Shown here: piece after piece, positions 1 through 64,000 of the stretch | How positions within the stretch are numbered: position 1 is the stretch's first letter | How the letters are laid out: the number at the start of each line of letters is the position of its first letter | NCBI GenBank assembly: GCA_963802965.1 | Contig: CAWDKS010000003.1 | Location: forward strand, 202,819 to 266,818 | Direction of reading: 5' to 3' | DNA: 64,000 nucleotides | Source of the DNA: an uncultured Verrucomicrobiae bacterium | Lineage (GTDB): Bacteria > Verrucomicrobiota > Verrucomicrobiia > Limisphaerales > UBA11358 | Made by a program: the position numbers and the translations under genes | The notes under the pieces: model-generated | Database searches by the model: none | The model's input: the letters and a program-made list of their open reading frames with translations, nothing else | What the model was told of the DNA's origin: nothing

Positions 1-654
1 TGACCGAACCGAACAATTCGCTTTCAATCAATTCGCGCGGCAGGGCGGCGCAATTGATTTTGATGATTTTGTTTTTGCTGCGCGGGCTGAGCGCGTGAAT
101 CAGGTCGGCGATGACTTCCTTGCCCGTGCCGCTTTCGCCGGTGATGAGCACGGTGACGTCGCTGGGCGCGAGGCGCTCGACGGTGCGCACGATCTCCTGC
201 ATGGCCGCGCTGCGGAAAACGGCGAGGCGGCGCCGCTCATGGTTTCCAACGCCCGCCGCAGGCTGCTGTTTTCCTCGCTTTGCTGTTTGCGTTCGATGGC
301 GCACTTGACGTCCGCCAGCAGCTTTTCATTTTCGAAGGGCTTGGAGAGGAAATTATAGGCGCCGCGTTTGCCGGCCTCGGCGGCCATCTCCATCGTTCCC
401 TTGCCCGTGAGCATGATGACCTCGGTGTCAGGCCAGCGTTTTTTGATCTGGGGCAGCAGTTCGAGCCCGTTGTTGTCCGGCCCGCTGCCCAACATCACGT
501 CCAGCACGATCACGTCCGGCTGGGTTTGGGTGAAGGCCTTTTTCAAGGCCGTGCCACTGTCGGCCTCGGCGACCACATAGTCTTTCTCCAAAACCTCGGA
601 CAGCAGAAGACGGATGTGAGCCTCGTCATCAACGATAAGAACTGTTCCATTCAT
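1..654 (-). pseudogene. sigma-54-dependent (NtrC/Fis family) response regulator, 3' end off-window, apparent frameshift
   Basis: The receiver domain MNGTVLIVDDEAHIRLLL...DVIVLDVMLG...LSKPF starts at ATG 654 in the frame of ORF 100..681. The AAA+ activator motifs AAMQEIVRTVERLAPSDVTVLITGESGTGKEVIADLIH...INCAALPRELIESELFGS are hand-translated from 202 down to 2 in a different frame. The frame switch lies somewhere in about 205-245. Confidence 0.7.
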
Positions 655-662
655 AATTCGCG

Positions 663-1427
663 TTATTCGGGTTGTGCACAAACCTGGACAAACCGCTCAA
701 AAATGGCGCGGTGTTTCGCGTATCGCTCCGTCAACCGCTCAGGATGGAATTGCACGCTCAACCAAAACGGCAACGCCCGCGCTGCCTCCGGATTCAATTC
801 CATCGCTTCCACAATTCCATCACGGCTGCGCGCCACCGCCACCAGCGGTTCCGCCGGCCGGAGCACCGCCTGGTGATGCGAGCTGTTCACGCCCAATGTT
901 CGCTTGCCCGTAATCTTGGCCAGCAACGAGCCGGCTGTCAACGCCACTTCATGCACCAAATCACCGGCCTTGTCCAGACGTTGGTGATTGATCGCGCCCG
1001 GCACCTGGCGGCGGATGTCCGCCACCAAATCGCCGCCGAACGCCACATTCAACAATTGGTGCCCGCGGCAAATCGCCAGCAGCGGCTTGCGCTGGCGGAA
1101 GGCCTCGCCAATCAACTGCAACTCGCGCAGATCACGCCCCCCGCCGTCCGGCGTCATCCCGACGGTTTTGCACACGGCGGGCGGCAGACGGTCGGTGTAA
1201 AGATTGGGGTTGATGTCGTCGCCGCCGGTGAGCAACACCCCGTCCGCGCGGCGCACGGCTTCGGCGAGGAGGGCACGGTCGGTTGTTGCCGGCGCCGTGA
1301 CGGGAATGCCGCCGGATTGAAGGACGGCGAAATCGTATTTGACCGAGAGGCTGATGGACAAATCGTGAAACTCGACCCCGCGTTTTTCAATGCTGGGGGA
1401 AACAAGAATCAAGGGCGGCTTGGCCAT
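663..1427 (-). CDS. class-I glutamine amidotransferase-like peptidase C26 (gamma-glutamyl-GABA hydrolase family)
   Basis: ORF 663..1436 with an internal ATG at 1427 (MAKPPLILV). Motifs AICRGHQLLNVAFGG, SSHHQAV and QFHPE match the Cys-His-Glu amidotransferase triad context. Confidence 0.8.
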   Translation of the reverse strand: MAKPPLILVSPSIEKRGVEFHDLSISLSVKYDFAVLQSGGIPVTAPATTDRALLAEAVRRADGVLLTGGDDINPNLYTDRLPPAVCKTVGMTPDGGGRDLRELQLIGEAFRQRKPLLAICRGHQLLNVAFGGDLVADIRRQVPGAINHQRLDKAGDLVHEVALTAGSLLAKITGKRTLGVNSSHHQAVLRPAEPLVAVARSRDGIVEAMELNPEAARALPFWLSVQFHPERLTERYAKHRAIFERFVQVCAQPE

Positions 1428-1524
1428 TTCCCTCAATAATAAGGAGATTTGGCCGTATTGTCATGGCAAAATCAGCGGGAAACCTCAGGGGTTTTAACAC
1501 CATAAAAATAAACAAAAAAACCTC

Positions 1525-1552
1525 TTGCACGGGTCTGGCGGGCTGGTAGATT
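1525..1552 (+). promoter_or_regulatory. candidate rRNA promoter P1 (sigma70-like)
   Basis: TTGCAC (1525-1530), a 16-nt spacer, then TAGATT (1547-1552). An A-rich tract (aaaataaacaaaaaaa) lies upstream, and the site is about 340 nt upstream of the 16S. Confidence 0.45.
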
Positions 1553-1603
1553 GTTTTTTCAGACGCTTTCGTTTGACGGAAGCAAAACCGGCGAAAAAGC
1601 CTG

Positions 1604-1631
1604 TTGACAACCGGCGCGAACCTGATAAATT
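1604..1631 (+). promoter_or_regulatory. candidate rRNA promoter P2 (sigma70-like)
   Basis: TTGACA (1604-1609), a 16-nt spacer, then TAAATT (1626-1631), with gcgaaaaagc upstream. Confidence 0.5.
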
Positions 1632-1892
1632 CCGCGCCCTCAAACTCGAATCTGGATGCCGAGTTAAAAAAGAAGAATTCGGCTGTCAGGTTTGTTGTCG
1701 TTTGAATGGGAAAGACGGCTGGATGTTTTGATTGAATTTTCGGGTGTTTTGGACACCCGCTGCTCATTGAAAATTGAATTGTGCGATAAGTGAGAGCCCC
1801 TTCAAGGGCAGTCCGTTAGTGATTGTCTTTGGAGAGTTTTAATAATTGTAATTCGTCCGATTAATCATCGGACAGGAATTAAACTAACGTTT

Positions 1893-3455
<1,563 letters not shown>

Positions 3456-3596
3456 ACCAAGGGTCCGCGATAAAAAGCGGACTTTGAGGTCGAACCCCGG
3501 TGCAAACCGGGGGACTAGGCTCAACACCTTATCGCACAGTTCAGTTTTCCAATGGGCAGTCATGCTCTTTGGCAAGTGGAAGAGAATCGAACTCGA

Positions 3597-3666
3597 GATT
3601 TACGATATATGATTTACGATTGGGGTGCCGGTTGGTTGGCCAATCGTAAATCCGAAATCGTAAATC
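3597..3666. repeat. inverted repeat with 7-nt-periodic arms (AATCGTA units) in the 16S-tRNA spacer
   Basis: The left arm gatttacgatatatgatttacgatt (3597-3621) is complementary to the right arm aatcgta aatccga aatcgta aatc (3642-3666). The loop is ggggtgccggttggttggcc. Confidence 0.8.
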
Positions 3667-3677
3667 AAAAATGGGCT

Positions 3678-3753
3678 GGGGCTGTAGCTCAGTTGGTAGA
3701 GCGGTAGCTTTGCAAGCTATAGGTCAGGAGTTCGAGTCTCCTCAGCTCCACCA
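3678..3753 (+). tRNA. tRNA-Ala (TGC), CCA encoded
   Basis: Hand-folded cloverleaf: acceptor GGGGCTG/CAGCTCC with G3:U70, anticodon loop TTTGCAA, T-loop GGTTCGAGTCC-like. Confidence 0.95.
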
Positions 3754-3784
3754 GCCTTCGCTCGCAGCGAAGCAAGAGCGAGGC

Positions 3785-3815
3785 TGCCGCGCCGGAGCGA
3801 AGCGAAGGCGGGCGG
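3785..3815. repeat. 31-nt motif TGCCGCGCCGGAGCGAAGCGAAGGCGGGCGG, copy 1
   Basis: Lies about 30 nt downstream of tRNA-Ala. Near-identical copies occur at 3972-4002 and 31801-31831. Confidence 0.8.
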
Positions 3816-3873
3816 TTGAGCGCACACCGAAGTTTGAGTGCTGCGAGCTACGGCTCGGCAGGCCGGAAATTCC

Positions 3874-3950
3874 GGGCGTGTAGCTCAGTTGGTTAGAGCA
3901 TGCGCTTGATAAGCGCAGGGTCACTGGTTCGAGTCCAGTCACGCCCACCA
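3874..3950 (+). tRNA. tRNA-Ile (GAT), CCA encoded
   Basis: Acceptor GGGCGTG/CACGCCC, anticodon stem TGCGC/GCGCA with loop TTGATAA, T-arm CTGGTTCGAGTCCAG. Confidence 0.95.
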
Positions 3951-3971
3951 TTTTTTCGCTCCGCGGAAAAA

Positions 3972-4002
3972 TGCCGCGCCGGAGCAGAGCGAAGGCGGGC
4001 GG
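3972..4002. repeat. 31-nt motif TGCCGCGCCGGAGCAGAGCGAAGGCGGGCGG, copy 2
   Basis: Lies about 20 nt downstream of tRNA-Ile and differs from copy 1 at two adjacent positions. Confidence 0.8.
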
Positions 4003-4175
4003 GACATGGTCTCCACTTGCAGAAACAATTTTACCGGAACGGATTGTCCGGGCTCAAAAGGCTTGGACAAAAAGGTTCGGGATGTTCTTTGACAACTACA
4101 CATAGGTAATTCTAGGGCAAATACAGTTCGTTGAGTTCCTGCAACCTCGAAGGAGGTTGTTAGGTAAACTTTTGT

Positions 4176-7076
<2,901 letters not shown>

Positions 7077-7200
7077 TTTTTCTTTGCCTGTAGCCGCGAA
7101 CTTCGGTTCGCGAACTCCAGTCAGGGATTGGCGAATTTAACTCGCGAATTGGGAATGCCCAAAGAATCCTGTGTGTAGTTTTCAGAGAACGTTGTTCTTT

Positions 7201-7290
7201 GTCAGTAGTTGGCAGTCAGTAGTCAGCAGCGTGGGAATTGGGAAAGTCTGTTCCCTGCTAAGAGCAAGGATTGCTGACTGTTAACTGAAT
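7201..7290. repeat. 7-nt-periodic repeat (GTCAGTA units) with a partial inverted partner, in the 23S-5S spacer
   Basis: gtcagta gttggca gtcagta gtcagca at 7201-7228, with the complementary ttgctgactgttaactga at about 7271-7288. The same unit family is found inside mfd at 34711-34792. Confidence 0.6.
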
Positions 7291-7294
7291 ACTT

Positions 7295-7410
7295 TTTGGT
7301 GGCCTTAAAGCTGTGGTCCGACCCGATCCCATTCCGAACTCGGCCGTCAAACACAGCGTTGCCGATGGTAGTAGTCCTATAGGTTCTGCGAGAGTAGGTA
7401 GCCGCCAGTC
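7295..7410 (+). rRNA. rrf: 5S ribosomal RNA
   Basis: Helix I TTGGTGGCC/GGTAGCCGCCAG, plus the conserved CCGAACTC...GCCGATGGTAGT...GCGAGAGTAGG. Confidence 0.93.
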
Positions 7411-7422
7411 TTTCAATGAAAA

Positions 7423-7452
7423 CCCGGAGAAATTTCTCCGGGTTTTTATTTT
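7423..7452. terminator. rho-independent terminator, plausibly bidirectional (rrn operon and rmuC)
   Basis: An 8-bp stem CCCGGAGA/TCTCCGGG with loop AATT is followed by TTTTTATTTT. An A-run on the other side gives a T-tract for the convergent rmuC. Confidence 0.8.
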
Positions 7453-7483
7453 GGAACCTTTGCGTCGTCTTGCGAAATTCGCG

Positions 7484-8806
7484 TCATCCTTGAGCCTTTG
7501 GCGGCAGGCGCAATGTCGAATCGGTCGGCGGTGCATCTTCACTTGCCTTTTCGAGCAGCGCGTTCGGAAGCGACTTTGCAGCCCTTGCGCCCAATTGTTT
7601 TAACTTCTCCGTCTGACTGACGAGGTTTCCCGATCCGGTGTGAAGTTTGGTTGAGGCGTCTTCCCACGCGTTGCGCGCCTTGCCGAGCGCATCGCCCACG
7701 GCTTGCAAATCTTCCACAAAGCCGGCGAACTTGTCGTAAAGTTTGCCGCCGCGGTCGGCGATTTCGAGGACGTGTTTTTGTTGGTCGGCCAGCCGCCAGA
7801 CGTGCGCGACCGTGCGGAGGGTGGCCAGCAAAGTCGAGTTGGTGATGAGCACGACGTTGTGATCCAACGCTTCGGCGAACAATCGCGGCTCGCGCGCGAT
7901 TGCTGCGAAAAACGCCGCCTCAATGGGTACATACATCAGCACGAAATCCGGCGTATTAATGCCATGGATGTCCTGATAACGCTTCGCGCCGAGGTCGCGG
8001 AAATGTTTGCGCAACGCCTCGACATGCCGGTCAAGGCCGGCGAGCCTGGCCGCATCATCAGGCGCATTTACGGATTCCTCGTAGGCACGCAACGAAACTT
8101 TGGAGTCAATCACCAGATTGCGTCTCTCCGGCAATTCCACAATTACGTCGAGAAAGCGCTGGTCACCTTCAGCATCCTTCGCGCTGCGTTGCCGATGATA
8201 GTGAATATCCTTCTGTAACCCGGACTTTTCGAGGATCTGGTCGAGCATGTTCTCACCCCAGTTGCCCAGCACCTTTACATCACCCTTGAGCGCCCTAGAA
8301 AGATTCGCCGCTTCCGCGCCAATGCGGCTGACCTGCTCTTTGAGCAGCGCGCTGTTTGTGGTTGTCGCGTCGTGGGTTTTATCGAGGCTGGCTTTAAACT
8401 CGCCGAGTTTTTCTTTCAACGGCTTGAGCACGTTTTCCAGACTTTCGGCGGACTGGCGGTTGAGATTGCTCGTATTCTCTGCGATAAGCTTGGTCGAAAT
8501 GGTTTCAAACTCCTTGCGAAATCTTTCCTGAATCGTCTCGATTTGCTGTCGCTCGGCCGAGAGCTGCTCTTTGAGAAACGTCAACTCCGAGTCCAATTCA
8601 CCATTGCGTTTCTCCAATCGCGCCGCGTTTGCGTTGGCCTGTTCGCGCTCGGAACGCAATTCCAACTCGCGCTGTTTGATTTGCTCCTGCAAAACATTTT
8701 CCAAACGTGAATCGGAACTTTTGCCGCTCCATTTCAGCCAGCCGAAGAAAAATCCCAGCGCGCCGCCGGCAAGCAGCGCAATCAAAAGTTGGATTCCGAG
8801 TGACAT
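7484..8806 (-). CDS. rmuC: DNA recombination protein RmuC
   Basis: ORF 7484..8896. The start is taken at ATG 8806 (MSLGIQLLIALLAGGALGFFFGW), because the 30 upstream codons are the translated palindromic repeat. The protein has an N-terminal TM and coiled coil, then the RmuC core (VIDSKVSLRAYEE, PDFVLMYVPIEAAF). Confidence 0.85.
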   Translation of the reverse strand: MSLGIQLLIALLAGGALGFFFGWLKWSGKSSDSRLENVLQEQIKQRELELRSEREQANANAARLEKRNGELDSELTFLKEQLSAERQQIETIQERFRKEFETISTKLIAENTSNLNRQSAESLENVLKPLKEKLGEFKASLDKTHDATTTNSALLKEQVSRIGAEAANLSRALKGDVKVLGNWGENMLDQILEKSGLQKDIHYHRQRSAKDAEGDQRFLDVIVELPERRNLVIDSKVSLRAYEESVNAPDDAARLAGLDRHVEALRKHFRDLGAKRYQDIHGINTPDFVLMYVPIEAAFFAAIAREPRLFAEALDHNVVLITNSTLLATLRTVAHVWRLADQQKHVLEIADRGGKLYDKFAGFVEDLQAVGDALGKARNAWEDASTKLHTGSGNLVSQTEKLKQLGARAAKSLPNALLEKASEDAPPTDSTLRLPPKAQG

Positions 8807-8815
8807 TATGTTTTT

Positions 8816-8886
8816 GTAGCAGCCGAGGTGACGAGGCTCAAATTTTTGGTCAAATCTAGTTAGAGCCGGCTCACGCCGGCTGCTAC
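8816..8886. repeat. palindromic element, TGTAG family (intergenic, rmuC-ridA)
   Basis: The arms are GTAGCAGCCGAGGTGACGAGGCTC (8816-8839) and GAGCCGGCTCACGCCGGCTGCTAC (8863-8886). Both are 24 nt and the pairing is imperfect. Confidence 0.75.
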
Positions 8887-8892
8887 GAGTAA

Positions 8893-9273
8893 TCAAAAGT
8901 GCGCGACGACCTCGATTTCCACGTTTGCGCCTTTGGGCAACGCGGCGACCTGGACGGTTGAACGCGCCGGGAAATCGCTCGTGAAATGTTTTGCGTAAAC
9001 CTCGTTCATCCCGGCGAAGTCGGCGAGGTTCGTCAGAAACACCGTGCTTTTCACGACACTGGCAAACGTCAATTTCTGGTCGTCCAGGATGGCTTTGACG
9101 TTCTGGAGCACGCGCTCGGTTTGCGTTTTGATGTCGCCGGAAATCAGATTGCCCGTGGCGGGATCAATCGGGATTTGGCCGGCGCAGAACAGGAGGTCGC
9201 CGACGCGCACAGCCTGATTGTAGGGGCCGACGGCGGCGGGTGATTTCGCGGGTTTAATGATGGTTTTTTTCAT
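8893..9273 (-). CDS. ridA: RidA family reactive-intermediate/imine deaminase
   Basis: 126 aa of the YjgF/UK114 family: GPYNQAVRVGDLLFCAGQIPIDP...GANVEIEVVA. Confidence 0.88.
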   Translation of the reverse strand: MKKTIIKPAKSPAAVGPYNQAVRVGDLLFCAGQIPIDPATGNLISGDIKTQTERVLQNVKAILDDQKLTFASVVKSTVFLTNLADFAGMNEVYAKHFTSDFPARSTVQVAALPKGANVEIEVVAHF

Positions 9274-9310
9274 TGGTTGAAGGTTGAAAGATGGATGTTG
9301 ATAAAGGCAA

Positions 9311-10231
9311 TCAAAGATATTTTGCCAGAATGGGTTTCAGCTCGGTAACAGTTTTCTTCGGCCAGAACTTTTTGTCGGTCAGGATGGCGTTCTTGAGCGC
9401 GGAATGACATGGCCAGTCCGGTTCGGCGGGAATTTCGGCGATGGCGGCGGTGACGATTTTTTTCGCCGTGTCGGCGTTGCGATGCAGGTTGCCGATGATC
9501 ATTGCCAGCGTGACGTGTTCGTCCTCCTTCCAGCAATCGTAGTCGGTGGACATCGCGAGCGTGGCGTAGGCGATTTCCGCTTCGCGGGCGCATTTGGCCT
9601 CGCCGAGGTTCGTCATGCCGATGACGTCATATCCGGCGCGGTGGTTGGTGAGCGATTCGGCGCGGGTGCTGAACGCCGGGCCTTCCATGTTCACATAGGT
9701 GCCGCCATCGTGAATCGTCACACTTCGGAGGGACGAGCTACGCGAGTCCCTGTTTGAAATCTTGGGAATTGGGGACTCGTGTAACTCGTCCCTCCCAACT
9801 TTTAATAAAATTTGCCGCAGTTCCTCGCAAATTGGATGCGCAAACGCGACGTGCGCCACGATGCCGCGGCCAAAAAAGGTGTGGGCCAGCGATTGTTTGG
9901 TGCGGTCCACAAACTGGTCAACGAGCACGATGTCGCAGGGCTTGCATTTTTCCTGCAACGACCCGACGGCGCTGACGCTGATGATCCAGGCGACGCCGAG
10001 TTTTTTCATCGCCCAGATATTGGCCCGATGGTTGAGTTCGCTGGGCAGGATGCGGTGGCCCCGGCCATGCCGCGGCAGAAAGACAATGTCGCGCCCGGCC
10101 AATTTGCCGGTGAGCAAATCATCCGATGGCGGACCAAAGGGCGTCCTGACCTTCACCCATTTTTGCCCCGTGAAGCCTTCGATGTTGTAGAGGCCGGTGC
10201 CGCCGATGATGCCGATGCGATAATCAGACAT
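9311..10231 (-). CDS. mtnP: S-methyl-5'-thioadenosine phosphorylase
   Basis: IGIIGGTGLY, FLPRHGRGH and GMTNLGEAKCAREAEIAYATLAMSTDYDCW. The protein carries a 23-codon repeat-derived insertion (see repeat 9727..9795). Confidence 0.88.
   Translation of the reverse strand: MSDYRIGIIGGTGLYNIEGFTGQKWVKVRTPFGPPSDDLLTGKLAGRDIVFLPRHGRGHRILPSELNHRANIWAMKKLGVAWIISVSAVGSLQEKCKPCDIVLVDQFVDRTKQSLAHTFFGRGIVAHVAFAHPICEELRQILLKVGRDELHESPIPKISNRDSRSSSLRSVTIHDGGTYVNMEGPAFSTRAESLTNHRAGYDVIGMTNLGEAKCAREAEIAYATLAMSTDYDCWKEDEHVTLAMIIGNLHRNADTAKKIVTAAIAEIPAEPDWPCHSALKNAILTDKKFWPKKTVTELKPILAKYL
9727..9795. repeat. palindromic element (GGAGGGACGAG...CTCGTCCCTCC) in frame inside mtnP
   Basis: 24-nt arms GGAGGGACGAGCTACGCGAGTCCC (9727-9750) and GGGACTCGTGTAACTCGTCCCTCC (9772-9795) with 2 transition mismatches. 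The total is 69 nt, or 23 codons. Confidence 0.8.
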
Positions 10232-10316
10232 GGCGGGTTTATAGCATTGGCGCGGCCAAAAGTCGCCAATGTTTTTCTCGGCTGGCGCTCACGGGGAAAT
10301 CAGATAGGCTGTGCGC

Positions 10317-11405
10317 ATGGAACTGTTCTATAATATCCTCAAAACAGCGGTGGAAGGCGGCGCATCGGACGTGCATCTGAAAATCGGCACGCCGGTCATC
10401 TACCGCATCAACCGCGAATTGATCGCGGTGGATTCCCCCTTCCCCACGGCGGAATGGATGAACAAAGTCGTCGAAACCATCACGCCGGTGCATCAAAAAA
10501 AACGCCTCGAAGAGCAGCGCGAAATTGACTTTTCCTACTTCGTCCCAGAACTCGGAAGGTTCCGCACGAATTTGTTTCAACAGCGCGGCGAGTGGTGTCT
10601 GGCCATGCGTTTCGTCAAAACGCGCGTGCCGAGCTTCGAGGAACTCGGTTTGGTGCCGCAAATCAAGCAGATAGCGCAATCGCCGCGCGGCATCGTGCTC
10701 CTGGCCGGATCAACCGGCTGCGGCAAATCCACAACCCTTGCGGCCATGGTTGAGCACATCAACTCCAACTTCAAAAAGCACGTCATCACGCTCGAAGACC
10801 CGATCGAATACATTTTTGAGGACAATCAATCCGTGATCGAACAGCGCGAAATCGGCCTGGATACGCTGTCCTTTCACCATGCGCTCATTCACGTTCTGCG
10901 CCAGGACCCGGACATCATCATGATCGGCGAAATGCGCGACGACGTCAGTTTCACGGCCGCGATGAGCGCGGCGGACACCGGACATCTCGTCTTGTCCACC
11001 GTGCATACCACGAACGCGTCGCAATCCATCCATCGCATTCTCGATTTTTTCAAGGCGGAGGAGCGCGAGCAGTTGCGCCGGCAGCTCGCCGGATCGTTGC
11101 GCGCGGTGATTTGCCAGCGCATGGTCGGCACGGTGGACGGCAAGCAGACCCCGGCGTTTGAAATTTTGCTCGACACGCCGCTGGTGCGGAAACTCATTGA
11201 AGAAAACCGCCTGGATAAACTGGCGGGGGCCATTGAGACCGGCGCCGATGACGGAATGATCAGCTTCAATCAGTCGCTCTTCAATCTGGTCAAAGCGGGC
11301 CGTGTGTCGGAAAAGGAAGCGATGTCGAAGGCGACCAATCCGCAGGCGCTGGAGATGAATTTCAAGGGCATCTTCCTCGACGAAGGCCGGCGAATTCTCT
11401 CCTGA
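10317..11405 (+). CDS. pilT: type IV pilus twitching-motility ATPase, PilT family
   Basis: MELFYNILKTAVEGGASDVHL, Walker A GSTGCGKSTT, Walker B IIMIGEMRD, His box LVLSTVHT. The ORF track starts at GTG 10311. Confidence 0.88.
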   Translation: MELFYNILKTAVEGGASDVHLKIGTPVIYRINRELIAVDSPFPTAEWMNKVVETITPVHQKKRLEEQREIDFSYFVPELGRFRTNLFQQRGEWCLAMRFVKTRVPSFEELGLVPQIKQIAQSPRGIVLLAGSTGCGKSTTLAAMVEHINSNFKKHVITLEDPIEYIFEDNQSVIEQREIGLDTLSFHHALIHVLRQDPDIIMIGEMRDDVSFTAAMSAADTGHLVLSTVHTTNASQSIHRILDFFKAEEREQLRRQLAGSLRAVICQRMVGTVDGKQTPAFEILLDTPLVRKLIEENRLDKLAGAIETGADDGMISFNQSLFNLVKAGRVSEKEAMSKATNPQALEMNFKGIFLDEGRRILS

Positions 11406-11480
11406 GAAGATCAGCAGTTCCTCTTGCACACAGCTTCGCCGGGCTTGACTTAATTGCGACATGCCTTATCGTCTTTCAAG

Positions 11481-11942
11481 ATGCGAATATCAAAAAAAAC
11501 CGATTATGCGTTACGCGCCCTTTTCACATTGGCGGACCATTTTGGCGGTGCGCCGATTCCCATCCGCGAACTTGCCCGGCGTAACGACGTTCCGAAACCA
11601 TTTCTTGAGCAAATCATGCTGGCGTTGAAGGCCCAAGGCTGGGTGGGCAGCGCGGCGGGAATCCGCGGCGGTTATGTGCTCGCAAAAAGTCCATCGAAGA
11701 TCACCTTGGGCGAAGTGGTGCGGCATTTTGATGGCATTATTGCGCCAATTGACTGTGTTTCCGTCATTGGCTACAAACGATGTTCACAGGAACCGGTTTG
11801 CCGGTTTCGCCGTGTTTTTCTTGACGCGCGCAATTACGTGGCCGGATTGATGGATCGCGCGACCCTGGCCGAGGTCACCAAAGGCGCGCCGGTGTCCAAA
11901 CGCGAGGTTTCCGCCGGTTTTATTGGCGGGGAAGGCATCTGA
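11481..11942 (+). CDS. Rrf2 family transcriptional regulator (three-Cys, Fe-S type)
   Basis: MRISKKTDYALRALFTLA with a winged HTH, and the Cys triad PIDCVSVIGYKRCSQEPVC. It lies immediately upstream of the sulfate-uptake genes. Confidence 0.85.
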   Translation: MRISKKTDYALRALFTLADHFGGAPIPIRELARRNDVPKPFLEQIMLALKAQGWVGSAAGIRGGYVLAKSPSKITLGEVVRHFDGIIAPIDCVSVIGYKRCSQEPVCRFRRVFLDARNYVAGLMDRATLAEVTKGAPVSKREVSAGFIGGEGI

Positions 11943-11962
11943 AAAAAATTTCAAAAAAGCTG

Positions 11963-12012
11963 TTGACAGTTTTGACAACTCGTGGATAATAACGACAATA
12001 TTAGTCGTTATT
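11963..12012 (+). promoter_or_regulatory. candidate promoter plus palindromic operator of the sulfate-uptake operon
   Basis: TTGACA (11963-11968), a 16-nt spacer, then GATAAT (11985-11990). This overlaps a 9-bp-arm palindrome AATAACGAC-aatatta-GTCGTTATT (11988-12012). Confidence 0.5.
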
Positions 12013-12017
12013 AGATC

Positions 12018-12206
12018 ATGAATGCGATTCAGGTCAAAGCTAGTGGAAGCGCCGATGAAAAGCCCGGCTGGCTGGAAATCGTGCGTCGGCAGGTTGGTTC
12101 GCTGCGCTACGGCATGGTGCAAATCGTCGTGCATGATTCGCATGTCACGCAGATTGACAGGACCGAGCGCGTGCGTCTGGACAAGCCGCGAACTCAAAAC
12201 ATTTAA
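12018..12206 (+). CDS. YezD/DUF2292-like small protein
   Basis: 62 aa. The segment LRYGMVQIVVHDSHVTQIDRTERVRL resembles the GSV-I-VHDG-VVQIE--EK-R core that I recall for YezD-type proteins, which typically neighbour sulfur-assimilation genes. Confidence 0.65.
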   Translation: MNAIQVKASGSADEKPGWLEIVRRQVGSLRYGMVQIVVHDSHVTQIDRTERVRLDKPRTQNI

Positions 12207-12284
12207 CCGACCAGAACACTGGAGGCAAAACCCGGAACGAAAAATGCCGACCGGGAAAACCAGAAGCTGAATGAAAAACAAGCA

Positions 12285-13697
12285 ATGAAAAACGCAAACA
12301 CAAAGACAAGAATCTATTCCAGCCTCTTTCTTTTTGGCGTTGCCGGCTTGCTATCAAAAACGCATGGCGCAGGCACTCCGGCGGTTGATTCCAATTCGGC
12401 CGCGCGGCAAAAACCGGTCTGGCTGACTGATTTGTCCCTGGGCGTCAAGGAAAGCTATGACGACAATCTGCTGCTGGTGTCCGGTAATGGCCTGACGCCC
12501 CAATCCTCCTGGGTCACCACGGCTTCGCCCAAGGTTGGCTTCAATTTCGCGCCGCTGTTGGGAAATCAAAGGACGTTGCAGACGCTGTCGTTGAGCTACA
12601 CGCCGGATTTCAATATTTACCAGAACGCCCCGTCGCAGAGTTACACCGCGCACAAGATTGGCGACACGATCAAAGGCCAAGCCGGTGATTTTTCATTCTC
12701 GCTGGACAATGCCTTTCTCTACAACGACGGCAATCATCGGGCCCCGATTTATGCCCTGAACCAGTCTGGCACCGCAGCCAGCCAACTCGATCAATTCCGC
12801 AACAACTACGCCCATCCCGTCCCCCGCGAGCGCCTGGCGCAGACCCAGGACCGCGCCACCATCCTGTTGCAATATGACTGGGACAAATTTTTCGTCCGGC
12901 CGGTGGCTTCGCTGCTGGATTACAACCTGATGACCGACTGGCACAACACGTCAGTGATTGCGGGATCTCCTCCTCCGGTTTATGGCTATCAAAACTATGT
13001 GGACCGTTACGACGAGAACGGCGGCGTGGATTTGGGATACAAGCTGACGCCGAAGCTGGCCGCGACGCTGAGCTACCGCTACGGCTCGCAATACCAGCAA
13101 CAGTTTCCGGCGGCGATTACCTTGGACCGTCATTATTCGTCCAGCGACTATCAGCGGGTGCTGCTCGGACTGGAAGGCAAGCCGTGGAACTGGCTGAATG
13201 TGAAGCTGGCGGGCGGCCCGGATTTCCGCAATTACAACTCCATGACTCCGGTCAACGATTTTCATCCGGTCAAGTATTACGGCGAGGCCGTCCTGACGGC
13301 GACGATTACGCCCAGCCAGTCAGTGACGTTTAATTACAAGCAATGGCAATGGGTTTCCAGCACCGGTAAAGTGCCGTATTCCGACAGCACCTACGCCCTG
13401 ACTTACCACTGGAATGCGACCAAGCAACTGGGATTGGACTTGGGAGGCAAAGTTTTGGAGGGTGACTACACCGAGGGCAATGACAATTCGGGGACGGCTC
13501 CGAGCCGGAGGGATGACATGGAATATGAGGCATCGGCCGGCGTGACCTACGCCTTCAACACCCATTTCAGCGCCAGCCTGGCTTACACCTACGACCTTGG
13601 CGACAACGCCCTGAACAACCTGCCCGCCACTTTGGGGCCGGCCTACCGCGACTTTGAACACCAGGTGGTTTCACTGGGCGTCCAATACAAGTTCTAA
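12285..13697 (+). CDS. outer-membrane beta-barrel protein (putative porin of the sulfate locus)
   Basis: Signal peptide MKNANTKTRIYSSLFLFGVAGLLSKTHG, alternating amphipathic strands rich in Y/G/N/D, and the C-terminal VSLGVQYKF aromatic terminus typical of OMPs. Confidence 0.6.
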   Translation: MKNANTKTRIYSSLFLFGVAGLLSKTHGAGTPAVDSNSAARQKPVWLTDLSLGVKESYDDNLLLVSGNGLTPQSSWVTTASPKVGFNFAPLLGNQRTLQTLSLSYTPDFNIYQNAPSQSYTAHKIGDTIKGQAGDFSFSLDNAFLYNDGNHRAPIYALNQSGTAASQLDQFRNNYAHPVPRERLAQTQDRATILLQYDWDKFFVRPVASLLDYNLMTDWHNTSVIAGSPPPVYGYQNYVDRYDENGGVDLGYKLTPKLAATLSYRYGSQYQQQFPAAITLDRHYSSSDYQRVLLGLEGKPWNWLNVKLAGGPDFRNYNSMTPVNDFHPVKYYGEAVLTATITPSQSVTFNYKQWQWVSSTGKVPYSDSTYALTYHWNATKQLGLDLGGKVLEGDYTEGNDNSGTAPSRRDDMEYEASAGVTYAFNTHFSASLAYTYDLGDNALNNLPATLGPAYRDFEHQVVSLGVQYKF

Positions 13698-13769
13698 TTT
13701 AATTCGCTCGAAAACACGAAAAACATGAAATTATCGTTTAAACAAACTTGAACTTGAAATTCACAGCAT

Positions 13770-14765
13770 ATGAAACCCTTTCTTAAAATTCTACTGGTCC
13801 TGTCGCTCGCCGCCGCGGCGAACGCGAAGGAAATCAAACTGCTCAACGTTTCCTACGACCCGACGCGCGAGCTGTATCAGGATTACAACGCCGCGTTTGC
13901 GAAGTATTGGAAGGCGAAGACCGGCGACGACGTGGTTGTCTCGCAATCGCACGGCGGTTCCGGCAAGCAGGCCCTGTCCGTCATCAACGGCCTGGAAGCC
14001 GATGTGGTCACGCTGGCGCTGGCGTACGACATTGACGCCATCGCCCAGCAAGCGGGCTTTCTGCCGGCTGACTGGCAAAAGCATCTGCCGGACAACAGCG
14101 CGCCCTACACTTCAACCATCGTGTTTCTCGTCCGCAAGGGGAACCCGAAAAGCATCAAGGACTGGGACGACATGGCGAAACCGGGAGTAGTCGTCGTGAC
14201 ACCCAATCCCAAAACCTCCGGTGGCGCGCGCTGGGCGTATCTCGCCGCCTGGGCCTACGCGCTCGACCAATACGGCCACGAGGATGCCAAGGCGCGCGAC
14301 TTTGTGAAACGGCTTTACAAGAATGTGCCGGTGCTGGATTCCGGCGCGCGCGGTTCGACCACGACATTCGTCGAGCGCGGCATCGGCGACGTGCTGCTCG
14401 CCTGGGAAAACGAGGCGCATCTGGCCGTCAAGGAATTTGGCCCGGACAAATTTGAAATTGTCACGCCGTCGGAGAGCATCCTAGCCGAACCACCGGTGGC
14501 CGTCGTGGACCAAGTGGCCAAAAGACACGGCACGGCGGAGGTGGCGAAGGCCTACCTCGAATACCTTTACTCCGATGAAGGCCAGGACATCGCCGGCCGG
14601 AATTTCTATCGTCCGCGCTCGGGAAAGACCGCGGCGAAATATACGGACCAGTTTGCCAGATTAAAACTCGTTACGGTGGACGAAGTTTTCGGCGGCTGGC
14701 AAAAGGCGCAGAAAGCCCATTTTGCCGACGGCGGCACGTTTGACCAGATTTATCAACCCGAATAG
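13770..14765 (+). CDS. sbp: sulfate/thiosulfate ABC transporter substrate-binding protein
   Basis: Signal peptide, then [11 protein letters not shown] and [16 protein letters not shown], which are characteristic of Sbp/CysP. Confidence 0.9.
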
Positions 14766-14817
14766 GTGGCATTAATTTCTTTCTCGTGATTTCAATAACC
14801 GCTAAAAGACAGCGCGC

Positions 14818-15648
14818 ATGACAAGGAAAAGTTTCCGTGTGCTGCCGGGCTTCCGTTTGACGCTCGGCTACACGCTGCTTTATCTCAGCCTGATTGTGCT
14901 GATCCCGCTGGCGGGTGTGTTCATAAAAACGAGCACGCTCTCGTGGGACCAGTTCTGGCACATCGTCACCGCGCCGCGCGCGCTGGCGTCGTATCGCCTG
15001 AGCTTCGGCGCGTCGTTCCTGGCGGCGCTTACCAACGTCTTTTTCGGCATCATGGTCGCGTGGGTGCTGGTGCGATATGAATTTTTCGGGAAAAAGGTTG
15101 TGGACGCACTGGTGGACATGCCCTTTGCGCTGCCGACGGCGGTGGCGGGCATCACGCTGACGGCGTTGTATGCGCCGCACGGCTGGATCGGCCAGTGGCT
15201 CGCGCCGCTCGGTGTCAAGGTCGCCTTCACGCAACTCGGCGTGTTCATCGCCCTCACCTTCATCGGCCTGCCGTTCATCGTGCGCACGGTGCAACCGGTG
15301 CTGGAGGATTTCGACCCGGAACTCGAGGAAGCCGCCGCGAGTCTCGGCGCAAGCCGCTGGCAGACATTCTGGCGCGTCATCCTGCCGATGTTGTTTCCGG
15401 CGCTGTTGACCGGATTTTCGCTGGCCTTCGCGCGCGCGCTGGGCGAATACGGCTCGGTGATTTTCATTGCCGGCAACATGCCGATGAAAACCGAAATCAC
15501 GCCGCTGCTCATCGTCACCAAGCTGGAGCAGTTCGACTACGCCGGCGCGACCGCGCTGGCGGTGGTGATGCTCGTCGGTTCCTTTGCGATACTGCTGACG
15601 GTCAATTTGCTCCAATGGCGGAGCAGCCGTCACCTCGCGCACGTTTGA
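14818..15648 (+). CDS. cysT: sulfate ABC transporter permease CysT
   Basis: Polytopic membrane protein with the EAA loop [21 protein letters not shown]. Confidence 0.9.
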
Positions 15649-15649
15649 C

Positions 15650-16534
15650 ATGGGCGACACCACCACATTTTTCCGCGCCACCCGCCGCGAGCCGCATCGC
15701 CGGGCGACCGCCGAGTCGCCGTGGGTGCGCCGGTTGCTCATCACCGGCGCGTTGTTGTTTCTCGGAATTTTCCTGGTCCTGCCGCTCATGTCGGTTTTTG
15801 CCGAAGGGTTGAAGAAGGGCCTCGGTTTTTATTTCCAGACGTTCCGCGACCCGCTGACGTTGAGCGCCATCAAATTGACGTTTATCACGGCCGGCATTTC
15901 CGTGCCGTTGAATTGCATCTTCGGCGTGGCGGCGGCGTGGGCGATTACGAAATTCGATTTCCGTGGAAAAAATCTGCTCATCACGCTGATTGACCTGCCG
16001 TTTTCCGTCTCGCCGGTCATCGCGGGATTGATTTACGTGCTGCTCTTTGGCAGGCCGGGGCCGTTTTGGGCGTGGTTGTCCGATCACGACGTCAAAATCA
16101 TCTTCGCCGTGCCGGGCATCGTGCTGGCGACGACATTCGTGACCTTTCCGTTTGTCGCGCGCGAGCTGATTCCGCTCATGCAAGCGCAGGGCCGGACGGA
16201 GGAGGAGGCGGCGCGCGTGCTGGGCGCCAGCGGATGGCAGACGTTCTGGCGCGTGACCCTGCCGAACATCAAATGGGGCCTGCTGTACGGCGTGATTTTG
16301 TGCAACGCCCGGGCGATGGGCGAGTTCGGCGCGGTGTCGGTCGTGAGCGGCCACATTCGCGGGCTGACCAATACCATCCCGCTGCACATTGAAATCCTTT
16401 ACAACGATTACAACACCACGGGCGCATTTGCCGTGGCGTCCCTGCTGGCATTCCTCGGCCTGGTGACGCTGGTGTTGAAAACATGGGTGGAACGAAAAAA
16501 GGAAGCCGCGTTGCGCGCGGGGCAAACCCTTTGA
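15650..16534 (+). CDS. cysW: sulfate ABC transporter permease CysW
   Basis: EAA loop [21 protein letters not shown]. The gap to cysT is 1 nt. Confidence 0.9.
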
Positions 16535-16538
16535 CCGC

Positions 16539-17615
16539 ATGAGCGTTGAAGTCCGCAATATCACAAAGAAGTTCGGCCAATTCCCCGCGCTGCACGACGT
16601 GAGCTTGAAAATCGAGTCCGGCGAACTCGTCGCGCTGCTCGGGCCGTCCGGTTCCGGCAAGACGACGTTGTTGCGCATCATCGCCGGCCTGGAATTTCCC
16701 GATCCCGGCCCGGGGCAGGTCTTGTTTTACGGCGAGGATGTCACGAACATTCCCGCGAGCGAGCGCAAGGCCGGCTTTGCCTTCCAGCATTACGCGCTGT
16801 TCCGGCACCTGAACGTGTTCGAAAACATCGCGTTCGGCCTGCGCGTGCTGCCGCGCTCGAAGCGGCCGAAGGAACCCGAAATCCGCGAGCGCGTCGAAAA
16901 ATTGCTGAAGCTCATCCAGCTCGACGCGCACGGCAAACGTTTTCCGTCACAGCTTTCCGGCGGCCAGCGCCAGCGCGTCGCCCTGGCCCGCGCGCTGGCC
17001 GTGGAGCCGAAGGTGTTGCTGCTCGACGAGCCGTTTGGCGCGCTCGACGCCAAGGTGCGGAAGGAATTGCGCCGCTGGCTCCGCCAATTGCACGAGGAAA
17101 TCCATGTCACCACGTTGTTTGTCACGCACGACCGCGAGGAGGCGCTGGAGGTGGCCGGGCGCGTGGCCGTGTTGCGCGACGGGCGCGTCGAGCAAATCGG
17201 CACGCCAGAGCAGATTTACGACCAGCCGGCCTCGGCGTTCGTCTATGATTTTCTCGGCAATGTAAATTTGTTTCACGGCCAGTCCCATGCCGGCTCCGTG
17301 AAAATCGGAGACACGGAATATGCCGTGACCGAAAAGGGCGGCCCGCTCGAAACGCCCGCCGTCGCGTTTGTGCGGCCGCACGACATTCGCATCCGCCGTA
17401 AACCGGGTGGACTCGCGACGTTGGCGGCGCGCGTCATCCGCTGCAACACCGCCGGTCCTGCCGTCCACCTGGAACTCCGGCGGCTCGACAACGACGGCTG
17501 GTTCGAGGTGCAATTGAGCAAGGAACAATTCCATCAATTGGCATTGAAGCCGGGCGACCAGGTGTATGTGGAACTGCAAAATGTCCGCGTTTTCCCCGAA
17601 GATTATTCCATTTGA
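16539..17615 (+). CDS. cysA: sulfate ABC transporter ATP-binding protein CysA
   Basis: Walker [10 protein letters not shown], signature [15 protein letters not shown], Walker [12 protein letters not shown], and a C-terminal TOBE-like domain. Confidence 0.92.
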
Positions 17616-17646
17616 ATTTTGCCGGAAACTTTGCGACGCTGGCTTG

Positions 17647-17805
17647 ATGAAGCGGCGTTTGGGAAAATTATTGTTTCCGCATCTCCCCTCCGATTTGCAA
17701 AAACGCAGGATGAACATCATCCTGGCGGTCCTGCTGGTGGGTCTGCTCTTTGGCGGCCTCGTGGCGCTGATGGCGGTGGTCAACAACCGGGTGGGTCCCC
17801 GCTGA
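17647..17805 (+). CDS. hypothetical small membrane protein
   Basis: The internal ATG of ORF 17566..17805 gives MKRRLGKLL...MNIILAVLLVGLLFGGLVALMAVV, with one predicted TM helix. No family was recognised. Confidence 0.25.
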   Translation: MKRRLGKLLFPHLPSDLQKRRMNIILAVLLVGLLFGGLVALMAVVNNRVGPR

Positions 17806-17838
17806 ACCGTTGCCGCGCGGCGCGGACGAACGCAGGCT

Positions 17839-17914
17839 TGGGGTGGCCGACGGGATTCGAACCCGCAACAACAAGCTCCACAAGCTTGGACTCTACCGTT
17901 GAGCTACGACCACC
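17839..17914 (-). tRNA. tRNA-His (GTG) with encoded G-1 and CCA
   Basis: The reverse complement reads G-GTGGTCG...CAAGC-TTGTGGA-GCTTG...GGGTTCGAATCCC...CGGCCAC-C-CCA. Confidence 0.92.
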
Positions 17915-17977
17915 AACCGGGTCACAAGCTAGTTTTTTCCCGTGCGCGCGTCAAGTTCGCGCCGGAAGTGGCGCATT

Positions 17978-18859
17978 TTATTTCCCTTCCACTCCTTTGA
18001 GATAAGCGAAAATGAGTTCGGGCAATTCACGGCTGTAACCGCCTTCAAGCAGGCTGAACATGGGCATGCCGGGCGCGCGCAACGACTGGCCGAGCCAGTA
18101 AAAATCGTCCAACACCAGCACGCCCGGCACGAGCGGGTCGCGCACGTAGGCGTCGAACCCGGCGGACACGGCGACGAGGTCGGGCTGGAATTTTTTCAGG
18201 TCTTCGAGCGCGCGGGCCAGCGTGGCACGGTAGGTCGCACGCTGCGCGTCCGGGGCGACGGGGTAATTGAAACAGTTCTTGCCGGCGTTCATGGCGCCCG
18301 TGCCGGGGTAACAGGGATGCTGGTGGACGGAAAAAAACGCGACGCCGGGCCGGTCGAGCAAAATGGCTTCCGTGCCGTTGCCGTGATGCACGTCGAAATC
18401 ATAAACCGCGACACGTTTTGTGCTGGTCGCAAGCGCTTCGAGCACGGCAATGGCGATGTTGTTCAAATAACAAAAACCCATCGCCTGGTCGCGCAGGGCG
18501 TGGTGGCCGGGCGGGCGCATGAGGCTGAAAACATTTTCACCGGCGCGCGCCGTCTTCAACGCGTCCAGCGCGGCGGCGGCGGATGCGCGGGCATAATCGC
18601 CGATGTTTTCGTAAAACGGCGTGTCGGCATCGAAATCCCGCGGAATTTTCAGCCGCGCGAGCATTTCGGGCGTGTGGGCGCGGAGAATCTGCTGGTCGGC
18701 TGCTTTTGTCGGGGCGATCCATTCAATCGAGATTTCATTTTGATTTTTCAATCGCTCAACCGTGGCTGTGATCCGCGCGGGCCGTTCGGGATGTCCGATA
18801 CGCGAGTAACCGGCGCATTTTTCGTCCGTGATGATTTTCACGGGCGTGGATTTAACCAC
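17978..18859 (-). CDS. histone deacetylase-family (AcuC/acetylpolyamine amidohydrolase-like) protein
   Basis: MRPPGHHA and VYDFDVHHGNGTE zinc/active-site motifs. The start codon is GTG. Confidence 0.85.
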   Translation of the reverse strand: MVKSTPVKIITDEKCAGYSRIGHPERPARITATVERLKNQNEISIEWIAPTKAADQQILRAHTPEMLARLKIPRDFDADTPFYENIGDYARASAAAALDALKTARAGENVFSLMRPPGHHALRDQAMGFCYLNNIAIAVLEALATSTKRVAVYDFDVHHGNGTEAILLDRPGVAFFSVHQHPCYPGTGAMNAGKNCFNYPVAPDAQRATYRATLARALEDLKKFQPDLVAVSAGFDAYVRDPLVPGVLVLDDFYWLGQSLRAPGMPMFSLLEGGYSRELPELIFAYLKGVEGK

Positions 18860-18860
18860 G

Positions 18861-18941
18861 GATGAACGCGGATGAACACGGATTTGTAGTCGAGGTGACG
18901 GGACTCAAATCAAACTGGAGACTTCCTGCATCGTTTCCTGC
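18861..18941. repeat. tandem GATGAAC[GA]CG units followed by a degenerate TGTAG-family element
   Basis: gatgaacgcg gatgaacacg gat (18861-18883), then GTAGTCGAGGTGACGGGACTC (18886-18906) with a poorly matching right arm. Confidence 0.5.
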
Positions 18942-19009
18942 TTTTAACATGATTCTTTTTGCAACCAGGGCGCTTTTGGTTAAGCTTGGGAGAAATTAAG
19001 GATTAAATC

Positions 19010-20035
19010 ATGAAGTTGATTTGTTTTGCGTTTGCCGCCGCGCTCGGCGGGTTCACCTTCAACGTGAGCGCATGGGATTACGAGGGGCATCACGCCATCA
19101 ACGAACTGGCCCTGGCGTCGCTGCCGCAGGATTTCGGCGGATTCACGCTGACACCCGCCTTGAAGCACCGCATCGCGTTTCTCGGGGGCGAGCCGGACCG
19201 CTGGCGCAACATGAGTGATTTGCCGCTGAAAAATCTCAACGGGCCGGACCATTACATTGATTTGGAGGATTTGAAACTTTTCGGGCTGACGCCGGAGACG
19301 CTGCCGCTCATGCGTTACGATTTCGCCGCCGACATCGCGCGGGCGCGGGCGGCGCATCCGGAGCGGTTTCCGCCCATTGACCCGGCCAGGGACGCCGACC
19401 ACACCCGCGAGCTGGACGGGTTTCTGCCGTGGACCATCACGGAGTATTACGAAAAATTAAAATCGTGCTTCAGTTATCTCAAGACCTTCCAGAAATACGG
19501 CGGCACGCCGGAGGAAATCGCGAACGCGGAGGCGAACGTTGTCTATGTCATGGGTGTTATGGGGCATTTTGTGGGCGACGGTTCGCAGCCGTTGCACACG
19601 ACGGTTTGCTTCAACGGCTGGGTCGGTGACAATCCGCGCGGTTACACAACCAGCCAGAAATTTCACGCGTGGATTGACGGCGGTTATTTTCGCCAGACCG
19701 GCGGAATACAAGCCGGGGCGCTGGTTGACAAAATTCAGCCCGCCGGGCGCATCGCGAATGCGGACGCGCCGGACGGAATGTTTCGCGCCGTGGTTGGTTA
19801 TCTGGTCGCGCAAAACAAGCTCGTCGGGCCGCTCTATGAACTGGAAAAGGAAGGGAAACTGACCGGCGAAGGCGACCAGGGGCTGGAAGGCCGGGCGTTT
19901 CTGGAAGGCCAGCTCGTAAAAGCCGGCCAGATGCTCGGCAACATCTGGAACACGGCGTGGCTCGAAGCGCCGGAAGATCAATACCTCCAGAAGACACTCG
20001 AACAACGCAACGCGGCGAATTCGCAATCGAAGTGA
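19010..20035 (+). CDS. secreted S1/P1-type zinc nuclease family protein
   Basis: The signal peptide ends ...NVSA, followed by W-DYEG-H. Spacings HFVGDGSQPLH (H-x3-D-x5-H) and HAWID (H-x3-D) match the P1-nuclease zinc ligands as I recall them. Confidence 0.6.
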   Translation: MKLICFAFAAALGGFTFNVSAWDYEGHHAINELALASLPQDFGGFTLTPALKHRIAFLGGEPDRWRNMSDLPLKNLNGPDHYIDLEDLKLFGLTPETLPLMRYDFAADIARARAAHPERFPPIDPARDADHTRELDGFLPWTITEYYEKLKSCFSYLKTFQKYGGTPEEIANAEANVVYVMGVMGHFVGDGSQPLHTTVCFNGWVGDNPRGYTTSQKFHAWIDGGYFRQTGGIQAGALVDKIQPAGRIANADAPDGMFRAVVGYLVAQNKLVGPLYELEKEGKLTGEGDQGLEGRAFLEGQLVKAGQMLGNIWNTAWLEAPEDQYLQKTLEQRNAANSQSK

Positions 20036-20160
20036 GGCGGCGGGTTTAACCCGGCCCGCCTGCGCGCGGTGCGCTTCGGGCCGGCGCCAACCGCCCGGCC
20101 GTCGCCGACGTTGAGGGACGTCCACGTTTACCAATTCCGAAACAGCCGTTCCCGGTTCAA

Positions 20161-21450
20161 TCAAGCCAGGGACCAGGGGCCGCGCATGGAACGTTCGCGC
20201 ATGCGGTTGGCCTGCATGTCATCCTTGAATTCCTCTTTTACCGGGTCCCATTGGAGCTTGCGGTGCAGGAGCATCGCGATGTTGCCGAGGTTGCAGACCG
20301 TCGTCGTGCGGTGGCCGCTGCCGAGATCGGACACGGGCTTTTTGCGGCTGCGAATGCAATCCAGAAAATTGCCCATGTGATCGTTGCTCCGGTAAAGGCG
20401 TGTTTCGCCGGGGGCGAATTCTTCCTTGAGCAAATACGGGTTGCTGGCTTTGAGCCTTGAGCGCGAGACGTCGAGCCAGCCCCTTTCGCCGTGGAAAATG
20501 ATGTTCCCGTCGAAAACACCATCCGTGCGCGTGCGAACACGCATGAGGATGCCGTTGGAGTAACGGGCGGTGAAGTCCACGCGCGTCGGCGCGGTGAACA
20601 GGCCGGTCGTTGGAAATTCACCACAACCTTCGATTTCCGTCGGACCGCTGTCATCCATGCCGAGCGCCCATTGCGCGATGTCAATATAATGCGCACCCCA
20701 ATTGGTGGTCTGGCCGCCGCCGGTGTCGAGGATGAAACGAAATTGATAATGCGTGCGCTGATGAGTGAACGGCGCCCACGGCGCGGGCCCGAGCCAGAAA
20801 TCGTAGTCGAAGCCGTCCGGCACGGGCTCCATTTCCCAGGTCGCGCCGGTGTATTTGTTGTTGGCGGGAATCAAAACTTCAATGCGGTCAATTTTTCCGA
20901 AGCGTCCGTTGCGAATGAGTTCGGCGGCGAGACGAAAATCGTGGCTTGACCGCTGCATCGTGCCCGTCTGGCCGACGCGCTCATATTTGCGCAACTCTTC
21001 GACCAGCGCCTGACCTTCCCGAATCGTCAGCGTGAGCGGCTTTTCCACAAACACGTCCTTGCCGTGGCGGATGGCGTCGAGGGCGGTGAGACAATGCCAA
21101 TGGTCGGGCGTGGCGACCACGACGGCGTCAATGTCCGTCCGGCGGGTCAATTCGCGGAAATCGCCATACAGGGCGCACCCGTTGTCGCCGTTGGAGTCAT
21201 TGATGATTTTGGCGGCGTGTTCGCGATGAAACTTGTCCACATCGCACACGGCCACGGCGCGCGCGCCTTGGTCGCGCAATCCCAGGACGCGCCCGATGTT
21301 TGCCTGGCCCATGCCGCCGACGCCGACGAAGCCGAAGGTGATTTGTTTGCTGGGCGCGTCCGCGCCGAGCAAACGCGAAGGAATGATGGTCGGAAAAGCC
21401 GCCGCGCTCGCGGTGAGGGCGGACAATTTCAGGAAGTGTCTTCGGTTCAT
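20161..21450 (-). CDS. Gfo/Idh/MocA family oxidoreductase with Tat signal
   Basis: MNRRHFLKLSALTASAAAF twin-arginine leader and the GFVGVGGMGQANI Rossmann motif. Confidence 0.85.
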   Translation of the reverse strand: MNRRHFLKLSALTASAAAFPTIIPSRLLGADAPSKQITFGFVGVGGMGQANIGRVLGLRDQGARAVAVCDVDKFHREHAAKIINDSNGDNGCALYGDFRELTRRTDIDAVVVATPDHWHCLTALDAIRHGKDVFVEKPLTLTIREGQALVEELRKYERVGQTGTMQRSSHDFRLAAELIRNGRFGKIDRIEVLIPANNKYTGATWEMEPVPDGFDYDFWLGPAPWAPFTHQRTHYQFRFILDTGGGQTTNWGAHYIDIAQWALGMDDSGPTEIEGCGEFPTTGLFTAPTRVDFTARYSNGILMRVRTRTDGVFDGNIIFHGERGWLDVSRSRLKASNPYLLKEEFAPGETRLYRSNDHMGNFLDCIRSRKKPVSDLGSGHRTTTVCNLGNIAMLLHRKLQWDPVKEEFKDDMQANRMRERSMRGPWSLA

Positions 21451-21462
21451 GGGCTGGAAAGA

Positions 21463-22086
21463 TCAAGGCTGGTTTTGCAATCGGACCAGCGCGCGTTCGG
21501 CGGCTTCGCTCACGTCGCGCGATTCATTTTTGTCCGCCAAAACACTTTTGAGCAGGGCAATCGCCTGTTTGTCTCCGCGCCTGGCGATTGAACCCATCAA
21601 ACCCGCTTTGGCCGCGCCGGTGAGTTTGGGCAGCGCCCCGCGGAATGCCGCGTCCACTTCCGCGCCGGGAATTTCCTGCAATGCGTAGCGCGCCCGGTCC
21701 GAGCGATTGTCATCTTCGAGCAACGGCGCGAGCATCGGCACGCAGGCGGGCGAACCGCAGTAAAAAAGCATCCGACAAACCCAGTCCTCCGCACAGTCGG
21801 TGCAGGCGGAATCGTTGAGCACGGCCGCCAGTTGCTTTTCAAGCGCCGGGTATTCGGAAGGATCGGCGTCAAGAATCAGCCTTTGGAGGCCGGAGGCAAA
21901 CGTGCGATCACCGCCGAATTTCATTTTGACCACCTCACGCCACGGATCGGGGGAATTGGTGAAAAAACCGTCGCGCGCGTCGTTCTTGCTGTTTGCCAGC
22001 GGGTCGCTGGCCGCGCGCTTTTCCTGGGCTTGTGCGACGGCGGCGACCGCGAGCGGCGCCAGAGAAGCGGCTACCTTGTTTTTCAT
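21463..22086 (-). CDS. secreted HEAT-repeat protein (hypothetical)
   Basis: ATG at 22086 (MKNKVAASLAPLAVAAVAQAQE signal). HEAT/PBS-lyase-like repeats: LLEDDNRSDRARYALQEI...GDKQAIALLKSVLADKNESRDVSEAAERAL. Confidence 0.55.
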   Translation of the reverse strand: MKNKVAASLAPLAVAAVAQAQEKRAASDPLANSKNDARDGFFTNSPDPWREVVKMKFGGDRTFASGLQRLILDADPSEYPALEKQLAAVLNDSACTDCAEDWVCRMLFYCGSPACVPMLAPLLEDDNRSDRARYALQEIPGAEVDAAFRGALPKLTGAAKAGLMGSIARRGDKQAIALLKSVLADKNESRDVSEAAERALVRLQNQP

Positions 22087-22310
22087 GAAAATTCGCAATT
22101 CCCTTTCATTTTATCCATTTATCCCGCCGTTTCGTTGGCGCGCTGCAAATACAAACCTGTTTGTCTCGAAATCCTGCGGTGGAACGTGCGATGAGGCTAA
22201 TAAAATTCCCAAGCCCGGGCAACATCTTTTGCGAAACGCGTCCCGAAGGCGTTGAACGTGGTTCCCGGCCCCGACCGCAAAATATCCCTGTAAAACAAGG
22301 ATGTTTCAAG

Positions 22311-22386
22311 TGGTGGGCCCGCTCGGATTTGAACCGAGGACCAAGCGATTATGAGTCGCCTGCTCTGACCGCTGAGCTACGGGCCC
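22311..22386 (-). tRNA. tRNA-Met (CAT), elongator type (tRNA-Ile2/lysidine not excluded)
   Basis: The reverse complement reads GGGCCCGTAGCTCAGCGGTCAGAGC-AGGCGACTCATAATCGCTTG...GGTTCAAATCCGAGCGGGCCCACCA. The 1-72 pair is G-C, so it is not an initiator. Confidence 0.9.
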
Positions 22387-22427
22387 GAAGTGAAGCCATT
22401 TTGCGCCGGCCCGGGCGCGCGACAAGT

Positions 22428-24188
<1,761 letters not shown>

Positions 24189-24311
24189 ACAACACTCAAC
24201 ACTCAATGCGCCCCGACTGCTGACCGAAAGCGGTAGTCTAATATCAATTGCCATTGCAATTTCGTCAAGTGGGGAAACGCCGTCTTCGGAAAGTCGCGTC
24301 CGCAAAATCGT

Positions 24312-25676
24312 CTATACGTCATTCACGATGTAAACCCGCCGTTTTTTGAGATGTTTCAGGATCATCTCCGTGGTGCGGTCGATTGCGCCGAGGTTTTCGT
24401 GAACGACCCGGAGCGCGTTGCGGCCCAATTCCGCGCGGCGCTTTTCGTCGGCGAGCAGTTCGGCGACGGCCTTCTCCAGCGTTTCCGGATCCGGCACCTG
24501 GATCGCCGCGTTTTGCGCCACAAAATTCCGCGCAATGTCGGCGAAGTTCTGCATGTTCGGTCCGAAAATCATCGCCTTGCCCTGCGCGCCCGGCTCGATC
24601 GGGTTCTGTCCGCCCGTGGCGGCCAGGCTTTTGCCGACGAAGACCACCGTGGCCGTCCGGTAAAAAAGCCGCAGTTCGCCGGTCGTGTTGACGAGCAGGC
24701 AATCCACCTCGCCCTCGCCAAATTGCGTGGTCGGGGCGATTTCGTTGCGACCAACAAACTTCGCGCCGCGCTCGCGCAATTGCCGCCCGACGTCGCGGCA
24801 GCGCTCGAAGTGCCGAGGCACCAGAATCAGAAACAGTTTCGGGAACCGCGCGCGCAGCCGCCCGGCGATTTCCGCCAAAATCATTTCCTCGCCGTCGTGC
24901 GTGCTGCCCCCGATCAAAACCGGGGCGTCCGGCGCCACGCCGAGCTGCCGCAACAGCGCCGGCGCGTCCAGCCTGCGGGGTTCATCCAGTTGCGCCGCGT
25001 CAAATTTCAGGTTGCCCACGATGTGAATCGTTTCCGGGCGGCAGCCGCACGCGCGCAACCGCGCGGCGTCCTCCTCGTTTTGCGCGCCGACGCCGGCGAA
25101 CGAGGCGAAAAGCGGCCGGAACAGGAATCCAAAACGTTTGTAGCCGCGGAACGAGCGGTCGGACAACCGCGCGTTGGCCAGAAACACGGGGATGCCGAGC
25201 TGTTGGGCGCGCCAGATGAAGTTCGGCCAGATTTCGGCCTCCACGAGGATGACGGTTTCGGGCTTGATGGTCCCCAGCGCGCGGGCGACATAGTTCCGCC
25301 GGTCAATGGGATAGTAAATTTTGCTGATGTGCGGGGGCAAATGGCGGCGCAATTCGGCCATGCCGGTGGTCGTGGTGGTGGACACAACGATTTTAATGTT
25401 GGGCAGGCGCGGTTCCAGCGCGCGGATGAGTTGCGTGCAGAGATTGACTTCGCCGACGCTGACGGCATGGAGCCAGAGGACATGGCGGTTCGTCAGCGCC
25501 TGCATGAGATTCGCGTCGAAGCGGCCGAAGCGCTGGAAAAAGCCGGGCAGCCAGTTGCCCCGCCGCCACATCCGCACAAAGTAATACGGCGACGACAGCA
25601 CGAAAAAAATCGTGAACAAAATATTGTAAAAAGTGCGCACTCCGATGTTCCAACCGAAAACAGCCAAGTCTCCCAT
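24312..25676 (-). CDS. waaA: 3-deoxy-D-manno-octulosonic acid (Kdo) transferase
   Basis: N-terminal anchor, then LWLHAVSVGEV and a GT-B C-terminal half typical of WaaA/KdtA. The ORF track extends to GTG 25691. Confidence 0.85.
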   Translation of the reverse strand: MGDLAVFGWNIGVRTFYNILFTIFFVLSSPYYFVRMWRRGNWLPGFFQRFGRFDANLMQALTNRHVLWLHAVSVGEVNLCTQLIRALEPRLPNIKIVVSTTTTTGMAELRRHLPPHISKIYYPIDRRNYVARALGTIKPETVILVEAEIWPNFIWRAQQLGIPVFLANARLSDRSFRGYKRFGFLFRPLFASFAGVGAQNEEDAARLRACGCRPETIHIVGNLKFDAAQLDEPRRLDAPALLRQLGVAPDAPVLIGGSTHDGEEMILAEIAGRLRARFPKLFLILVPRHFERCRDVGRQLRERGAKFVGRNEIAPTTQFGEGEVDCLLVNTTGELRLFYRTATVVFVGKSLAATGGQNPIEPGAQGKAMIFGPNMQNFADIARNFVAQNAAIQVPDPETLEKAVAELLADEKRRAELGRNALRVVHENLGAIDRTTEMILKHLKKRRVYIVNDV

Positions 25677-25723
25677 AAAGAGACGCCGCACGCAAAAAAA
25701 TGTTTCAAGTTTGTAATTTTTTT

Positions 25724-26980
25724 TCAGCCGCGAAAGAAAAGCAGCCAGACCGCCAGCAATACCGGCAGCAGGCAGGGCAGCGTGAATTTGAAGACGAACT
25801 CCAGGAATGACGGCGCGCGGATTTTCCGCTGGTCGGCGATGGCCTTGACCATGAAATTCGGGCCGTTGCCGATATACGTGGCCGCGCCAAAGAACACCGC
25901 GCCGATGCTGATGGCGAGCAGGCCCGCCGGGTTTTGGCGCAGCAGCTCGGGGATTGCCTTCGCGCCGGTCACGCCGAAAAGCGCGTTCAGAAAACCAAGA
26001 TACGTCGGCGCGTTGTCGAGCGCGCTGGACAAAATGCCCGTGCCCCAGAAAAAAATCCCGGGCGAGGGCTGGTCGCCGAGCAACGAACGGGCGTTGAGGT
26101 TGAGCCAGTCCAGCGCGGGCATCATCGTGGCAAAAATGCCGGCGAACAGGACGGCGACCTCCCGGACCGGCTGAAAATCAAAGTCGTTCGCCGCGTGAAC
26201 GGACGGGGGGGTGGTGAACCAGGAGCCGAGCGCGGCGGCGAGCATCAATGCCTCGCGGAGAAAAATCGGGCGGTTCACGAAAACCGCGCCGAGAATGACC
26301 GCGAGAAAGAACAGGTTCGGCAGGCCGTCGCAGCGCCATGTTTCCTGCGCGGTTTCCGGTTCGCGCCCGGCGCGCGATGCGCGGAGGAAATCAGCGCGGT
26401 CCACGGCATAAAAAATCGCCAGCAGCAGGCCGACGGCCGTCGCCCACATCGGCCAGCAATTTTTGGCAATCCACCAAAACGGCACGCCCTGCAAATAGCC
26501 GAGAAACAGCGGCGGGTCGCCAATGGGCGTCAGGCAGCCGCCAATGTTCGCCACAATGAAAATGAAAAAGACGATGTGATGCGCCGTGACGCGGTGTCGG
26601 TTCATCTGGATCCACGGACGGATCAGCAGCATGGCCGCGCCGGTGGTGCCCAGGACATTGGCGACGATGGCGCCGACGAACAGAAAAATGACGTTGGCCA
26701 GCGGCGTGGCCCCGCTCTTGACGCCAATATGGATGCCGCCGGAAACGACGAAGAGCGAGCCGATGAGCGCGATGAAGCCGGCGTAATCGCGCCCCGTGTG
26801 CAGCACGCGCGGCGCGTCCCGCAAAACGAACAGGTAATAACCGAGCGTGACCGCGCCGAGGCCGATGGCGACCCGCGCGTGGTGGCGCCGCCACCATTGG
26901 GGCGCGCGCAACGGCGCGAACGCCATCGCGCCGAGCAGCAGCGCGAACGGCAGAATCATCCACGGATTGGGCGCGGCCAT
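25724..26980 (-). CDS. ArsB/NhaD-superfamily permease (putative Na+/H+ antiporter)
   Basis: Polytopic membrane protein (MAAPNPWMILPFALLLGAMAF... from ATG 26980) with CitMHS/NhaD-like repeats (IGGCLTPIGDPPLFLGY). Confidence 0.6.
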   Translation of the reverse strand: MAAPNPWMILPFALLLGAMAFAPLRAPQWWRRHHARVAIGLGAVTLGYYLFVLRDAPRVLHTGRDYAGFIALIGSLFVVSGGIHIGVKSGATPLANVIFLFVGAIVANVLGTTGAAMLLIRPWIQMNRHRVTAHHIVFFIFIVANIGGCLTPIGDPPLFLGYLQGVPFWWIAKNCWPMWATAVGLLLAIFYAVDRADFLRASRAGREPETAQETWRCDGLPNLFFLAVILGAVFVNRPIFLREALMLAAALGSWFTTPPSVHAANDFDFQPVREVAVLFAGIFATMMPALDWLNLNARSLLGDQPSPGIFFWGTGILSSALDNAPTYLGFLNALFGVTGAKAIPELLRQNPAGLLAISIGAVFFGAATYIGNGPNFMVKAIADQRKIRAPSFLEFVFKFTLPCLLPVLLAVWLLFFRG

Positions 26981-27129
26981 TCGCCCGCAGGTTGCGCGGG
27001 CGGAAGAAACCGGGTCAAACACAAACGCCAAAAATTTGAGTTGAATTCGGGCGGGTGCTTCGTGAGACTACGCGCTGCTTGTGGAGTTTCATCTGGATAA
27101 CAAGATAATCAGTCACTGAATTTATTTTT

Positions 27130-28086
27130 ATGAAAAAATTCACATTGAAGGTTGCCGGTCTGGTCGTGTTGCTTTTGGTGGCGCAAAATCTGGTGGCGGG
27201 CGAAGACGAACCGCGCCGCCCGTTCGCCGAGTGGGCGGACGTGCCGCTGCCGGGACAGTTGATTTTTGGCACGCTCTACGAACAATCCGAAGCCTACCAC
27301 ATTTGGGAAATGGGAAACAACCGGATGCCGGTCAACACTCGCGTTGGCGGCGAAAATTACGGCATTGACGTGCGGCAGGGGTATTTCACGTTTGATTACG
27401 GCATCACTGAAAAATGGGCGGCAGACCTGAACATTGGCGCCACCACGGTGGGGTGGCGCGCGTTCGACAGCGGAGGCATAGGAAAAACCACCGGCCTCAT
27501 GGACTCAACCTTCGGTGTTCGGTATCAAATTTTCAACGAGACGAACAATAACACCGGCTGTCCGTGGCTGCCCACCTTGACTTTCCGCGCGGGTGCCATC
27601 GTCCCGGGTATCTATGACCGGTCGGTTGCGTTTGCTCCCGGCAATCATGGCGTGGCGATTGAACCATCAATTCTCCTTCGCGAACACATCGGCTGGCCGG
27701 GCTTCGGCGTGTGGGGTGATTTGCTCTACCGCTGGGAACATACCATCGGCGCCGACCAATACATCGCGGCGGCGGGCTTCTTCCAGCAAATCAAACGCTG
27801 GGAACTGGATGCGGGTTACCGGCATTTGCAGACGCTGTCCGGCGAAGACATCGTCTTGGGTCCACCTACGCAAGGACAATCCAGCACTTACCAGAGCATT
27901 ATTTATCCAATCGACGTGCGGGAAATCAGCGACTCGATTGATGCCGGCTTCAGCTACACCACTTCCAAGCGGCACTGGAAGTATGGATTTCATTGTCGCA
28001 AAACCTTCGACGGCAGCAACACGGACTCGGCGTTCTGGCTGGGGGCTTCCCTCGATATTCCGCTCGATTTGTTCACATCGAAATGA
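27130..28086 (+). CDS. hypothetical secreted/outer-membrane beta-barrel-like protein
   Basis: Signal peptide MKKFTLKVAGLVVLLLVAQNLVAG and alternating beta-strand-like composition. No family was recognised. Confidence 0.5.
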   Translation: MKKFTLKVAGLVVLLLVAQNLVAGEDEPRRPFAEWADVPLPGQLIFGTLYEQSEAYHIWEMGNNRMPVNTRVGGENYGIDVRQGYFTFDYGITEKWAADLNIGATTVGWRAFDSGGIGKTTGLMDSTFGVRYQIFNETNNNTGCPWLPTLTFRAGAIVPGIYDRSVAFAPGNHGVAIEPSILLREHIGWPGFGVWGDLLYRWEHTIGADQYIAAAGFFQQIKRWELDAGYRHLQTLSGEDIVLGPPTQGQSSTYQSIIYPIDVREISDSIDAGFSYTTSKRHWKYGFHCRKTFDGSNTDSAFWLGASLDIPLDLFTSK

Positions 28087-28150
28087 CCCGAACCATTGCG
28101 TCCGGCAAATCCGCTTGTTTCCCGCCGGCTGATTTGTTCAATTGCCGCGC

Positions 28151-29785
28151 ATGACGCCGCCCACTGTCGCGCCGACCGCGCCAGCCAGATTTTTTCAGCG
28201 GCATTGGACGTGGTGGTTCATGGTGGCGACACTCGTCACCATTGCCGCCGTCCGGTTGCGGCTTCTGAACCTTCCACTCGAACGCGACGAGGGCGAATAC
28301 GCCTATGCCGGACAACTCATGCTGCAAGGCATCCCGCCCTACCAACTCGCCTACAACCTGAAATTCCCCGGAACCTATGCCGCCTACGCGGTCATCATGG
28401 CGTTGTTCGGCGAGACGCCCGCCGGCATCCATTTCGGCGTGTTGTGCCTGACCACGATGACGGCGCTGATGCTGTTCTGGCTTGGCAAAAAAATGCTCGA
28501 TTCCACGGCGGGAATCGTCGCCGCCAGCGCCTATGCCGTGCTGGCGGCCAGCCCTTCGATGCTCGGCCTGGCCGGGCACGCCACGCATTTCTGCGCGTTT
28601 TTTGCCACGGCCGGTTTGTGCGCGCTGTGGCAGGCGCGGCAAAATCACAACGGGCTGGTCATCCTGGCCGCCGGACTCCTTTTTGGCGCGGCGCTTTTGA
28701 TGAAACAACCGGCCGCGCTGATTGCATTATGGGCGTCGCTGGCATGGGCGGCCTGGTGTTATCGAAAAACTGAACTCTCCCCGGGCAAGCGGCTGATGGC
28801 TTTGGCGGTTTTTGGTTTGGGTATCGTTCTGCCATTCGGCTTGTGTTGCCTGATTTTGTGGCGCGCGGGCGTATTCGGAACCTTCTGGTTTTGGACGGTT
28901 GAATACGCCTGGCAATACGCCTCGGTGGTGACATCGAGCGACGCGGCCCAATTCTTCTGGGGTGGTTTTCGGAGGATGGTGGCGCCGGGATTTTTGCTGT
29001 GGCTCATGGCCGGTGCGGGATTGATCCTGCTTTGGCTCGACCAACGGCTGAAACCGGCGCGCGGATGGTTCCTGGGATTCTGCGTTGCGTCCGCGCTGGC
29101 GATTTGCCCCGATTTTTATTTTCGGAAACATTATTATTTGATCGCGCTGCCCGCAGTGGCGTTGCTGGGGGGTGTCGCCGTGAGCGCGACGGGCCGCCGG
29201 TGGGCGCACGGGAACGGGATTTTCCGGTCGAGCGGCTGGCCGGTATGGATTTGCGTTGTGGCGGTTGCGGTCACGATGGCGGCCAACCGCGAAATTTGGT
29301 TCCGGCTGCCGCCGGTCCTGGTCACCCGCGCGATCTACGGTCCGGACGCGTTTCCCGAAGCGGAGGTCGTCGCCGCGTACCTTCGGGAACAATCGCCGCC
29401 GGCTTCGCGCGTGGCGGTGCTTGGCTCGGAACCGGAAATTTATTTTCTCGCCCGCCGCTATTCAGCCACCGGCTACATTTACACCTACAGCTTGATGGAA
29501 CCGCAGCCGTTCGCCCGGCGGATGCAGGACGAAATGATTCGCGAAATCGAAACCAACGCGCCGGAATTTGTTGTTTTCGCCGACAACTATCTGTCGTGGG
29601 CGCGCGAGGAGAAATCCGACCCGGAAATTTTCGATTGGTGGGCGTCCTATCAGACCAACTACACGCTCGTCGGACTGGCTGACGTGATATCATCCACCGA
29701 GACCCGCTATGCCTTGGGCGCGGAAGCGGCGGCACGCTACGGGAAACTCCGCACCGGTGGCCTGGAAGTATTTCAGCGCAAATGA
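28151..29785 (+). CDS. GT-C fold membrane glycosyltransferase (ArnT/PMT, family 39-like)
   Basis: The LPLERDEGEYAYAGQLML loop follows TM1, then about 10 TM segments and a soluble C-terminal domain. The ORF track starts at TTG 28142. Confidence 0.65.
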   Translation: MTPPTVAPTAPARFFQRHWTWWFMVATLVTIAAVRLRLLNLPLERDEGEYAYAGQLMLQGIPPYQLAYNLKFPGTYAAYAVIMALFGETPAGIHFGVLCLTTMTALMLFWLGKKMLDSTAGIVAASAYAVLAASPSMLGLAGHATHFCAFFATAGLCALWQARQNHNGLVILAAGLLFGAALLMKQPAALIALWASLAWAAWCYRKTELSPGKRLMALAVFGLGIVLPFGLCCLILWRAGVFGTFWFWTVEYAWQYASVVTSSDAAQFFWGGFRRMVAPGFLLWLMAGAGLILLWLDQRLKPARGWFLGFCVASALAICPDFYFRKHYYLIALPAVALLGGVAVSATGRRWAHGNGIFRSSGWPVWICVVAVAVTMAANREIWFRLPPVLVTRAIYGPDAFPEAEVVAAYLREQSPPASRVAVLGSEPEIYFLARRYSATGYIYTYSLMEPQPFARRMQDEMIREIETNAPEFVVFADNYLSWAREEKSDPEIFDWWASYQTNYTLVGLADVISSTETRYALGAEAAARYGKLRTGGLEVFQRK

Positions 29786-29789
29786 TTCC

Positions 29790-31442
29790 ATGACGGCGCC
29801 TCCCGAAAAAAGCATTTTCCGCCAGACCACCTGGCTCGCGGCGATTTTGATGACCCTCGCCGCCGTCTGGCTGCATTTCATTTTTTTAACACATGCCGGC
29901 GGTTTCTGGCGCGACGAAGTGCAGGTCATCAATCTCGCCGGTCGTCATGCTGTAAGTGACATGGCCAGGGATTCATTTCCCGCGCTGATGCCGTTGCTGA
30001 TTTGCGGCTGGTCGGCCCTCGACCTCGGCCAGAATGATTTTAACCTGCGACTTTTGGGAGTTTTGATCGGCTTGGGAATCCCCGCCGCGCTTTGGTTCGC
30101 GGCATGGACGGCGCGACGTTCGCCGCCGCTGCTGGGCCTCGCCCTGTTCGCGTTGAACACCATCATCATTTTTTACGGCGATTCAATGCGGGCCTATGGC
30201 CTGGGGAGCGCGCTGATCGCGCTGACCGCGGGAACCATGTGGGCGTTTCTGAAAAAACCTTCCTGGCCGCGGGCGGCCTTTCTGGCGGCGGCGGCGATTT
30301 TGAGCGTGCAGGCGCTTTACCAAAACGCGGTGCTCTTCGCCGCCATCTGTTTCGGCGCGTGGGTGGTTTGCGGGCGGCGGAAAAATTTTCGCGCCGCCGT
30401 GAAGATTTTTCTGGCGGGACTGGCCGCTGCCGTGTCGTTGTTGCCGTATTGGAAAATTGTGGCAGGGATGCCGGCCGCCGCCGCGCCGCTGCGATTGGGT
30501 TTCATATCCGCGGTGGTGTTCACCAATCTCGGCAGCGCGGTGGCATTTCCGCTGCCGCAATTTGTTTATGTCTGGCTGTTGCTCGCGCTGGCCGTCGTTG
30601 GCTTCGGCAGCGTGGCCGCCTTGCGCGCAGGCGGGGCAAAATCCGCCGTGCCGGCGGCTGAAACTTCGGCGGACGATTTGCCTCTCTTCGCCGCCGTGAC
30701 CCTGCTGGCGGGCTTTGCCGGTTTCATTGGTTTGCTGTGGTTCTCGGCGCTGCCGACGCAACCATGGTATTTTTTGCCGCTGATAACCCTGGTGGCGGTG
30801 TGTTTTGAACTCGGACTGCCGCCGGTGCGGCGGCAATTTCGGGCCGCGTTTTTCGGATGTGTCGTCGCCACGGCGCTGATTGCCGTCCCCTTCGCGCGGC
30901 GCGATTTGAACTACCGCTTCACCAACGCAGACCGGTTGGCGCCGTGGCTGGCGGCGGAAGCGGCGCCGGACGATTTGATCATTGTCACGCCCTGGTCTTA
31001 CGGCATCAGCTTCGAGCGCTATTTCAAAGGATCAACCCCCTGGACGACGCTGCCGCCGCTGGCGGATCATTCCACGCACCGTTTTGATCTGGTCAAAGCG
31101 CAGATGGAAAACACGAACGCGATTCAGCCGGTGTTGGATCGGGCCGCCGCAACGCTTCAGGCGGGGCACCGCGTGTGGGTGGTTGGCTGGATGTCCCCGC
31201 CGGCGTCCAACAGCCCGCCGCCGGTGCCGCTGCCGCCACCGCCGTTGAAATTCACCGGCTGGCTGGACTCGCCCTATTCCATGGCTTGGGCGGCCCAAAC
31301 GGCGTGGTTCCTCAACCACCACAGTCTTCAGTTTGAGCGTGTGGACCGCGATCCCAACCTTGAAATGGAATTTTACGAGGCCATGCAATTGTTCGAGGCT
31401 GGCGGCTGGAGGGATTCCGCTTCAAAGACAAACCAGCCCTGA
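29790..31442 (+). CDS. polytopic membrane protein, GT-C glycosyltransferase-like
   Basis: ATG at 29790 (MTAPPEKSIF...). The FWRDEVQVINLA loop follows TM1, then multiple TM helices and a C-terminal soluble domain. Its architecture parallels the upstream gene. Confidence 0.45.
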   Translation: MTAPPEKSIFRQTTWLAAILMTLAAVWLHFIFLTHAGGFWRDEVQVINLAGRHAVSDMARDSFPALMPLLICGWSALDLGQNDFNLRLLGVLIGLGIPAALWFAAWTARRSPPLLGLALFALNTIIIFYGDSMRAYGLGSALIALTAGTMWAFLKKPSWPRAAFLAAAAILSVQALYQNAVLFAAICFGAWVVCGRRKNFRAAVKIFLAGLAAAVSLLPYWKIVAGMPAAAAPLRLGFISAVVFTNLGSAVAFPLPQFVYVWLLLALAVVGFGSVAALRAGGAKSAVPAAETSADDLPLFAAVTLLAGFAGFIGLLWFSALPTQPWYFLPLITLVAVCFELGLPPVRRQFRAAFFGCVVATALIAVPFARRDLNYRFTNADRLAPWLAAEAAPDDLIIVTPWSYGISFERYFKGSTPWTTLPPLADHSTHRFDLVKAQMENTNAIQPVLDRAAATLQAGHRVWVVGWMSPPASNSPPPVPLPPPPLKFTGWLDSPYSMAWAAQTAWFLNHHSLQFERVDRDPNLEMEFYEAMQLFEAGGWRDSASKTNQP

Positions 31443-31498
31443 TATTTCCGGCGTCCCCGGCTTGACGCCGCCATTCATCGCTGCGAACTTCATTCTGC

Positions 31499-35128
<3,630 letters not shown>

Positions 35129-35220
35129 ACGAATTCTACTGGCGTGGTCTCAAAATTTGTCAGCCTTTCATATCGTCGAAAAAACTCGCCGCTCCTCGTT
35201 TTCCAATTCATTTTATCCGC

Positions 35221-36309
35221 GTGCATCTGGCTCATTTGCGGCTGCGGGATTTTCGCAATTTTGCCCGGCTGGACGCGGATTTCGCGCCCGGCTTCCATCT
35301 GCTTTTGGGCGACAACGCGCAGGGCAAGACGAACATCCTCGAAGCCATCTATCTCATGGCCACGCTGCGGTCGTTCCGCGGCGTCGGCGGCGCGCAGATG
35401 ATCCGGCACGGCGCGAAGGGTTATTTCGCCGGCGGCAGCGTGGTGGGGCAGGGCGGCCACGAAATCAAAATCTACTGGTCGGCGCGCGAACGCAAACTGG
35501 CGCTGGACGGACAGCCGGTTAAACGCCTCGGCGATTATCTCGGCGTGTTGCGCACGGTGGTCTTTTGCACGGAGGATTTGCATCTGGTCAAGGGCACGGC
35601 ACGCGCTCGCCGGCGGTTTTTGGATCTGCTGCTGGCACAGACACGGCCCGGCTATCTGCCGCTGCTTCAGCGTTACATGCGCACCATCCGCGCCCGCAAT
35701 GCGCTGCTCAAACAACGCGCGATGGACGAGGCCGCGCTGGACAGTTTTTCGCAGGAACTCGTCAAGCTCGGCGACGAAATCATCCGCGCGCGCCGCGAGC
35801 TGGCGCCGAAATTCTCTCCATTGGCACGGCTGGCGTATCGCCGCATCTCGAACGAAGCGGAGGAATTACGGATCGAATATCAGCCGGGCGTGAAAAAGGA
35901 TTTCGCCGTGGAACTGGCGCAATCGCGTTCGCGTGAACGGACCTATCGCTCCACGCTCGTCGGCCCGCACCGGGACGATTTGCAATTGCTGCTCAACGAA
36001 AAATCCGCCGCGCATTTCGGCAGCGAGGGCCAGAAGCGCACGCTGGCCATCGCATTGAAGATGGCGCAGGCGGAATTTCTCACCGGCATCCACGGTTCGC
36101 CGCCGATTCTGCTGATTGACGACGTGATGGGCGAACTGGACGTGAAGCGCCGCAGCGGTTTTTTGCCGTTGCTGGATTACGCGCGCAAAAGCAGCGGACA
36201 GGTATTCATGACCGCCACCGAGGAAAACTGGCCGAGCGAACTCGGAAAAGATTTGCAGCGGTGGGAAGTTGTGAACGGAGCGTTGAAGCGTGATTTGTTG
36301 AAGCGTTGA
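35221..36309 (+). CDS. recF: DNA replication/repair protein RecF
   Basis: Probable GTG start at 35221 (VHLAHLRLRDFRNF); the ORF track starts at 35125. Walker A LLLGDNAQGKTNILEAIY, signature GSEGQKRTLAIALKMAQ, Walker B LLIDDVMGELD. Confidence 0.88.
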   Translation: MHLAHLRLRDFRNFARLDADFAPGFHLLLGDNAQGKTNILEAIYLMATLRSFRGVGGAQMIRHGAKGYFAGGSVVGQGGHEIKIYWSARERKLALDGQPVKRLGDYLGVLRTVVFCTEDLHLVKGTARARRRFLDLLLAQTRPGYLPLLQRYMRTIRARNALLKQRAMDEAALDSFSQELVKLGDEIIRARRELAPKFSPLARLAYRRISNEAEELRIEYQPGVKKDFAVELAQSRSRERTYRSTLVGPHRDDLQLLLNEKSAAHFGSEGQKRTLAIALKMAQAEFLTGIHGSPPILLIDDVMGELDVKRRSGFLPLLDYARKSSGQVFMTATEENWPSELGKDLQRWEVVNGALKRDLLKR

Positions 36310-36362
36310 AGCGGCTTGCTCGTTCCGCGCTTTAACGCTTTAACGCTTCAACGCTTTAACTT
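36282..36362. repeat. inverted repeat with 8-nt units (TTGAAGCG / CGCTTTAA) spanning the recF stop
   Basis: gttgaagcg tgatttg ttgaagcg ttgaagcg (36282-36312) faces cgctttaa cgctttaa cgcttcaa cgctttaa c (36328-36360). The recF stop (36307-36309) lies in the left arm. Confidence 0.8.
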
Positions 36363-36373
36363 AATTTGTCGCC

Positions 36374-37339
36374 ATGCGAATTTTGTCAGGCATCCAGCCG
36401 AGCGGCGCGCTGCATCTCGGAAATTATTTCGGGATGATGCGGCCCGCCCTCGAACTGCAGGAAAATGGCGAGGCGTTTTATTTCATCGCGAATTATCATT
36501 CGATGACGTCCCTGTTCGACGCGAACGAACGGCGCAAAAACACTTTGGACGTGGCGCTGGATTTTCTCGCGTGCGGCCTTGACCCAAAAAAAACGGTTTT
36601 CTTCCGCCAATCCGACGTGCCGGAAGTGACCGAGTTGACCTGGCTGCTTTCCACAGTCACGCCGATGGGCCTGCTCGAACGCGCGCACAGCTACAAAGAC
36701 AAGGTCGCCAAAGGCATTGCGCCAAGCCACGGCCTGTTCGCCTATCCGGTGCTCATGGCGGCGGACATTCTGATTTACGACTCGAACGTGGTGCCGGTCG
36801 GGCGCGACCAGAAGCAGCACGTCGAAATGACGCGCGACATCGCCATCAAGTTCAACGAGCAATACGGCCAGACCTTTGTGATTCCCGAACCGCAAATCCG
36901 CGACGAGGTCGCCGTGGTGCCCGGCACGGACGGCCAGAAGATGAGCAAGAGCTACGGCAACACGATTGAGATTTTTGGCGACGAAAAGGCATTGCGGAAA
37001 AAAATCATGGGCATCGTCATGGACAGCCGCACGCCGCAGGAACCCAAGCCCGACGCCGGCCAGAATCTCGCCATCCAACTTTTGAAACTCGTTGCGCCAG
37101 TGGAAGTTGGAAAAGATTTTGAAAACCGTCTGCGCGCCGGCGGCCTGGGCTACGGCGATTTGAAAAAGGCGCTGTTCGAACACTACTGGAATTATTTCGC
37201 CGATGCCCGCAAGAAGCGCGCGGAACTGGTGGCAAATCCAGATTACGTGCAGAAAGTTTTAAGCGACGGTGCAACGAAAGCGCGAACGCTGGCGCAAAAA
37301 GTTTTGAAGCGAGCGCGCAGGGCGAGCGGGCTGGAATAA
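36374..37339 (+). CDS. trpS: tryptophan--tRNA ligase
   Basis: GIQPSGALHLGNYFG (HIGH region) and QKMSKSYG (KMSKS). Confidence 0.93.
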   Translation: MRILSGIQPSGALHLGNYFGMMRPALELQENGEAFYFIANYHSMTSLFDANERRKNTLDVALDFLACGLDPKKTVFFRQSDVPEVTELTWLLSTVTPMGLLERAHSYKDKVAKGIAPSHGLFAYPVLMAADILIYDSNVVPVGRDQKQHVEMTRDIAIKFNEQYGQTFVIPEPQIRDEVAVVPGTDGQKMSKSYGNTIEIFGDEKALRKKIMGIVMDSRTPQEPKPDAGQNLAIQLLKLVAPVEVGKDFENRLRAGGLGYGDLKKALFEHYWNYFADARKKRAELVANPDYVQKVLSDGATKARTLAQKVLKRARRASGLE

Positions 37340-37348
37340 ATTCCCTTT

Positions 37349-37408
37349 GTAGGAGACGAGGTAACGAGGCTCAATTTTTGATCAGAGACTCCTCACGTCG
37401 TCTCCTAC
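37349..37408. repeat. palindromic element, TGTAG family, between convergent trpS and kpsF
   Basis: The arms are GTAGGAGACGAGGTAACGAGGCTC (37349-37372) and GAGACTCCTCACGTCGTCTCCTAC (37385-37408). The kpsF stop codon (37405-37407) lies in the right arm. Confidence 0.85.
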
Positions 37409-38376
37409 ATTATTTTCAGCTTCGGCAAATCCTGCGAATCCACCAGGCCGACCGGCTCGCGCTTCGCGTTCACGACGATCAAATCGTCAATGTTCCGCTC
37501 GTTGAAAATTTTCAAGGCTTCAACCGCCAAAGCCTCGTGACCAATGCAAATCGGATGGCGCGTCATCACCTTTTTCAACGGCCGGGCCAGCAGATTTTCG
37601 TCCGTGGCCATGCACCGGCGGAAATCGCCGTCGGTGAAAACGCCCACGAGTTTGCCGCGCGCATTGACGACGCTCAGGCTGCCGGACCTGGCCTGCGTCA
37701 TCACCAGCAACGCCTCCCTGACCGGCAGGTTTTCGCCCGCAACCGCGTTGCGTTCGCCGGCGCGCATGATGTCGCCCACGCGCAACAGCATCGCGCGGCC
37801 AATCGCGCCGGAGGGATGAAATCGCGCGTAATCCTTCTGCTTGAATCCGCGCGCCTGCAACACCGCCATCGCCAGCGCGTCGCCCATCACGAGCATGGCC
37901 GTCGTGCTGCTCGTCGGCGCGAGATTGAACGGACAGGCTTCCTTCGGAACTTTGACGTTCAGGGAAACGTCGCTGTGTTTGGCGAGCGATGATTTCAAAT
38001 TGCCGGTGAGTGAAATGATTTTGACGGAAAATCTCTTGAGCGCGGGCAGCAGGTTGAGCAATTCCTCCGACTCGCCGGAGTAGCTCAACGCCAGGACCAC
38101 ATCGCCGTCGGCGATGATGCCGAGGTCGCCGTGCAAGGCGTCCACGCTGTTGAGCACGACGCTGGGCGCGCCGGTGCTCGTCAAGGTCGCGGAAATTTTC
38201 TGTCCGACGTTTCCCGATTTGCCGATGCCGACCACGACGATTTTCCCGCGTTGCCGCAGCGCCTCCACCATCAGCTCAACCGAGAGGTCAAAGGTTTTGC
38301 CCAACTGCGCGCGCACGGCCTTCAACGCGGCGAGTTCGATGTCGAACACTTTGCGGGCTTGGTCAAGATGGCTCAC
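37405..38376 (-). CDS. kpsF: arabinose-5-phosphate isomerase (KpsF/GutQ family)
   Basis: SIS domain VVVGIGKSGNVGQKISATLTSTG plus two C-terminal CBS domains. The start codon is GTG. Confidence 0.9.
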   Translation of the reverse strand: MSHLDQARKVFDIELAALKAVRAQLGKTFDLSVELMVEALRQRGKIVVVGIGKSGNVGQKISATLTSTGAPSVVLNSVDALHGDLGIIADGDVVLALSYSGESEELLNLLPALKRFSVKIISLTGNLKSSLAKHSDVSLNVKVPKEACPFNLAPTSSTTAMLVMGDALAMAVLQARGFKQKDYARFHPSGAIGRAMLLRVGDIMRAGERNAVAGENLPVREALLVMTQARSGSLSVVNARGKLVGVFTDGDFRRCMATDENLLARPLKKVMTRHPICIGHEALAVEALKIFNERNIDDLIVVNAKREPVGLVDSQDLPKLKIM

Positions 38377-38607
38377 GCGGGGAGTTTGTCACGGACGCTC
38401 GGCGGTTTCAATCTTGTTTCCACCGGCGGGAATTTCAGCCGCCGCCTGCCGCTGTTTTTTCACTGGCGGCGCCATCGGAGATTTTCTATGCTGTTTTCTC
38501 CATCGTCACTGAAAGGCAGGACGCCTGAGAGATCGCGTTTTTCATGCGCCCGGTGAAATGGCAGTCGGTGACCGGCTGGATTCAACACAAATCGAACAGG
38601 CAAATAT

Positions 38608-40923
38608 ATGAAACTGGTTACTCAAATCAAACGTCATCCCCGGTTGTTGTTGGTTCTGGTCGCGCTGTCGGCCGGTGCCGGAACCGCCGGCGCGCAGGAA
38701 TCTCCCGTTTATCTGGATGCGACCAAACCCATCGAAACGCGCGTCGGGGATTTGCTTTCCCGCCTGACCCTGGAAGAAAAGGTTTCGCTGGTCCATGCCG
38801 ATGCGCGTTTCTCGGTCGCCGGCGTTCCCCGGCTGGGCGTTCCCGGGCTGCGGATGAGCGACGGACCCATCGGCGTGCGCGCGGAAGAGCGGTTCGGCGC
38901 GCGGGGTGAAGAGCGGTCATCGGATACGCGCGTTGATGATTTTGCGACCGCCATGCCGGCGACGCTGGGTCTGGCAGCGACGTGGAACACCGACCTGGCC
39001 ACGGCTTACGGCGCGGTGATCGGCCAGGAAGCCATGCACCGCGGCAAGAATATCATGCTCGGGCCCGCGCTCAACATCCAGCGCACTCCGTTGTGCGGCC
39101 GGAATTTTGAGTATATGGGCGAGGACCCGTTCCTGACCTCGCGCATGGCCGTCAATTACATCCAGGGCGAACAGGCCCAGGGCGTCTCCTCCTGCGCCAA
39201 ACATTATGCCGCGAACAACCAGGAATACGAGCGGAATACGATCAACGTGGAGATGGACGAGCGCACGTTGCGGGAGATTTATCTGCCGGCGTTTCGCGCG
39301 GCGGTGCAGGAGGGGGGCGTGTTGACCGTCATGGGCGCCTACAACCTGTTCCGCGGCCAGCACTGTTGCGAGAACGATTATCTGCTCAACAAAATTCTCA
39401 AGGATGAATGGGGATTCAAAGGCGCCGTCATGTCCGACTGGGGCGGCGTGCATCATACCGATTTGGCCGCGTTCAACGGCATGGACATCGAGATGGGCAC
39501 GCGCCCGCCTTACGAAAGCAACTATCTGGCCCAACCCTATCTGGCAGGGTTGGAGTCCGGCCAGTTTCCCGTGTCCACCGTGGACGAAAAGGTCCGGCGC
39601 AGCCTTTACATGATGTTCAAACTGAACCTGATCCACGACCCGTCCGCGCCGGCGGCCACCAACGCCGGGCCGCAGGGTCCGTTGAGCACCAAGGCGCACC
39701 AGGAAACATCGCGCCAGGTGGCGGAGGAATCCTTTGTGCTACTGAAGAATGAAAACCTGCTTCCGTTGGACCCGGCCAGGATCAAAACCATCGCCATCAT
39801 CGGCGCCAATGGCGCGGCGCGGTTCGCCAACGGAGGCGGTTCCGCCATGGTCAAACCGCCTTACGAAATCACCGCGCTACAGGGTATCAGCAACCGGCTT
39901 GGCGACGGCGTGAAGCTCATTTATGCCCAGGGCTACAATGCGGCCAGCGGTTCGGGACGACCTGACCGGCGGGACATCGAAGCGCCACCGCCGCTCCTGA
40001 ATGTTTCCAATCTGGTTGCCGAAGCCGTGGCCGCCGCCAAATCGGCGGACGCGGTCATTTATATTGGCGGCTTGAACCACCATGGCGGTTACGACACCGA
40101 AGGGGCGGACCGCAGGGACCTCAAATTGCCCGCCGGACAGGACGAGTTGATCCAGAAAATCGTGCAGGCCAATCCCAAGACCGTGGTTGTGCTCATGGGC
40201 GGCGGGGCCGTGGAAATGGATGCGTGGCTCGCCAAAGTACCGGCCGTGCTCTACGCTTGGTATCCCGGTTTGGAAGGCGGCAACGCGCTGGCCCATGTCC
40301 TTTTCGGCGACGTGAATCCGTCGGGCAAACTGCCCTGCACCTTCCCGGAACGGCTGGCGGATTCGCCGGCGCACGCGCTCCAGGCCTATCCCGGCACCAA
40401 CGACACCGTGGTTTACCAGGAAGGCCTCCTCGTCGGCTACCGCTGGTTCGACACAAAAGAAATCAAGCCGCTGTTCCCCTTTGGCTACGGCCTTTCCTAC
40501 ACCACGTTCAAATATTCGCGGCTCAACCTCGTTCCCGATCCGGCGGCGCTGAACGTGCCCGTGACGGTTGAATTCGAGCTTGCCAACACCGGCAGCCGCG
40601 CCGGCGCGGAGGTGGCTCAGGTCTATGTGCAGGAAGCCAGCCCCAGCCTGCCGCGGCCGCTCAAGGAGCTGAAGGGTTTCAAAAAAGTTTTCCTGCAACC
40701 CGGGGAAAAACGAAAAGTATCCCTCGTCCTCGACCGAAGCGCCTTTGCCCATTACGACCCGGACAAAAAAGGCTGGGTGGCCGACAAGGGCGCCTACAAA
40801 ATCCTGATCGGCAGTTCCTCGCGCGACATCCGGCTCCACGGCACATTCAAACTGGCGGAAACGCTCGTTGCGCTGGATGGCCCGGCTCAATATGCGCCAG
40901 ACGCCTTCGCCGTGGTGAAATGA
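38608..40923 (+). CDS. bglX: glycoside hydrolase family 3 beta-glucosidase
   Basis: Signal peptide, KHYAANNQE, GAVMSDWGG (nucleophile Asp context), and a C-terminal FnIII-like domain. Confidence 0.9.
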   Translation: MKLVTQIKRHPRLLLVLVALSAGAGTAGAQESPVYLDATKPIETRVGDLLSRLTLEEKVSLVHADARFSVAGVPRLGVPGLRMSDGPIGVRAEERFGARGEERSSDTRVDDFATAMPATLGLAATWNTDLATAYGAVIGQEAMHRGKNIMLGPALNIQRTPLCGRNFEYMGEDPFLTSRMAVNYIQGEQAQGVSSCAKHYAANNQEYERNTINVEMDERTLREIYLPAFRAAVQEGGVLTVMGAYNLFRGQHCCENDYLLNKILKDEWGFKGAVMSDWGGVHHTDLAAFNGMDIEMGTRPPYESNYLAQPYLAGLESGQFPVSTVDEKVRRSLYMMFKLNLIHDPSAPAATNAGPQGPLSTKAHQETSRQVAEESFVLLKNENLLPLDPARIKTIAIIGANGAARFANGGGSAMVKPPYEITALQGISNRLGDGVKLIYAQGYNAASGSGRPDRRDIEAPPPLLNVSNLVAEAVAAAKSADAVIYIGGLNHHGGYDTEGADRRDLKLPAGQDELIQKIVQANPKTVVVLMGGGAVEMDAWLAKVPAVLYAWYPGLEGGNALAHVLFGDVNPSGKLPCTFPERLADSPAHALQAYPGTNDTVVYQEGLLVGYRWFDTKEIKPLFPFGYGLSYTTFKYSRLNLVPDPAALNVPVTVEFELANTGSRAGAEVAQVYVQEASPSLPRPLKELKGFKKVFLQPGEKRKVSLVLDRSAFAHYDPDKKGWVADKGAYKILIGSSSRDIRLHGTFKLAETLVALDGPAQYAPDAFAVVK

Positions 40924-40938
40924 AATCAGCAACCTGCG

Positions 40939-41373
40939 TTATTTCGCCTGCGCAAAGAGCATGAGCACGCGCGGGCCGCGAGGCGTCGTCAGTTGATATT
41001 GCGCCTCCTGCGAATTGCGCGGGATGGCCAGGCCATCGCAGTGTTCGTCGCGGACCGGCTTGCCGTCCACTAGCAGCATGTAGTGATGCGTGCGGTTGCA
41101 TGGAATGTCTTGCAACGTGACCTGCCAGACGGGCTGCGCGGCGTCACGAACCAGCGGCGCCTTCTGCCACTTGGTGAACGTGCCGACAATTTCAACCGTC
41201 ACCGGTTCCTGCGTCTGGCCGGCGGGCAGGCGCCAGCGGAAAATCTTGGTGAACGTCTGCGGCCGGTCCGCCTTTGGCACCCGGACAACCAGTCTGGATG
41301 GAATGCCGGGAAAAGCCGGTCCGGGTCCCTGCGGCGGATTGCGGCCGGGTGAATTGTCGGAATCTTGAAACAT
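40939..41373 (-). CDS. glycogen-binding (CBM48/AMPK-beta-like) domain protein
   Basis: ATG at 41373 (MFQDSDNSPG...). VEIVGTFTKWQKAPLVRD...WQVTLQDIP...HHYMLLVDGKPVRDEH fits the V-I-G-F--W...H-Y-F-VDG pattern of the AMPK1_CBM domain. Confidence 0.6.
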   Translation of the reverse strand: MFQDSDNSPGRNPPQGPGPAFPGIPSRLVVRVPKADRPQTFTKIFRWRLPAGQTQEPVTVEIVGTFTKWQKAPLVRDAAQPVWQVTLQDIPCNRTHHYMLLVDGKPVRDEHCDGLAIPRNSQEAQYQLTTPRGPRVLMLFAQAK

Positions 41374-41468
41374 GCTCCTTGTCTTTCGTGAATGAGTTGA
41401 ACGAACTTCCCGCCCGGTCCCCCCGGCGACGCGCGGGTGTTGATACGTGATAATTTTTGAGGGTGCGA

Positions 41469-42531
41469 CTATTCCATGTTGGGATACGAGCCGAGGACCT
41501 TGACAAAATTGCAGTGCCGGCCCAAAAGCTGGATCGCCTTGGCGACTTTCCGGTCCTGCGCGTGGCCCTCGCAATCAATGAAGAAGAAATATTCCCACGC
41601 CTTCCGCTTGCTCGGACGGGATTCAATCTTGGTCAGGTTGATTTTGTGACGGCGGAACGCGGCGATGGCCTCATGCAGCGCCCCGGCCTTGTCGGCGACG
41701 CTGAGCATCAGGCTCGTGCGGTCGTCGCCGGTCGGCGGACTGCACTGGCGGCCCAGCACGAGAAACCGCGTGGCGTTGGCGGCGTTGTCCTGAATGTCCT
41801 GTTCCAAAACTTGCAGGCCGTATTTTTCGGCGGCGAGCATCCCGGCGATGGCGGCGGTCGATTTTTCCCTGGCCGCCAGTTCCGCCGAACGCGCGTTCGA
41901 CGAAGTCTCGATGATTTCCACGCCCGGCAGATGGTTTTGGATCCAGCCGCGGCATTGCGCCAGTGACTGGGGATGCACGTAAAGTTTTTTGATCAGCTTC
42001 CGCGGCGAGTTGCTTAAAAGACATTGCTGCACGGGCAGGACGATTTGCGAAACGACCTTCAAATCGCTGTCCACGAACATGTCGAGCGTGTGGGTGACGA
42101 CGCCCTCGGTGGAATTTTCCACCGGCACGACGCCGTAATCCGCGCTCTTCTTGCTGACCTCGCTGAAAACGTCCGCGATGGTCTTTTGCGGCGAGTATTT
42201 GAGGCTGGAACCGAACCGGCGGATGGCCGCCTGATGCGTGAACGTCGCCTCCGGGCCGAAGTAGGCGATGGTCATCGTCTTTTCGAGCGCGAGGGCGCTG
42301 GACATGATTTCGCGGTAAATCGCGCGGAGCTGTTCGTTGGTGATCGGGCCCTGCATTGAGTCCGCAGACGCGTTCGAGGACGGCGCGTTCGCGGTGTGGC
42401 GCGTAAATCTCCTCGCCCGCCGCCAGCTTCATGTCGCCGATGGCCAGCACGTGGCGGGTGCGGTCGTTGAGCAGCCGGACGATTTGCGCGTCCAGCCTGT
42501 CAATCGCCGTGCGATGTTTGGAAATGTTCAA
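41469..42531 (-). pseudogene. pheA: bifunctional chorismate mutase/prephenate dehydratase (P-protein), interrupted by a frameshift
   Basis: The PDT+ACT part is intact in ORF 41469..42356. Chorismate-mutase helices 1-2 (IDRLDAQIVRLLNDRTRHVLAIGDMK...ERVCGLNAGP) sit in the frame of ORF 41671..42531, while helix 3 (ITNEQLRAIYREIMSSALALE) is in the PDT frame. The switch is at the GCAGGGCCCGAT run, about 42343-42354. Confidence 0.75.
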
Positions 42532-42575
42532 GCGAAGATAGAATGCCGGAAGCGGAAGGAAGAATCAAATCGCTT

Positions 42576-43292
42576 TCACGGGGCGCGATTGGACGAATCA
42601 CCAGTCGTCGGGGCGGCAACGGATTCTGCCTTCTTCATTTTGCCTTCTTCATTCAGTTGAAGTTGCTCCGGCGGATTGGTGGCCAGGCCGGGTTCGGCCG
42701 TCACGGGCGCGGGCGGTTTTTCGACCACGATTTTCCTGAGTTCATCCGCGGCGGGCAAACCGTCCAGACCGCGCAGGCCGAAGTATTCGAGGAACAACGG
42801 CGTGGTGCCGTAAGTCGGCGGCCGGCCCACCACCTCGGCGCGTCCGGCGCCCTCGACCAGCCCGCGTTCCATCAGCGTTTGCATGACGCCATCCACGTTC
42901 ACGCCGCGAATCTGCTCGACCTCGGCGCGCGTGACCGGCTGGCGATAGGCGATGATGGCGAGCGTTTCGAGCGCGGGCTGCGAAAGCCGCGGCGGACGGA
43001 TTTTTTGTCCGACCAGCGCCTTGAGCCACGGCGAAAATTCCGGTTGCGTGACGAATTGCCACGCGCCCGCGACGCACGCGAGGCGATAACTGCGCCCGCC
43101 GGTTTCGTGTTCGCGCGCCAGTTGTTCCAGCGCGGCGGTCAACTCGCTCTCCTTGATTTTGGCGAGCGATTTGGCGGTGGCGTCGGCGTCCTCGGCTTCG
43201 GCGGCGGCGGCCAGCACGTCACGAAGCTCCTTTACGTTCAACGGTTTTTGCGCGGAGAACAGGAGCGATTCCAAAATGAATTTCAGTTCCAT
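42576..43292 (-). CDS. scpB: segregation and condensation protein B
   Basis: MELKFILESLLFSAQKPL... and ETLAIIAYRQPVTRAEVEQIRGVNVDGVMQTLMERGLV (winged-helix ScpB repeats). Confidence 0.88.
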   Translation of the reverse strand: MELKFILESLLFSAQKPLNVKELRDVLAAAAEAEDADATAKSLAKIKESELTAALEQLAREHETGGRSYRLACVAGAWQFVTQPEFSPWLKALVGQKIRPPRLSQPALETLAIIAYRQPVTRAEVEQIRGVNVDGVMQTLMERGLVEGAGRAEVVGRPPTYGTTPLFLEYFGLRGLDGLPAADELRKIVVEKPPAPVTAEPGLATNPPEQLQLNEEGKMKKAESVAAPTTGDSSNRAP

Positions 43293-43407
43293 GTTAAAAC
43301 GGTGAATGAATCAAAAGTTAATTCGCCCCGGTCCCGATTTTACGGACTGTCGGCGGGCGCATGAACATAGTTTTAGTTGAGTTGAGTTTCAAAGTCCACA
43401 GGAGACT

Positions 43408-43498
43408 GGTAGTGTCCTAATTTGAAATTGGTGGGTGCGCCGCTGCCGCGGCGCACGGCGATGTGGCAGCACCGCCGCCACCAAATCAGGACACTACC
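43408..43498. repeat. long imperfect hairpin element (intergenic)
   Basis: GGTAGTGTCCTAATTTG..TTGGTGG (43408-43434) is complementary to CCACCAAATCAGGACACTACC (43478-43498). It encloses the inner hairpin GTGCGCCGC-tgcc-GCGGCGCAC. Confidence 0.65.
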
Positions 43499-43512
43499 CC
43501 CTTGTGGCCCGG

Positions 43513-44520
43513 TCACTTTACCGACACCAGTTTTACGTTCATGACCTGGTTCATCTGGTTCGTAATGCTTTGCATCCGGCCGGCGGCGCCCGGGTTGCCG
43601 CGCGGATTTGCGGGCACGTTCATGACCATTTTCATGTCCTGGTTCATGGTCATATCAATCGTTATCCCCAATTCCGGGTCGAACCAGGACACACCCGAAC
43701 AGTCGCTGTCCAGGATGGACACGGACATCCCGGCCGGATTTGCATTGGTGCCGGGTGTGGATTTGATGGTTCCCTGGAACTCGATACGGGCGCAGTTGCG
43801 TTTCCCGTGCATTTCCCAACTGACAAAGGTGCAGTCGAAATCAGTGACCATGGTGCCAAGCGGGCCCATCTCAAAGCTCTGTTTCATCGGCCAGGTGTCC
43901 CCCGGTTGCACCGCCTTGGGCGGCATGAAACGGTTGGCGCTCATCATCTGCTTGAAATAACTCTCGCTATACATGCTTTTAAGGGGTGCGAGCGCATTTG
44001 CCGGCGCGCCGGACGACAGCCGGTTCATCATTTCATCCACGCCTTCGATTCGCTCGACCTCGTTGCTGGCATCCAGGAAAAACTGGATTTTGGAGCCGAC
44101 GATTTTTCCGAACATGTCGGCCACCGGATTCGGCTTGTCCGCGGTTGTTTTTTTAGCCGAATCGTAATCCAGCAACTTCTTGCCTCCCATCTCCATCCCC
44201 ATCCGGGCGCTGAGAAATTCCATCTCCACTTCATGTCCGCCGTCGGGATTTTCCTTCAACACCGTCAGCCCGTATTCCTGTCCCATGGTCATGTCCTGCT
44301 TCATGGGAGCGGGCCGGCCTGGCATGGAAATCTCCGTCTTCACCTTCATGTCCATGTCCTGCAAGATGCGTTCGCCCTGCGGCCATTTCAATTTCAACTC
44401 CACCGGGCCGCTCGGCGGCGTGAAGGTGGAGGGCTGTGCCAGTTTGCCGGATTTGTTGCAGCCCACCCACGACAGACTCAATGCGAGGGCGGTGGCGATC
44501 AGGACAAGGTTTTTTTTCAT
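43513..44520 (-). CDS. hypothetical lipoprotein
   Basis: ATG at 44520. MKKNLVLIATALALSLSWVGC has a lipobox-like signal. The protein is Met-rich and no family was recognised. Confidence 0.55.
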   Translation of the reverse strand: MKKNLVLIATALALSLSWVGCNKSGKLAQPSTFTPPSGPVELKLKWPQGERILQDMDMKVKTEISMPGRPAPMKQDMTMGQEYGLTVLKENPDGGHEVEMEFLSARMGMEMGGKKLLDYDSAKKTTADKPNPVADMFGKIVGSKIQFFLDASNEVERIEGVDEMMNRLSSGAPANALAPLKSMYSESYFKQMMSANRFMPPKAVQPGDTWPMKQSFEMGPLGTMVTDFDCTFVSWEMHGKRNCARIEFQGTIKSTPGTNANPAGMSVSILDSDCSGVSWFDPELGITIDMTMNQDMKMVMNVPANPRGNPGAAGRMQSITNQMNQVMNVKLVSVK

Positions 44521-44605
44521 GGTTGTTTTCTTTCCAATTGGAATTAAACGCGAGTCTAACCATTCGGCGGTCGCGGGCAAATTATAAAAACAACGGAAAA
44601 TGTGA

Positions 44606-44623
44606 GACGCGCGGCAGCGCGTC
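44606..44623 (-). terminator. GC-rich hairpin downstream of ppdK (REP-like, possible terminator)
   Basis: GACGCGC-ggca-GCGCGTC, followed on the minus strand by tctcacattttccgttgttttt. Confidence 0.4.
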
Positions 44624-44632
44624 CCTACCGAA

Positions 44633-47380
44633 TTACTTTTTCTTCGCTTTTTTGGCGACTTCCTCTTCGAGGGCGGCCTGCGCGGCGGCCAAGCGGGCCA
44701 CCGGCACGCGGAAAGGCGAGCAGCTCACATAACTGAGGCCAATCTTGTGGCAGAATTTCACGGAGGAGGGATCGCCGCCATGTTCGCCGCAGATGCCGAG
44801 CTTGATGCCAGGACGGGTTTTGTTGCCCTTCTCGACGGCGATCTTCATCAACTGGCCGGTGCCCGCCTGATCAATCGAGGCGAACGGATTGGTCCGGGTG
44901 ATTTCCAATTCCGCATACGCCGGCAGGAACGTGCCGGAGTCGTCGCGGCTCATGCCCAGGCAGGTCTGCGTCAGGTCGTTGGTGCCGAAGCTGAAAAACT
45001 CGGCGGTCTCGGCGATTTCGTCGGCCGTAAGCGCGCCGCGCGGCACCTCGATCATCGTGCCGACCAGATAGGCGATCTTCGTCTTGGTCTCCGCCATGAC
45101 TTCCTTCGCGACGCGATGGACAACTTCGACTTGAAGGTCGAGTTCCTTCTTGAACCCGACGAGCGGGATCATGACTTCCGGCTTCACCTTGATGCCGGAT
45201 TTTTGGACCTCGACGGCGGCCTCGAAGATGGCGCGCGCCTGCATCTCGGAAATTTCGGAATGGATGATGCCGAGGCGGCAGCCGCGGAAACCGAGCATCG
45301 GGTTGAACTCGTGCAGTTCCTTGACGCGTTGTTTGATTTTCTCAACCGGTACGCCCATTTTGACGGCAAGCTCCTGTTGCGACTTGTCCTCGTGCGGGAG
45401 GAATTCGTGCAACGGCGGATCCAGGAAACGGATGGTCGCCGGGTAACCGTCCAGCGCCTGGAAGATGCCGACGAAGTCGCCCTTCTGGTAAGGCAGGATT
45501 TTCGCGAGCGCTTTTTTGCGGTCGGCGAGGTTGTCGGCGAGGATCATCTCGCGCATGGCGTCAATGCGGTTGCCCTCGAAGAACATGTGTTCGGTGCGGG
45601 TCAGGCCGATGCCCGTGGCGCCGAACGCGAGCGCGGTTTTGGTTTGTTCCGGCGTGTCGGCATTGGCGCGGACCTGCATCCGCGTGACTTTCGAGCACCA
45701 GTTCATCAGCGTGGCATACATGCCGTAGGTCTCGCTCTTCTTGCCGTCGAGGGACTTCTCGACGAGCACCTGGACGATTTCGGATGCGGCGGTCGGGAGC
45801 TGGCCGGCATAGACATTGCCGAGCGTGCCGTTGATGGAGAGGAAGTCGCCTTCCTTGAACGTCTGGCCGGACGCCGTGAGGGTCTTGGCGGCGTAATCAA
45901 TCTGGAGCGCGCCGGCGCCGCAGACGCAGACTTTGCCCATCTGACGGGCGACGAGCGCCGCGTGCGAACTGACGCCGCCCTTTGCGGTGAGAATGCCTTC
46001 GGAGGCGATCATGCCCCGCAGGTCTTCCGGCGTGGTTTCGTTGCGGACGAGCAGGACCTTTTCGCCCTTGGCCGCGGCGGCATCAGCGCGGTCGGCGTTG
46101 AGATACATCTTGCCGGAGGCGGCGCCGGGACCGGCGGGCAAACCTTTGGCGATGATCTTGGCGGCGGCTTCAGCCTTGCGTTCAAACACCGGGGCGAGGA
46201 GCTGGTCAAGCTGGTCGGCCGGGTTGCGGCGGATGGCCGTCTTCCAGTCAATGAGCTTCTCCCGGCACATGTCCATGGAGAACTTCAGCGCGGCCATCGC
46301 GGTGCGCTTGCCGTTGCGCGTCTGGAGCATGAATACCTTGCCGTCCTGGATCGTGAACTCAAAATCCTGCACGTCCTGGAAATGCCTCTCCAGCGTGGCG
46401 CGGATGTTGTCGAGCTCCTTGTAGGCGGCGGGCATTTCCTTCGCGAGCTGCGCGACGGGTTCGGGCGTGCGCACGCCGGCAACGACGTCTTCGCCCTGGG
46501 CGTTGATGAGAAATTCACCGTAAAATTCCTTGGTGCCGTTGGCCGGGTTGCGCGTGAACGCGACGCCGGAACCGGACGCGTCGCCGGTGTTGCCATAAAC
46601 CATGGCCTGGATGTTGACGGCGGTTCCCCATTCGGAGGGAATGCCGTATTTGCGGCGGTAAACGATTGCGCGGTCGTTCATCCAGGAACCAAACACGGCG
46701 CCGGTCGCGCCCCAAAGCTGTTTCCACGGGTCCTGCGGAAATTCCGTGCCGCTGCGTTCCTTGATGAGGGCTTTGAAACGCTTGACGAGTTCCTGCTGGT
46801 CCTTGGCGGTGAGCTTGGAATCTTCGATGTCCGCGTGATATTTCTGGTGCTTGAATTCGTGAATCACGACTTCAAACGGTTCGTGATCTTCGCCTTCCGA
46901 CTTCTGCACGCCCAGAACGACGTCGCCATACATCTGGACGAAACGGCGGTAGCAATCCCATGCAAAGCGTTCATTCTTCGTCGCTTTGACCAGCGCAAGA
47001 ACGGTTTCGTCGTTGAGGCCGAGATTCAAAATCGTGTCCATCATGCCGGGCATTGAATCGCGCGCGCCGGAGCGGACGGAGACGAGCAGCGGCATCGCGC
47101 CTTTGTCGCCGAACCGGGTGCCCATGATTTTCTCCAGGAAAGCCATGCCGTCGCGGGCTTGCGCCTCGAGGACCTTCGGATAGGTGCGCTTGTTGGCGTA
47201 ATAATAGGTGCAGACCTCGGTCGTCATGGTGAAACCGGGGGGCACGGGCAGTCCGATGCGGGACATTTCGGCGAGGTTGGCGCCCTTGCCGCCCAGCAGG
47301 GGCTTCATGGAACCGTTGCCATCGGCCTTCTTGTTTCCAAAGAGATAAACGTATTTGTTCGCTTTCGTTGCTTTAGCCAT
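44633..47380 (-). CDS. ppdK: pyruvate, phosphate dikinase
   Basis: 915 aa. ATP-grasp N-terminus, phospho-His loop [18 protein letters not shown], and a PEP/pyruvate domain with [10 protein letters not shown]. Confidence 0.95.
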
Positions 47381-47738
47381 AAATTGCTTCCCGGTCGTTG
47401 GTTGTGATGTTTATTGTCCACCCTCCGCAGTCCCGATTTTATCAGGACGGAGGACGGGTCAGGCCGGTCTTGTTATCACAAGCCGCGCCTTTGTGAAATA
47501 TCTTTTAAGCCGGAAACCTTCCGAAGACTCTGCATTTTTTGGGAAAAGATGCCCGTAATTTGGCCGCCCGTCGGGCCGGGATTGAGGAACACTTTTGGAG
47601 GACATGAAGAATCGTGATGCCGTGGCGGAGTGATAATTTTTTTAATTCGTTCGTCTTATGCAAAATATGTCCAATATAAACCAAATTGCGTGGAGAAAAC
47701 CTCCGGTTGCCGCCACTAAGTTGTGTGAGGTAAAACTT

Positions 47739-48266
47739 ATGCCACCAACCGTTGCAGTCGAAAAAAGGAAAACCGCGGTGGAACAACACGCCAGCGGCGA
47801 CAAGCGCTTCAAGATTCTTGAGGCGCACATGAAGAAATATCAGTATCGGCAGGACGCCCTGATCGAAGTGCTGCACAAGGCGCAGGAATTGTTCGGCTAC
47901 CTCGAAGACGATTTGCTGTTGTTCGTCGCCCACCGGCTCAAACTGCCGGCCAGCCGGGTTTATGGCGTCGCCACATTCTATCATTTCTTCACGCTCAAAC
48001 CGCAGGGCAAACACACCTGCGTCGTCTGCCTCGGCACGGCCTGCTACGTCAAGGGCGCGAACAAGCTGCTCGAGGCCGTCGAAGGCCAGACGAAGGTCAA
48101 GGCCGGCGAGACGACGCCGGACAACCAGGTTTCCCTGCTGACCGCGCGCTGCATCGGCGCCTGCGGCATTGCCCCCGCCGTCGTTTATGACGGCACGGTC
48201 ACGCCGCGCCAGACCCCTGAAAGCGCGCTCGAACACGTGAAAGGATGGATGTCAAATGGTCATTGA
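47739..48266 (+). CDS. hoxE: bidirectional [NiFe] hydrogenase diaphorase subunit HoxE (NuoE-like 2Fe-2S)
   Basis: ATG at 47739 with GAGG 8 nt upstream; the ORF track starts at 47658. [11 protein letters not shown]..., [11 protein letters not shown], and cluster Cys in [11 protein letters not shown] and [11 protein letters not shown]. Confidence 0.85.
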
Positions 48267-49902
48267 TGATCTGAACGTGATTGCCGAGAAGGAACGGGCC
48301 GCCCGCAAAAAAACGGTCATCCGTTGCTGCCTGGCCGCCGGCTGCATGTCGTCCAATTCGGACGGCGTCAAGAAGCAGCTTGAGCAGGCGGTAAAGGACG
48401 CCGGCTTGAGCGACGAGGTGGAGGTGCGCGGCGTGGGTTGCATGAAACTTTGCTGCGAAGGCCCGCTGGTAAGCGTGGACACGCAGGATGCGCTTTACGA
48501 AGAAGTCACGCCGGACAACGCCCTGGAACTGGTCAAAACCTTGAAAGGCGGCAAAACCAAGGTCAAACGCGGCGACCTCAACCATCCCTTTTTCAAAAAA
48601 CAATTGTCCATCGTGCTGGCCAACAGCGGCGAGATTGATCCGGAACGCATCGAGGCTTACATCGCCGCCGAGGGTTACCAGGCGTTGCATCACGTGCTCC
48701 GTGAGCTGACGCCCAAGGAAGTGGTGGAGGCCATGGTCAAAAGCGGTTTGCGCGGACGCGGGGGCGCGGGTTTCCCCACCGGCCTCAAATGGGGCACGGT
48801 CGCCAAGACGCAAAGCGCGCAGAAATACGTGATTTGCAACGCCGACGAGGGCGACCCGGGCGCGTTCATGGACCGCAGCGTTTTGGAAAGCGACCCGCAT
48901 TGCGTGCTCGAAGGCATGGCCATCGCCGCCTACGCGGTCGGCGCGACCCAGGGTTTCATTTATGTCCGCGCCGAATATCCGCTGGCCATCAAACGATTGC
49001 AGACCGCGATCAAACAGGCCAAGACCCTCGGCCTGCTCGGCAGCGGCGTTTTTGAATCGCCTTTCAATTTCAACATAGACATCCGCATCGGCGCCGGCGC
49101 ATTCGTTTGCGGCGAGGAAACCGCCTTGATGGCGTCCGTCGAGGGTAAACGCGGCACGCCGCGTCCGCGCCCGCCGTTCCCGGCCGAAAGCGGATTGTGG
49201 GATTGCCCGACGCTCATCAACAACGTCGAAACCTTCGCCAACGTGCCGCCCATCCTCCGCAAAGGTGCGGAATGGTTCGCCGGCATCGGCACGGAAAAAA
49301 GCAAGGGCACCAAGGTGTTTGCGCTCGCCGGCAAAATCACCAACACCGGCCTCATCGAAGTGCCGATGGGCACGCCGTTGCGGCGGATCGTCGAAGAAAT
49401 GGGTGGCGGCGCACCGGACGGCGGCAAAATCAAGGCCGTCCAGACCGGCGGTCCCTCCGGCGGCTGCATTCCCGCCGATGCGCTCGACACGCCGGTGGAT
49501 TACGACTCGCTTACCAAGCTCGGCTCCATCATGGGTTCGGGCGGCATGATTGTGATGGACGACACCACCCGGATGGTGGACGTGGCGCGCTATTTCATGG
49601 AATTCTGCGTGGATGAATCGTGCGGCAAATGCATTCCCTGCCGCGCCGGCACGGTGCAGATGTTGCATCTGCTGGAAAAGATTCTTGCCCGCAAAGCCAC
49701 CGCGCGCGACCTCGCCAAACTCGAAGAGCTTTGCGACATGGTGAAACACACCAGTCTCTGCGGCCTCGGCCAGACCGCGCCGAACCCCACGTTGAGCACG
49801 CTGCGCTTTTTCCGCAAGGAATATGAGGAATTGCTCCAGCCGGATGAATTTGGACCGCGTGGGAATGGCAAAATGAAAAAGGAAATCGCCGCACAAGCAT
49901 GA
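48256..49902 (+). CDS. hoxF: hydrogenase diaphorase subunit HoxF (NuoF-like, FMN/NAD-binding)
   Basis: N-terminal thioredoxin-like 2Fe-2S domain, [13 protein letters not shown], and [13 protein letters not shown] (4Fe-4S). It overlaps hoxE by 11 nt. Confidence 0.92.
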
Positions 49903-50405
49903 AGAAAAAATTATATCTCGTTGGATTGATTGTGACGCTCACTGCGCTTCTAGCCACTGGGAACTCATGCACAGCCGAAAGCATCGTCACTCCGGCCATG
50001 GTTGGTCATTGGGAAGGAAACTCGCGAATCGTTGTTATCTGGTGTCACCAAACAAATCTTTTTGTTGCGGTGGACATTCGTGCCGATGGAAGCGTGGTGG
50101 GAAAAATCGGCGAAGCAACGCTCGTTGACGGTCGTCTTCAATCGAATCGCGGTTGGTTGGGGCGTAAATTAAATCTTTGGAGCGATTACATCATCGAAGG
50201 CAAATTGAATAGCCCGATCGTCGCTGCCGAAGGCATTACACGCGATCGCGTTTTTATCCCGCTAAACTTCAATGACGGCGTCTTTGCGGGCGGAATCATC
50301 ACCAGTGGAGCATCGTGTTTGTTTTCTTCCGAAAAAACGAGGAAAGAGAAAATGGCGCTGACCGCCGTTGATCTCAAATTGATTCGTTCACAATCAAGCC
50401 CTTAA
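49899..50405 (+). CDS. hypothetical secreted/anchored protein embedded in the hox operon
   Basis: 168 aa with the hydrophobic leader [21 protein letters not shown]. Its ATG overlaps the hoxF TGA (ATGA). Composition is visibly AT-richer than the flanks, and no family was recognised. Confidence 0.6.
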
Positions 50406-50413
50406 AATTTTTT

Positions 50414-51130
50414 ATGGCCGCCAAAACTTTGACCATTGACGGAAAACAGGTCAGCGCCGAGGAAGGCGCGACCATTCTGGAGGTCGCCACCGACGCCGGC
50501 ATCAAAATCCCGACGCTGTGTCATCTGGACGGGGTTTATGACATGGGCGCCTGCCGCCTGTGCCTCGTGGAGGTCGCGGGCATTGCCAAACTGCTGCCCG
50601 CCTGCACAACCAAAATCAGCGAGGGCATGGATGTCAAAACCGACAGCGACCGCCTGCGGAAATACCGCCGCATGACGCTGGAATTGCTGTTCGCCGAACG
50701 CAATCACGTCTGCGCCGTGTGCGTGGCCAACGGCCACTGCGAATTGCAGACGCTGGGCTACAGCCAGGGCATGGACCACGTGCGTTACGATTATTGCACC
50801 CCGAAATGGAGCGTGGACGCGACGCACCGGCTGTTCGGCATGGACCACAACCGCTGCATTCTTTGCACCCGTTGTGTGCGCGTCTGCTGGCACATCGAGG
50901 GCGCGGGCACCAAAAACGTTTCCGGCCGCGGCGCCAGGGCCACCATCATCACCGACCTCAACCAGCCGTGGGGTGATTCCGATACCTGCACGGCCTGCGG
51001 CAAATGCGTCATGTCCTGTCCGACCGGCGCGCTGTTCTACAAGGGTTCGACGGTGTCCGAAATGGAACGCGACCGCACCAAACTGGAATTCATCGTCAAC
51101 GCACGGGAGAAAAAACAATGGAACGTTTAA
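50414..51130 (+). CDS. hoxU: hydrogenase diaphorase subunit HoxU (NuoG N-terminal-like Fe-S protein)
   Basis: 2Fe-2S ferredoxin fold (CRLCLVEV...PACTT), then [24 protein letters not shown] and [16 protein letters not shown]. Confidence 0.9.
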
Positions 51131-51666
51131 AAGTGGCCACCGTCTGGCTGGGCGGCTGTTCCGGCTGTCACATGTCCTTCCTCGACCTCGATGAGTTCCT
51201 CATCGAACTCGCCGGCATGATTGACCTTGTTTACAGCCCGGTCATGGACGTGAAGGAATATCCGCAAAACGTGGACGTCTGCCTCATCGAGGGCGCCGTC
51301 TGCAACGAGGACAACCTCGAAATCCTCCACAAAATCCGCGCCCGGACGAAGGTGCTGGTTTCATTCGGCGATTGCGCCATCACCGGCAACGTGCCTGCCA
51401 TCCGCAACCAGCTTGGCATCGGCAACGATGAGAATGTGCTCCAGCGCGCCTACATCGAAAATGCGCAGAACAATCCGTGCGTGCCGAAGGCTGACGGCAT
51501 TGTGCCGCAGTTGCTCAAGCGCGTGATGCCCGTTCATGAAGCTGTTTACGTCGAATATTTCCTGCCCGGCTGCCCGCCGCCAGCCGACCGCATCAAGGCG
51601 CTCATGGTTCAGGTGCTGGGCGGCCAGACGCCGAAACTGGAAGGCGCGAATTTGAAATTTGGTTGA
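51118..51666 (+). CDS. hoxY: [NiFe] hydrogenase small subunit HoxY
   Basis: ATG at 51118 ([20 protein letters not shown]), with GDCAITG and LPGCPP. It overlaps hoxU by 13 nt. Confidence 0.9.
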
Positions 51667-51668
51667 AT

Positions 51669-51702
51669 GGTAGGGTGCGTCACTCCGTGCGCGCCGCCCT
51701 AC
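51669..51702. repeat. GC-rich hairpin (REP-like) between hoxY and hoxH
   Basis: GGTAGGGTG ... CGCCCTACC encloses cgtcactccgtgcgcgc. Confidence 0.6.
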
Positions 51703-51706
51703 CGGA

Positions 51707-53146
51707 ATGAATTTATCAATTATGTCAAAGCGTATTGTCATTGATCCGGTGACCCGCATTGAGGGCCATGCCAAGATCAGCATCTTCATGGACGACGCGG
51801 GCAATGTGTCCGACGCCGTATTCCATGTCGTGGAATTCCGCGGTTTCGAGAAATTCTGCGAAGGCCGGCCCTACGGCGAAATGCCCGGCATCACCCCGCG
51901 CATCTGCGGCATCTGCCCCGTCAGCCATTTGCTCGCGTCAGCGAAGGCCGGCGACGCCATCATGGCCGTCAACATCCCGCCCGCCGCCGACAAGCTGCGC
52001 CGGTTGATGAACCTCGGCCAGATCATCCAGAGCCACGCGTTGAGTTTCTTTCATCTGAGCGCTCCGGACTTTCTGCTCGGCTGGGACACGCCCCCGGCCA
52101 AGCGGAATGTTTTCGGCATCATCGCTTCCAACGCCGATCTCGCCCGGGCCGGCATCCGGTTGCGCCAGTTCGGCCAGGAAATCATTGAAATCCTCGGTGG
52201 CAAAAAAATCCATCCCGCATGGGCCGTGCCCGGCGGCGTGCGCAGCCCGTTGACGGAGGAAGGCCGCGCGAAAATCCGCGCCTGGCTGCCGGAGGCCTTC
52301 GCCACCACGAAAGTCGCCTTCGACCTTTTCGAAAAGACGCTCGCGACGCATGAAAAGGAGGTCCAAATCTTCGGCAATTTCCCGTCGCTGTTCATGGGCC
52401 TCATCACCCCGGACGGCACCTGGGAACATCACGGCGGCAAACTGCGGTTCAGCGACAGCAGCGGCAGCATCATCGCCGACCAGCTCGACCCGCAAAAGTA
52501 TTACGAATGCATCGGCGAGTCGGTGCAAAATTCGTCCTACCTCAAGTCGCCCTACTACAAGCCGCTCGGTTTTCCCGACGGCATGTATCGCGTTGGTCCG
52601 CTCGCGCGCCTGAACATCTGCGAGCAGATGGGCGTGCCGAAAGCGGACGCAGAGTTGAAAAAATTCAAGAAAATGGGCCATGGCGCGGTCACATCGTCGT
52701 TCCTTTACCACTACGCGCGGCTCATCGAAATTCTCGCGTCGCTGGAATACGTCGAGCGTTACCTGGACGACCCCGACCTGTTGAGCAACGAACTGCGCGC
52801 CGACGCCGGCATCAACAGCCTGCGCGGCGTGGGCGCGAGCGAAGCCCCGCGCGGCACGCTGTTCCATGATTACACCGTGGACCGCAACGGCCTGCTCCAG
52901 AAGGTCAATCTCATCGTCGCCACCGGCCAGAACAACCTGGCGATGAACCAGACCGTGGCGCAGATCGCGAAGCATTACGTGCATGGCAAGGACATTCCCG
53001 AACCGATGCTCAACCGCATTGAGCATGGCATCCGCTGTTACGATCCGTGCCTGAGCTGCTCGACTCACGCCGTCGGCCAGATGCCTTTGCGCGTGCAACT
53101 CATCGCGCCGGACGGCACCGTGCTCAACGAAATGGCGCGCGGGTGA
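51707..53146 (+). CDS. hoxH: [NiFe] hydrogenase large subunit HoxH (group 3d)
   Basis: [10 protein letters not shown]-terminal [10 protein letters not shown], and C-terminal DPCLSCSTH followed by a 25-aa extension. An alternative start is at 51722 (MSKRIVIDP). Confidence 0.93.
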
Positions 53147-53153
53147 TTTGTAG

Positions 53154-53229
53154 CGGCGGTCTGTGACCGCCGAAAGGTAGGGACGCCGCGCTGCGGCGTC
53201 CGGTCGGCGCAGCGCGCCGACCCGACCGG
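53154..53229. repeat. three consecutive GC-rich hairpins between hoxH and hoxW
   Basis: CGGCGGT-ctgtg-ACCGCCG (53154-53172), GGACGCCGC-gct-GCGGCGTCC (53181-53201) and GGTCGGCGC-agc-GCGCCGACC (53202-53222). Confidence 0.75.
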
Positions 53230-53237
53230 TAAGAATT

Positions 53238-53681
53238 ATGCTGCCGACACAAAATCTCCTTGTCATTGGCTACGGCAACACGTTGCGCAGCGATGATGGC
53301 GTCGGCCCCAGGGTCGCCGCCGCCGTGGAGGCGCTCCAGTTGTCCGGCGTGCGCACGCTGATCTGCCAGCAGCTTTCGCCCGAACACGCCGATCCGATTT
53401 CGCGGGCGCACACGGTGATTTTTGTGGACGCCGCCGTGGACGCGCCCGCCGAAGTGCAGTTGCGCAAACTCGAGCCCAACGAATCCACGCAACTCATGGC
53501 GCACGCTGCCGACCCGTGCACGATGCTGGCGCTGGCCCGCGACGTTTTTGGCCACTGCCCGGAAGCCTGGTGGCTGACCATTCCCGCCGTGAAACTCGGC
53601 TTCGGGGAAGACCTTTCGCCCGACGCGCAGCGCGGATTTGAGCAAGCCGTCCGGGAAATCAAAAACCTTTGCCGCTCGTGA
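53238..53681 (+). CDS. hoxW: hydrogenase maturation endopeptidase HoxW
   Basis: LVIGYGNTLRSDDGVGPRVA and the overall size (147 aa) are typical of the HyaD/HycI/HoxW protease family. Confidence 0.85.
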   Translation: MLPTQNLLVIGYGNTLRSDDGVGPRVAAAVEALQLSGVRTLICQQLSPEHADPISRAHTVIFVDAAVDAPAEVQLRKLEPNESTQLMAHAADPCTMLALARDVFGHCPEAWWLTIPAVKLGFGEDLSPDAQRGFEQAVREIKNLCRS

Positions 53682-53717
53682 ATTGACAACCACACGAACG
53701 GCGCAGCACACTCATTT

Positions 53718-54065
53718 ATGCACGAAGTTCATCTGGTCCGCGCCATTCTGGAAACCGTTGAAAAAAAGGCTGTTGCGCAAAAGGCCAAACGCGTGAAATC
53801 GGTCAAAATCCGGTTTAATTCCCTGACCAGCCACAGCGGCGACCACATGCAGTTCAGTTTTGACATCGTCAAAAAGGAAATCCCGTTTCTCCAGGACGCC
53901 ACGCTTCAGCTCACCGAGGTCGAGCCGACACTGCTGTGCAACCAATGCGGCCACAAATTTCACGGGCATCACCTCCCCGACGTCTGTCCCAAGTGCGCGT
54001 CGGTGGATGTCAAGGCCGTGAATTCCACGGACATGGTGCTCGAAAGTTTTGAGATTGAGCGCTGA
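53718..54065 (+). CDS. hypA: hydrogenase nickel-insertion protein HypA
   Basis: MHEVHLVRAIL N-terminus (Ni site) and the zinc motif CNQCGH...CPKCAS. Confidence 0.88.
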   Translation: MHEVHLVRAILETVEKKAVAQKAKRVKSVKIRFNSLTSHSGDHMQFSFDIVKKEIPFLQDATLQLTEVEPTLLCNQCGHKFHGHHLPDVCPKCASVDVKAVNSTDMVLESFEIER

Positions 54066-54074
54066 AAGGATTGT

Positions 54075-56531
54075 GTGAACGCGCCGCCAGCAACGCGATT
54101 GAAGATCGCCGTGCGCGGCGCGGTGCAGGGCGTCGGGTTTCGCCCGTTCGTTTTCCGCCTCGCCACCGGACTCGGCCTGGCCGGCTGGGTCAACAATTCC
54201 CCGCGGGGCGTCTTCATTGAAGTTGAAGGCCCGCGCGCGTCGCTCGAAAAATTCCTGCTCCGCCTCGAAGCGGAAAAGCCGCCGCGCAGCTTCATTCAAA
54301 GCCTCGAAACGTTGTGGCTCGATCCGGCCGGTCAGACCGGTTTTGAAATCCGCGCGAGTGAAACCGGCGGCGGCAAAACCGCGCTCGTCTTGCCGGACAT
54401 CGCCACCTGTCCCGATTGTCTGCGCGAAATTTTTGATCCCAAGAACCGGCGGCACCGCTATCCATTCACGAATTGCACGAATTGCGGGCCGCGCTTCAGC
54501 ATCATCGAATCCCTGCCTTACGACCGCGCGAACACCTCGATGAAATCGTTCACGATGTGCCCGCAATGCCGGGCCGAATACGACGACCCACTAGACCGCC
54601 GTTTCCACGCGCAGCCCAACGCCTGCCCGGTCTGCGGACCGCGCCTGACGCTTTGGGAGTGCGGCGACATGTCGCCGCTTTCAAAGCGCGGACATGTCCG
54701 CGCACTCCAAAATAACAATGCCTTGCTCGCTGCCGCTGAATCCATCCGCTGCGGTAAAATCGTCGCCGTCAAGGGACTGAGCGGATTTCATCTGATGGCG
54801 GATGCGCGCAACGACAAGGCCGTCCGGCTCCTGCGAAAACGAAAACATCGCGAGGAAAAGCCATTCGCCCTGATGTTTCCATCACTCGAAAGCGTGAAAG
54901 CCGAATGCGAAGTCTCCCCACTCGAAGAACGATTACTCCGCTCATCGGAGGCACCCATCGTTCTTTTGGAAAAAATCGTAAATCGCAAATCGCAAATCGT
55001 AAATGCCGTGGCTCCCGGCAATCCCAATCTCGGCGCGATGTTGCCGTCGAACCCGCTGCATCATCTGCTCATGGCCGAACTGGGCTTTCCGGTCGTCGCC
55101 ACCAGCGGCAACCTGGGCGACGAACCGGTTTGCACGGATGAACATGAGGCGCGGGAACGTCTCGGCCGCATCGCCGATGTGTTTCTGGTTCATAACCGCC
55201 CCATCGTCCGTCACGTGGACGATTCGATTGTGCGCGTCATGCTGGACCGTGAACTGGTGCTGCGCCGCGCCCGCGGCTACGCGCCGCTGCCCATTCAACT
55301 CGTAGGAGCCGACGTGAGGAGGCTCAACCTTCAAGAACAAAATGAGTCAGAGCCTCCTCACGTCGGCTCCTACAAAACAATTCTGGCCGTTGGTGCGCAC
55401 CTGAAAAACACCGTCGCGCTCGCCGTCGGCAATCAGGTTTTCCTCAGCCAGCACATCGGCGATTTGGAGACGGAACCGGCGCATGCCGCCTTCCGCCGTG
55501 TCATTGCTGATTTCCAGAAACTTTACGACACCCGGCCGCAAATCATCGCCGCCGATTTGCACCCGGATTATCTCTCGACCAGATTTGCGCGTGAATTCGG
55601 CGATGCGCCGTTGGAGTTCACGCTTCAGCGTGTTCCGAAAGCGCAGACGACAGGCAAGCTAAAGCTTGAACTCCAACACGTTGGCGTCCAGCACCACGTC
55701 GCCCATGTCCTGTCCTGCATGGCGGAGAATGAAATCGCGCCGCCCGCGCTCGGCGTTTCGTGGGACGGCACGGGTTACGGGCTTGACGGCACAATCTGGG
55801 GCGGTGAATTTTTCCTCGTCACCAACGAAACCGTCGAACGGGTCGCGCATCTGCGCCCGTTCCGGTTGCCCGGCGGCGACAAGGCGGTCAAGGAACCGCG
55901 CCGCACCGCGCTCGGATTGCTATACGAAATTTCCGGCGACAAGGTTTTCAAACGGAAAAAACTGGCAACGATTGCCGCTTTTTCGGCGGCGGAAATGGTC
56001 ACGCTGAAAACGATGCTGGCCAAAAAATTGAATTCGCCGCTTTGTTCCAGCGCGGGCCGGTTGTTCGACGCCGTCGCCTCGCTCGTCAATCTCCGCCAGC
56101 ACATCCGGTTTGAAGGCCAGGCCGCGATGGACCTGGAATTTGCGCTGGATGGCGTGGACACAGACGAGACTTATCCCTTGTCACTCGTCACTCGTCACCC
56201 GTCACTGGTCCTGGATTGGTCGCCGATGATTGAGGCGATTTTATCGGACGTGCAAAATGGCGTTCCCGGTGGCAGGATTTCCGCGAAGTTTCACAACGCG
56301 CTGGCCCAGGCCGTGGTGGCCGTGGCAAAAAAAATCGGCGAACGGCGCGTGGTGTTGAGCGGTGGCTGTTTTCAAAACCGTTATCTGACGGAGCGAACGG
56401 TGCGGCGGTTGCAGGCGGAAGGGTTCCGCCCGTATTGGCACCAGCGCGTGCCGCCCAACGACGGGGGAATCGCGCTGGGTCAGGTCCTGGCGGCGTTTCG
56501 AGAACGGCAGATCGTAAATCGTAAATCATAA
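54075..56531 (+). CDS. hypF: carbamoyltransferase HypF
   Basis: GTG start. Acylphosphatase domain (VRGAVQGVGFRPFV), two zinc fingers (CPDCLREI...CTNCGPRFSI, CPQCRAEY...CPVCGP), YrdC-like (VAVKGLSGFHLMADA) and Kae1-like (VQHHVAHV) domains. Contains six repeat-derived segments. Confidence 0.92.
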   Translation: MNAPPATRLKIAVRGAVQGVGFRPFVFRLATGLGLAGWVNNSPRGVFIEVEGPRASLEKFLLRLEAEKPPRSFIQSLETLWLDPAGQTGFEIRASETGGGKTALVLPDIATCPDCLREIFDPKNRRHRYPFTNCTNCGPRFSIIESLPYDRANTSMKSFTMCPQCRAEYDDPLDRRFHAQPNACPVCGPRLTLWECGDMSPLSKRGHVRALQNNNALLAAAESIRCGKIVAVKGLSGFHLMADARNDKAVRLLRKRKHREEKPFALMFPSLESVKAECEVSPLEERLLRSSEAPIVLLEKIVNRKSQIVNAVAPGNPNLGAMLPSNPLHHLLMAELGFPVVATSGNLGDEPVCTDEHEARERLGRIADVFLVHNRPIVRHVDDSIVRVMLDRELVLRRARGYAPLPIQLVGADVRRLNLQEQNESEPPHVGSYKTILAVGAHLKNTVALAVGNQVFLSQHIGDLETEPAHAAFRRVIADFQKLYDTRPQIIAADLHPDYLSTRFAREFGDAPLEFTLQRVPKAQTTGKLKLELQHVGVQHHVAHVLSCMAENEIAPPALGVSWDGTGYGLDGTIWGGEFFLVTNETVERVAHLRPFRLPGGDKAVKEPRRTALGLLYEISGDKVFKRKKLATIAAFSAAEMVTLKTMLAKKLNSPLCSSAGRLFDAVASLVNLRQHIRFEGQAAMDLEFALDGVDTDETYPLSLVTRHPSLVLDWSPMIEAILSDVQNGVPGGRISAKFHNALAQAVVAVAKKIGERRVVLSGGCFQNRYLTERTVRRLQAEGFRPYWHQRVPPNDGGIALGQVLAAFRERQIVNRKS
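54652..54712. repeat. nested palindromic element inside hypF
   Basis: Outer arms TTTGGGAGTGCG and CGCACTCCAAAA enclose the palindromes GGCGACATGTCGCC and GCGCGGACATGTCCGCGC. It is translated as WECGDMSPLSKRGHVRALQN. Confidence 0.8.
54974..55001. repeat. tandem heptamers AATCGTA AATCGCA AATCGCA AATCGTA inside hypF
   Basis: Four 7-nt units followed by aatgcc, translated as IVNRKSQIVN. The unit family is the same as at 3642-3666 and 56510-56537. Confidence 0.85.
55302..55373. repeat. perfect 24-bp-armed palindromic element, TGTAG family, in frame inside hypF
   Basis: GTAGGAGCCGACGTGAGGAGGCTC (55302-55325), a 24-nt loop, then GAGCCTCCTCACGTCGGCTCCTAC (55350-55373). The total is 72 nt, or 24 codons (VGADVRRLNLQEQNESEPPHVGSY). 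Confidence 0.92.
55611..55676. repeat. palindromic element, TTGGAGTTCA family, in frame inside hypF
   Basis: The arms are TTGGAGTTCACGCTT (55611-55625) and AAGCTTGAACTCCAA (55662-55676), with 1 mismatch. The total is 66 nt, or 22 codons (LEFTLQRVPKAQTTGKLKLELQ). Confidence 0.88.
56181..56208. repeat. tandem heptamers TCACTCG TCACTCG TCACCCG TCACTGG inside hypF
   Basis: Four 7-nt units, translated as SLVTRHPSLV. Confidence 0.8.
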
Positions 56532-56537
56532 ATCGAA
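56510..56537. repeat. tandem heptamers GATCGTA AATCGTA AATCATA AATCGAA spanning the hypF stop
   Basis: These supply the last residues (QIVNRKS) and the TAA stop (56529-56531) of hypF. The element ends 6 nt before the hypC ATG. Confidence 0.85.
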
Positions 56538-56543
56538 AATTCC

Positions 56544-56798
56544 ATGTGTCTGGCCATTCCAGGAAAGATTGAAAGCATCAGCGGCGATGACCCGCTGTCG
56601 CGCACGGGCAAAATAAATTTCGGCGGCGTCCTTAAGGAAGCCTGCCTTGCCTATGTGCCCGAGGCCAGGGTCGGCGATTACGTCATCGTCCACGTCGGCT
56701 TCGCCCTCAGCCGGCTCGACGAAGACGAGGCACACAAGATTTTTGAGTATCTGAAACAAATGGAGGAGCTTGGCGAGTTGAAGGGAGGCGGGCCATGA
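56544..56798 (+). CDS. hypC: hydrogenase assembly chaperone HypC
   Basis: [13 protein letters not shown]-terminus with the essential Cys2; 84 aa. Confidence 0.9.
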
Positions 56799-56812
56799 AA
56801 GCCGCGCCAGTA

Positions 56813-56894
56813 GTGGCACGGGCGTCCCGCCCGTCCGTTTCAAAAGCAGTCCGTTTTTCAGACCAGAAACTCACAGGCGAGAAGCCTGTGCCAC
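56813..56894. repeat. palindromic element filling the hypC-hypD gap
   Basis: Outer arms GTGGCACGGGC (56813-56823) and GCCTGTGCCAC (56884-56894), with an inner hairpin ACGGGC-gtccc-GCCCGT. The element ends 1 nt before the hypD ATG. Confidence 0.65.
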
Positions 56895-56895
56895 A

Positions 56896-57984
56896 ATGAA
56901 ATACCTCGACGAATATCGCGACGGTGGGCGCGCGCGGCAACTGGCGCAGGAAATCCACCGCCGCACGACCCGGCCGTGGAACATCATGGAAGTCTGCGGC
57001 GGCCAGACGCACGCCATCGTGAAGTTCGGCATTGACGAACTGTTGCCCAAACAAATCACACTCATTCACGGGCCGGGTTGTCCCGTCTGCGTGACGCCGC
57101 TGGAAATGATAGACAAGGCGCTCGAAATTGCCGCGCGGCCCGGCGTCATTTTCGCCTCGTTCGGCGACATGCTGCGTGTGCCCGGCAGCGCGACCGACCT
57201 GCTTTCAGTCAAGGCCCGGGGCGGCGACGTGCGCATCGTTTATTCACCGCTCGACGCGGTGAAATTCGCGGAACAAAACCCGGCCAAAGAAGTTGTGTTC
57301 TTCGGCGTCGGTTTTGAAACCACCGCGCCGGCGACGGCCATGGCGGTGTATCAGGCGGCGCAAAAGGGGCTGAAGAATTTTTCGATGCTCGTCTCGCACG
57401 TGCTCGTGCCGCCGGCGATGGAGGCGTTGATGTCGTCGACGAACTGCAAGGTGCAGGGTTTTCTCGCCGCCGGGCACGTCTGCACGGTGATGGGTTACGA
57501 GGAATACCCGCCCATCGCGGCGAAATATCGCGTGCCGATTGTCGTGACCGGTTTTGAGCCGCTGGACATTTTGCAGGGTGTGCTGATGGTGGTGCAGCAG
57601 CTCGAATCCGGCCGGGCCGAGGTCGAAAACCAATACACCCGCTCGGTGCGCCGCGAAGGCAACCAGCCGGCGCAGGAACTCATCCGCAAAATTTTCAAGG
57701 TCGTCCCGCGCAAATGGCGTGGCGTCGGCGAAATTCCGCGGAGCGGTCTGGGATTGAACGACGCCTACGCCGCGTTCGACGCCGAAAAGAAATTCGGTCT
57801 GGTCGAGCACCACGTGGCGGAACCGGCCGAATGCCTCAGCGGGCTGGTCTTGCAGGGACAAATCAAACCGCAGGAATGCCCGGCGTTTGGCACGAAATGC
57901 ACGCCGGAACATCCGCTCGGCGCGACGATGGTGTCATCGGAGGGCGCATGCGCGGCCTACTATCGATACCGGCGGCGCAATTGA
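56896..57984 (+). CDS. hypD: hydrogenase formation protein HypD
   Basis: [34 protein letters not shown] and C-terminal Cys motifs. Confidence 0.92.
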
Positions 57985-58005
57985 ACCAGCCATGAAGAAA
58001 CACTC

Positions 58006-58100
58006 AACAACCAACATCCAACACCGAACATCCAATTTTTCCCGGAAAGGCAGACGCAGATCCTTCGATGTTGGGCGTTGGATGTTCGATGTTCGATGTT
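58006..58100. repeat. inverted repeat with AACATCC/AACATCG heptamer arms between hypD and hypE
   Basis: aacaacc aacatcc aacaccg aacatcc (58006-58033) is complementary to tcgatgttgggcgttggatgttcgatgttcgatgtt (58065-58100). Confidence 0.85.
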
Positions 58101-58117
58101 TTCAATTCTGATTTTTT

Positions 58118-59161
58118 ATGGACTTTAACTCCACCTGCCCGATTCCCATTCAGCAGTATCCGCATGTCCTGCTGGCGCATGGCGGCGGCGGCAAGCTGAT
58201 GCACCAGCTCATCGGCAACATGTTCCTGGCGGCGTTTGGCAATCCGCCGCTTGAAACGCAGCACGATTCGGCGGTGGTTGAATGGACCGGCAAAAAACTC
58301 GCGTTCACGACCGATTCCTACGTCGTGCGGCCGTTGTTTTTCCCCGGCGGCGACATCGGTTCAATGGCCGTTCACGGCACGGTGAACGACCTCGCCATGA
58401 GCGGCGCGCGGCCGCTTTATCTCAGCAGCGCATTCATCATCGAGGAAGGATTGCCGATGGACACGCTCTGGCGCGTCGTCTGCTCGGTGCGCGACGCGGC
58501 GCAACGGTGCGGCGTGCAAATCATCACCGGCGACACCAAGGTCGTGGACAAGGGCAAGGGCGACGGCCTGTTCATCAACACCGCCGGCATTGGCGTCATC
58601 GAACACGACCAAAAAATCGTGCCGCAAAACGTGCAGCCCGGCGACGCCGTGCTGGTGAGCGGCGATTTGGGCCGGCACGGCATGGCCATCATGGCCGTGC
58701 GCGAAGGACTGCAATTCGAGAGCACCATCGAAAGCGATTCCGCGCCCGTCCACGAAATGGTTTTGGAGCTGCTCAAGGCTGGGATTGAAATTCATTGTCT
58801 GCGCGACCTGACCCGCGGCGGACTGGCGGGCGCGCTCAACGAGATTGCCGAGGGGGCAGGGGTGCGCATCGAAATCGTGGAAAAAACCGTGCCGGTGCGC
58901 GAAGACGTTCACGCCGCCTGCGAAATGCTCGGGCTTGACCCGTTGCACGTTGCGTGCGAAGGGCGCATCGCCGCGTTCATCGCGGCCAGGGACGCGGAGC
59001 GCGCGTTGCAAATCATGAGCCGCCACGCCGTTGGAGCGGGGTCGGCGGTCATCGGCAGGGTGGCGGAAAGCTCCGCGCCGCTGGTCACGTTGAAAAGCGC
59101 GATTGGCGCAAACCGGATACTCGACATGCCCGGCGGCGAGCAGTTGCCGAGGATTTGTTGA
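58118..59161 (+). CDS. hypE: hydrogenase maturation carbamoyl dehydratase HypE
   Basis: AIR-synthase-like fold ([23 protein letters not shown]) and the C-terminal GEQLPRIC motif. Confidence 0.92.
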
Positions 59162-59169
59162 GGGCGCGG

Positions 59170-59934
59170 TTACGCCAGCGCGAGCGAGTGCGTGCGCTCG
59201 TAGATTTCTTCGGGCGAACCTTCGGCCTTGATCGAAACCAGCAATCCGCATTTCCGGTAGAAATCGGTCAGCGGCCGGGTGCTTTTTTCATAAGCCTCCA
59301 TCCGCACGCGGACGGATTCGGGCCGGTCATCCTCGCGCTGAATCAGTTCTCCGCCGCAATGGTCGCAAATGCCCTGCACCCGCGGCGGCATGTTCGTCAC
59401 GTGGAAAACCGCTTTGCACTTGGAACACGTGCGGCGGCCCGACAGCCGGGCGACCACCTGGTCGAGGGGCAATTCGTAACTGAACACGGCGGTCAACGGC
59501 ACGTTTTCCTTTTCCAACAGGTCCGCCAACGCCTCGGCCTGGGCGACGGTGCGCGGAAAGCCGTCCAGCAGGAAACCGCCGCAACAGCGCAGGCAGCGGG
59601 TGCGTTCGGCCACAATCGCCAGCACGGTTTCGTCAGGCACCAAATCACCGCGAATCATGTAATGCAGCGCGGCCTCCAGGGCGGGGGAACGGTCGCCCTC
59701 CGAAAGACACTTGGCCGCGCGGAAAATATCGCCGGTGGACAACTGGCAGGCGCCCAGCCGCTCGGACAGCAACTCCGCCTGCGTGCCCTTGCCGACGCCC
59801 GGCGCGCCCAGCAAGACCAGCCGCCAAATCCGCCCCGCCGGTTTGGGCTGCGGATTCGAGCAAAACACGTCGCCGCCCTTGAGCCATGCCGCCCGGTCGG
59901 GCTTATGTGTTACATCAGGTTCCTTTGTTTTCAT
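59170..59934 (-). CDS. adk: adenylate kinase (Cys4 zinc-lid type)
   Basis: P-loop LLGAPGVGKGTQ and lid CSKC...CDHCGG. The start is uncertain (ATG 59934 leaves about 35 extra N-terminal residues); the ORF track extends to 59985. Confidence 0.85.
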   Translation of the reverse strand: MKTKEPDVTHKPDRAAWLKGGDVFCSNPQPKPAGRIWRLVLLGAPGVGKGTQAELLSERLGACQLSTGDIFRAAKCLSEGDRSPALEAALHYMIRGDLVPDETVLAIVAERTRCLRCCGGFLLDGFPRTVAQAEALADLLEKENVPLTAVFSYELPLDQVVARLSGRRTCSKCKAVFHVTNMPPRVQGICDHCGGELIQREDDRPESVRVRMEAYEKSTRPLTDFYRKCGLLVSIKAEGSPEEIYERTHSLALA

Positions 59935-60139
59935 ATGAATTAATTTAAGCCAAACCTGTGCGTTTCTCCATGCGGGATGCGCCAATTGACAAGAAATGTT
60001 TCTTCATTGCCAAAATTTGGGCGGAATGTGGGCCGGCGCTCAAATCATCCCCAAACCCCGCCGCCGGGCCATGCAAGGCATGTCAAGACTTTGACAATAA
60101 CCGTGTAGTATCCCATGCGAGGCGCGATTAAGGTGCCTT

Positions 60140-61060
60140 GTGAGAATTGTGGAAGAACTCAATACCAAAGCGGCGCCCGCGAACGGGTCGGAAAAGAAAC
60201 GGCCCGCGTCCGCACCCGTGCGGGAGACGGCGTTTGACCGGCCGCGTGATTTTCTGAACAACCGCTTCGTTTATGTGGTCATCTCCCCGCGCGCCCACGG
60301 CCTGTCGCTGGGCGTGAACATGAACCTCGACCAGCACTGCGATTTCGACTGCGGGTATTGCGAGGTGGACCGCCGGACGCCGCCGCGCGAGTTGGCGCTG
60401 GACGTGGAGGCGATGGGCGAAGAACTGCGCCGGACGCTCGCGTTTGTGCATCAGGGGCGGTTGCGCGAGCGCCTTGCTTACCAGACGTTGCCGGACGAAT
60501 TGCTGCAACTGCGCCACGTGGCGTTGAGCGGCGACGGCGAGCCGACGCTGGCGCTCAATTTCACCGAAGCCGTGCAGGCGGTCGTGCGCGTCCGGGCGCT
60601 GGGCGGGAACCCATTTTTCAAGGTTGTACTGCTGACGAACGCGACCGGCCTGGATCGGCCGCAGGTGCAGGAAGGTTTGAAACACCTCACCAAATCCGAT
60701 GAAATCTGGGCGAAGCTCGACGGCGGCACGCAGGCCTTTTTGAACCGGGTGAACCGCGGCAGCGTGTCGCTGGAAAAAGTGCTGAAGAACATCCTGTCGC
60801 TGGCGCGGCAACGTCCGGTGGTCATTCAAAGCCTGTTCCCGGCCATCAATGGCGAGGAACCACCGCTGGAAGAAATCGAGCAGTATGCCCGGCGGCTGAA
60901 GGAATTGAAGGCGGACGGCGCGCAAATCTCGCTGGTGCAGATTTACTCCGCCGCGCGGCCCATGTCGCACGCCGAATGCGGGCATCTTCCATTGAAAGTG
61001 CTGTCGCATATTGCGCAAATCGTGCGCCAGACGACCGGTCTGAAAGCGGAAGTTTTTTAA
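60140..61060 (+). CDS. radical SAM protein (function unknown)
   Basis: CDFDCGYC (CX3CX2C) cluster motif, the SGDGEPTL glycine-rich SAM motif, and a GTG start. Confidence 0.7.
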   Translation: MRIVEELNTKAAPANGSEKKRPASAPVRETAFDRPRDFLNNRFVYVVISPRAHGLSLGVNMNLDQHCDFDCGYCEVDRRTPPRELALDVEAMGEELRRTLAFVHQGRLRERLAYQTLPDELLQLRHVALSGDGEPTLALNFTEAVQAVVRVRALGGNPFFKVVLLTNATGLDRPQVQEGLKHLTKSDEIWAKLDGGTQAFLNRVNRGSVSLEKVLKNILSLARQRPVVIQSLFPAINGEEPPLEEIEQYARRLKELKADGAQISLVQIYSAARPMSHAECGHLPLKVLSHIAQIVRQTTGLKAEVF

Positions 61061-61358
61061 GACCGCATCCGGGAAATCAAAACGGGAATCATCCCCTTTT
61101 TCCATCTCGTTTGCCGCGTCGAATCCCGCGATGCGGTAGAAGACGGGTCCTCGGACGTCGTCACCCGGTTTTCAACAACGCCAAACCCGAACTCGAAACA
61201 TGACAATTTCCATTTAGCACAAACGACGGCGGAAAAGTAAATCGCTGCCAGATTTCTTGATATGCGGTGGGTTCAGGGGCGAAGGACTTGCGTTGGCAGA
61301 TATGAGGGGTTCACAGAGCTCGCCCCTCCGAAATAAACCTTTTCGGGTTCCGGAATTT

Positions 61359-62363
61359 TCAGTTCAGCGACGGGACGGGATAGTTCGAGATGGCCCGCAT
61401 GTATTGCGCGCGCTCGAATTCGCCCGGCGCGGGACAGTTCTTCTGGCTCAAGCTGCCCTTGAGCTGCGAGACGGATTCGTATTCATGCTCTTCCAGCCAC
61501 GCGACGAGGTCGCGCTCAATCGTGCTGATCTGCCGGACGCCGTGCCGGATCAGTACCGAGCACAGCATCGTCACGTCCGCGCCCGCCATGAGCATCTTCA
61601 ACACATCGGACGCGCGATGGATGCCGCTGGTGGCGGCCAGATTCGCGCGGACGTGCCCGTACAGAATCGCAATCCACCGCAGCGGCACGCGCATCGCCAT
61701 CGGCGTGCTCAATAAAATGTTGGGTTTCACCTCCAGCGTCTCGAGATCAATGTCCGGCTGATAAAACCGGTTGAACAGCACCAGCCCGTTCGCGCCCGCG
61801 TCGTCGAGCCGTTTCGCCATGTTCGCGAAATTGCTGAAGAACGGGCTGAGTTTGACGGCGACGGGAATGGTCACCTCCGATTTCGCCGCCTTGAGGATGT
61901 CCAGATAGGTTTGTTCCACCGCCGTCCCCGGCAGGTTGAAATCGGTCGGGATGTAATAAATGTTCAGTTCGAGGGCGTCCGCGCCGGCCTGTTGAATGAG
62001 TTTGGCGTAGCTCGTCCAGCCGCCGGTGGAGGAGCCGTTCAGACTGGCGATGATGGGGAGGCGCACCGCTTTTTTCGCCCTGGCGATGTGCTTGAGATAT
62101 TCCTCCGGCCCGAGATGAAATTCCTGCGGCTCGGGGAAATAAGTGAGTGACTCCGCGAAACTTTCGGTTCCCTGTTCCAGATTATGCGCCAGTTCGGCGC
62201 GGTCCTGGCGCAGTTGTTCCTCGAACAGCGAGTAAAGCACCACCGCCGACGCGCCGGCGTCTTCCATGCGTTTGATGTTGTCAATTTCCTCCGACAACGG
62301 CGAGGCCGCCGCGATGAGCGGCGTCCGCAGTTTCAGGCCGAGATAGGTGGTCGTTAAATCCAT
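61359..62363 (-). CDS. dihydroorotate dehydrogenase-like TIM-barrel flavoprotein (non-canonical)
   Basis: MDLTTTYLGLKLRTPLIAAASPLS and LAATSGIHRASDVLKMLMAGADV resemble class-1 DHOD/DPD folds. Where I expect the N-x-S-C-P-N loop the sequence reads ELNIYYIPTD. Confidence 0.7.
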   Translation of the reverse strand: MDLTTTYLGLKLRTPLIAAASPLSEEIDNIKRMEDAGASAVVLYSLFEEQLRQDRAELAHNLEQGTESFAESLTYFPEPQEFHLGPEEYLKHIARAKKAVRLPIIASLNGSSTGGWTSYAKLIQQAGADALELNIYYIPTDFNLPGTAVEQTYLDILKAAKSEVTIPVAVKLSPFFSNFANMAKRLDDAGANGLVLFNRFYQPDIDLETLEVKPNILLSTPMAMRVPLRWIAILYGHVRANLAATSGIHRASDVLKMLMAGADVTMLCSVLIRHGVRQISTIERDLVAWLEEHEYESVSQLKGSLSQKNCPAPGEFERAQYMRAISNYPVPSLN

Positions 62364-62378
62364 AACATTTTTTATCTT

Positions 62379-62446
62379 GTAGGAGCCGAGGTAACGAGGC
62401 TCATAATTTGTATTTTCAATTAGAGCCTCCTCACGTCGGCTCCTAC
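62379..62446. repeat. palindromic element, TGTAG family, between the DHOD-like gene and the PFOR gene
   Basis: GTAGGAGCCGAGGTAACGAGGCTC (62379-62402) and GAGCCTCCTCACGTCGGCTCCTAC (62423-62446). The right arm is identical to the hypF copy. Confidence 0.9.
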
Positions 62447-62450
62447 AGTT

Positions 62451-64000
<1,550 letters not shown>

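Follow-up and report, generated by a model that had tools for sequence, protein, structure and literature searches.

Short arrays of tandem 7-nt units, about four to an array, recur along a 64,000-nt stretch of DNA (the window) with different unit sequences at different loci. This raises the question of what keeps an arrangement constant while its sequence changes. The initial annotation of the window had read the arrays as arms of hairpins, and had argued that a conserved period and unit count with divergent sequence is not expected of a single transposing master copy and points instead to a structure-specified process or to a recognised repeat protein or RNA partner. We found the described units at all ten of the loci that it had listed (Table 1). 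The window is placed in the Limisphaerales/Pedosphaera group of Verrucomicrobiota, its host is described as a soil/peat Verrucomicrobium, and the named relatives of its HypE are Verrucomicrobiia/Limisphaerales MAGs. Besides an rRNA operon and mfd it carries RmuC, rpoD, a recF-like gene, a class-I tRNA synthetase gene, PPDK and a hox/hyp hydrogenase cluster.

The hairpins of the window have folding z-scores of -3.9 to -6.7. The ITS hairpin (3597-3666) consists of a left arm GATTTACGATATATGATTTACGATT, a 20-nt loop and a right arm AATCGTAAATCCGAAATCGTAAATC; it ends 12 nt before tRNA-Ala, and its RNA fold reaches -34.8 kcal/mol (z = -6.2). The hairpin in the 23S-5S spacer ends 8 nt before the 5S rRNA and folds at -40.7 kcal/mol (z = -5.3); the array at 7201-7229 had been recorded as a single one, yet it has a pairing partner at about 7268-7287. 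The arms of the hairpin at 34711-34792 are (AGTCAGC AGTCAGT)x2 and of CCACTGACTAC type, and those between hypD and hypE are AACAWCC x4.4 and GGATGTT/CGATGTT x5.3. The hairpin at 36282-36362 has 8-nt units (GTTGAAGC and GCTTTAAC). It had been called a relative of the 7-nt arrays, and it is one by position, because the same spacer bears 7-nt AACATYG/GATGTT hairpins in loci L075, L014 and L009. Six of the ten sites lie in or on the ORFs of mfd and hypF and are read in frame.

Table 1. Array and hairpin sites of the window, with the genes of its rRNA operon and mfd
Feature	Position	Strand	Description
16S	1893-3445		rRNA operon of the window
Foldback hairpin, 16S-tRNA-Ala spacer	3597-3666	+	GATTTAC/AATCGTA inverted arrays
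tRNA-Ala	3678-3753		rRNA operon of the window
tRNA-Ile	3874-3950		rRNA operon of the window
23S	4176-7076		rRNA operon of the window
GTCAGTA-type array hairpin, 23S-5S spacer	7201-7287	+	array 7201-7229 pairs with 7268-7287
5S	7295-7410		rRNA operon of the window
CAACACT x2.4 array	24184-24212		short, doubtful member; 5' part of rpoD (rpoD on - strand)
mfd	31499-35128		housekeeping gene
Solitary AATCGGC x4.4 array	31968-31998	+	in frame in mfd, variable loop, 11-residue peptide
In-frame foldback hairpin, mfd inter-domain loop	32846-32923	+	arms AGTCCRC x4.6 and GTGGACT; z = -6.7
In-frame foldback hairpin, mfd D6-D7 linker region	34711-34792	+	z = -3.9
8-nt-unit hairpin, spacer between recF-like gene and Trp/Tyr-tRNA synthetase gene	36282-36362	+	z = -6.2
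Solitary AAATCGT/AAATCGC x4.6 array	54973-55004	+	in frame in hypF, peptide KIVNRKSQIVN
Solitary GTCACTC x4.4 array	56180-56210	+	in frame in hypF, peptide SLVTRHPSLV
ATCGTAA x4.3 array	56511-56540	+	spans last codons of hypF, TAA stop and 12-nt hypF-hypC spacer
Foldback hairpin between hypD (stop 57984) and hypE (start 58118)	58005-58100	+	z = -4.2

We scanned the window for lag-7 tracts with at least 70% match across four units and counted 10, against 0.55 in Markov shuffles (about 18-fold). Other periods showed no enrichment in the window save for the coding-related period 6, and periods 8-12 gave 0-2. Comparison loci were the mfd regions of 80 related species (the best 80 Mfd loci, nearly all labelled Verrucomicrobiota) and the hyp regions of 80 metagenome contigs and two MAGs. 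The window and 82 loci made up a 1.42-Mb set and the hyp loci an independent set of 0.64 Mb, in which period-7 arrays were called by TRF; the array sample is biased to mfd and hyp loci. The larger set yielded 350 non-redundant period-7 arrays, compared with 58 of period 6, 60 of period 8 and 131 of period 9 (coding-like), and the independent set 222, compared with 32 of period 6 and 22 of period 8.

Array length is peaked as well. In the 1.42-Mb set there is a dip at 18-21 nt and a peak at 28-32 nt, and the copy number rounds to 4 in 162 of the 350 arrays; in the 0.64-Mb set the mode is 31-32 nt, with 88 of the 222 arrays rounding to four copies and 73 to five. A typical tract has about 4.4 units and measures about 31 nt. 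Period 7 thus dominates in two independent locus sets with the proposed preference for four units, and neither a spread of lengths free of such a preference nor a restriction of the arrays to the window was found; the 4x7 preference is therefore real and lineage-wide. Relatives with Mfd identity of 68% or less are mostly array-free. These counts establish the architecture, its excess over chance and its length mode.

Slippage alone fits these arrays poorly, since it predicts a monotonic decay of length and adjacent units that are most alike. Contrary to both, lengths peak at about 4.4 units, and unit identity is higher at lag 14 than at lag 7 (0.86 vs 0.82, p = 1e-5), as it is at lag 21, so that non-adjacent units are slightly more alike. 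The patterns ABCA and ABAA are common. These patterns and the likeness of non-adjacent units fit with units 1 and 4 standing in the same codon phase. A CG-containing variant in unit 2, which had caught the eye in the window, is not a general rule, with CG present in 48% of variant and 53% of consensus units.

Nor are hairpin arms the general form, as had been supposed. Within 130 nt of the array, an inverted partner was found for only 55-80 of 315 (about 17-25%), and about 75-80% are solitary; the control gave 2-11 partners, and convergent pairs are hence frequent. Fifty-four hairpins could be delimited. The arms are direct 7-nt repeats without self-complementarity, a common head or a GTAG head. 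A CRISPR array was considered and rejected, as the units are contiguous with no spacers between them. The 350 arrays comprise 154 canonical units, and the window alone holds at least six unit families. An EM search for a common unit motif returned 4.6 bits against 3.3-3.8 in the null, and on this weak signal a shared recognition motif was rejected. Identical cyclic units occurred between Mfd arrays and hyp-locus arrays at 0.62%, compared with 0.07% expected (about 9x; maximum 0.12% in 200 shuffles), and at 3.5% within genomes compared with 1.2% between genomes (about 3x). This recurrence exceeds expectation, and the roughly 20-25 recurrent unit families that are shared therefore imply either that units are to some extent copied from site to site or that the process strongly prefers certain sequences. 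With a within-genome identity of only 3.5%, the lineage lacks the one or few characteristic units per genome that mark STRR and Xanthomonas arrays.

We compared orthologous sites between species. At Mfd residues 450-470, array-free species have a basal segment of 39 nt, while array-rich species have an in-frame segment of about 90 nt that folds at -30 to -80 kcal/mol. The two arms of this segment co-vary by species (AGTCCAC/GTGGACT, GAGTCGA/TCGACCC, AGTCCAA/TTGGACT, GGGTCTG/CAGACCC and AGTCAGT/ACTGACT), which establishes arm co-change. Ten other species carry a REPIN-like nested palindrome, GTAGGACAGGCG...CGCCTGTCCTAC, at this position; such GTAG...CTAC elements, found at the same sites in some relatives, are clearly distinct from the heptamer arms. 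Of 79 loci, 30 have an empty hypD-hypE spacer of 5-19 nt, and in the remainder it holds hairpins of several families. One, AACATCS, is that found in the window, and it has been inserted at two different positions; another, ATTTACG/CGTAAAT, is that of the window's ITS hairpin and forms the spacer hairpin in 13 relatives, recurring in an unrelated operon spacer (L037). AATCCGA, a non-heptamer CCTCGTTCTCG type and a REP-like CCCTCTCCC...GGGAGAGGG element occur as well. A hairpin of some sort is kept in many species both at Mfd 450-470 and in the recF-like/trpS spacer. The 162 fetched loci contain no rRNA operon, and the ITS hairpin thus stands outside the orthologue comparison.

A spacer that is empty or variously filled, with two positions for one family, looks like a target of insertion and not a place of local growth. 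The main rival explanation holds that the hairpins are small non-autonomous mobile foldback elements, similar to MITEs or REPINs, which are moved in trans by an enzyme encoded elsewhere; they would be comparable to Rickettsia palindromic elements when in frame, and solitary arrays would be half-elements or decayed copies. Presence and absence indeed vary among close relatives, both in the hypD-hypE spacer and at Mfd 450-470, arm families recur at unrelated loci and in different species, the AACATCS hairpins have start/stop-like motifs on both sides, and REPIN-like palindromes fill the same sites in other species. We consider this explanation possible but on balance unlikely. The longest direct repeat in the 20-nt flanks of the 54 hairpins averaged 4.04 nt compared with 3.94 nt in the control, hence no target-site duplication; after this result we dropped the impression, gained by eye, of duplicated stop/start motifs beside the hypD-hypE hairpins. 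No conserved internal core was found either: loops of the GATTTAC family at the ITS, at L037 and in the hyp spacer are unrelated, and even between orthologues no part varies more than the loop. The predominance of solitary arrays, the number of units and arms that are neither self-palindromic nor headed by GTAG also argue against mobile elements. So does the length of two solitary-array loops of Mfd (about residues 157 and 557), which array-free relatives match within a few residues; arrays there therefore occupy pre-existing loops. A Pfam scan of 30 ORFs of the 64-kb window found no transposase, RAYT or reverse transcriptase. As the initial annotation had suspected, a single transposing master copy does not fit the diversity of units, the lack of a conserved core and the flanks.

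A second possibility is that the hairpins are selected as RNA elements, that is, as stem-loops for the processing, stability or attenuation of polycistronic and pre-rRNA transcripts, similar to REP/BIME, ERIC and Correia elements. The folds are very stable, the sites follow a stop codon by about 22 nt or immediately precede tRNA-Ala and 5S, and the hairpins that many species keep in the recF-like/trpS spacer and at Mfd 450-470 would be in keeping with a role. In an alignment fold, the orthologous AACATCS hairpins of the hypD-hypE spacer showed conserved arms, a free loop and four compensatory pairs with CG<->UA double changes. The pairing itself does not carry the mark of RNA, however. Non-Watson-Crick stem positions of 80 sense-oriented hairpins comprised 64 G.U and 98 A.C, and those of intergenic hairpins 34 G.U and 32 A.C; a sense-RNA pairing signature is thus absent. 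A constraint acting on transcripts would have raised G.U above A.C, and the arms therefore owe their complementarity either to maintenance in DNA or to the mechanism that generates them. In addition, the orthologous spacer is empty in the 30 loci mentioned above, most arrays are solitary and have no local pairing, and many lie inside ORFs where ribosomes unwind them. A simple terminator scan left the hairpins unflagged, though it covers loops of 3-8 nt only and the hairpin loops exceed that limit. We regard selection as RNA elements as improbable; exaptation of intergenic copies is possible but unsupported.

Arrays inside genes proved to be common. In this biased sample, 224 arrays lie in mfd and 52 of the 91 non-mfd arrays lie in long ORFs, so that intergenic sites do not predominate. 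Mfd contains 253 period-7/14 arrays in 77 orthologue ORFs, clustered at about eight orthologous loops (window residues ~94-120, ~157, ~283-297, ~380, ~450-470, ~557 and ~1072-1095), and HypF contains 60 arrays in 31 ORFs, clustered at 3-4 loops. In-frame occupancy of orthologous loops is thereby established. At the same loop of Mfd or HypF the unit sequence differs between species, and in Mfd the register is kept and the length is about equal. The loop holding the window array at 31968-31998 (residue 157) was compared in 77 species and bears AATCGGC, AACTCAA, CACTCCG, ACGCAAC, AATCCGA, GTCCAAA, ATCTGCC and other units.

Sequence turnover within these loops is rapid. Between close species, arrays differ at 19-48% of positions, whereas fourfold sites differ at 15-21%, a divergence 1.2-3x that of fourfold sites. 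Variants were seen to have spread to one or two neighbouring units with the length unchanged (L007 vs L010; L006, L015 and L040); therefore the layout is kept while the sequence is turned over by concerted evolution. The claim that period and unit count are conserved despite sequence divergence thus holds at orthologous sites across dozens of species. An apparent case of in situ spreading at Mfd site 557 (L039 vs L007) was set aside, as it can equally be read as a decayed array.

This turnover bears on the proposal, made at the outset, that a dedicated repeat-binding protein or guide RNA recognises the arrays by their 4x7 layout. Such a partner would account for a layout conserved over sequence and for a limited repertoire of units common to many sites, and a heptamer-binding factor has been the subject of speculation in Nostoc (bioRxiv 10.1101/2022.06.06.494920). 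A periodicity cannot be read without reading sequence, however, and there are well over 100 unit sequences with only a weak common motif. These units outpace synonymous sites, and the sites are dispensable, being often empty in relatives. We therefore do not follow this part of the initial annotation and consider a dedicated partner very unlikely.

What remains constant in the coding arrays is compatibility with translation. On the sense strand of solitary mfd arrays, TA and TG make up 0.4% and 0.8% of unit dinucleotides; stops are thus avoided in all three frames. The units are A/C-rich, with C exceeding G in 131 arrays and the reverse in 31, and the peptides are rich in S, P, R, Q and T. The scarcity of TA and TG and the composition of the peptides are a selection filter and not a signal. 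In hypF, units 2 and 3 of the AATCGTA array (54973-55004) are GCA variants exactly where GTA would give an in-frame TAA, and the array at 56511 supplies the stop codon of the gene.

Seven nucleotides are not a whole number of codons, so that adding or removing a single unit shifts the frame, and arrays could in principle act as contingency loci that turn mfd, hypF and other genes on and off. In L055, L065 and L029 a few arrays have expanded in frame to 11-16 units, which might be taken in favour. The mfd frame is open through the arrays in 77 of 77 aligned species, though, and about four units is below the usual range of instability; the genes are housekeeping genes, and with up to eight arrays a single gene would become unreliable. 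The only broken hypF (L002) switches frame all along the gene and not only at its arrays, and it was rejected as evidence of slippage. Phase switching is in our judgement the least credible explanation of all.

We favour an origin at the DNA level, to which we assign a probability of about 0.5. The arrays would be simple-sequence tracts generated by a misalignment and homogenisation process that works in 7-nt steps and has its ceiling at about 30 bp, and filtered by selection. They are most likely tracts of the STRR or Xanthomonas GGGAATC kind, of which a minority acquires an inverted copy 20-40 nt away and so forms foldback hairpins of 70-130 nt. Replication or repair misalignment in steps of 7 nt would build tracts up to about 30 bp, slippage or conversion within an array would keep them homogenised, and template switching between arms would maintain the complementarity of inverted copies. 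Tracts would persist only in unconstrained sequence, such as rRNA spacers, short operon spacers and surface loops of proteins. In loops they would be translated, with selection merely filtering for units that are stop-free in three frames and encode a hydrophilic peptide. The 7-nt-step enzymology and the neutrality of the arrays are what we infer here.

Two observations sit uneasily with misalignment. Stepwise growth inside genes is hard to explain, because each gain or loss of one unit in an ORF is a frameshift. Array density in mfd is about 10x that of its flanks, and tolerance alone may be insufficient to explain this. We identified no enzyme for the misalignment process. Together with the peaked lengths and the shared unit repertoire, the frameshift problem and the enrichment in mfd leave room for a dedicated DNA activity of an undescribed kind, which would write and rewrite 4x7 arrays and their inverted copies in permissive DNA, in 7-nt steps and to a measured length of about 30 bp. 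It would act on loops of essential-type genes too, and may be common to Xanthomonas, Nostoc and other heptamer-rich bacteria. Were it to exist, which we think doubtful, layout would be inherited at a site while sequence is replaced, a form of molecular drive and neither ordinary slippage nor transposition.

It has been known since 1990 and 2007 that, among long simple repeats, heptanucleotides exceed expectation most strongly in many free-living bacteria. The present lineage provides a comparative system that published cases lack, since in dozens of species arrays occupy conserved genes at positions that correspond codon by codon; a synonymous-site clock can thereby be set against their origin and turnover, the co-evolution of arms and the filters of selection. 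The arrays can regularly supply low-complexity loop sequence to housekeeping proteins, and in practice they put gene calling, alignment and MAG polishing at risk.

Among systems that form long hairpins in bacterial DNA, REP and REPIN sequences (associated with RAYT transposases) are short dispersed palindromes in operon spacers, which pair as inverted copies into a long hairpin and form lineage-specific families; every REP is palindromic on its own, has a conserved head of GTAG type and lies outside genes. The heptamer arrays resemble them as dispersed palindromic DNA in operon spacers, often in inverted pairs, and differ in having arms that are direct repeats without self-pairing, head motif or conserved sequence. 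Rickettsia palindromic elements are families of 100-150 bp with conserved sequence, no heptamer substructure and no unit turnover. Like the hairpins described here, they reside in frame and are translated in permissive parts of housekeeping proteins; unlike them, the present hairpins have a heptamer substructure and turn over their units. Eukaryotic foldback transposons have inverted termini of short tandem subrepeats, but are much larger, and some copies encode a transposase. The likeness, in arms of tandem subrepeats with a variable middle, is one of description only.

Closer parallels are found among bacterial heptamer repeats. A literature search for heptanucleotide repeats in Verrucomicrobia found nothing; for prokaryotes in general, heptanucleotides are given as the most abundant class of long SSRs and polymerase slippage as a proposed cause (Mrazek 2007, as cited in PMC4679880 and PMC4692102). 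Cyanobacterial STRR sequences (Calothrix, Nostoc/Anabaena) and their counterparts in Beggiatoaceae are heptamers of 2-6 copies at many loci, with function unknown (PMC4679880); in Beggiatoaceae, TAACTGA x2-6 occurs occasionally at protein peripheries (MacGregor 2015, PMC4679880). In Nostoc, several families of heptamers lie near starts and promoters, and regulatory roles for them are speculative (bioRxiv 10.1101/2022.06.06.494920). Shared with the present arrays are short heptamer tracts near gene starts and ends and occasionally inside ORFs, with stop-containing units restricted in orientation. Unlike here, each of those genomes has a few specific units, most copies are intergenic and many immediately precede a start codon, and a four-unit mode, arm co-variation and occupancy of orthologous loops are not reported in these accounts.

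The nearest system is that of Xanthomonas, in which GGGAATC arrays, mostly of four units, are dispersed over the genome (Rehm et al. 2015, PLoS One, PMC4692102). Each genome has 70-75 convergent two-array cases that are able to form stem-loops, and the arrays lie about 28 nt behind the upstream ORF and vary in length and sequence between Xcc and Xac (PMC4692102). They belong to one G-rich family, GGGANTN, read as a G-quadruplex former, and 89-93% of them are intergenic (PMC4692102). The architecture highlighted in the window is real, but it is only partly novel, since both the 4x7 layout and the convergent pairs were already published for Xanthomonas (PMC4692102). Both are found here too; unlike in Xanthomonas, there are well over 100 unit sequences, mostly not G-rich, many arrays are in frame in conserved genes, and turnover at orthologous sites is documented. 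What is new here is that unit families are so numerous, that arrays frequently reside in frame in conserved proteins and that, at orthologous sites, the layout is kept while units turn over and arms change together.

Heptamer arrays (about four tandem 7-nt units, solitary or paired as hairpin arms) were found at ~0.8 per kb in mfd and at only ~0.08 per kb in its flanks, as counted over the window mfd (31499-35128) and all mfd loci. The excess may come from an abundance of permissive loops in mfd, or from a feature peculiar to this gene. In three mfd loci the arrays were expanded in-frame to 11-16 units, far exceeding the usual ~4, with units of the AATCCGA, GGACGGA and CAGACCC types (Table).

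Other palindromes were observed at sites of heptamer hairpins. Ten loci carried REPIN-like nested palindromes (GTAGGRCAGGCGTCYCGCCTGYC ... GRCAGGC..GCCTGYCCTAC) in-frame within mfd. These were 70-130 nt in size, with dG as low as -83 kcal/mol, and their site was exactly that of the heptamer-arm hairpins in other species. Further hairpin families were found in the hypD-hypE spacer, the operon spacer that holds a heptamer hairpin in the window.

An ORF of 545-581 aa on the - strand downstream of mfd contained heptamer arrays at recurrent positions (unit types include AGTTCGG and ATTCTGG), and is a third gene with orthologous in-frame arrays. In one relative's locus (L002), a GATTTAC-type array (11946-11983) abuts a gene with a 23S_rRNA_IVP domain (PF05635; 11969-12325). 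Two tandem repeats of other unit lengths were also seen in the window.

Table. Palindromes, arrays and other tandem repeats (L-numbers, loci from relatives, with coordinates within each locus)
Feature	Location	Remarks
REPIN-like palindromes	Mfd alignment columns 862-985 (window mfd ~32840-32928)	L014, L007, L004, L008, L015, L056, L024, L057, L058, L055
hypD-hypE spacer hairpins, first family	L088, L092, L094	CCTCGTTCTCGTCCTCCTCCTCG-type arms; period 3/6/9
hypD-hypE spacer hairpins, second family	L087	200-nt element from CCCTCTCCCTCAGGGAGAGGG / GGGGAGAGGGCCGGGGTGAGGG palindromes
Arrays in 545-581-aa ORF (- strand)	L005 19144-19179; L016 16034-16067; L075 15245-15280 and 15967-15993; L020 23420-23448; L017 4416-4446; L023 15352-16044	
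Expanded mfd arrays	L055 5075-5180 and 7681-7794; L065 1622-1703; L029 11431-11507	
14-nt unit ATTCTGCCTTCTTC x2.3	window 42623-42654	inside ORF; not heptamer class
24-nt unit x2	window 38870-38917	inside ORF; not heptamer class

In L002 (an ENA MAG contig), hypF (1-3300) was broken up over its full length into at least five frame segments; the gene is a pseudogene, or the long-read assembly is noisy. The titles of nine MAG records (L013, L017, L026, L039, L050, L058, L062, L069, L081) name other taxa, i.e. Acidiferrales, Bifidobacteriaceae, Methylomirabilota, Aquilonibacter, Acidoferrum, Saccharimonadales or Limnocylindrales. They encode an Mfd with ~67-83% identity to that of the window Verrucomicrobium over the alignment, and are probably mis-binned or mislabelled.

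Finally, the CTCAACY array in the Mfd loop at window residue ~157 was interrupted mid-array by a GC-rich insert of ~30 nt in four loci (L011, L008, L025, L022), for example CCACGGCGCGACGAAGCGGAGCGCAGGCGG, translated as ...ARRSGAQAA.... Small insertions within heptamer arrays have been reported in Nostoc, and the split array in mfd appears reminiscent of these.

What the first reader, a model, noticed from the sequence alone, without database searches (positions are those of the whole stretch)
9727..9795. Related 24-nt-armed palindrome inserted in frame in the MTA phosphorylase gene
GGAGGGACGAGCTACGCGAGTCCC / GGGACTCGTGTAACTCGTCCCTCC has 2 transition mismatches and totals 69 nt (23 codons). It lies inside mtnP and is translated on the minus strand as ELHESPIPKISNRDSRSSSLRSV, about 10 residues upstream of the conserved GGTYVNMEGPAFST block. 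Arm length (24 nt), loop size and the internal CGAG..AC..GAG pattern parallel the TGTAG family, although the sequence differs. That suggests a superfamily with a common architecture. The encoded protein (306 aa) is longer than the MTAPs I recall.
Basis: partly seen in the sequence, partly recalled or inferred. Interest (0 to 1): 0.65.

Follow-up and report, generated by a model that had tools for sequence, protein, structure and literature searches.

The report
Mobile hairpin repeat inside MTAP gene
A 69-75 nt hairpin-forming repeat of the REP/REPIN type sits in frame inside a housekeeping enzyme gene (methylthioadenosine phosphorylase) of a Verrucomicrobiota bacterium and adds about 20 amino acids to a variable loop; this kind of repeat inside genes is already known from this phylum, so the case is real but not a new kind of thing.

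Summary
Window 9727-9750 and 9772-9795 form a 24-nt-armed palindrome with 2 transition mismatches. It extends to 27-nt arms at 9724-9798 and lies in frame inside a 306-aa mtnP gene. Solved MTAP structures and about 70 metagenomic orthologues lack these residues, so it is a derived insertion of about 20 aa.

It is not unique. The unit YCGGA-GGGAC-GAG-N5-CGA-GTCCC, usually as inverted dimers with a variable spacer, is dispersed in many Verrucomicrobiota MAGs. A GTAG-tagged sister family occurs in Pirellulales. Copies lie between genes and in frame inside Mfd, AroB, XseA, LigA and PurM, using every open frame. The window's hypF carries three more in-frame palindromes from other families.

Best reading: a REP dimer (REPIN-like element) tolerated in an indel-prone loop and translated as a passenger. 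Intragenic REP dimers encoding 20-30 aa are already described, most abundantly in Opitutus terrae (PMC3733652), and as RPEs in Rickettsia. So this is a new member of a known kind.

Three points go beyond that. The insert is kept in frame across orthologues down to 79% nucleotide identity. Its arms evolve about 2.5 times slower than neutral sites. The same site holds a different GTAG REPIN in other lineages. No cognate RAYT transposase could be found in the sequence held.

The parts
9311..10231 (-). mtnP (S-methyl-5'-thioadenosine phosphorylase) ORF, 306 aa, host gene of the insertion
   Evidence: ORF list. TIGR01694 scores 298.5 bits against a cut-off of 274.85. E = 6e-78 to PDB 4glf and 1e-67 to 1v4n. 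The orthologous neighbourhood T2SSE ATPase - MTAP - RidA - RmuC is conserved in L200-L202, L204 and L208.
9724..9798 (.). Whole palindromic element (REP dimer / REPIN-like), including the outer TTC/GAA extension of the family consensus; encodes residues 145-170
   Evidence: I4: 27-nt arms, 89% complementary. Family consensus ttC|GGAGGGACGAG-N5-CGAGTCCC ... GGGACTCG-N5-CTCGTCCCTCC|Gaa from 46 full copies. Residue mapping.
9772..9795 (-). Arm that is 5' in the mRNA (unit with TTACA pentamer); encodes G146-S153 (GRDELHES). Intra-arm 5-bp stem GGGAC/GTCCC at 9788-9792 / 9772-9776.
   Evidence: Intra-arm covariation in other family copies is shown.
9751..9771 (-). Spacer (hairpin loop), 21 nt; encodes P154-N160 (PIPKISN). 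Evolves at the neutral rate among orthologues.
   Evidence: loop identity is 0.65/0.60/0.73 by codon position, against 0.665 for third positions of the flanking gene.
9727..9750 (-). Arm that is 3' in the mRNA (unit with CTACG pentamer, read on the + strand); encodes R161-R169 (RDSRSSSLR). Intra-arm stem at 9730-9734 / 9746-9750.

Best explanation
The palindrome is one copy of a dispersed family of REP-type repeats of Verrucomicrobiota. The unit is YCGGA-GGGAC-GAG-N5-CGA-GTCCC, a short tagged stem-loop. Two units in inverted orientation around a variable spacer form a REPIN-like dimer. In an ancestor of a subgroup of Limisphaerales-like bacteria, one dimer replaced the 4-5-residue turn between a helix (about residues 133-150) and the following strand (TIHDGGTYVNMEGP) of MtnP. 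It landed in an open frame and added a multiple of three bases, so it is read through as about 20 extra hydrophilic residues in a loop that tolerates indels. The enzyme stays under purifying selection. The peptide sequence itself is incidental, because other copies in other genes are read in every frame that lacks a stop. Shown here: family membership, derived state, in-frame retention, ordinary purifying selection on the rest of the gene, slow evolution of the arms, and absence of a target-site duplication. Inferred: mobilisation as single-stranded hairpin DNA by a RAYT-type (IS200/IS605-like Y1) transposase; surface exposure of the loop; and that the slow arm evolution comes from homogenisation (quasipalindrome correction between arms, or conversion from other copies) or from selection on the hairpin.
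For: Derived insertion: it is absent from the aligned archaeal MTAPs in the PDB, human 1cb0 is split at the same point (query 146), and bacterial 4glf has only a short loop there. It is also absent from about 70 orthologous metagenome loci. Of the 120 closest proteins, 38 have no insert, 70 have this insert (8 of them with an extra 6-aa partial duplication), 9 have a 9-aa insert and 3 have a different insert.

46 full dimers give the consensus, with spacers of 10-45 nt, no flanking direct repeat and no length bias towards multiples of 3.

REP-like unit: of 22 non-canonical units, 8 are GGGCC/GGCCC and 4 are GGGGC/GCCCC, that is, compensated within an arm. The core is identical to a GTAG-tagged Pirellulales family.

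Same family in frame in real genes, with Pfam domains on both sides of or spanning the insert: Mfd, AroB, XseA, LigA zinc finger, PurM; plus M19 dipeptidase, a DUF255 thioredoxin-like protein and an MmeI-type enzyme. Frames seen are RDELHES, EGRVTRVP and GTSYTSP for the forward arm, and GTRVTRPS and (R/G)DSxSSSL for the reverse arm. The reverse frame that contains TAR is used only when the pentamer lacks the stop.

The gene is functional with the insert: flank identity by codon position is 0.89/0.93/0.665, and all insert length variants differ by whole codons.

The loop is permissive: non-palindromic expansions of +9 to +17 aa at the same place in L151, L152 and L184, and +6 in 4glf.

Precedent: intragenic GTAG REP dimers encoding 20-30 aa, most numerous in the verrucomicrobium Opitutus terrae, about 70 entries (PMC3733652).
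Against: The GTAG tag that defines the best-studied REP superfamily is not present in this family; the prefix is TCGGA or CCGGA in 71 of 157 units. No RAYT gene flanked by these units was found. A profile of 13 RAYT/TIRYT sequences hit only two ORFs among 10,566 from all held loci and the window, and neither is flanked by this repeat. However, only 8-kb snippets around repeat copies were available. The arms are conserved at all three codon positions (0.82/0.89/0.87), well above neutral, which a pure passenger model does not predict without homogenisation. The presence/absence pattern among orthologues does not fit a single gain on the gene tree. The exact insertion junctions cannot be reconstructed: 60 nt net gain for a 75-nt element.
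Confidence: 0.8

Rival explanations
1. The hairpin is kept in mtnP because it does something there. It could act as an intra-ORF RNA structure, for example as a ribosome pause, an RNase III entry site or a protection against decay. Or it could act as a DNA structure, so that selection on function rather than mere tolerance explains its persistence.
For: Arms are conserved at all three codon positions (0.82/0.89/0.87), against 0.665 at third positions of the flanking gene and 0.60-0.73 in the loop. The window and L207 share 50 of 51 arm positions although the genes are only 80% identical. In L120 a double change (GAC to GGC in one arm, TCC to CCC in the other) keeps the inter-arm pairing. The sense-strand hairpin is very stable (-48.3 kcal/mol).
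Against: The palindrome has visibly decayed in several insert-bearing lineages (L204, L206, L129, partly L120 and L205). Close relatives do well without it (286-aa genes at 0.90 nucleotide identity). The same family sits in many unrelated genes in all open frames and between genes. Homogenisation between arms or with other copies explains the conservation without any function. No Rfam family matches.
Confidence: 0.1
2. It is a conventional MITE: a deletion derivative of a DDE-type insertion sequence whose 24-27-nt arms are terminal inverted repeats, moved by cut-and-paste.
For: Inverted termini and small size are compatible with a MITE. No RAYT was found next to a copy.
Against: There is no target-site duplication at 46 copies; flanks beyond TTC/GAA show no direct repeat or conserved target. 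At 58-107 nt with a spacer as short as 10 nt, it is smaller than usual MITEs. Each arm is itself a stem-loop that covaries internally, which is the REP signature. Single units and clusters of units occur (L067, L009). The core is shared with a GTAG-tagged family.
Confidence: 0.07
3. It is a lineage-specific loop expansion of MtnP that arose in place, by slippage or duplication, and is palindromic by accident.
For: The same loop does carry non-palindromic expansions in other lineages (L151, L152, L184).
Against: Identical arms occur at dozens of unrelated loci in many genomes. A 24-nt inverted repeat is not expected by chance.
Confidence: 0.01

Closest known systems
Intragenic GTAG REP dimers of Opitutus terrae (Di Nocera et al. 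2013, BMC Genomics 14:522, PMC3733652)
   Same: Same phylum. These are short tagged stem-loop units, mostly as inverted dimers, with several families per genome. Many copies lie inside known genes and are read through as 20-30 extra residues. DNA ligase and HypF are among the decorated genes, and the same two genes carry such inserts here (L086; window hypF).
   Different: The sequence family differs. None of the peptides RDEL, EGRV or TRPS occurs in that paper's list. The tag is YCGGA rather than GTAG/GTGG. The host is a different order (Limisphaerales-like MAGs). MTAP is not in their list. That paper did not trace orthologous retention or arm conservation across species.
REPINs mobilised by RAYTs (Bertels & Rainey 2011, PMC3116915; PMC3337134)
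   Same: [quoted passage not shown] Dispersed, vertically persistent sequence populations. No target duplication.
   Different: REPINs are described as extragenic and tied to a single-copy RAYT flanked by the same REPs. Here a sizeable fraction of copies is intragenic, and no cognate RAYT could be shown.
Rickettsia palindromic elements (RPE; Ogata et al. 2000 and 2002, as cited in PMC3733652 refs 13 and 14)
   Same: Palindromic repeats inserted in frame into housekeeping genes that stay functional, adding a peptide segment.
   Different: Different phylum and sequence. RPE-1 is longer (about 100-150 bp, from my own knowledge). RPE-4 and RPE-6 belong to the CGTC-tagged REP class.
GTAGGGTGGGACGAG-N5-CGAGTCCCACC repeat of Pirellulales MAGs
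   Same: Identical core GGGACGAG-N5-CGAGTCCC and the same inverted-dimer layout.
   Different: It carries a true GTAG tag and an 8-bp stem (GGTGGGAC/GTCCCACC) instead of YCGGA and a 5-bp stem, and it is found in Planctomycetota.

Membership tests
REP / REPIN (GTAG-type repetitive palindromes) | Short GC-rich stem-loop unit present in many dispersed copies | tested here: met
About 50 loci carry the tagged Verrucomicrobiota-type unit, with several loci per MAG, for example DAIRTX01 L046/L047/L076 and CAYMCQ01 L064/L073/L078. Intra-arm compensated variants are seen. The copy number in the source genome itself could not be measured; there is 1 copy in 64 kb.
REP / REPIN (GTAG-type repetitive palindromes) | Conserved GTAG (or GYAG/GTRG/GTGG) tetranucleotide at one end of the unit | tested here: not met
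   The prefix is TCGGA (52) or CCGGA (19) of 157 units, and the MTAP copy has TTCGGA / TTGGGA. The tag is present in the sister Pirellulales family and in the window's TGTAG family.
REP / REPIN (GTAG-type repetitive palindromes) | Two units in inverted orientation with a short spacer (dimer able to form a long hairpin) | tested here: met
   46 full dimers with spacers of 10-45 nt. The window copy has 24-27-nt arms and a 21-nt spacer.
REP / REPIN (GTAG-type repetitive palindromes) | A RAYT (Y1/HUH transposase) gene flanked by the same REP units | tested here: inconclusive
   E. coli RayT with phmmer gave no hit. A profile of 13 RAYT/TIRYT sequences taken from PMC3733652 Additional file 5 hit 2 ORFs (L152, L116), neither flanked by this repeat. 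Only the window and 8-kb snippets were searchable.
REP / REPIN (GTAG-type repetitive palindromes) | No target-site duplication | tested here: met
   The flanks of 46 copies show only the palindromic TTC/GAA extension and no direct repeats.
Rickettsia palindromic elements (RPE) | In-frame insertion in a conserved protein-coding gene whose reading frame stays open | tested here: met
   ORF intact, MTAP model above cut-off, purifying selection on the flanks, and insert length variants all in whole codons. Translation itself is not testable with these tools.
Rickettsia palindromic elements (RPE) | Sequence membership in one of the RPE families of Rickettsia | not tested
Different phylum, and no reason to expect sequence homology.
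MITE (DDE-transposon derivative) | Target-site duplication flanking terminal inverted repeats | tested here: not met
MITE (DDE-transposon derivative) | A parent IS with matching terminal inverted repeats | not tested
   It would need whole genomes.
MtnP / MTAP (host gene) | Match to the curated equivalog model above its cut-off | tested here: met
   TIGR01694: 298.5 bits against 274.85.

The most novel reading that the evidence does not exclude
Intragenic REPINs of these Verrucomicrobiota may be actively maintained rather than dead passengers. The arms would be under nucleotide-level selection or continual conversion. A resident REPIN in a coding loop would act as a landing pad that other REPIN families or alleles replace, or that spreads between lineages by short-patch recombination. 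That would explain the GTAG-type REPIN at the same MTAP site in L200/L201, the patchy presence among close relatives, and three families inside hypF. It would make hairpin repeats a regular, site-specific source of protein-loop turnover and possibly of intra-ORF regulation.
Probability: 0.12. Interest if true: 0.7.

Novelty: new member of a known kind. Interest (0 to 1): 0.4.

Why it matters
For this scan, it means that long palindromes inside ORFs of this genome are REP-type repeats read through as protein. They should not be taken for frameshifts, introns, assembly errors or new regulatory RNAs. Four such cases lie in two genes within 64 kb.

More generally, it extends the intragenic-REP phenomenon from one cultured Opitutus genome to a large set of uncultured soil and peat Verrucomicrobiota. 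It also shows the same unit core in Planctomycetota.

It offers a clean natural experiment: orthologous mtnP genes with no insert, with this insert in intact or decayed form, or with a different REPIN at the same place. That series could be used to test three things. Do REPIN arms persist by selection or by conversion? Can a -48 kcal/mol hairpin inside an ORF affect translation or mRNA decay? How much insertion does the MTAP helix-strand turn tolerate?

Tried and rejected
1. Structure prediction to place the insert. AlphaFold2 on a 15-sequence alignment gave mean pLDDT 37.4 and was unusable. The available homologues are all at least 77% identical, so a second job was not spent. The position (helix-to-strand turn) is taken from the PDB sequence alignments.
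2. Rfam. No family matches at the element; the only low-scoring hits are microRNA models.
3. Intrinsic terminator or promoter at the element. None was reported, though the scan only counts loops of 3-8 nt.
4. RAYT search in held sequence. No cognate gene was found.
5. Looking up the window's own MTAP to identify the source record. It is not on record.
6. Recombination breakpoints that would explain the patchy distribution. Sliding-window identity shows none.
7. Reconstructing exact insertion junctions from filled and empty sites. The flanks are remodelled, with a 60-nt net gain for a 75-nt element and the ancestral 'CKAx' turn missing.
8. The NJ protein tree interleaves the insert types. I do not trust it to count gains and losses.

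Full report
**Observation.** There are two 24-nt arms with two transition mismatches around a 21-nt spacer. The repeat finder extends them to 27 nt (9724-9750 / 9772-9798, I4). The degenerate arm pattern occurs nowhere else in the window even with 3 mismatches, and never in 100 shuffles. The sense RNA would fold at -48.3 kcal/mol (z = -8.75). The + strand folded as single-stranded DNA gives z = -7.46.

The element lies in the 306-aa ORF 9311..10231 on the minus strand. That ORF is an MTAP by the curated model TIGR01694 and by strong matches to solved MTAP structures. The 69 nt encode residues 146-169, (G)RDELHESPIPKISNRDSRSSSL(R).

**It is a derived insertion.** In the printed alignments to archaeal MTAPs (1v4n, 2a8y), query residues about 148-170 have no counterpart. 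Human 1cb0 is matched as two stretches whose first ends at query 146. The bacterial 4glf has only a short loop there. Among 80 orthologous metagenome loci (68-91% identity), about 70 have an invariant-length 23-residue span (consensus LRQLLLKSARALKARVHDGGTYV) with no insert.

Among the 120 closest database proteins, all from Verrucomicrobiota / Limisphaerales-type MAGs where named, the counts are as follows:

| Type | Number | Notes |
|---|---|---|
| No insert | 38 | 286 aa |
| This insert | 62 | GRDELHESQ - variable 6-8 aa - RDSxSSSLR |
| This insert plus partial tandem duplication | 8 | extra 18 nt; e.g. GRDELYRRDELHES |
| 9-aa insert | 9 | |
| Different insert | 3 | GRDVVGRVAP...GVTRPT |

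Gene order around MTAP (T2SSE ATPase, MTAP, RidA, RmuC) is conserved, so these are orthologues.

**It belongs to a dispersed repeat family.** Some are chance single hits in high-GC Actinobacteria. About 50 loci carry the tagged Verrucomicrobiota-type unit, and almost all of those among the 80 listed records come from Verrucomicrobiota MAGs, often several per MAG.

Forty-six full dimers give the consensus ttC|GGAGGGACGAG-N5-CGAGTCCC - spacer 10-45 nt - GGGACTCG-N5-CTCGTCCCTCC|Gaa. They show no flanking direct repeat and no preference for lengths divisible by three.

Each arm is itself a small stem-loop, GGGAC ... GTCCC. Among 22 units that depart from the canonical stem, 8 are GGGCC/GGCCC and 4 are GGGGC/GCCCC. 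These are compensated within the arm, even where the partner arm keeps GGGAC/GTCCC. That is the behaviour of a REP unit, with the dimer corresponding to a REPIN.

Pirellulales MAGs carry a sister family with the same core but a true GTAG tag and a longer stem (GTAGGGTGGGACGAG-N5-CGAGTCCCACC). The window's own TGTAG family has intergenic copies at 8816-8886, 37348-37409 and 62378-62447, plus one in hypF. It shares the architecture (tag, 5-bp stem, 10-11-nt GAG..TA..CGA loop) but only modest sequence similarity.

**Intragenic copies are common and read in any open frame.** Stop-free frames spanning family copies in other MAGs are real genes. Pfam domains flank or span the insert in these cases:

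- Mfd (L014)
- 3-dehydroquinate synthase (L064)
- exonuclease VII large subunit (L083)
- the zinc-finger domain of NAD-dependent DNA ligase (L086)
- PurM (L107)

An M19 dipeptidase (L042), a DUF255 thioredoxin-like protein (L076) and an MmeI-type enzyme (L032) also carry copies.

The forward arm is read as RDELHES, EGRVTRVP or GTSYTSP. The reverse arm is read as GTRVTRPS or (R/G)DSxSSSL. The reverse frame that normally contains TAR appears only in a copy whose pentamer lacks the stop. So no particular peptide is selected; what survives is whatever is in frame and free of stops.

In the window itself, hypF (54075..56531, 818 aa) contains three in-frame palindromes from three other families. Each coincides with a gap in the solved HypF 3vth (query 200-213, 413-433, 511-533).

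**How the MTAP copy evolves.** Nine insert-bearing orthologues with DNA in hand were compared by codon position:

| Region | Identity at codon positions 1 / 2 / 3 | Reading |
|---|---|---|
| Flanking gene | 0.89 / 0.93 / 0.665 | ordinary purifying selection on a working enzyme |
| Spacer (loop) | 0.65 / 0.60 / 0.73 | neutral |
| Arms | 0.82 / 0.89 / 0.87 | flat across positions, about 2.5 times slower than neutral |

The window and L207 share 50 of 51 arm positions while the genes are only 80% identical. In L120 a double change keeps the inter-arm pairing. In other lineages (L204, L206, L129) the palindrome is decaying.

The spacers of all these inserts are recognisably homologous (CAA AYT TCC ... 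AAA TCA GAT/AAC), which argues for one origin. All length variants differ by whole codons.

I read this as nucleotide-level constraint or homogenisation of the arms. Candidate causes are template-switch correction of quasipalindromes (my own knowledge), conversion from other copies, or selection on the hairpin. This acts on top of simple tolerance at the protein level.

**The site.** The insert replaces the short turn (ancestral ...AR-xCKAx-VHDGG) between a helix and the strand that leads into the EGP motif. The same turn carries non-palindromic expansions of +9 to +17 residues in L151, L152 and L184, and +6 in 4glf. So it is an indel-tolerant loop.

In L200/L201 the same place holds a different, GTAG-tagged REPIN with 28-31-nt arms (TGGTAGGGCGTGTCGCTCCGCGCGCGCCGTT...). 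A truncated copy of that family lies in the window at 51668-51705. The 9-aa insert of L202/L125 contains CGTCACTCCGT, the core of that family's arm, and may be its remnant; this is a weak inference.

**Unresolved points.**

1. Insert-free genes (L208, L128; 0.90 and 0.89 nucleotide identity to the window gene outside the insert) are closer to the window than insert-bearing L207/L127/L129 (0.79-0.80). The NJ tree interleaves the types. No recombination breakpoint is visible. Deletion cannot regenerate the ancestral turn. Short-patch exchange between lineages or a misleading gene tree remain possible.
2. The exact junctions cannot be reconstructed (60 nt net gain, 75-nt element).
3. No RAYT flanked by this repeat was found, but only snippets were searchable.
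4. The structure prediction failed.

**Comparison with what is known.** Di Nocera et al. (PMC3733652) sorted REPs into GTAG- and CGTC-tagged superfamilies. They noted that units are mostly arranged as inverted dimers. They listed REPs inside genes, most numerous in the verrucomicrobium Opitutus terrae (about 70 entries) and in Rickettsia conorii, where they equal RPE-4 and RPE-6. More than half were dimers or grouped repeats encoding 20-30 residues, and DNA ligase and HypF were among the hosts. They also saw different REPs at about the same site of recB in two Xanthomonas species. REPINs and their RAYT transposases are described in PMC3116915 and PMC3337134.

The present element works like these and fits every tested feature except the GTAG tag itself. 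The RAYT link is untested in practice. Its sequence family is not in that paper's list, and I found no paper on such repeats in Pedosphaera / Limisphaerales.

**Verdict.** It is a new member of a known kind. Interest is moderate, mainly for the orthologous series (empty, intact, decayed, or replaced by another family) and the slow-evolving arms.

Noticed in passing
window 54075-56531 (+); palindromes at 54652-54712, 55302-55373, 55610-55677: hypF (818 aa) carries three in-frame palindromic inserts from three different families. The middle one is a perfect 24-nt-armed copy of the GTAG (TGTAG) family. Each coincides with a gap in the solved HypF 3vth (query 200-213, 413-433, 511-533).
   Followed up: partly
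window 8816-8886, 37348-37409, 62378-62447: Intergenic copies of the TGTAGGAGCCGAGGTAACGAGGCTC / GAGCCTCCTCACGTCGGCTCCTACA dimer family. The two arms regularly differ in the loop (GAGGTAACGAG vs GACGTGAGGAG), i.e. they are heterodimers.
   Followed up: partly
window 51668-51705: GGTAGGGTGCGTCACTCCGTGCGCGCCG directly followed by CCCTACC. It looks like an internally deleted copy of the GTAG-tagged REPIN family that occupies the MTAP insertion site in L200/L201. It lies just upstream of the ORF 51707..53146.
   Followed up: partly
window 3597-3666: 27-nt-armed palindrome built from GATTTACGAT-like repeats, located just after the 16S rRNA gene (ends 3445) and immediately before the first spacer tRNA (3678-3750) of the rRNA operon 1893-7410. 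A similar aaatcgtaaatcgtaaac string flanks a family copy in L111.
   Followed up: no
window 57998-58101, 32846-32924, 34720-34793, 36297-36352: Inverted repeats whose arms are made of short tandem motifs (AACATCC/AACACC, CAGTCCACAG, AGTCAGTAG, GTTGAAGCG). They form another class of palindromes in this window.
   Followed up: no
window 32579-32633 and 55610-55677: Two copies of a GTTGGAGTTCA...TGAACTCCAAC palindrome family, one of them inside hypF.
   Followed up: no
L009 4038-4401: Three tandem repeats of about 171 bp, each containing one unit of the family next to a GGGCC/GGCCC-variant unit. This is a clustered arrangement rather than a simple dimer.
   Followed up: no
L067 4983-7445 (+), insert at about aa 322-356 and beyond: A large 821-aa stop-free frame, not checked against Pfam, carries a cluster of at least three forward arms (EGRVTRVP x3) and two reverse arms (GDSQSSSL x2) in frame. 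That is about 60 residues of repeat-encoded sequence.
   Followed up: no
L152 2969-3385 (+): A Y1/HUH transposase ORF of the TIRYT-like type (E = 4.5e-27 to a RAYT/TIRYT profile) lies about 600 nt downstream of the MTAP gene of another lineage. It is cut off by the end of the locus, and its flanking repeats were not examined.
   Followed up: partly
L116 4823-5509 (-) and flanks: A RAYT-like ORF (HVH and Y motifs) in a locus carrying the GTAG-tagged (Pirellulales-type) sister family. It is bracketed by other repeats (tcgtggcctcgcgcgggccg.tggccctgcggttaaacgaacta on both sides, and a roughly 70-nt unit three times upstream), not by the GGGACGAG family present 2.3 kb away.
   Followed up: partly
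MTAP orthologues P0001-P0120; L120-L208: Presence of the insert is patchy. Insert-free genes at 0.89-0.90 nucleotide identity to the window gene are nested among insert-bearing genes spanning 0.79-0.92. No breakpoint is visible.
   Followed up: partly

Follow-up and report, generated by a model that had tools for sequence, protein, structure and literature searches.

How does a perfect palindrome come to lie within the coding sequence of hypF, and to what kind of genetic element does it belong? The gene in question (54075..56531, plus strand) is part of a hyp operon in a 64-kb window, the whole stretch of DNA that we analyzed, and encodes a carbamoyltransferase HypF of 818 amino acids in which all five HypF Pfam domains are present. 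As the original prediction had it, positions 55302-55373 form a perfect inverted repeat of 72 nt, consisting of two 24-nt arms that are 100% complementary and a 24-nt spacer. The left arm (GTAGGAGCCGACGTGAGGAGGCTC; 55302..55325, plus strand) is read as VGADVRRL, the spacer (55326..55349, plus strand) as NLQEQNES, and the right arm (GAGCCTCCTCACGTCGGCTCCTAC; 55350..55373, minus strand), an inverted copy of the left one, reads EPPHVGSY on the plus strand. The claim that the element is read in frame was correct as well, since its translation, VGADVRRLNLQEQNESEPPHVGSY, contributes 24 residues to an intact open reading frame. The evidence given below indicates that this palindrome is very probably a REPIN, two inverted GTAG-tagged REP units around a loop, which belongs to a Verrucomicrobiota family with a cognate RAYT and is translated within HypF.

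The element is not confined to hypF. Arm matches with up to three mismatches occurred six times in the window and were absent from 100 shuffles, and the identical 24-mer of the hypF arm recurs elsewhere in the window. Arm matching confirmed the three further copies that had been proposed. The copy at 62378..62447 (20-nt spacer) separates two genes of the minus strand; it comes 3 nt past the stop codon of one (62451..63800), and the start of the other (61359..62363) follows 14 nt after it. The copy at 37348..37409 (12-nt spacer) is flanked by convergent genes, and the TAG stop codon of the minus-strand gene 37405..38376 falls within its terminal GTAG tag. A copy of the GCAG sub-variant, whose right arm has diverged, is positioned between two minus-strand open reading frames (8816..8886). 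The degenerate copy suggested at 18886..18941 is plausible; its left arm has suffered a 3-nt deletion and its right arm is decayed. This amounts to four to five copies in the 64-kb window. A match to TGTAGGAG at position 4747 lies within a 23S rRNA and is fortuitous. No direct repeat indicative of a target-site duplication adjoins any of four window copies (the hypF flanks read CAACTC|...|AAAACA). On the transcribed strand, no T-run comes directly behind the stem of the copies, and a terminator scan between 54000 and 64000 flagged no copy, so that intrinsic terminators were rejected; CRISPR was dismissed since there is no array. No Rfam family was found at the element site.

The arms carry the hallmarks of REP sequences. 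Among 712 arms, GTAG was present in 612 and GTGG in 41, and the arm loop reads GTGA, GTAA, or GTCA. Each 24-nt arm contains a 7-bp stem (positions 6-12 and 17-23), all seven pairs of which have changed on both sides; the covariation score of this stem is 0.349, as compared with 0.079 for shuffles, none of 500 of which reached the observed value, and at most 0.094 for slid controls. A fully paired arm variant folds as DNA at -8 kcal/mol. In the hypF copy, the left arm comprises the GTAG tag, one base, and a 7-bp stem that is interrupted in its middle by two G.A mismatches and closed by a GTGA loop, while the right arm carries its GTAG tag on the minus strand. Arms paired across a spacer of 12-57 nt were found 199 times, and inverted REPs around a short spacer are the REPIN form. 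The element is present in more than 118 stretches of GTDB species genomes, nearly all of them from Verrucomicrobiota among the matches listed, and the metagenome-assembled genome JACRJZ01 has at least nine element-bearing loci among these matches. Hence, the family is spread through the Verrucomicrobiota, in Limisphaerales/Pedosphaera-like and other lineages. These data support the proposal of a dispersed, presumably mobile palindromic family; it is, however, not an orphan, since it belongs to the GTAG-tagged REP/REPIN sequences and has a RAYT transposase of its own.

The link to this enzyme was established through loci from elsewhere; there is no RAYT gene within the 64-kb window. At one such locus (L013), a gene with the element on its flanks (935-1561) encodes a 208-amino-acid protein whose best PDB match is TnpArep (4er8_A; E 8.5e-5), an alignment in which the HUH and Tyr motifs correspond. 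Homologues match the NCBIfam model NF047646 (REP-associated tyrosine transposase) at E ~1e-11, with a score of 45 bits against a cut-off of 80, and many of them are named RayT in the JGI annotation. Since this score lies under the cut-off and Pfam returned no match, these RAYT homologues are to be regarded as divergent. The regular expression MPNHxH gave no hit across the fetched loci; the motif of this clade is LPDH[IL]HLVW, and the gene was located by searching between paired arms. When 80 RAYT-homologue loci were fetched from metagenomes on protein similarity alone, 78 of them had an arm within 400 nt of the gene. Arm density was 5.96 per kb up to 300 nt from the RAYT gene, 0.235 per kb beyond, and zero within the gene, a 25-fold local enrichment, and the cognate genes have the element on both sides.

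The arms come in two variants, called P (..GACGTGAGGAG..) and, for the other, Q (..GAGGTRACGAG..); the left arm in hypF is of type P, and the 62378..62447 copy combines a Q left arm with a P' right arm. The original prediction had contrasted a symmetric genic copy with asymmetric intergenic ones. The asymmetry of the intergenic window copies is real, their left and right arms being two different variants, P and Q, but the contrast is not general: perfect symmetry was seen in five of the 27 genic elements of our sample and in 15 of the 60 intergenic ones, and the hypF copy of the orthologue P0024 has the asymmetric Q/P' form. Perfect symmetry is thus no hallmark of the genic state, nor did arm-to-arm length modulo three, a check suggested at the outset, separate genic from intergenic copies.

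This sample comprised 87 full elements in loci drawn from GTDB species genomes. While the majority lay outside genes (60), 27 had coding-like sequence on both sides, so that in-frame copies account for about 30%, an approximate figure because the GC1/2/3 filter of the flanks used for these calls fails the true hypF. Such a share is unusual for elements defined as extragenic. All 12 in-frame copies that we tested reside in real genes, with Pfam domains either side of, or spanning, the element, and the hosts include UvrA (twice), UvrB, DnaE, and helicases. A 47-residue concatenate of element peptides, an uninformative query, retrieved only five short open reading frames from a set of 5.8 billion proteins.

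In HypF, the element corresponds to residues 410-433, between the envelopes of the Sua5_yciO_yrdC (223-398) and HypF_C (434-551) domains, and hence occupies the linker that joins the YrdC-like and Kae1-like domains. The suggested comparison with other HypF proteins bore out that the 24 residues are lineage-specific, as they are absent from the solved structures 3vth and 4g9i. In at least eight orthologues, the element occupies this same codon position, and its spacer is 24 nt long in every one of them. These proteins are only about 77-80% identical, and the reading of a recent insertion was therefore not borne out. Identity at third codon positions reaches 0.90 for the arms, as against 0.60 for the remainder of hypF and 0.54 for the spacer, and none of 612 16-codon windows matched the value of the arms. 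In the orthologues P0015 and P0024, arm sub-variants are exchanged as whole units; further arm copies flanking the hypF orthologue loci, looked for with gene conversion in mind, were not present. Single insertion followed by vertical descent is not established by these data, since HypF proteins sharing the element are no more alike (0.788) than those that do not share it (0.802), and a neighbor-joining tree of 120 HypF proteins is star-like and compatible with one or repeated insertion. The AlphaFold model of HypF (55 close orthologues) is silent on loop placement because of its mean pLDDT of 49.5; residues 326-538 are all below 50.

We envisage that the GTAG tag and the small hairpin of each arm would present the form that a RAYT (HUH/Y1) enzyme recognizes on single-stranded DNA, and that RAYT would have moved the element. 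This step is proposed by analogy with the E. coli TnpAREP protein, the only enzyme for which binding and cleavage of single-stranded REPs at GTAG and mobilization are known (PMC3333891, PMC3479197). One copy would have entered the hypF codons of the YrdC-like/Kae1-like linker. It could survive there because five of the six reading frames run through the arms without a stop, because its spacer is free of stop codons, including the TGA/TAA frequently seen behind the left arm elsewhere in the family, and because 72 nt keep the frame within a tolerant linker. Surviving in frame, the copy is predicted from its sequence to add 24 translated residues to a HypF that is intact in all other respects. 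At this site, many related lineages may have kept the element by descent or gained it anew, and its arms stay near-constant in nucleotides while the spacer drifts. We infer that arm conservation stems from constraint at the level of the REP or from templated conversion by other copies, and not from HypF function.

Among 120 HypF orthologues, there are seven hypervariable sites at which a few repeat-derived peptides recur in differing combinations; at least four unrelated hairpin-repeat families were found at the hypF linker site, and the linker class of HypF does not follow HypF similarity. Together with the synonymous arm conservation and the switches in P0015 and P0024, these findings are compatible with a tentative and rather speculative extension: in this verrucomicrobial clade, the loops and interdomain linkers of HypF might be reusable landing pads for several REP-like families, as might those of further multidomain proteins. 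The resident element would be swapped or converted between families and sub-variants, its arms would be held by RAYT-dependent or recombinational templating, and the outcome would be combinatorial linker cassettes that depart from the gene tree.

Could the hairpin be kept by the host for its nucleic-acid structure instead? Intergenic copies would then act as RNA hairpins that stabilize or process transcripts, and the copy in hypF would cause ribosome pausing between domains or serve as a DNA site for a host protein. Such a role is compatible with a REPIN origin, and it would fit the folding of the genic copy as RNA (-54.4 kcal/mol, z -12), the synonymous sites of the arms, which are far more conserved than those of the rest of hypF, and the intergenic copies directly behind stop codons. 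The long hairpin is, however, not strictly kept: an A.C mismatch occurs at arm position 15 in four of the eight orthologues and a mismatch at position 5 in one, and the single Q/P' form contains three, so that the conserved part is the arm's own hairpin plus tag. Given also the missing T-run, the silent terminator scan, and the lack of an Rfam entry, we consider host selection for structure unlikely. Still less probable is the orphan selfish element of the Rickettsia type favored by the original prediction, which would have no dedicated enzyme and spread by an unknown route or by recombination. Many unrelated proteins do host in-frame insertions, as they do in Rickettsia, and RAYT is absent from the window, but the arm has a REP-like GTAG tag and hairpin, RAYT-homologue loci are consistently flanked by it, and two of the Rickettsia families are themselves tagged REPs of a different superfamily (PMC3733652).

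Short, dispersed sequences with terminal inverted repeats also call MITEs to mind. We regard this assignment as very improbable: neither the hypF copy nor the intergenic ones have a target-site duplication, their 60-98 bp are under the usual MITE size, the arms are GTAG-tagged hairpins, and the associated gene encodes a Y1/HUH enzyme rather than a DDE transposase. That the window probably derives from a metagenome-assembled genome raises the thought of an assembly artefact, or else of a linker native to HypF whose palindrome arose by chance. With the element at the same position in eight hypF contigs assembled independently (ENA, JGI), its 24-mer repeated in the window, its occurrence in all those genome stretches, and a chance expectation of zero, we attach practically no weight to either. 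The GTAG-tagged REPIN with its cognate RAYT remains the reading that we prefer.

A repeat that litters Verrucomicrobiota genomes has now been assigned a family name and a cognate enzyme. Its recurrent peptides (VGADVRRL, SSRREEA, EPPHVG[SC]Y, SLLTSAAT) should aid annotation and the reading of "hypothetical" open reading frames, and the hypF arms offer a natural test case for the forces that keep REPINs constant.

Rickettsia palindromic elements (RPEs), reportedly described by Ogata and colleagues in 2000, share with the hypF element the palindromic repeat read in frame in many unrelated proteins and tolerated in loops and linkers; the analogy drawn in the original prediction therefore holds for the behavior of the element. 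RPE-1 is longer, at about 100-150 bp, and we know of no transposase associated with RPEs. Going by their description, RPEs are set apart by a CGTC tag or none, by a presumed lack of sequence relation, and by the phylum in which they occur; RPE-4 and RPE-6 have been equated with CGTC-tagged REPs in the text of Di Nocera et al. (2013; PMC3733652).

What the hypF family has in common with the REPIN-RAYT systems described in E. coli and Pseudomonas fluorescens (Nunvar et al., 2010, PMC2817692; Bertels and Rainey, 2011, PMC3116915) is the 5' GTAG tetranucleotide, a pair of inverted REPs that are separated by a spacer and able to form a single long hairpin, and an HUH/Y1 enzyme gene between repeats (TnpAREP, 4ER8; Messing et al., 2012, PMC3479197). 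Those examples come from Proteobacteria and are described as lying almost wholly outside genes, whereas about 30% of the sampled copies of the hypF family are genic and in frame, and its RAYT is divergent from the E. coli protein (E 8.5e-5 to 4ER8). Long persistence with vertical inheritance has been claimed for REPINs, and the conservation of arms within coding sequence across diverged orthologues fits REPINs as long-lived residents, not short-lived parasites.

Closest are the REPs of Opitutus terrae (Di Nocera, De Gregorio and Rocco, 2013, BMC Genomics 14:522, PMC3733652), for which about 70 intragenic GTAG REP entries were tabulated, including 24-residue dimers and one HypF case. The suggested novelty of the phenomenon in PVC bacteria therefore fails. 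Families GTAG-17 to -20 share with ours the phylum, the GTAG tag with a short hairpin, the arrangement as inverted-unit dimers (homodimers and heterodimers), RAYT genes between repeats ("REPtrons"), and dimers read in frame as 20-30 residues (e.g., the 24-residue VGPALAAG....PY); a position directly after stop codons is reported there for REPs generally. The hosts are similar too (uvrA, DNA polymerase, and helicase genes, one HypF). Stem and loop sequences differ from those families, the 24-mer is absent from the text and supplements searched and from the searchable literature, and identity with a listed family is thus improbable. In the HypF of O. terrae there is a lone REP, at residues 3-9, whereas a dimer in the interdomain linker is present here. 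The hypF element is hence a fresh example of an already described class, the intragenic REPs of Verrucomicrobiota, and it carries the 2013 observations on one cultured verrucomicrobium into a broad uncultured clade, with DNA-repair and replication genes again among the hosts.

The original prediction of a perfect palindrome inserted in frame within hypF proved correct, and the interpretation placed on it is supported in part. The inverted repeat occupies positions 55302-55373 and consists of two 24-nt arms (GTAGGAGCCGACGTGAGGAGGCTC and GAGCCTCCTCACGTCGGCTCCTAC) around a 24-nt spacer; its 72 nt are translated into VGADVRRLNLQEQNESEPPHVGSY, residues 410-433 of HypF. The host reading frame (54075..56531, plus strand) encodes 818 amino acids with the Pfam domains Acylphosphatase, zf-HYPF, Sua5_yciO_yrdC, HypF_C and HypF_C_2. 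It is neighbored by hypA on one side and hypC-hypD-hypE on the other, and a [NiFe]-hydrogenase large-subunit gene adjoins; judged from its sequence, hypF looks like an intact gene of a predicted working operon. Six arm matches with three or fewer mismatches are present in the window, while 100 shuffles yielded none. The further copies that had been claimed were recovered as well, at 62378-62447, 37348-37409 and 8816-8886, together with a decayed one at 18886-18941. A match to TGTAGGAG at position 4747 was rejected because it is unrelated and lies inside the 23S gene of a complete rRNA operon (1893-7410; 16S, two tRNAs, 23S, 5S). In the copy at 37348-37409, the GTAG tag holds the TAG stop codon of a minus-strand gene (37405..38376; overlap 37405-37409), so that the end of a REP (a GTAG-tagged hairpin unit) has been co-opted as the end of a gene.

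Two Pfam envelopes exactly bracket the element, that of the YrdC-like domain, which ends at residue 398, and that of the Kae1-like domain, which starts at residue 434. Alignment of HypF, as the original prediction had proposed, placed a gap opposite the element in both solved structures (3vth and 4g9i) and revealed that 17-18 of 120 verrucomicrobial orthologues (sharing 71-82% identity with the query) have this peptide pattern there too; the predicted structure of HypF (pLDDT 49.5) was too poor to inform on the element. In the DNA of eight orthologues, taken from independent ENA and JGI assemblies, the element is found at the identical codon position, with a 24-nt spacer every time. An assembly artefact is thereby ruled out, and the insertion must either be old or have been made repeatedly at one spot.

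Scanning one genome per GTDB species with a 20-nt arm core detected at least 118 stretches; nearly all of the matches listed belong to Verrucomicrobiota MAGs (Limisphaerales, Pedosphaera, subdivision 3, Verrucomicrobiales, Opitutaceae). Arm-bearing contigs in MAGs labeled Bifidobacterium or Klebsiella (loci L008, L014, L049, L050, L055) are most likely mis-binned verrucomicrobial contigs, and six "viral" IMG/VR contigs (L001-L006) also bear the arm. From all fetched DNA we pooled 712 arms (237 distinct), which share a common design: GTAG (present in 612 of the 712), one base, a 7-bp stem enclosing a GTGA, GTAA or GTCA loop, and one base. Both-sided changes occur at all seven stem pairs. Their covariation score is 0.349; shuffles gave 0.079, with none of 500 attaining the observed value, and slid partners gave at most 0.094. 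The two central positions are G.A and A.G in the commonest variant and Watson-Crick pairs in others. Since the arms share this single tag-plus-hairpin design, the whole element represents two inverted REP units with their tags outward and a spacer of 12-57 nt. The arm asymmetry noticed originally is real and corresponds to a flipped closing base pair between variants P (..GA-C-GTGA-G-GA..) and Q (..GA-G-GTRA-C-GA..); elements occur as P/P' (the perfect palindrome), Q/P' and P/Q', the prime denoting inversion. Symmetry is no genic mark, however: 5 of 27 genic copies are perfectly symmetric, as are 15 of 60 intergenic ones.

Within hypF, pairwise third-position identity amounts to 0.90 in the arms, 0.60 in the rest of the gene and 0.54 in the spacer, and none of 612 16-codon windows (maximum 0.82) equals the arm value. 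The 24-bp RNA stem of the window copy is very stable (-54.4 kcal/mol, z -12). The long hairpin is only loosely kept among the orthologues: several have GTAA in one arm versus CAC in the other, one has arms mismatched at position 5, and that encoding protein P0024 carries the Q/P' form. Despite the stability of the stem, we do not read the arm conservation as selection for it; our reading is that the REP unit itself is what is constrained or templated. Both arms of the P0015 orthologue are a fully paired sub-variant (GAGTCGGCTC/GAGCCGACTC), and because this sub-variant exists elsewhere (7 arms), replacement or conversion of whole units is a more parsimonious explanation than a set of four point changes.

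A candidate enzyme is encoded at locus L013, where a 208-aa ORF is flanked by one full element together with two additional right arms. Its top match among solved structures is the REP-associated tyrosine transposase (RAYT) TnpArep of E. coli (4er8_A), with both the HUH motif (LPDHIHLVW) and the tyrosine motif (YVLMNPVKDG) aligned. A Pfam search of this protein gave no match, and NCBIfam NF047646 "REP-associated tyrosine transposase" matches at E ~1e-11, under the model's cut-off; 1362 relatives were found at E <= 1e-5, many of them named RayT by JGI. Using an alignment of 23 relatives, we collected 80 metagenome-contig loci by protein similarity alone. An arm lies within 400 nt of the gene in 78 of these (upstream in 74, downstream in 78), and arms occur at 5.96 per kb up to 300 nt from the gene and at 0.235 per kb beyond, with none inside it. 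Such a gene flanked by the repeat is the defining REP-RAYT arrangement; L076 is a second case among the genome loci, and no RAYT gene is present in the 64-kb window. The RAYT ORFs of P0121-P0123, P0126, P0166 and P0226 extend into the flanking arm, which provides them with a C-terminal tail (QSLLTSAAT or SSRREEA, for example). The description that best fits the hypF insertion is that of a RAYT-associated REPIN (two inverted REPs around a spacer) tolerated in an interdomain linker.

At the genome-scan loci, 27 of 87 full elements are embedded in a reading frame that continues through the element and resembles coding sequence to either side of it. All 12 in-frame copies tested reside in real genes, with Pfam domains flanking the element on both sides or spanning it (class-III aminotransferase, POT transporter, DnaE, UvrA, AcrB, UvrB, ArgJ, di-haem peroxidase, PSD/PSCyt protein, P-type ATPase, DEAH helicase and dynamin-like GTPase). 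Arm reading frames vary (left VGADVRRL or SSRREEA, right EPPHVGSY or SLLTSAAT); the left arm has a single closed frame, stopped by TAG and TGA. Arm-to-arm length modulo 3, a tabulation suggested originally, did not separate genic from intergenic copies among the 87. DNA repair and replication genes appear prominent among the hosts of in-frame copies: UvrA (L018, L086), UvrB (L009), DnaE (L118), an AddB-like protein (L103) and the DEAH helicase (L097).

Across the 120 orthologues, HypF has about seven hypervariable sites, every one of them occupied by one of a few recurring repeat-derived peptides, in differing combinations, and the window's hypF holds at least three further repeat-derived segments. 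In other lineages within this set (P0001-P0120; loci L213, L214, L215), unrelated hairpin-repeat families occupy the linker site: an inverted repeat CGGAGGG..GCGAGCTCCGCGAGTCCC of the same family as window 9724-9798, GCGGAAT/GCGGAGT 7-mer arrays around a central hairpin, and two hairpins with a 9-bp stem of the CTGCCAGCG-TCC-CGCTGGCAG type. Linker class is uncoupled from overall HypF similarity (0.788 within the class sharing the element, 0.802 between classes), the combinations at the variable sites do not track it either, and the neighbor-joining tree is star-like; this mismatch could stem from recombination, from hot spots that received insertions repeatedly, or from a lack of resolution.

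Several other repeats accompany the element. A second, unrelated in-frame palindrome at 55610-55677 (residues ~512-535; arms GTTGGAGTTCA plus hairpin CA[A/C/G]GC-TTNN-GC[T/G/C]TG, read as LEFTLQRVPKAQTTGKLKLELQ) is absent from 3vth; its family shows compensatory stem changes between copies, one of which (32579-32633) lies within the long ORF 31499..35128, and has 42 arm matches in 1.26 Mb of fetched loci. Adjacent perfect palindromes at 54662-54709 (GCGGCGACATGTCGCCGC and GCGCGGACATGTCCGCGC; residues ~197-212) are an insertion relative to 3vth and read GDMSPLSKRGHVRALQ, a peptide that recurs in some orthologues, others having different repeat-derived peptides there. Tandem 8-mers (ATCGTAAA/ATCGCAAA) occur at three places. 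Inside hypF (54975-55005) they read IVNRKSQIVN; at its 3' end (56511-56540) they account for its final residues (IVNRKS), its stop codon and the spacer to hypC; and at 3597-3672 they form an inverted pair between the 16S and tRNA genes of the rRNA operon. Imperfect inverted repeats of short simple repeats (AACATCCAAC / GTTGGATGTT, AGTCCACAG, AGTCAGTAG) lie in the hypD-hypE spacer (57998-58101) and within ORF 31499..35128 (32846-32924, 34720-34793). Element spacers frequently start with TGA/TAA and end with TCA/TTA; those in L014, L022, L036, L040, L049, L072, L082 and L123 contain short tandem 7-8-mers (GCATTCC, GGAGTGC, GTTCCGA, ATTTCGG, AAATCAG and others), the same kind of simple repeat as the standalone intergenic and HypF-linker repeats.

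The GTAG-tagged REP superfamily was defined by Di Nocera, De Gregorio and Rocco (2013; PMC3733652), who described REPs arranged as homodimers or heterodimers, REP-flanked RAYT genes, and intragenic REPs, most numerous in the verrucomicrobium Opitutus terrae. Their table contains 24-residue dimers such as VGPALAAGREQRARLPAAGERPPY and names uvrA and DNA polymerase genes among the hosts; they remarked on the same leaning to DNA repair and replication hosts for other REP families, and suggested that flexible linkers tolerate insertions. Because O. terrae is covered there, the class and the phenomenon are already published, PVC bacteria included, contrary to the novelty originally claimed; the sequence of the present family was not found in that paper's text or supplements or in the searchable literature. 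The likeness drawn to Rickettsia palindromic elements holds for function, as these are an analogue of the element, but they are not its family. The O. terrae HypF reported in PMC3733652 carries a single REP at its N-terminus, whereas here a 24-residue dimer sits between the YrdC-like and Kae1-like domains.

Follow-up and report, generated by a model that had tools for sequence, protein, structure and literature searches.

The hypF gene in the 64-kb stretch of DNA of a soil Verrucomicrobiota bacterium analyzed here (the window) contains six segments of repeat DNA, and we consider it probable that they reflect the colonization of tolerant positions of a functional gene by short dispersed repeats that fill this genome. 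Six repeat-derived segments had been proposed for hypF in an earlier note made from the sequence alone, and all six were recovered in place (Table 1), far beyond what chance would yield, and proved to be repeat DNA at the nucleotide level. Seg1, Seg3 and Seg4 are palindromes that belong to dispersed families, and Seg2, Seg5 and Seg6 are arrays of heptamers, the last of which supplies the C-terminal tail and the stop codon of hypF. Repeat DNA inside genes is already known; in hypF it is unusually dense and its turnover is unusually fast.

TABLE 1. Location of hypF, its repeat segments and related repeats in the window (aa, residues of HypF)
Feature	Positions	Strand	Description
hypF (carbamoyltransferase HypF; host gene)	54075-56531	+	818 aa, GTG start, TAA stop; from the ORF list
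Seg1, 57-nt TTGGAGT-type nested palindrome	54652-54712 (core 54654-54710, 19 codons)	+	aa 194-212, peptide WECGDMSPLSKRGHVRALQ
Seg2, heptamer array AAATCGY (AAATCGT/AAATCGC) x4.6	54973-55004	+	aa 301-310, IVNRKSQIVN, inside the YrdC-like domain
Seg3, inverted pair of GTAG-tagged REP units	55302-55373 (72 nt = 24 codons)	+	aa 410-433
Seg4, TTGGAGTTCA-type hairpin	55610-55677 (core 55611-55676, 66 nt = 22 codons)	+	aa 513-534
Seg5, heptamer array GTCACTC x4.4	56180-56210	+	aa 703-712, SLVTRHPSLV, Kae1-like C-subdomain
Seg6, heptamer array AAATCGT x4.3	56509-56540 (tandem repeat 56511-56540)	+	last 6-7 codons (aa 812-818), TAA stop and hypC spacer
GTAG REP pair with compensatory stem variants	8816-8886		overlaps the called 5' end of an RmuC-family ORF
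Second window copy of the TTGGAGTTCA hairpin	32579-32633	+	in frame within mfd (31499-35128)
GTAG REP pair between convergent genes	37348-37409		arm matches in the window
Intergenic heptamer hairpin, CAACATC array and inverted complement	57998-58101		between hypD and hypE
GTAG REP pair, intergenic	62378-62447		one arm identical to the Seg3 arms of hypF

Palindromic segments of hypF are in-frame insertions

When HypF was aligned with the solved structures 3vth and 4g9i, gaps fell exactly at Seg1, Seg3 and Seg4, which insert 14, 18 and 23 residues, respectively, relative to 3vth. These three segments are true in-frame insertions, placed in a loop in the case of Seg4 and in inter-domain linkers in the other two cases. 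Seg1 is situated in the linker that connects the second zinc finger to the YrdC-like domain; its arms (54652-54681 and 54683-54712) are 83% complementary, and five of its six frames are free of stop codons. Seg3, placed in the linker that separates the YrdC-like domain from the Kae1-like domain, consists of a perfect 24-nt inverted repeat (55302-55325 and 55350-55373, 100% complementary) around a 24-nt spacer, and it is open in the GTA-GGA frame only. The terminal GTAG tag is present on its arms (GTAGGAGCC... and ...GGCTCCTAC), and the internal stem of this copy is only 5 bp (GAGCC/GGCTC); the earlier note had called it a TGTAG element, and its location was right, but the hypF copy begins cGTAG rather than TGTAG. 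Seg4, whose inverted repeat (55610-55632 and 55655-55677) is 87% complementary, lies in a Kae1-like N-subdomain loop, four residues ahead of the VQHHVAH motif, a region where the HypF_C match takes 118 residues over 96 profile positions. RNA folding gave energies of -37.2, -54.4 and -28.8 kcal/mol for Seg1, Seg3 and Seg4 (z values of -6.7, -12.5 and -3.1, respectively). Because two AlphaFold models were poor over residues 1-540 (mean pLDDT of 52 and 58), the surface exposure of Seg1 to Seg4 was deduced from the domain boundaries only. As a separate observation, Seg1 is conserved almost perfectly as DNA in relatives with saturated synonymous sites, which might also reflect selection on the hairpin itself.

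The palindromes belong to dispersed families

The Seg3 arm gave six matches in the window and the Seg4 arm four, compared with 0.00 in shuffled sequences in both cases. The 64 kb contain four inverted pairs of GTAG REP units, of which all but Seg3 are in intergenic DNA or at the edge of a gene; the Seg3 arms match an intergenic copy exactly, and further copies are present in related MAG loci. The Seg3 family, with stem variants such as GTAG-CA-GCCGAC-GTGA-GTCGGC-TC and GCCGGC/GCCGGC, combines the terminal tag, the short stem (about 5-9 bp) with compensatory variants and the dispersed inverted pairs that define GTAG REPs and their REPIN-like dimers. A second copy of the Seg1 33-mer was sought in the 64-kb window and none was found; other genomes contain 31 exact copies of it with unrelated flanks, and the 22-mer arm of Seg4 was found in at least 120 metagenome contigs. 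The core (TTGGAG..CTCCAA) of Pfam-verified copies within genes measures 53, 53, 53, 68, 68 and 52 nt, none a multiple of three, and no consistent target-site duplication was seen at 31 Seg1-family and 8 Seg4-family junctions, which showed only palindrome extension, as g...c or T...A. Therefore, a simple cut-and-paste insertion is not demonstrated by these junctions.

In-frame copies of the repeat families of hypF were verified in genes encoding an Lhr helicase, a TsaB-like protein, a glycogen debranching enzyme, Mfd, XseA, phosphoglucomutase and a kinase, and a different 75-nt palindrome lies in frame within the PNP-family gene of the window. The suggestion, also made earlier, that the long linkers of long multidomain proteins act as safe harbors is only partly supported by these hosts. 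Seven of about 11 verified host sites are indeed located between Pfam domains of long proteins, but short hosts exist (the 306-aa PNP-family enzyme of the window and the 235-aa TsaB-like protein), and repeat scans revealed no copies in the long neighbors PPDK (915 aa) and GH3 (771 aa) in the window or PFOR (1219 aa) and a 987-aa kinase in the loci of relatives. Seg5 is a confidently modeled beta-hairpin and not a linker.

Repeat families replace each other at the same sites

The segments sit at variable sites of HypF, turn over fast and are conserved at the DNA level. Length variation among 120 HypF relatives was confined to exactly eight regions, six of which are occupied by the six segments, with 16-29 peptide variants per region. 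Identical repeat families recur at different hypF sites among relatives, and, at the DNA level, a given site holds a different repeat family or heptamer unit in other genomes. The window inserts at residues 194-212, 410-433 and 513-534 were shared by none of the 11 nearest core relatives (11-12.6% amino acid distance), whereas more distant relatives do share the palindromic inserts of the window. The Fitch changes at the three palindrome sites amounted to 55, 72 and 75 against minima of 15, 24 and 28, respectively, counts that are inflated by a nearly star-like core tree.

This pattern raises the question of whether the purging of insertions elsewhere by selection is the sole cause of the eight hot sites, or whether resident hairpins and arrays attract incoming elements by hairpin-directed single-strand transposition or cassettes are swapped by targeted replacement. 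We regard the latter as possible but the less probable choice, and it would modify rather than exclude a filter by selection. In agreement with it, besides the many variants per site and the families shared by several sites, insert boundaries agree within about one codon across genomes carrying unrelated elements, REP units and heptamer arrays adjoin at site 5 in the relatives L001 and L156, and the heptamer array at site 2 of L156 has been replaced outright by a 68-aa element with no remnant. In two Xanthomonas species, too, different REPs occupy nearly the same position of recB (PMC3733652). Nevertheless, the same loops vary in length in distant HypFs that lack repeats (3vth and 4g9i), so that tolerance alone predicts the sites, 60-70 nt of neutral DNA in a loop greatly enlarge the neutral target, and none of the seven genomes read showed a nested insertion with one element interrupting another.

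A role of the repeats at the nucleic acid level appears unlikely. Hairpins at domain boundaries could pause ribosomes or set the half-life of the mRNA, or they could be DNA sites bound by proteins, as E. coli REPs are bound by gyrase and IHF. With energies of -29 to -54 kcal/mol, the hypF hairpins are very stable; two of the three fall precisely into gaps between Pfam domains, and the heptamer arrays hold a fixed size of about four units. In addition, third-position identity rises from 0.60 in the hypF core to 0.90-1.00 in Seg1 and, in relatives with the same heptamer unit, to as much as 1.00 in Seg2 and Seg5; values of 90-100% in several segments and several relatives compared with 60% in the core indicate that this DNA is either young or homogenized. 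However, the closest relatives have other families at these sites, and one close relative (P0057/L001) has no recognizable repeat element at site 1, while HypF is under equal purifying selection in all of them. Moreover, the same elements fill intergenic and rRNA spacers, and the heptamer arrays are devoid of RNA structure.

Heptamer arrays in hypF

The window contains 8 period-7 arrays compared with 0.2 in Markov shuffles, and other periods from 4 to 12 are at or near the background (0-2 arrays versus 0.1-0.3). When 385 kb were considered, 31 period-7 arrays were found, with a median of 4.1 and a maximum of 5.1 units, versus 2-5 arrays for each of the periods 5, 6, 8, 9 and 10. Of the eight window arrays, six fall within mfd and hypF or at their edges, and rpoD contains a seventh. 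Inverted pairs of arrays occur at 3597-3666, 32846-32924, 34720-34793 and 57998-58101; relatives have heptamer hairpins of other units in the hypD-hypE spacer that holds the last of these, and such hairpins were also found in rRNA spacers.

The arrays of hypF are of about 4.4 units each and, on folding, show no RNA structure. The TAA stop codon (56529-56531) lies inside Seg6, which also makes up most of the 12-nt spacer before the hypC ATG (56544). A tail of this kind was observed in 18 (plus 2) of the 120 relatives, and the remaining HypFs stop three to four residues past R809. This supports the proposed origin of the HypF C terminus from repeat DNA.

Seg2 and Seg5 are repeat DNA as had been suggested, but they add no net insertion: Seg2 changes the length by +3 aa relative to 3vth, and Seg5 aligns to 3vth residues with a 1-aa gap and a net insertion of about 0. 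In Seg2, T-to-C variants remove an in-frame TAA, and the length of the array was constant in six of seven genomes while its unit differed (AAATCGC, CAATCGC, AAATCCG). Seg5 was modeled as a beta-hairpin (E703-707 and E710-714; pLDDT of 81-96 in two AlphaFold models), and its unit varies among relatives, being TCACTCG or, as in the relative locus L004, TCACGCA. Since Seg5 is a structural element that adds little or no length, the label of passenger is doubtful in its case.

Seg1, Seg2 and Seg5 are present in 38, 31 and 44 of the 120 relatives, respectively, and superficially they resemble the conserved HypF sequence that the earlier note had named as the contrary outcome of an ortholog alignment; their conservation, however, is that of DNA and not of protein. 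For Seg2 and Seg5, it could be argued from their fixed positions in these relatives, the nearly unchanged length with respect to 3vth and the modeled beta-hairpin that they are native HypF sequence, conserved as protein in the clade and 7-nt periodic by accident. We find this very unlikely in view of the period-7 excess described above, the arrays of several relatives that show no synonymous change next to saturated flanks, and the AAATCGT unit that also builds intergenic hairpins. Furthermore, the heptamer unit shifts in all copies at once between relatives, altering the peptide, and conservation at the protein level would not switch all units together. The third-position identity and this concerted change of units thus point to repeat dynamics rather than to native sequence.

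The host gene is intact and under purifying selection

HypF residues 8-807 matched 3vth_A with an E value of 1.5e-188, and Pfam matches were obtained for Acylphosphatase (PF00708, residues 10-92), zf-HYPF (PF07503, two stretches, the best at 161-193), YrdC-like (PF01300, 223-398), HypF_C (PF17788, 434-551) and HypF_C_2 (PF22521, 560-803). The domain order is complete, with an acylphosphatase domain, two zinc-finger motifs, a YrdC-like domain and a Kae1-like domain of two subdomains. In agreement with the earlier reading that the catalytic motifs remain in frame, the four CxxC zinc motifs (CPDC 112-115, CTNC 134-137, CPQC 162-165 and CPVC 184-187) and the VQHHVAH metal-binding motif (538-544) were found in frame, and the eight zinc-finger cysteines together with Q539, H540, H541, A543 and H544 are invariant across the 120 relatives. 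The dN/dS ratio of the hypF core with respect to four relatives is 0.08-0.13 (dS of 0.7-1.3), and hypF is an intact functional gene under strong purifying selection rather than the decaying gene that had been considered as an alternative. Although a load of six segments in 2.46 kb is unusual, it is hardly conceivable that selection on hypF has gone or that contigs were misjoined at repeats, given an open reading frame with every domain and motif and a dN/dS of ~0.1, the contiguous hoxH-protease-hypA-hypF-hypC-hypD-hypE cluster of the window, the hypF-hypC-hypD-hypE order kept in six relatives, more than 100 independent assemblies that repeat the architecture, and sequencing reads longer than the repeat elements.

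Comparison with known repeat systems

The closest precedents for the hypF segments are the Rickettsia palindromic elements (RPEs), the intragenic GTAG REPs of Opitutus terrae and the heptameric repeats of Xanthomonas and Nostoc. RPEs were reportedly described by Ogata and colleagues in 2000 and by Claverie and Ogata in 2003 as lying in frame in functional genes. RPEs, which are also mentioned in PMC3733652, are translated as extra peptide segments that are thought to occupy tolerant surface regions; they are longer and AT-rich, reside in reduced intracellular genomes, and their insertions are mostly old and common to species. The palindromes of hypF, which gains 19, 24 and 22 codons from them, are likewise palindromic selfish DNA in frame within a functional gene, but they come from several unrelated families in a free-living GC-rich lineage, replace one another at a site more quickly than the core protein diverges, and differ in size and base composition, the comparison being one by description. 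Like the hypF palindromes, bacterial MITEs (Correia/NEMIS, RUP, ERIC, Nezha) are dispersed, short and non-coding, form hairpins and occasionally occur in frame within genes. In contrast to MITEs, the hypF elements showed no consistent target-site duplication at the junctions of the Seg1 and Seg4 families and consist, in 50-75 nt, of two small stem-loop units as in REP dimers; we know of no parent insertion sequence for them.

[quoted passage not shown] Seg3 similarly has GTAG at its start and CTAC at its end, comprises two short stem-loop units in inverted orientation, has dispersed copies and uses the same frame to encode 24 aa, within the dimer range; the mfd gene of the window fits the DNA-repair-gene pattern. 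On the other hand, the stem sequence of Seg3 differs. Seg3 is also internal and is accompanied by five repeat segments of other kinds, whereas only one unit is present in the O. terrae HypF, at residues 3-9, a location that may precede the actual translation start.

Heptameric repeats comprise the STRR of Calothrix/Nostoc and the GGGAATC / GGGGAYT repeats of Xanthomonas and Nostoc (Rehm et al. 2015, PMC4692102). The arrays studied here share with the heptameric SSRs of that work the 7-nt unit, the preference for about four units, the frequent convergent (inverted) pairs, the location near or over stop codons, and positions that are stable among relatives while the sequence varies. In contrast, their units (AAATCGY, GTCACTC, CAACATC, AGTCCAC) are not G-rich, and the G-quadruplex explanation of the four-unit preference therefore cannot apply. 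Moreover, the eight window arrays are not predominantly intergenic, six of them being inside genes versus 7-11% in Xanthomonas (PMC4692102).

Origin and significance of the hypF repeats

According to the preferred explanation, the colonization of tolerant positions by dispersed repeats, the palindromes (TTGGAGT-type, GTAG REP pair and TTGGAGTTCA-type) would spread genome-wide as non-autonomous mobile DNA, presumably inserted by REP/RAYT-like or MITE-like transposition. Copies within genes would survive only if the net change is a multiple of three, the insert is free of stops in the host frame and the position is tolerant, and they would thus have added 19, 24 and 22 codons to the zinc-finger/YrdC linker, the YrdC/Kae1 linker and the loop before VQHHVAH, respectively. 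The heptamer arrays, whose size is fixed at about four units, may arise via slippage or gene conversion. Two of them would be long-term residents of one loop and one beta-hairpin, homogenized at the DNA level in such a way that the unit changes in all copies at constant length, and kept open by T-to-C variants; the third would have overrun the 3' end of hypF, giving rise to the tail with its stop codon. As for the peptides, they are probably neutral passengers and not adaptations.

Hairpin-directed single-strand transposition is carried out by IS200/IS605 and RAYT enzymes, and a bolder proposal, in our opinion rather unlikely, is that the eight HypF positions and similar ones in Mfd and other enzymes undergo active, targeted cassette exchange, in which hairpins would home to resident hairpins (e.g. 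by such transposition) and a dedicated mechanism, not polymerase slippage, would produce the heptamer arrays with their fixed size of about 4.4 units. If the cassette exchange were true, conserved enzymes of a soil lineage would carry continuously renewed peptide loops, and the TTGGAG palindromes would represent a third class of REP-like tag beside GTAG and CGTC, possibly one that crosses phyla.

hypF Is an Intact Gene with Six Repeat Segments

The six repeat-derived segments that an earlier note had located in the hypF gene (seg1 to seg6, from 5' to 3') were all recovered where it had placed them, seg1, seg3 and seg4 being hairpin palindromes and seg2, seg5 and seg6 heptamer arrays. Its statement that the catalytic motifs of HypF remain in frame was also borne out, as the four CxxC motifs and VQHHVAH (residues 538-544) are all present. 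Pfam recognized the acylphosphatase domain (residues 10-92), two zinc-finger stretches, the second of which ends at residue 193, the YrdC-like domain (residues 223-398) and the Kae1-like domain (residues 434-551 and 560-803), and the solved HypF structure 3vth was aligned to residues 8-807 (E = 1.5e-188). The hoxH-protease-hypA-F-C-D-E cluster is complete around hypF, and the hypF-C-D-E order was found again in relatives. Over 656 core codons compared with four relatives, the dN/dS of hypF was 0.08-0.13, at dS values of about 0.7-1.0. The full architecture, the intact motifs and gene cluster, and this dN/dS exclude that hypF is a pseudogene; an assembly artefact as the source of the segments was also rejected.

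Repeat segments, host genes and spacer repeats of the window
Feature	Position (nt)	Strand	Description	Location
hypF	54075-56531	+	818 aa; start GTG, stop TAA	
seg1	54652-54712 (core 54654-54710)	+	nested palindrome; core encodes WECGDMSPLSKRGHVRALQ, aa 194-212	zinc-finger/YrdC linker
seg2	54973-55004	+	heptamer array; IVNRKSQIVN, aa 301-310	within YrdC-like domain
seg3	55302-55373	+	perfect 24-nt inverted repeat; aa 410-433	YrdC/Kae1 linker
seg4	55610-55677	+	inverted repeat; aa 513-534	loop of Kae1-like N-subdomain (118 residues over 96 profile positions)
seg5	56180-56210	+	heptamer array; SLVTRHPSLV, aa 703-712	within Kae1-like C-subdomain
seg6	56511-56540	+	heptamer array	final codons, stop and most of spacer before hypC
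Seventh hot spot	~55935-55973		equivalent of aa 621-633	hypF
mfd	31499-35128		1209 aa	
mfd repeats	31968-31998; 32579-32633; 32634-32660; 32846-32924; 34711-34793			mfd
PNP/UDP phosphorylase-family ORF	9311-10231	-	306 aa	
75-nt palindrome	9724-9798		CGGAGGGACGAG family	PNP/UDP phosphorylase-family ORF
RmuC-family ORF	7484-8896	-		
GTAG REP pair	8816-8886			5' part of longest RmuC-family ORF
rpoD-like ORF	22428-24305	-	625-aa sigma-70 protein	
CAACACT array	24190-24206		2.4 units	rpoD-like ORF
RecF/SMC-N family ORF	35125-36309	+		
Octamer pair	36279-36360		AGCGTTGA x4.5 and CGCTTTAA x4.1, inverted	stop of RecF/SMC-N family gene
rRNA operon	1893-7410		complete; 16S 1893-3445, tRNA-Ala 3678-3753, tRNA-Ile 3874-3950, 23S 4176-7076, 5S 7295-7410	
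Heptamer hairpin	3597-3666		AATCGTA arms	16S-tRNA-Ala spacer
GTCAGTA array	7201-7229			between 23S and 5S
GGTAGGG-type palindrome	53176-53227			between hoxH and protease
GTGGCAC REP pair	56813-56894			between hypC and hypD
Heptamer hairpin	57998-58101			between hypD and hypE

The six segments are not due to chance. The arms of seg3 and seg4 had 6 and 4 matches in the window, respectively, versus 0.00 in shuffled sequences, and 8 period-7 arrays were counted versus 0.2 expected, the other periods from 4 to 12 being at or near background. When the window was taken together with loci of other genomes (385 kb), 31 period-7 arrays were found versus 2-5 for the neighbouring periods. A search for a second copy of seg1 in the window found none; its 33-nt core has 31 exact copies with unrelated flanks elsewhere in the genome collection, and these outside copies define the 57-nt element TTGGAGTGCGGCGACATGTCGCCGCTTTCAAAGCGCGGACATGTCCGCGCACTCCAA. 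The 22-nt arm of seg4 is present in at least 120 metagenome contigs. Folding as RNA gave -37.2 kcal/mol for seg1 (z = -6.7), -54.4 for seg3 (z = -12.5) and -28.8 for seg4 (z = -3.1), and the heptamer arrays were without structure. The palindromes were located by a general repeat search, a stricter hairpin search giving 3-8 matches. A protein search with the three reading frames of seg1 returned 12 short hypothetical ORFs and missed even the HypF relatives, which indicates that its word index is unsuited to such short queries.

The identical seg1 core was also observed at ten loci (L008, L014, L016, L017, L020, L023, L025, L028, L030 and L034), the labels of the MAGs with this core being Methylomirabilota (four contigs of one MAG), Sulfopaludibacter, Sumerlaeota, Baltobacteraceae and Bifidobacteriaceae. 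Its presence in non-verrucomicrobial MAGs could be due to mis-binning, mislabelling or inter-phylum spread. A spread of the 57-nt element across phyla was not accepted as demonstrated, because the "Methylomirabilota" loci have a GC content of 52-54% and contain the GTAG family too, and mis-binning or mislabelling is equally likely.

Palindrome Families and Heptamer Arrays

The palindrome of seg3 is an inverted pair of REP units tagged with GTAG, which begins each arm; complementarity between the arms is 100%, and an intergenic copy is identical to them. Other copies of this family have the classic REP build (GTAG, a 6-7-bp stem and a GTGA loop), their stems varying in a compensatory manner, and the window holds three more pairs, located in intergenic positions or at the edge of a gene. 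The longest RmuC-family ORF, whose RmuC domain begins at residue 151, was observed to be overlapped over its first ~27 codons by a GTAG REP pair; the true start of this ORF is probably downstream and the pair intergenic.

An inverted pair of small stem-loops constitutes seg4 (TTGGAGTT-CAAGC-TTTA-GCTTG, a variable loop of 8-30 nt, then the complement), and copies of this type have a total length of 49-86 nt. Ends of the form TTGGA(G/A)...CTCCAA were found in seg1, in seg4 and in a third family that relatives carry at site 4 (sites 1-5 being the HypF positions of seg1-seg5), which suggests that these sequences form one superfamily with a common end tag. The seg1 element is stop-free in five of the six frames, and the GTAG pair of seg3 is open in the used frame only. 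In-gene copies of the seg4 family were expected to have lengths divisible by three, but the opposite was observed (0 of 19 TTGGAG..CTCCAA cores). Those in-gene copies of the TTGGAGTTCA family (seg4 type) that were verified by Pfam have cores of 53, 53, 53, 68, 68 and 52 nt, all with g...c flanks, the addition of which does not make the lengths divisible by three; this length test covered loci L077, L131, L110, L111, L055 and L076 and positions 55611-55676 and 32580-32633 of the window. No consistent target duplication was seen at the element junctions.

The heptamer arrays are near-uniform in size (median 4.1 units, maximum 5.1), and the intergenic ones are inverted pairs, e.g., in the hypD/hypE and 16S-tRNA spacers. 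A pure AAATCGT array of at least three units has TAA in every frame; in seg2, two middle AAATCGC units keep the frame open, and in seg6 the TAA of the array itself is the hypF stop. In AlphaFold models, seg5 is predicted to be a beta-hairpin (E703-707 and E710-714, pLDDT 81-96 across both) and the C-terminal tail (seg6) is disordered. The length of the site 2 array, 14 codons from one anchor to the other, is the same in six of seven genomes. Its unit is AAATCGC, CAATCGC or AAATCCG depending on the genome, with all copies switched together, and the unit at site 5 is TCACTCG in the window versus TCACGCA in locus L004. Phase variation via heptamer slippage was set aside in view of this constant length at site 2, in a data set of full-length proteins alone that is biased against frameshifted alleles.

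A CAACACT array was also observed inside the rpoD-like ORF, at about residues 33-38 of the protein and upstream of region 1.1. The sole period-8 element seen, an inverted pair of octamer arrays built like the heptamer hairpins, spans the stop of a RecF/SMC-N family gene.

The Segments Occupy Length-variable Regions of HypF

Two AlphaFold2 runs, with alignments of 25 and 120 sequences, gave mean pLDDT values of 52 and 58 and were usable at residues ~540-810 only; seg1-seg4, outside this part, were placed by Pfam boundaries and pairwise alignment with 3vth. When compared with 3vth, seg1, seg3 and seg4 add 14, 18 and 23 residues, respectively, and seg6 lies past the aligned end. The interpretation of the hypF segments in the earlier note was largely right for these four, but seg2 (3 residues more than 3vth) and seg5 (essentially 0) are resident arrays rather than insertions.

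Among 120 relatives, which have 71-80% identity and are Verrucomicrobiota according to their source names, length differs by at least 6 residues in exactly eight HypF regions, i.e., the N-terminus, residues 195-214, 300-312, 408-435, 506-536, 621-633 and 699-709, and the C-terminus, and the six segments occupy six of them. There are 16-29 distinct peptide variants per variable region. Repeat-encoded peptides were found again at other regions, AECGVRNAARGDARPT being present at both site 3 and site 5, and the seg1 peptide also at the C-terminus of two proteins. In the DNA of six relatives, these variants proved to be REP-like palindromes and TTGGA-tagged hairpins of other types, elements of greater length, and heptamer arrays of other units. 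Residues 621-633 correspond to a seventh internal hot spot in the relatives, about 20 of the 120 carrying there a GRREGAPTSTRGACAP-type palindromic insert (DNA GGTCGGCGCGAGGGCGCGCC... in L004); the window hypF has the short form, which is apparently empty.

The seg1 insert was found in 38 of the 120 relatives, seg3 in 7-17 and seg4 in 4-10, some of these distant, and the palindromic inserts of the window were present in none of the 11 nearest relatives by core sequence (11-12.6% amino-acid distance). On a neighbour-joining tree of the core, Fitch changes amounted to 55, 72 and 75 at sites 1, 3 and 4 versus minima of 15, 24 and 28, respectively, counts that are inflated because the tree is near star-like. 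Third-codon identity was 90-100% in seg1 versus loci L002-L004, and 100% in seg2 and seg5 in relatives with an unchanged heptamer unit, compared with 60% in the core. This identity and the unit switching fit young or homogenized repeat DNA and do not fit protein-level conservation.

Repeats in Other Genes and in Spacers

Other verified genes also contain members of the segment families in frame, often located between two Pfam domains. The hosts are an Lhr helicase, a TsaB-like protein, a glycogen debranching enzyme (GDE_N/GDE_C), a FAD-oxidase/Fe-S fusion, XseA, a phosphoglucomutase (domains I/II), a kinase-WD40 protein, and Mfd, with an insert between the UvrB-interaction and RID domains. The mfd gene contains at least five in-frame repeat segments, among them two heptamer hairpins with both arms translated and, at that domain boundary, one TTGGAGTTCA hairpin, a family that a metagenomic Mfd (L110) carries in the same inter-domain region. 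The CGGAGGGACGAG family, found also at hypF site 3 of relatives, provides the palindrome in frame in the PNP/UDP phosphorylase-family ORF, whose Pfam domain takes 261 residues over 233 profile positions; this short single-domain host counts against a restriction to long multidomain genes.

The proposal that long linkers of long multidomain proteins act as safe harbours is supported in part. Most verified hosts are long and multidomain with the insert between domains, in a survey whose way of finding hosts favours long ORFs, and in ~150 kb around hypF in five genomes the in-gene palindromes are almost confined to hypF and mfd. Against it, short single-domain proteins are hosts too, and there are no inserts in PPDK (915 aa) and GH3 (771 aa) of the window or in PFOR (1219 aa) and a 987-aa kinase of relatives' loci.

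Repeats were also observed in spacers. Those between 16S and tRNA-Ala and between 23S and 5S indicate that the rRNA spacers are colonized too. The hydrogenase/hyp cluster has repeats in three spacers, the GTGGCAC pair resembling the Opitutus terrae GTAG-19/20 peptides TGGTPVP, and relatives have repeats of other sequences at the same places.

Discussion

A selection filter on abundant short repeats is the best-supported account of the hypF segments. Hairpin elements would spread through the genome, and in-gene copies would be kept only if they are in frame, stop-free and at a tolerant position. Alternatively, resident repeats may act as a landing pad that attracts new ones at the HypF hot spots; however, the same loops vary in length in 3vth and in 4g9i, another solved HypF structure, which favours tolerance.

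The classic example of palindromes that are translated within functional genes is provided by the Rickettsia palindromic elements. The repeats described here differ from them in that they occur in a phylum that is free-living and GC-rich, combine several families with heptamer arrays, and are replaced more quickly than the core protein changes. A literature search on STRR in coding regions and RPE hotspots found nothing useful. GTAG- and CGTC-tagged REPs were described by Di Nocera et al. 2013 (PMC3733652), the verrucomicrobium O. terrae having the most intragenic GTAG REPs, one of them at HypF residues 3-9 and many in DNA-repair genes. That work gives 20-30 residues for the peptides of REP dimers, proposes flexible linkers as the location of intragenic inserts, and notes that the REPs at roughly one recB position differ between two Xanthomonas species (PMC3733652). 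Heptameric repeats of Xanthomonas and Nostoc, with four units preferred, frequently occur as convergent pairs, are located close to stop codons, and are intragenic in 7-11% of cases only (Rehm et al. 2015, PMC4692102), whereas the heptamer arrays of the window are mostly intragenic and non-G-rich. The four-unit preference in such non-G-rich arrays undercuts the G-quadruplex explanation given for Xanthomonas and Nostoc.

The presence of repeats within hypF is, therefore, a known kind of phenomenon. Its novelty lies in the density, a single gene of 2.46 kb holding six segments of three kinds, in the extent of site-specific turnover among HypF orthologs, in heptamer arrays that are non-G-rich and mostly intragenic, one encoding a structural hairpin and another the stop codon, and in the TTGGAG-tagged families. 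HypF constitutes a natural insertion-tolerance map, in which just eight positions take 10-66 extra residues among 120 orthologs, of use in engineering and in reading HypF structures. In soil metagenomes, repeat-encoded peptides that unrelated proteins share can confuse homology clustering, domain prediction, phylogeny and binning. The conversion of selfish palindromes into protein sequence, known first from Rickettsia, is now documented in a free-living GC-rich phylum, and the several families and their fast turnover imply that loop sequence is dictated by the repeat content of the genome and not by the needs of the protein.
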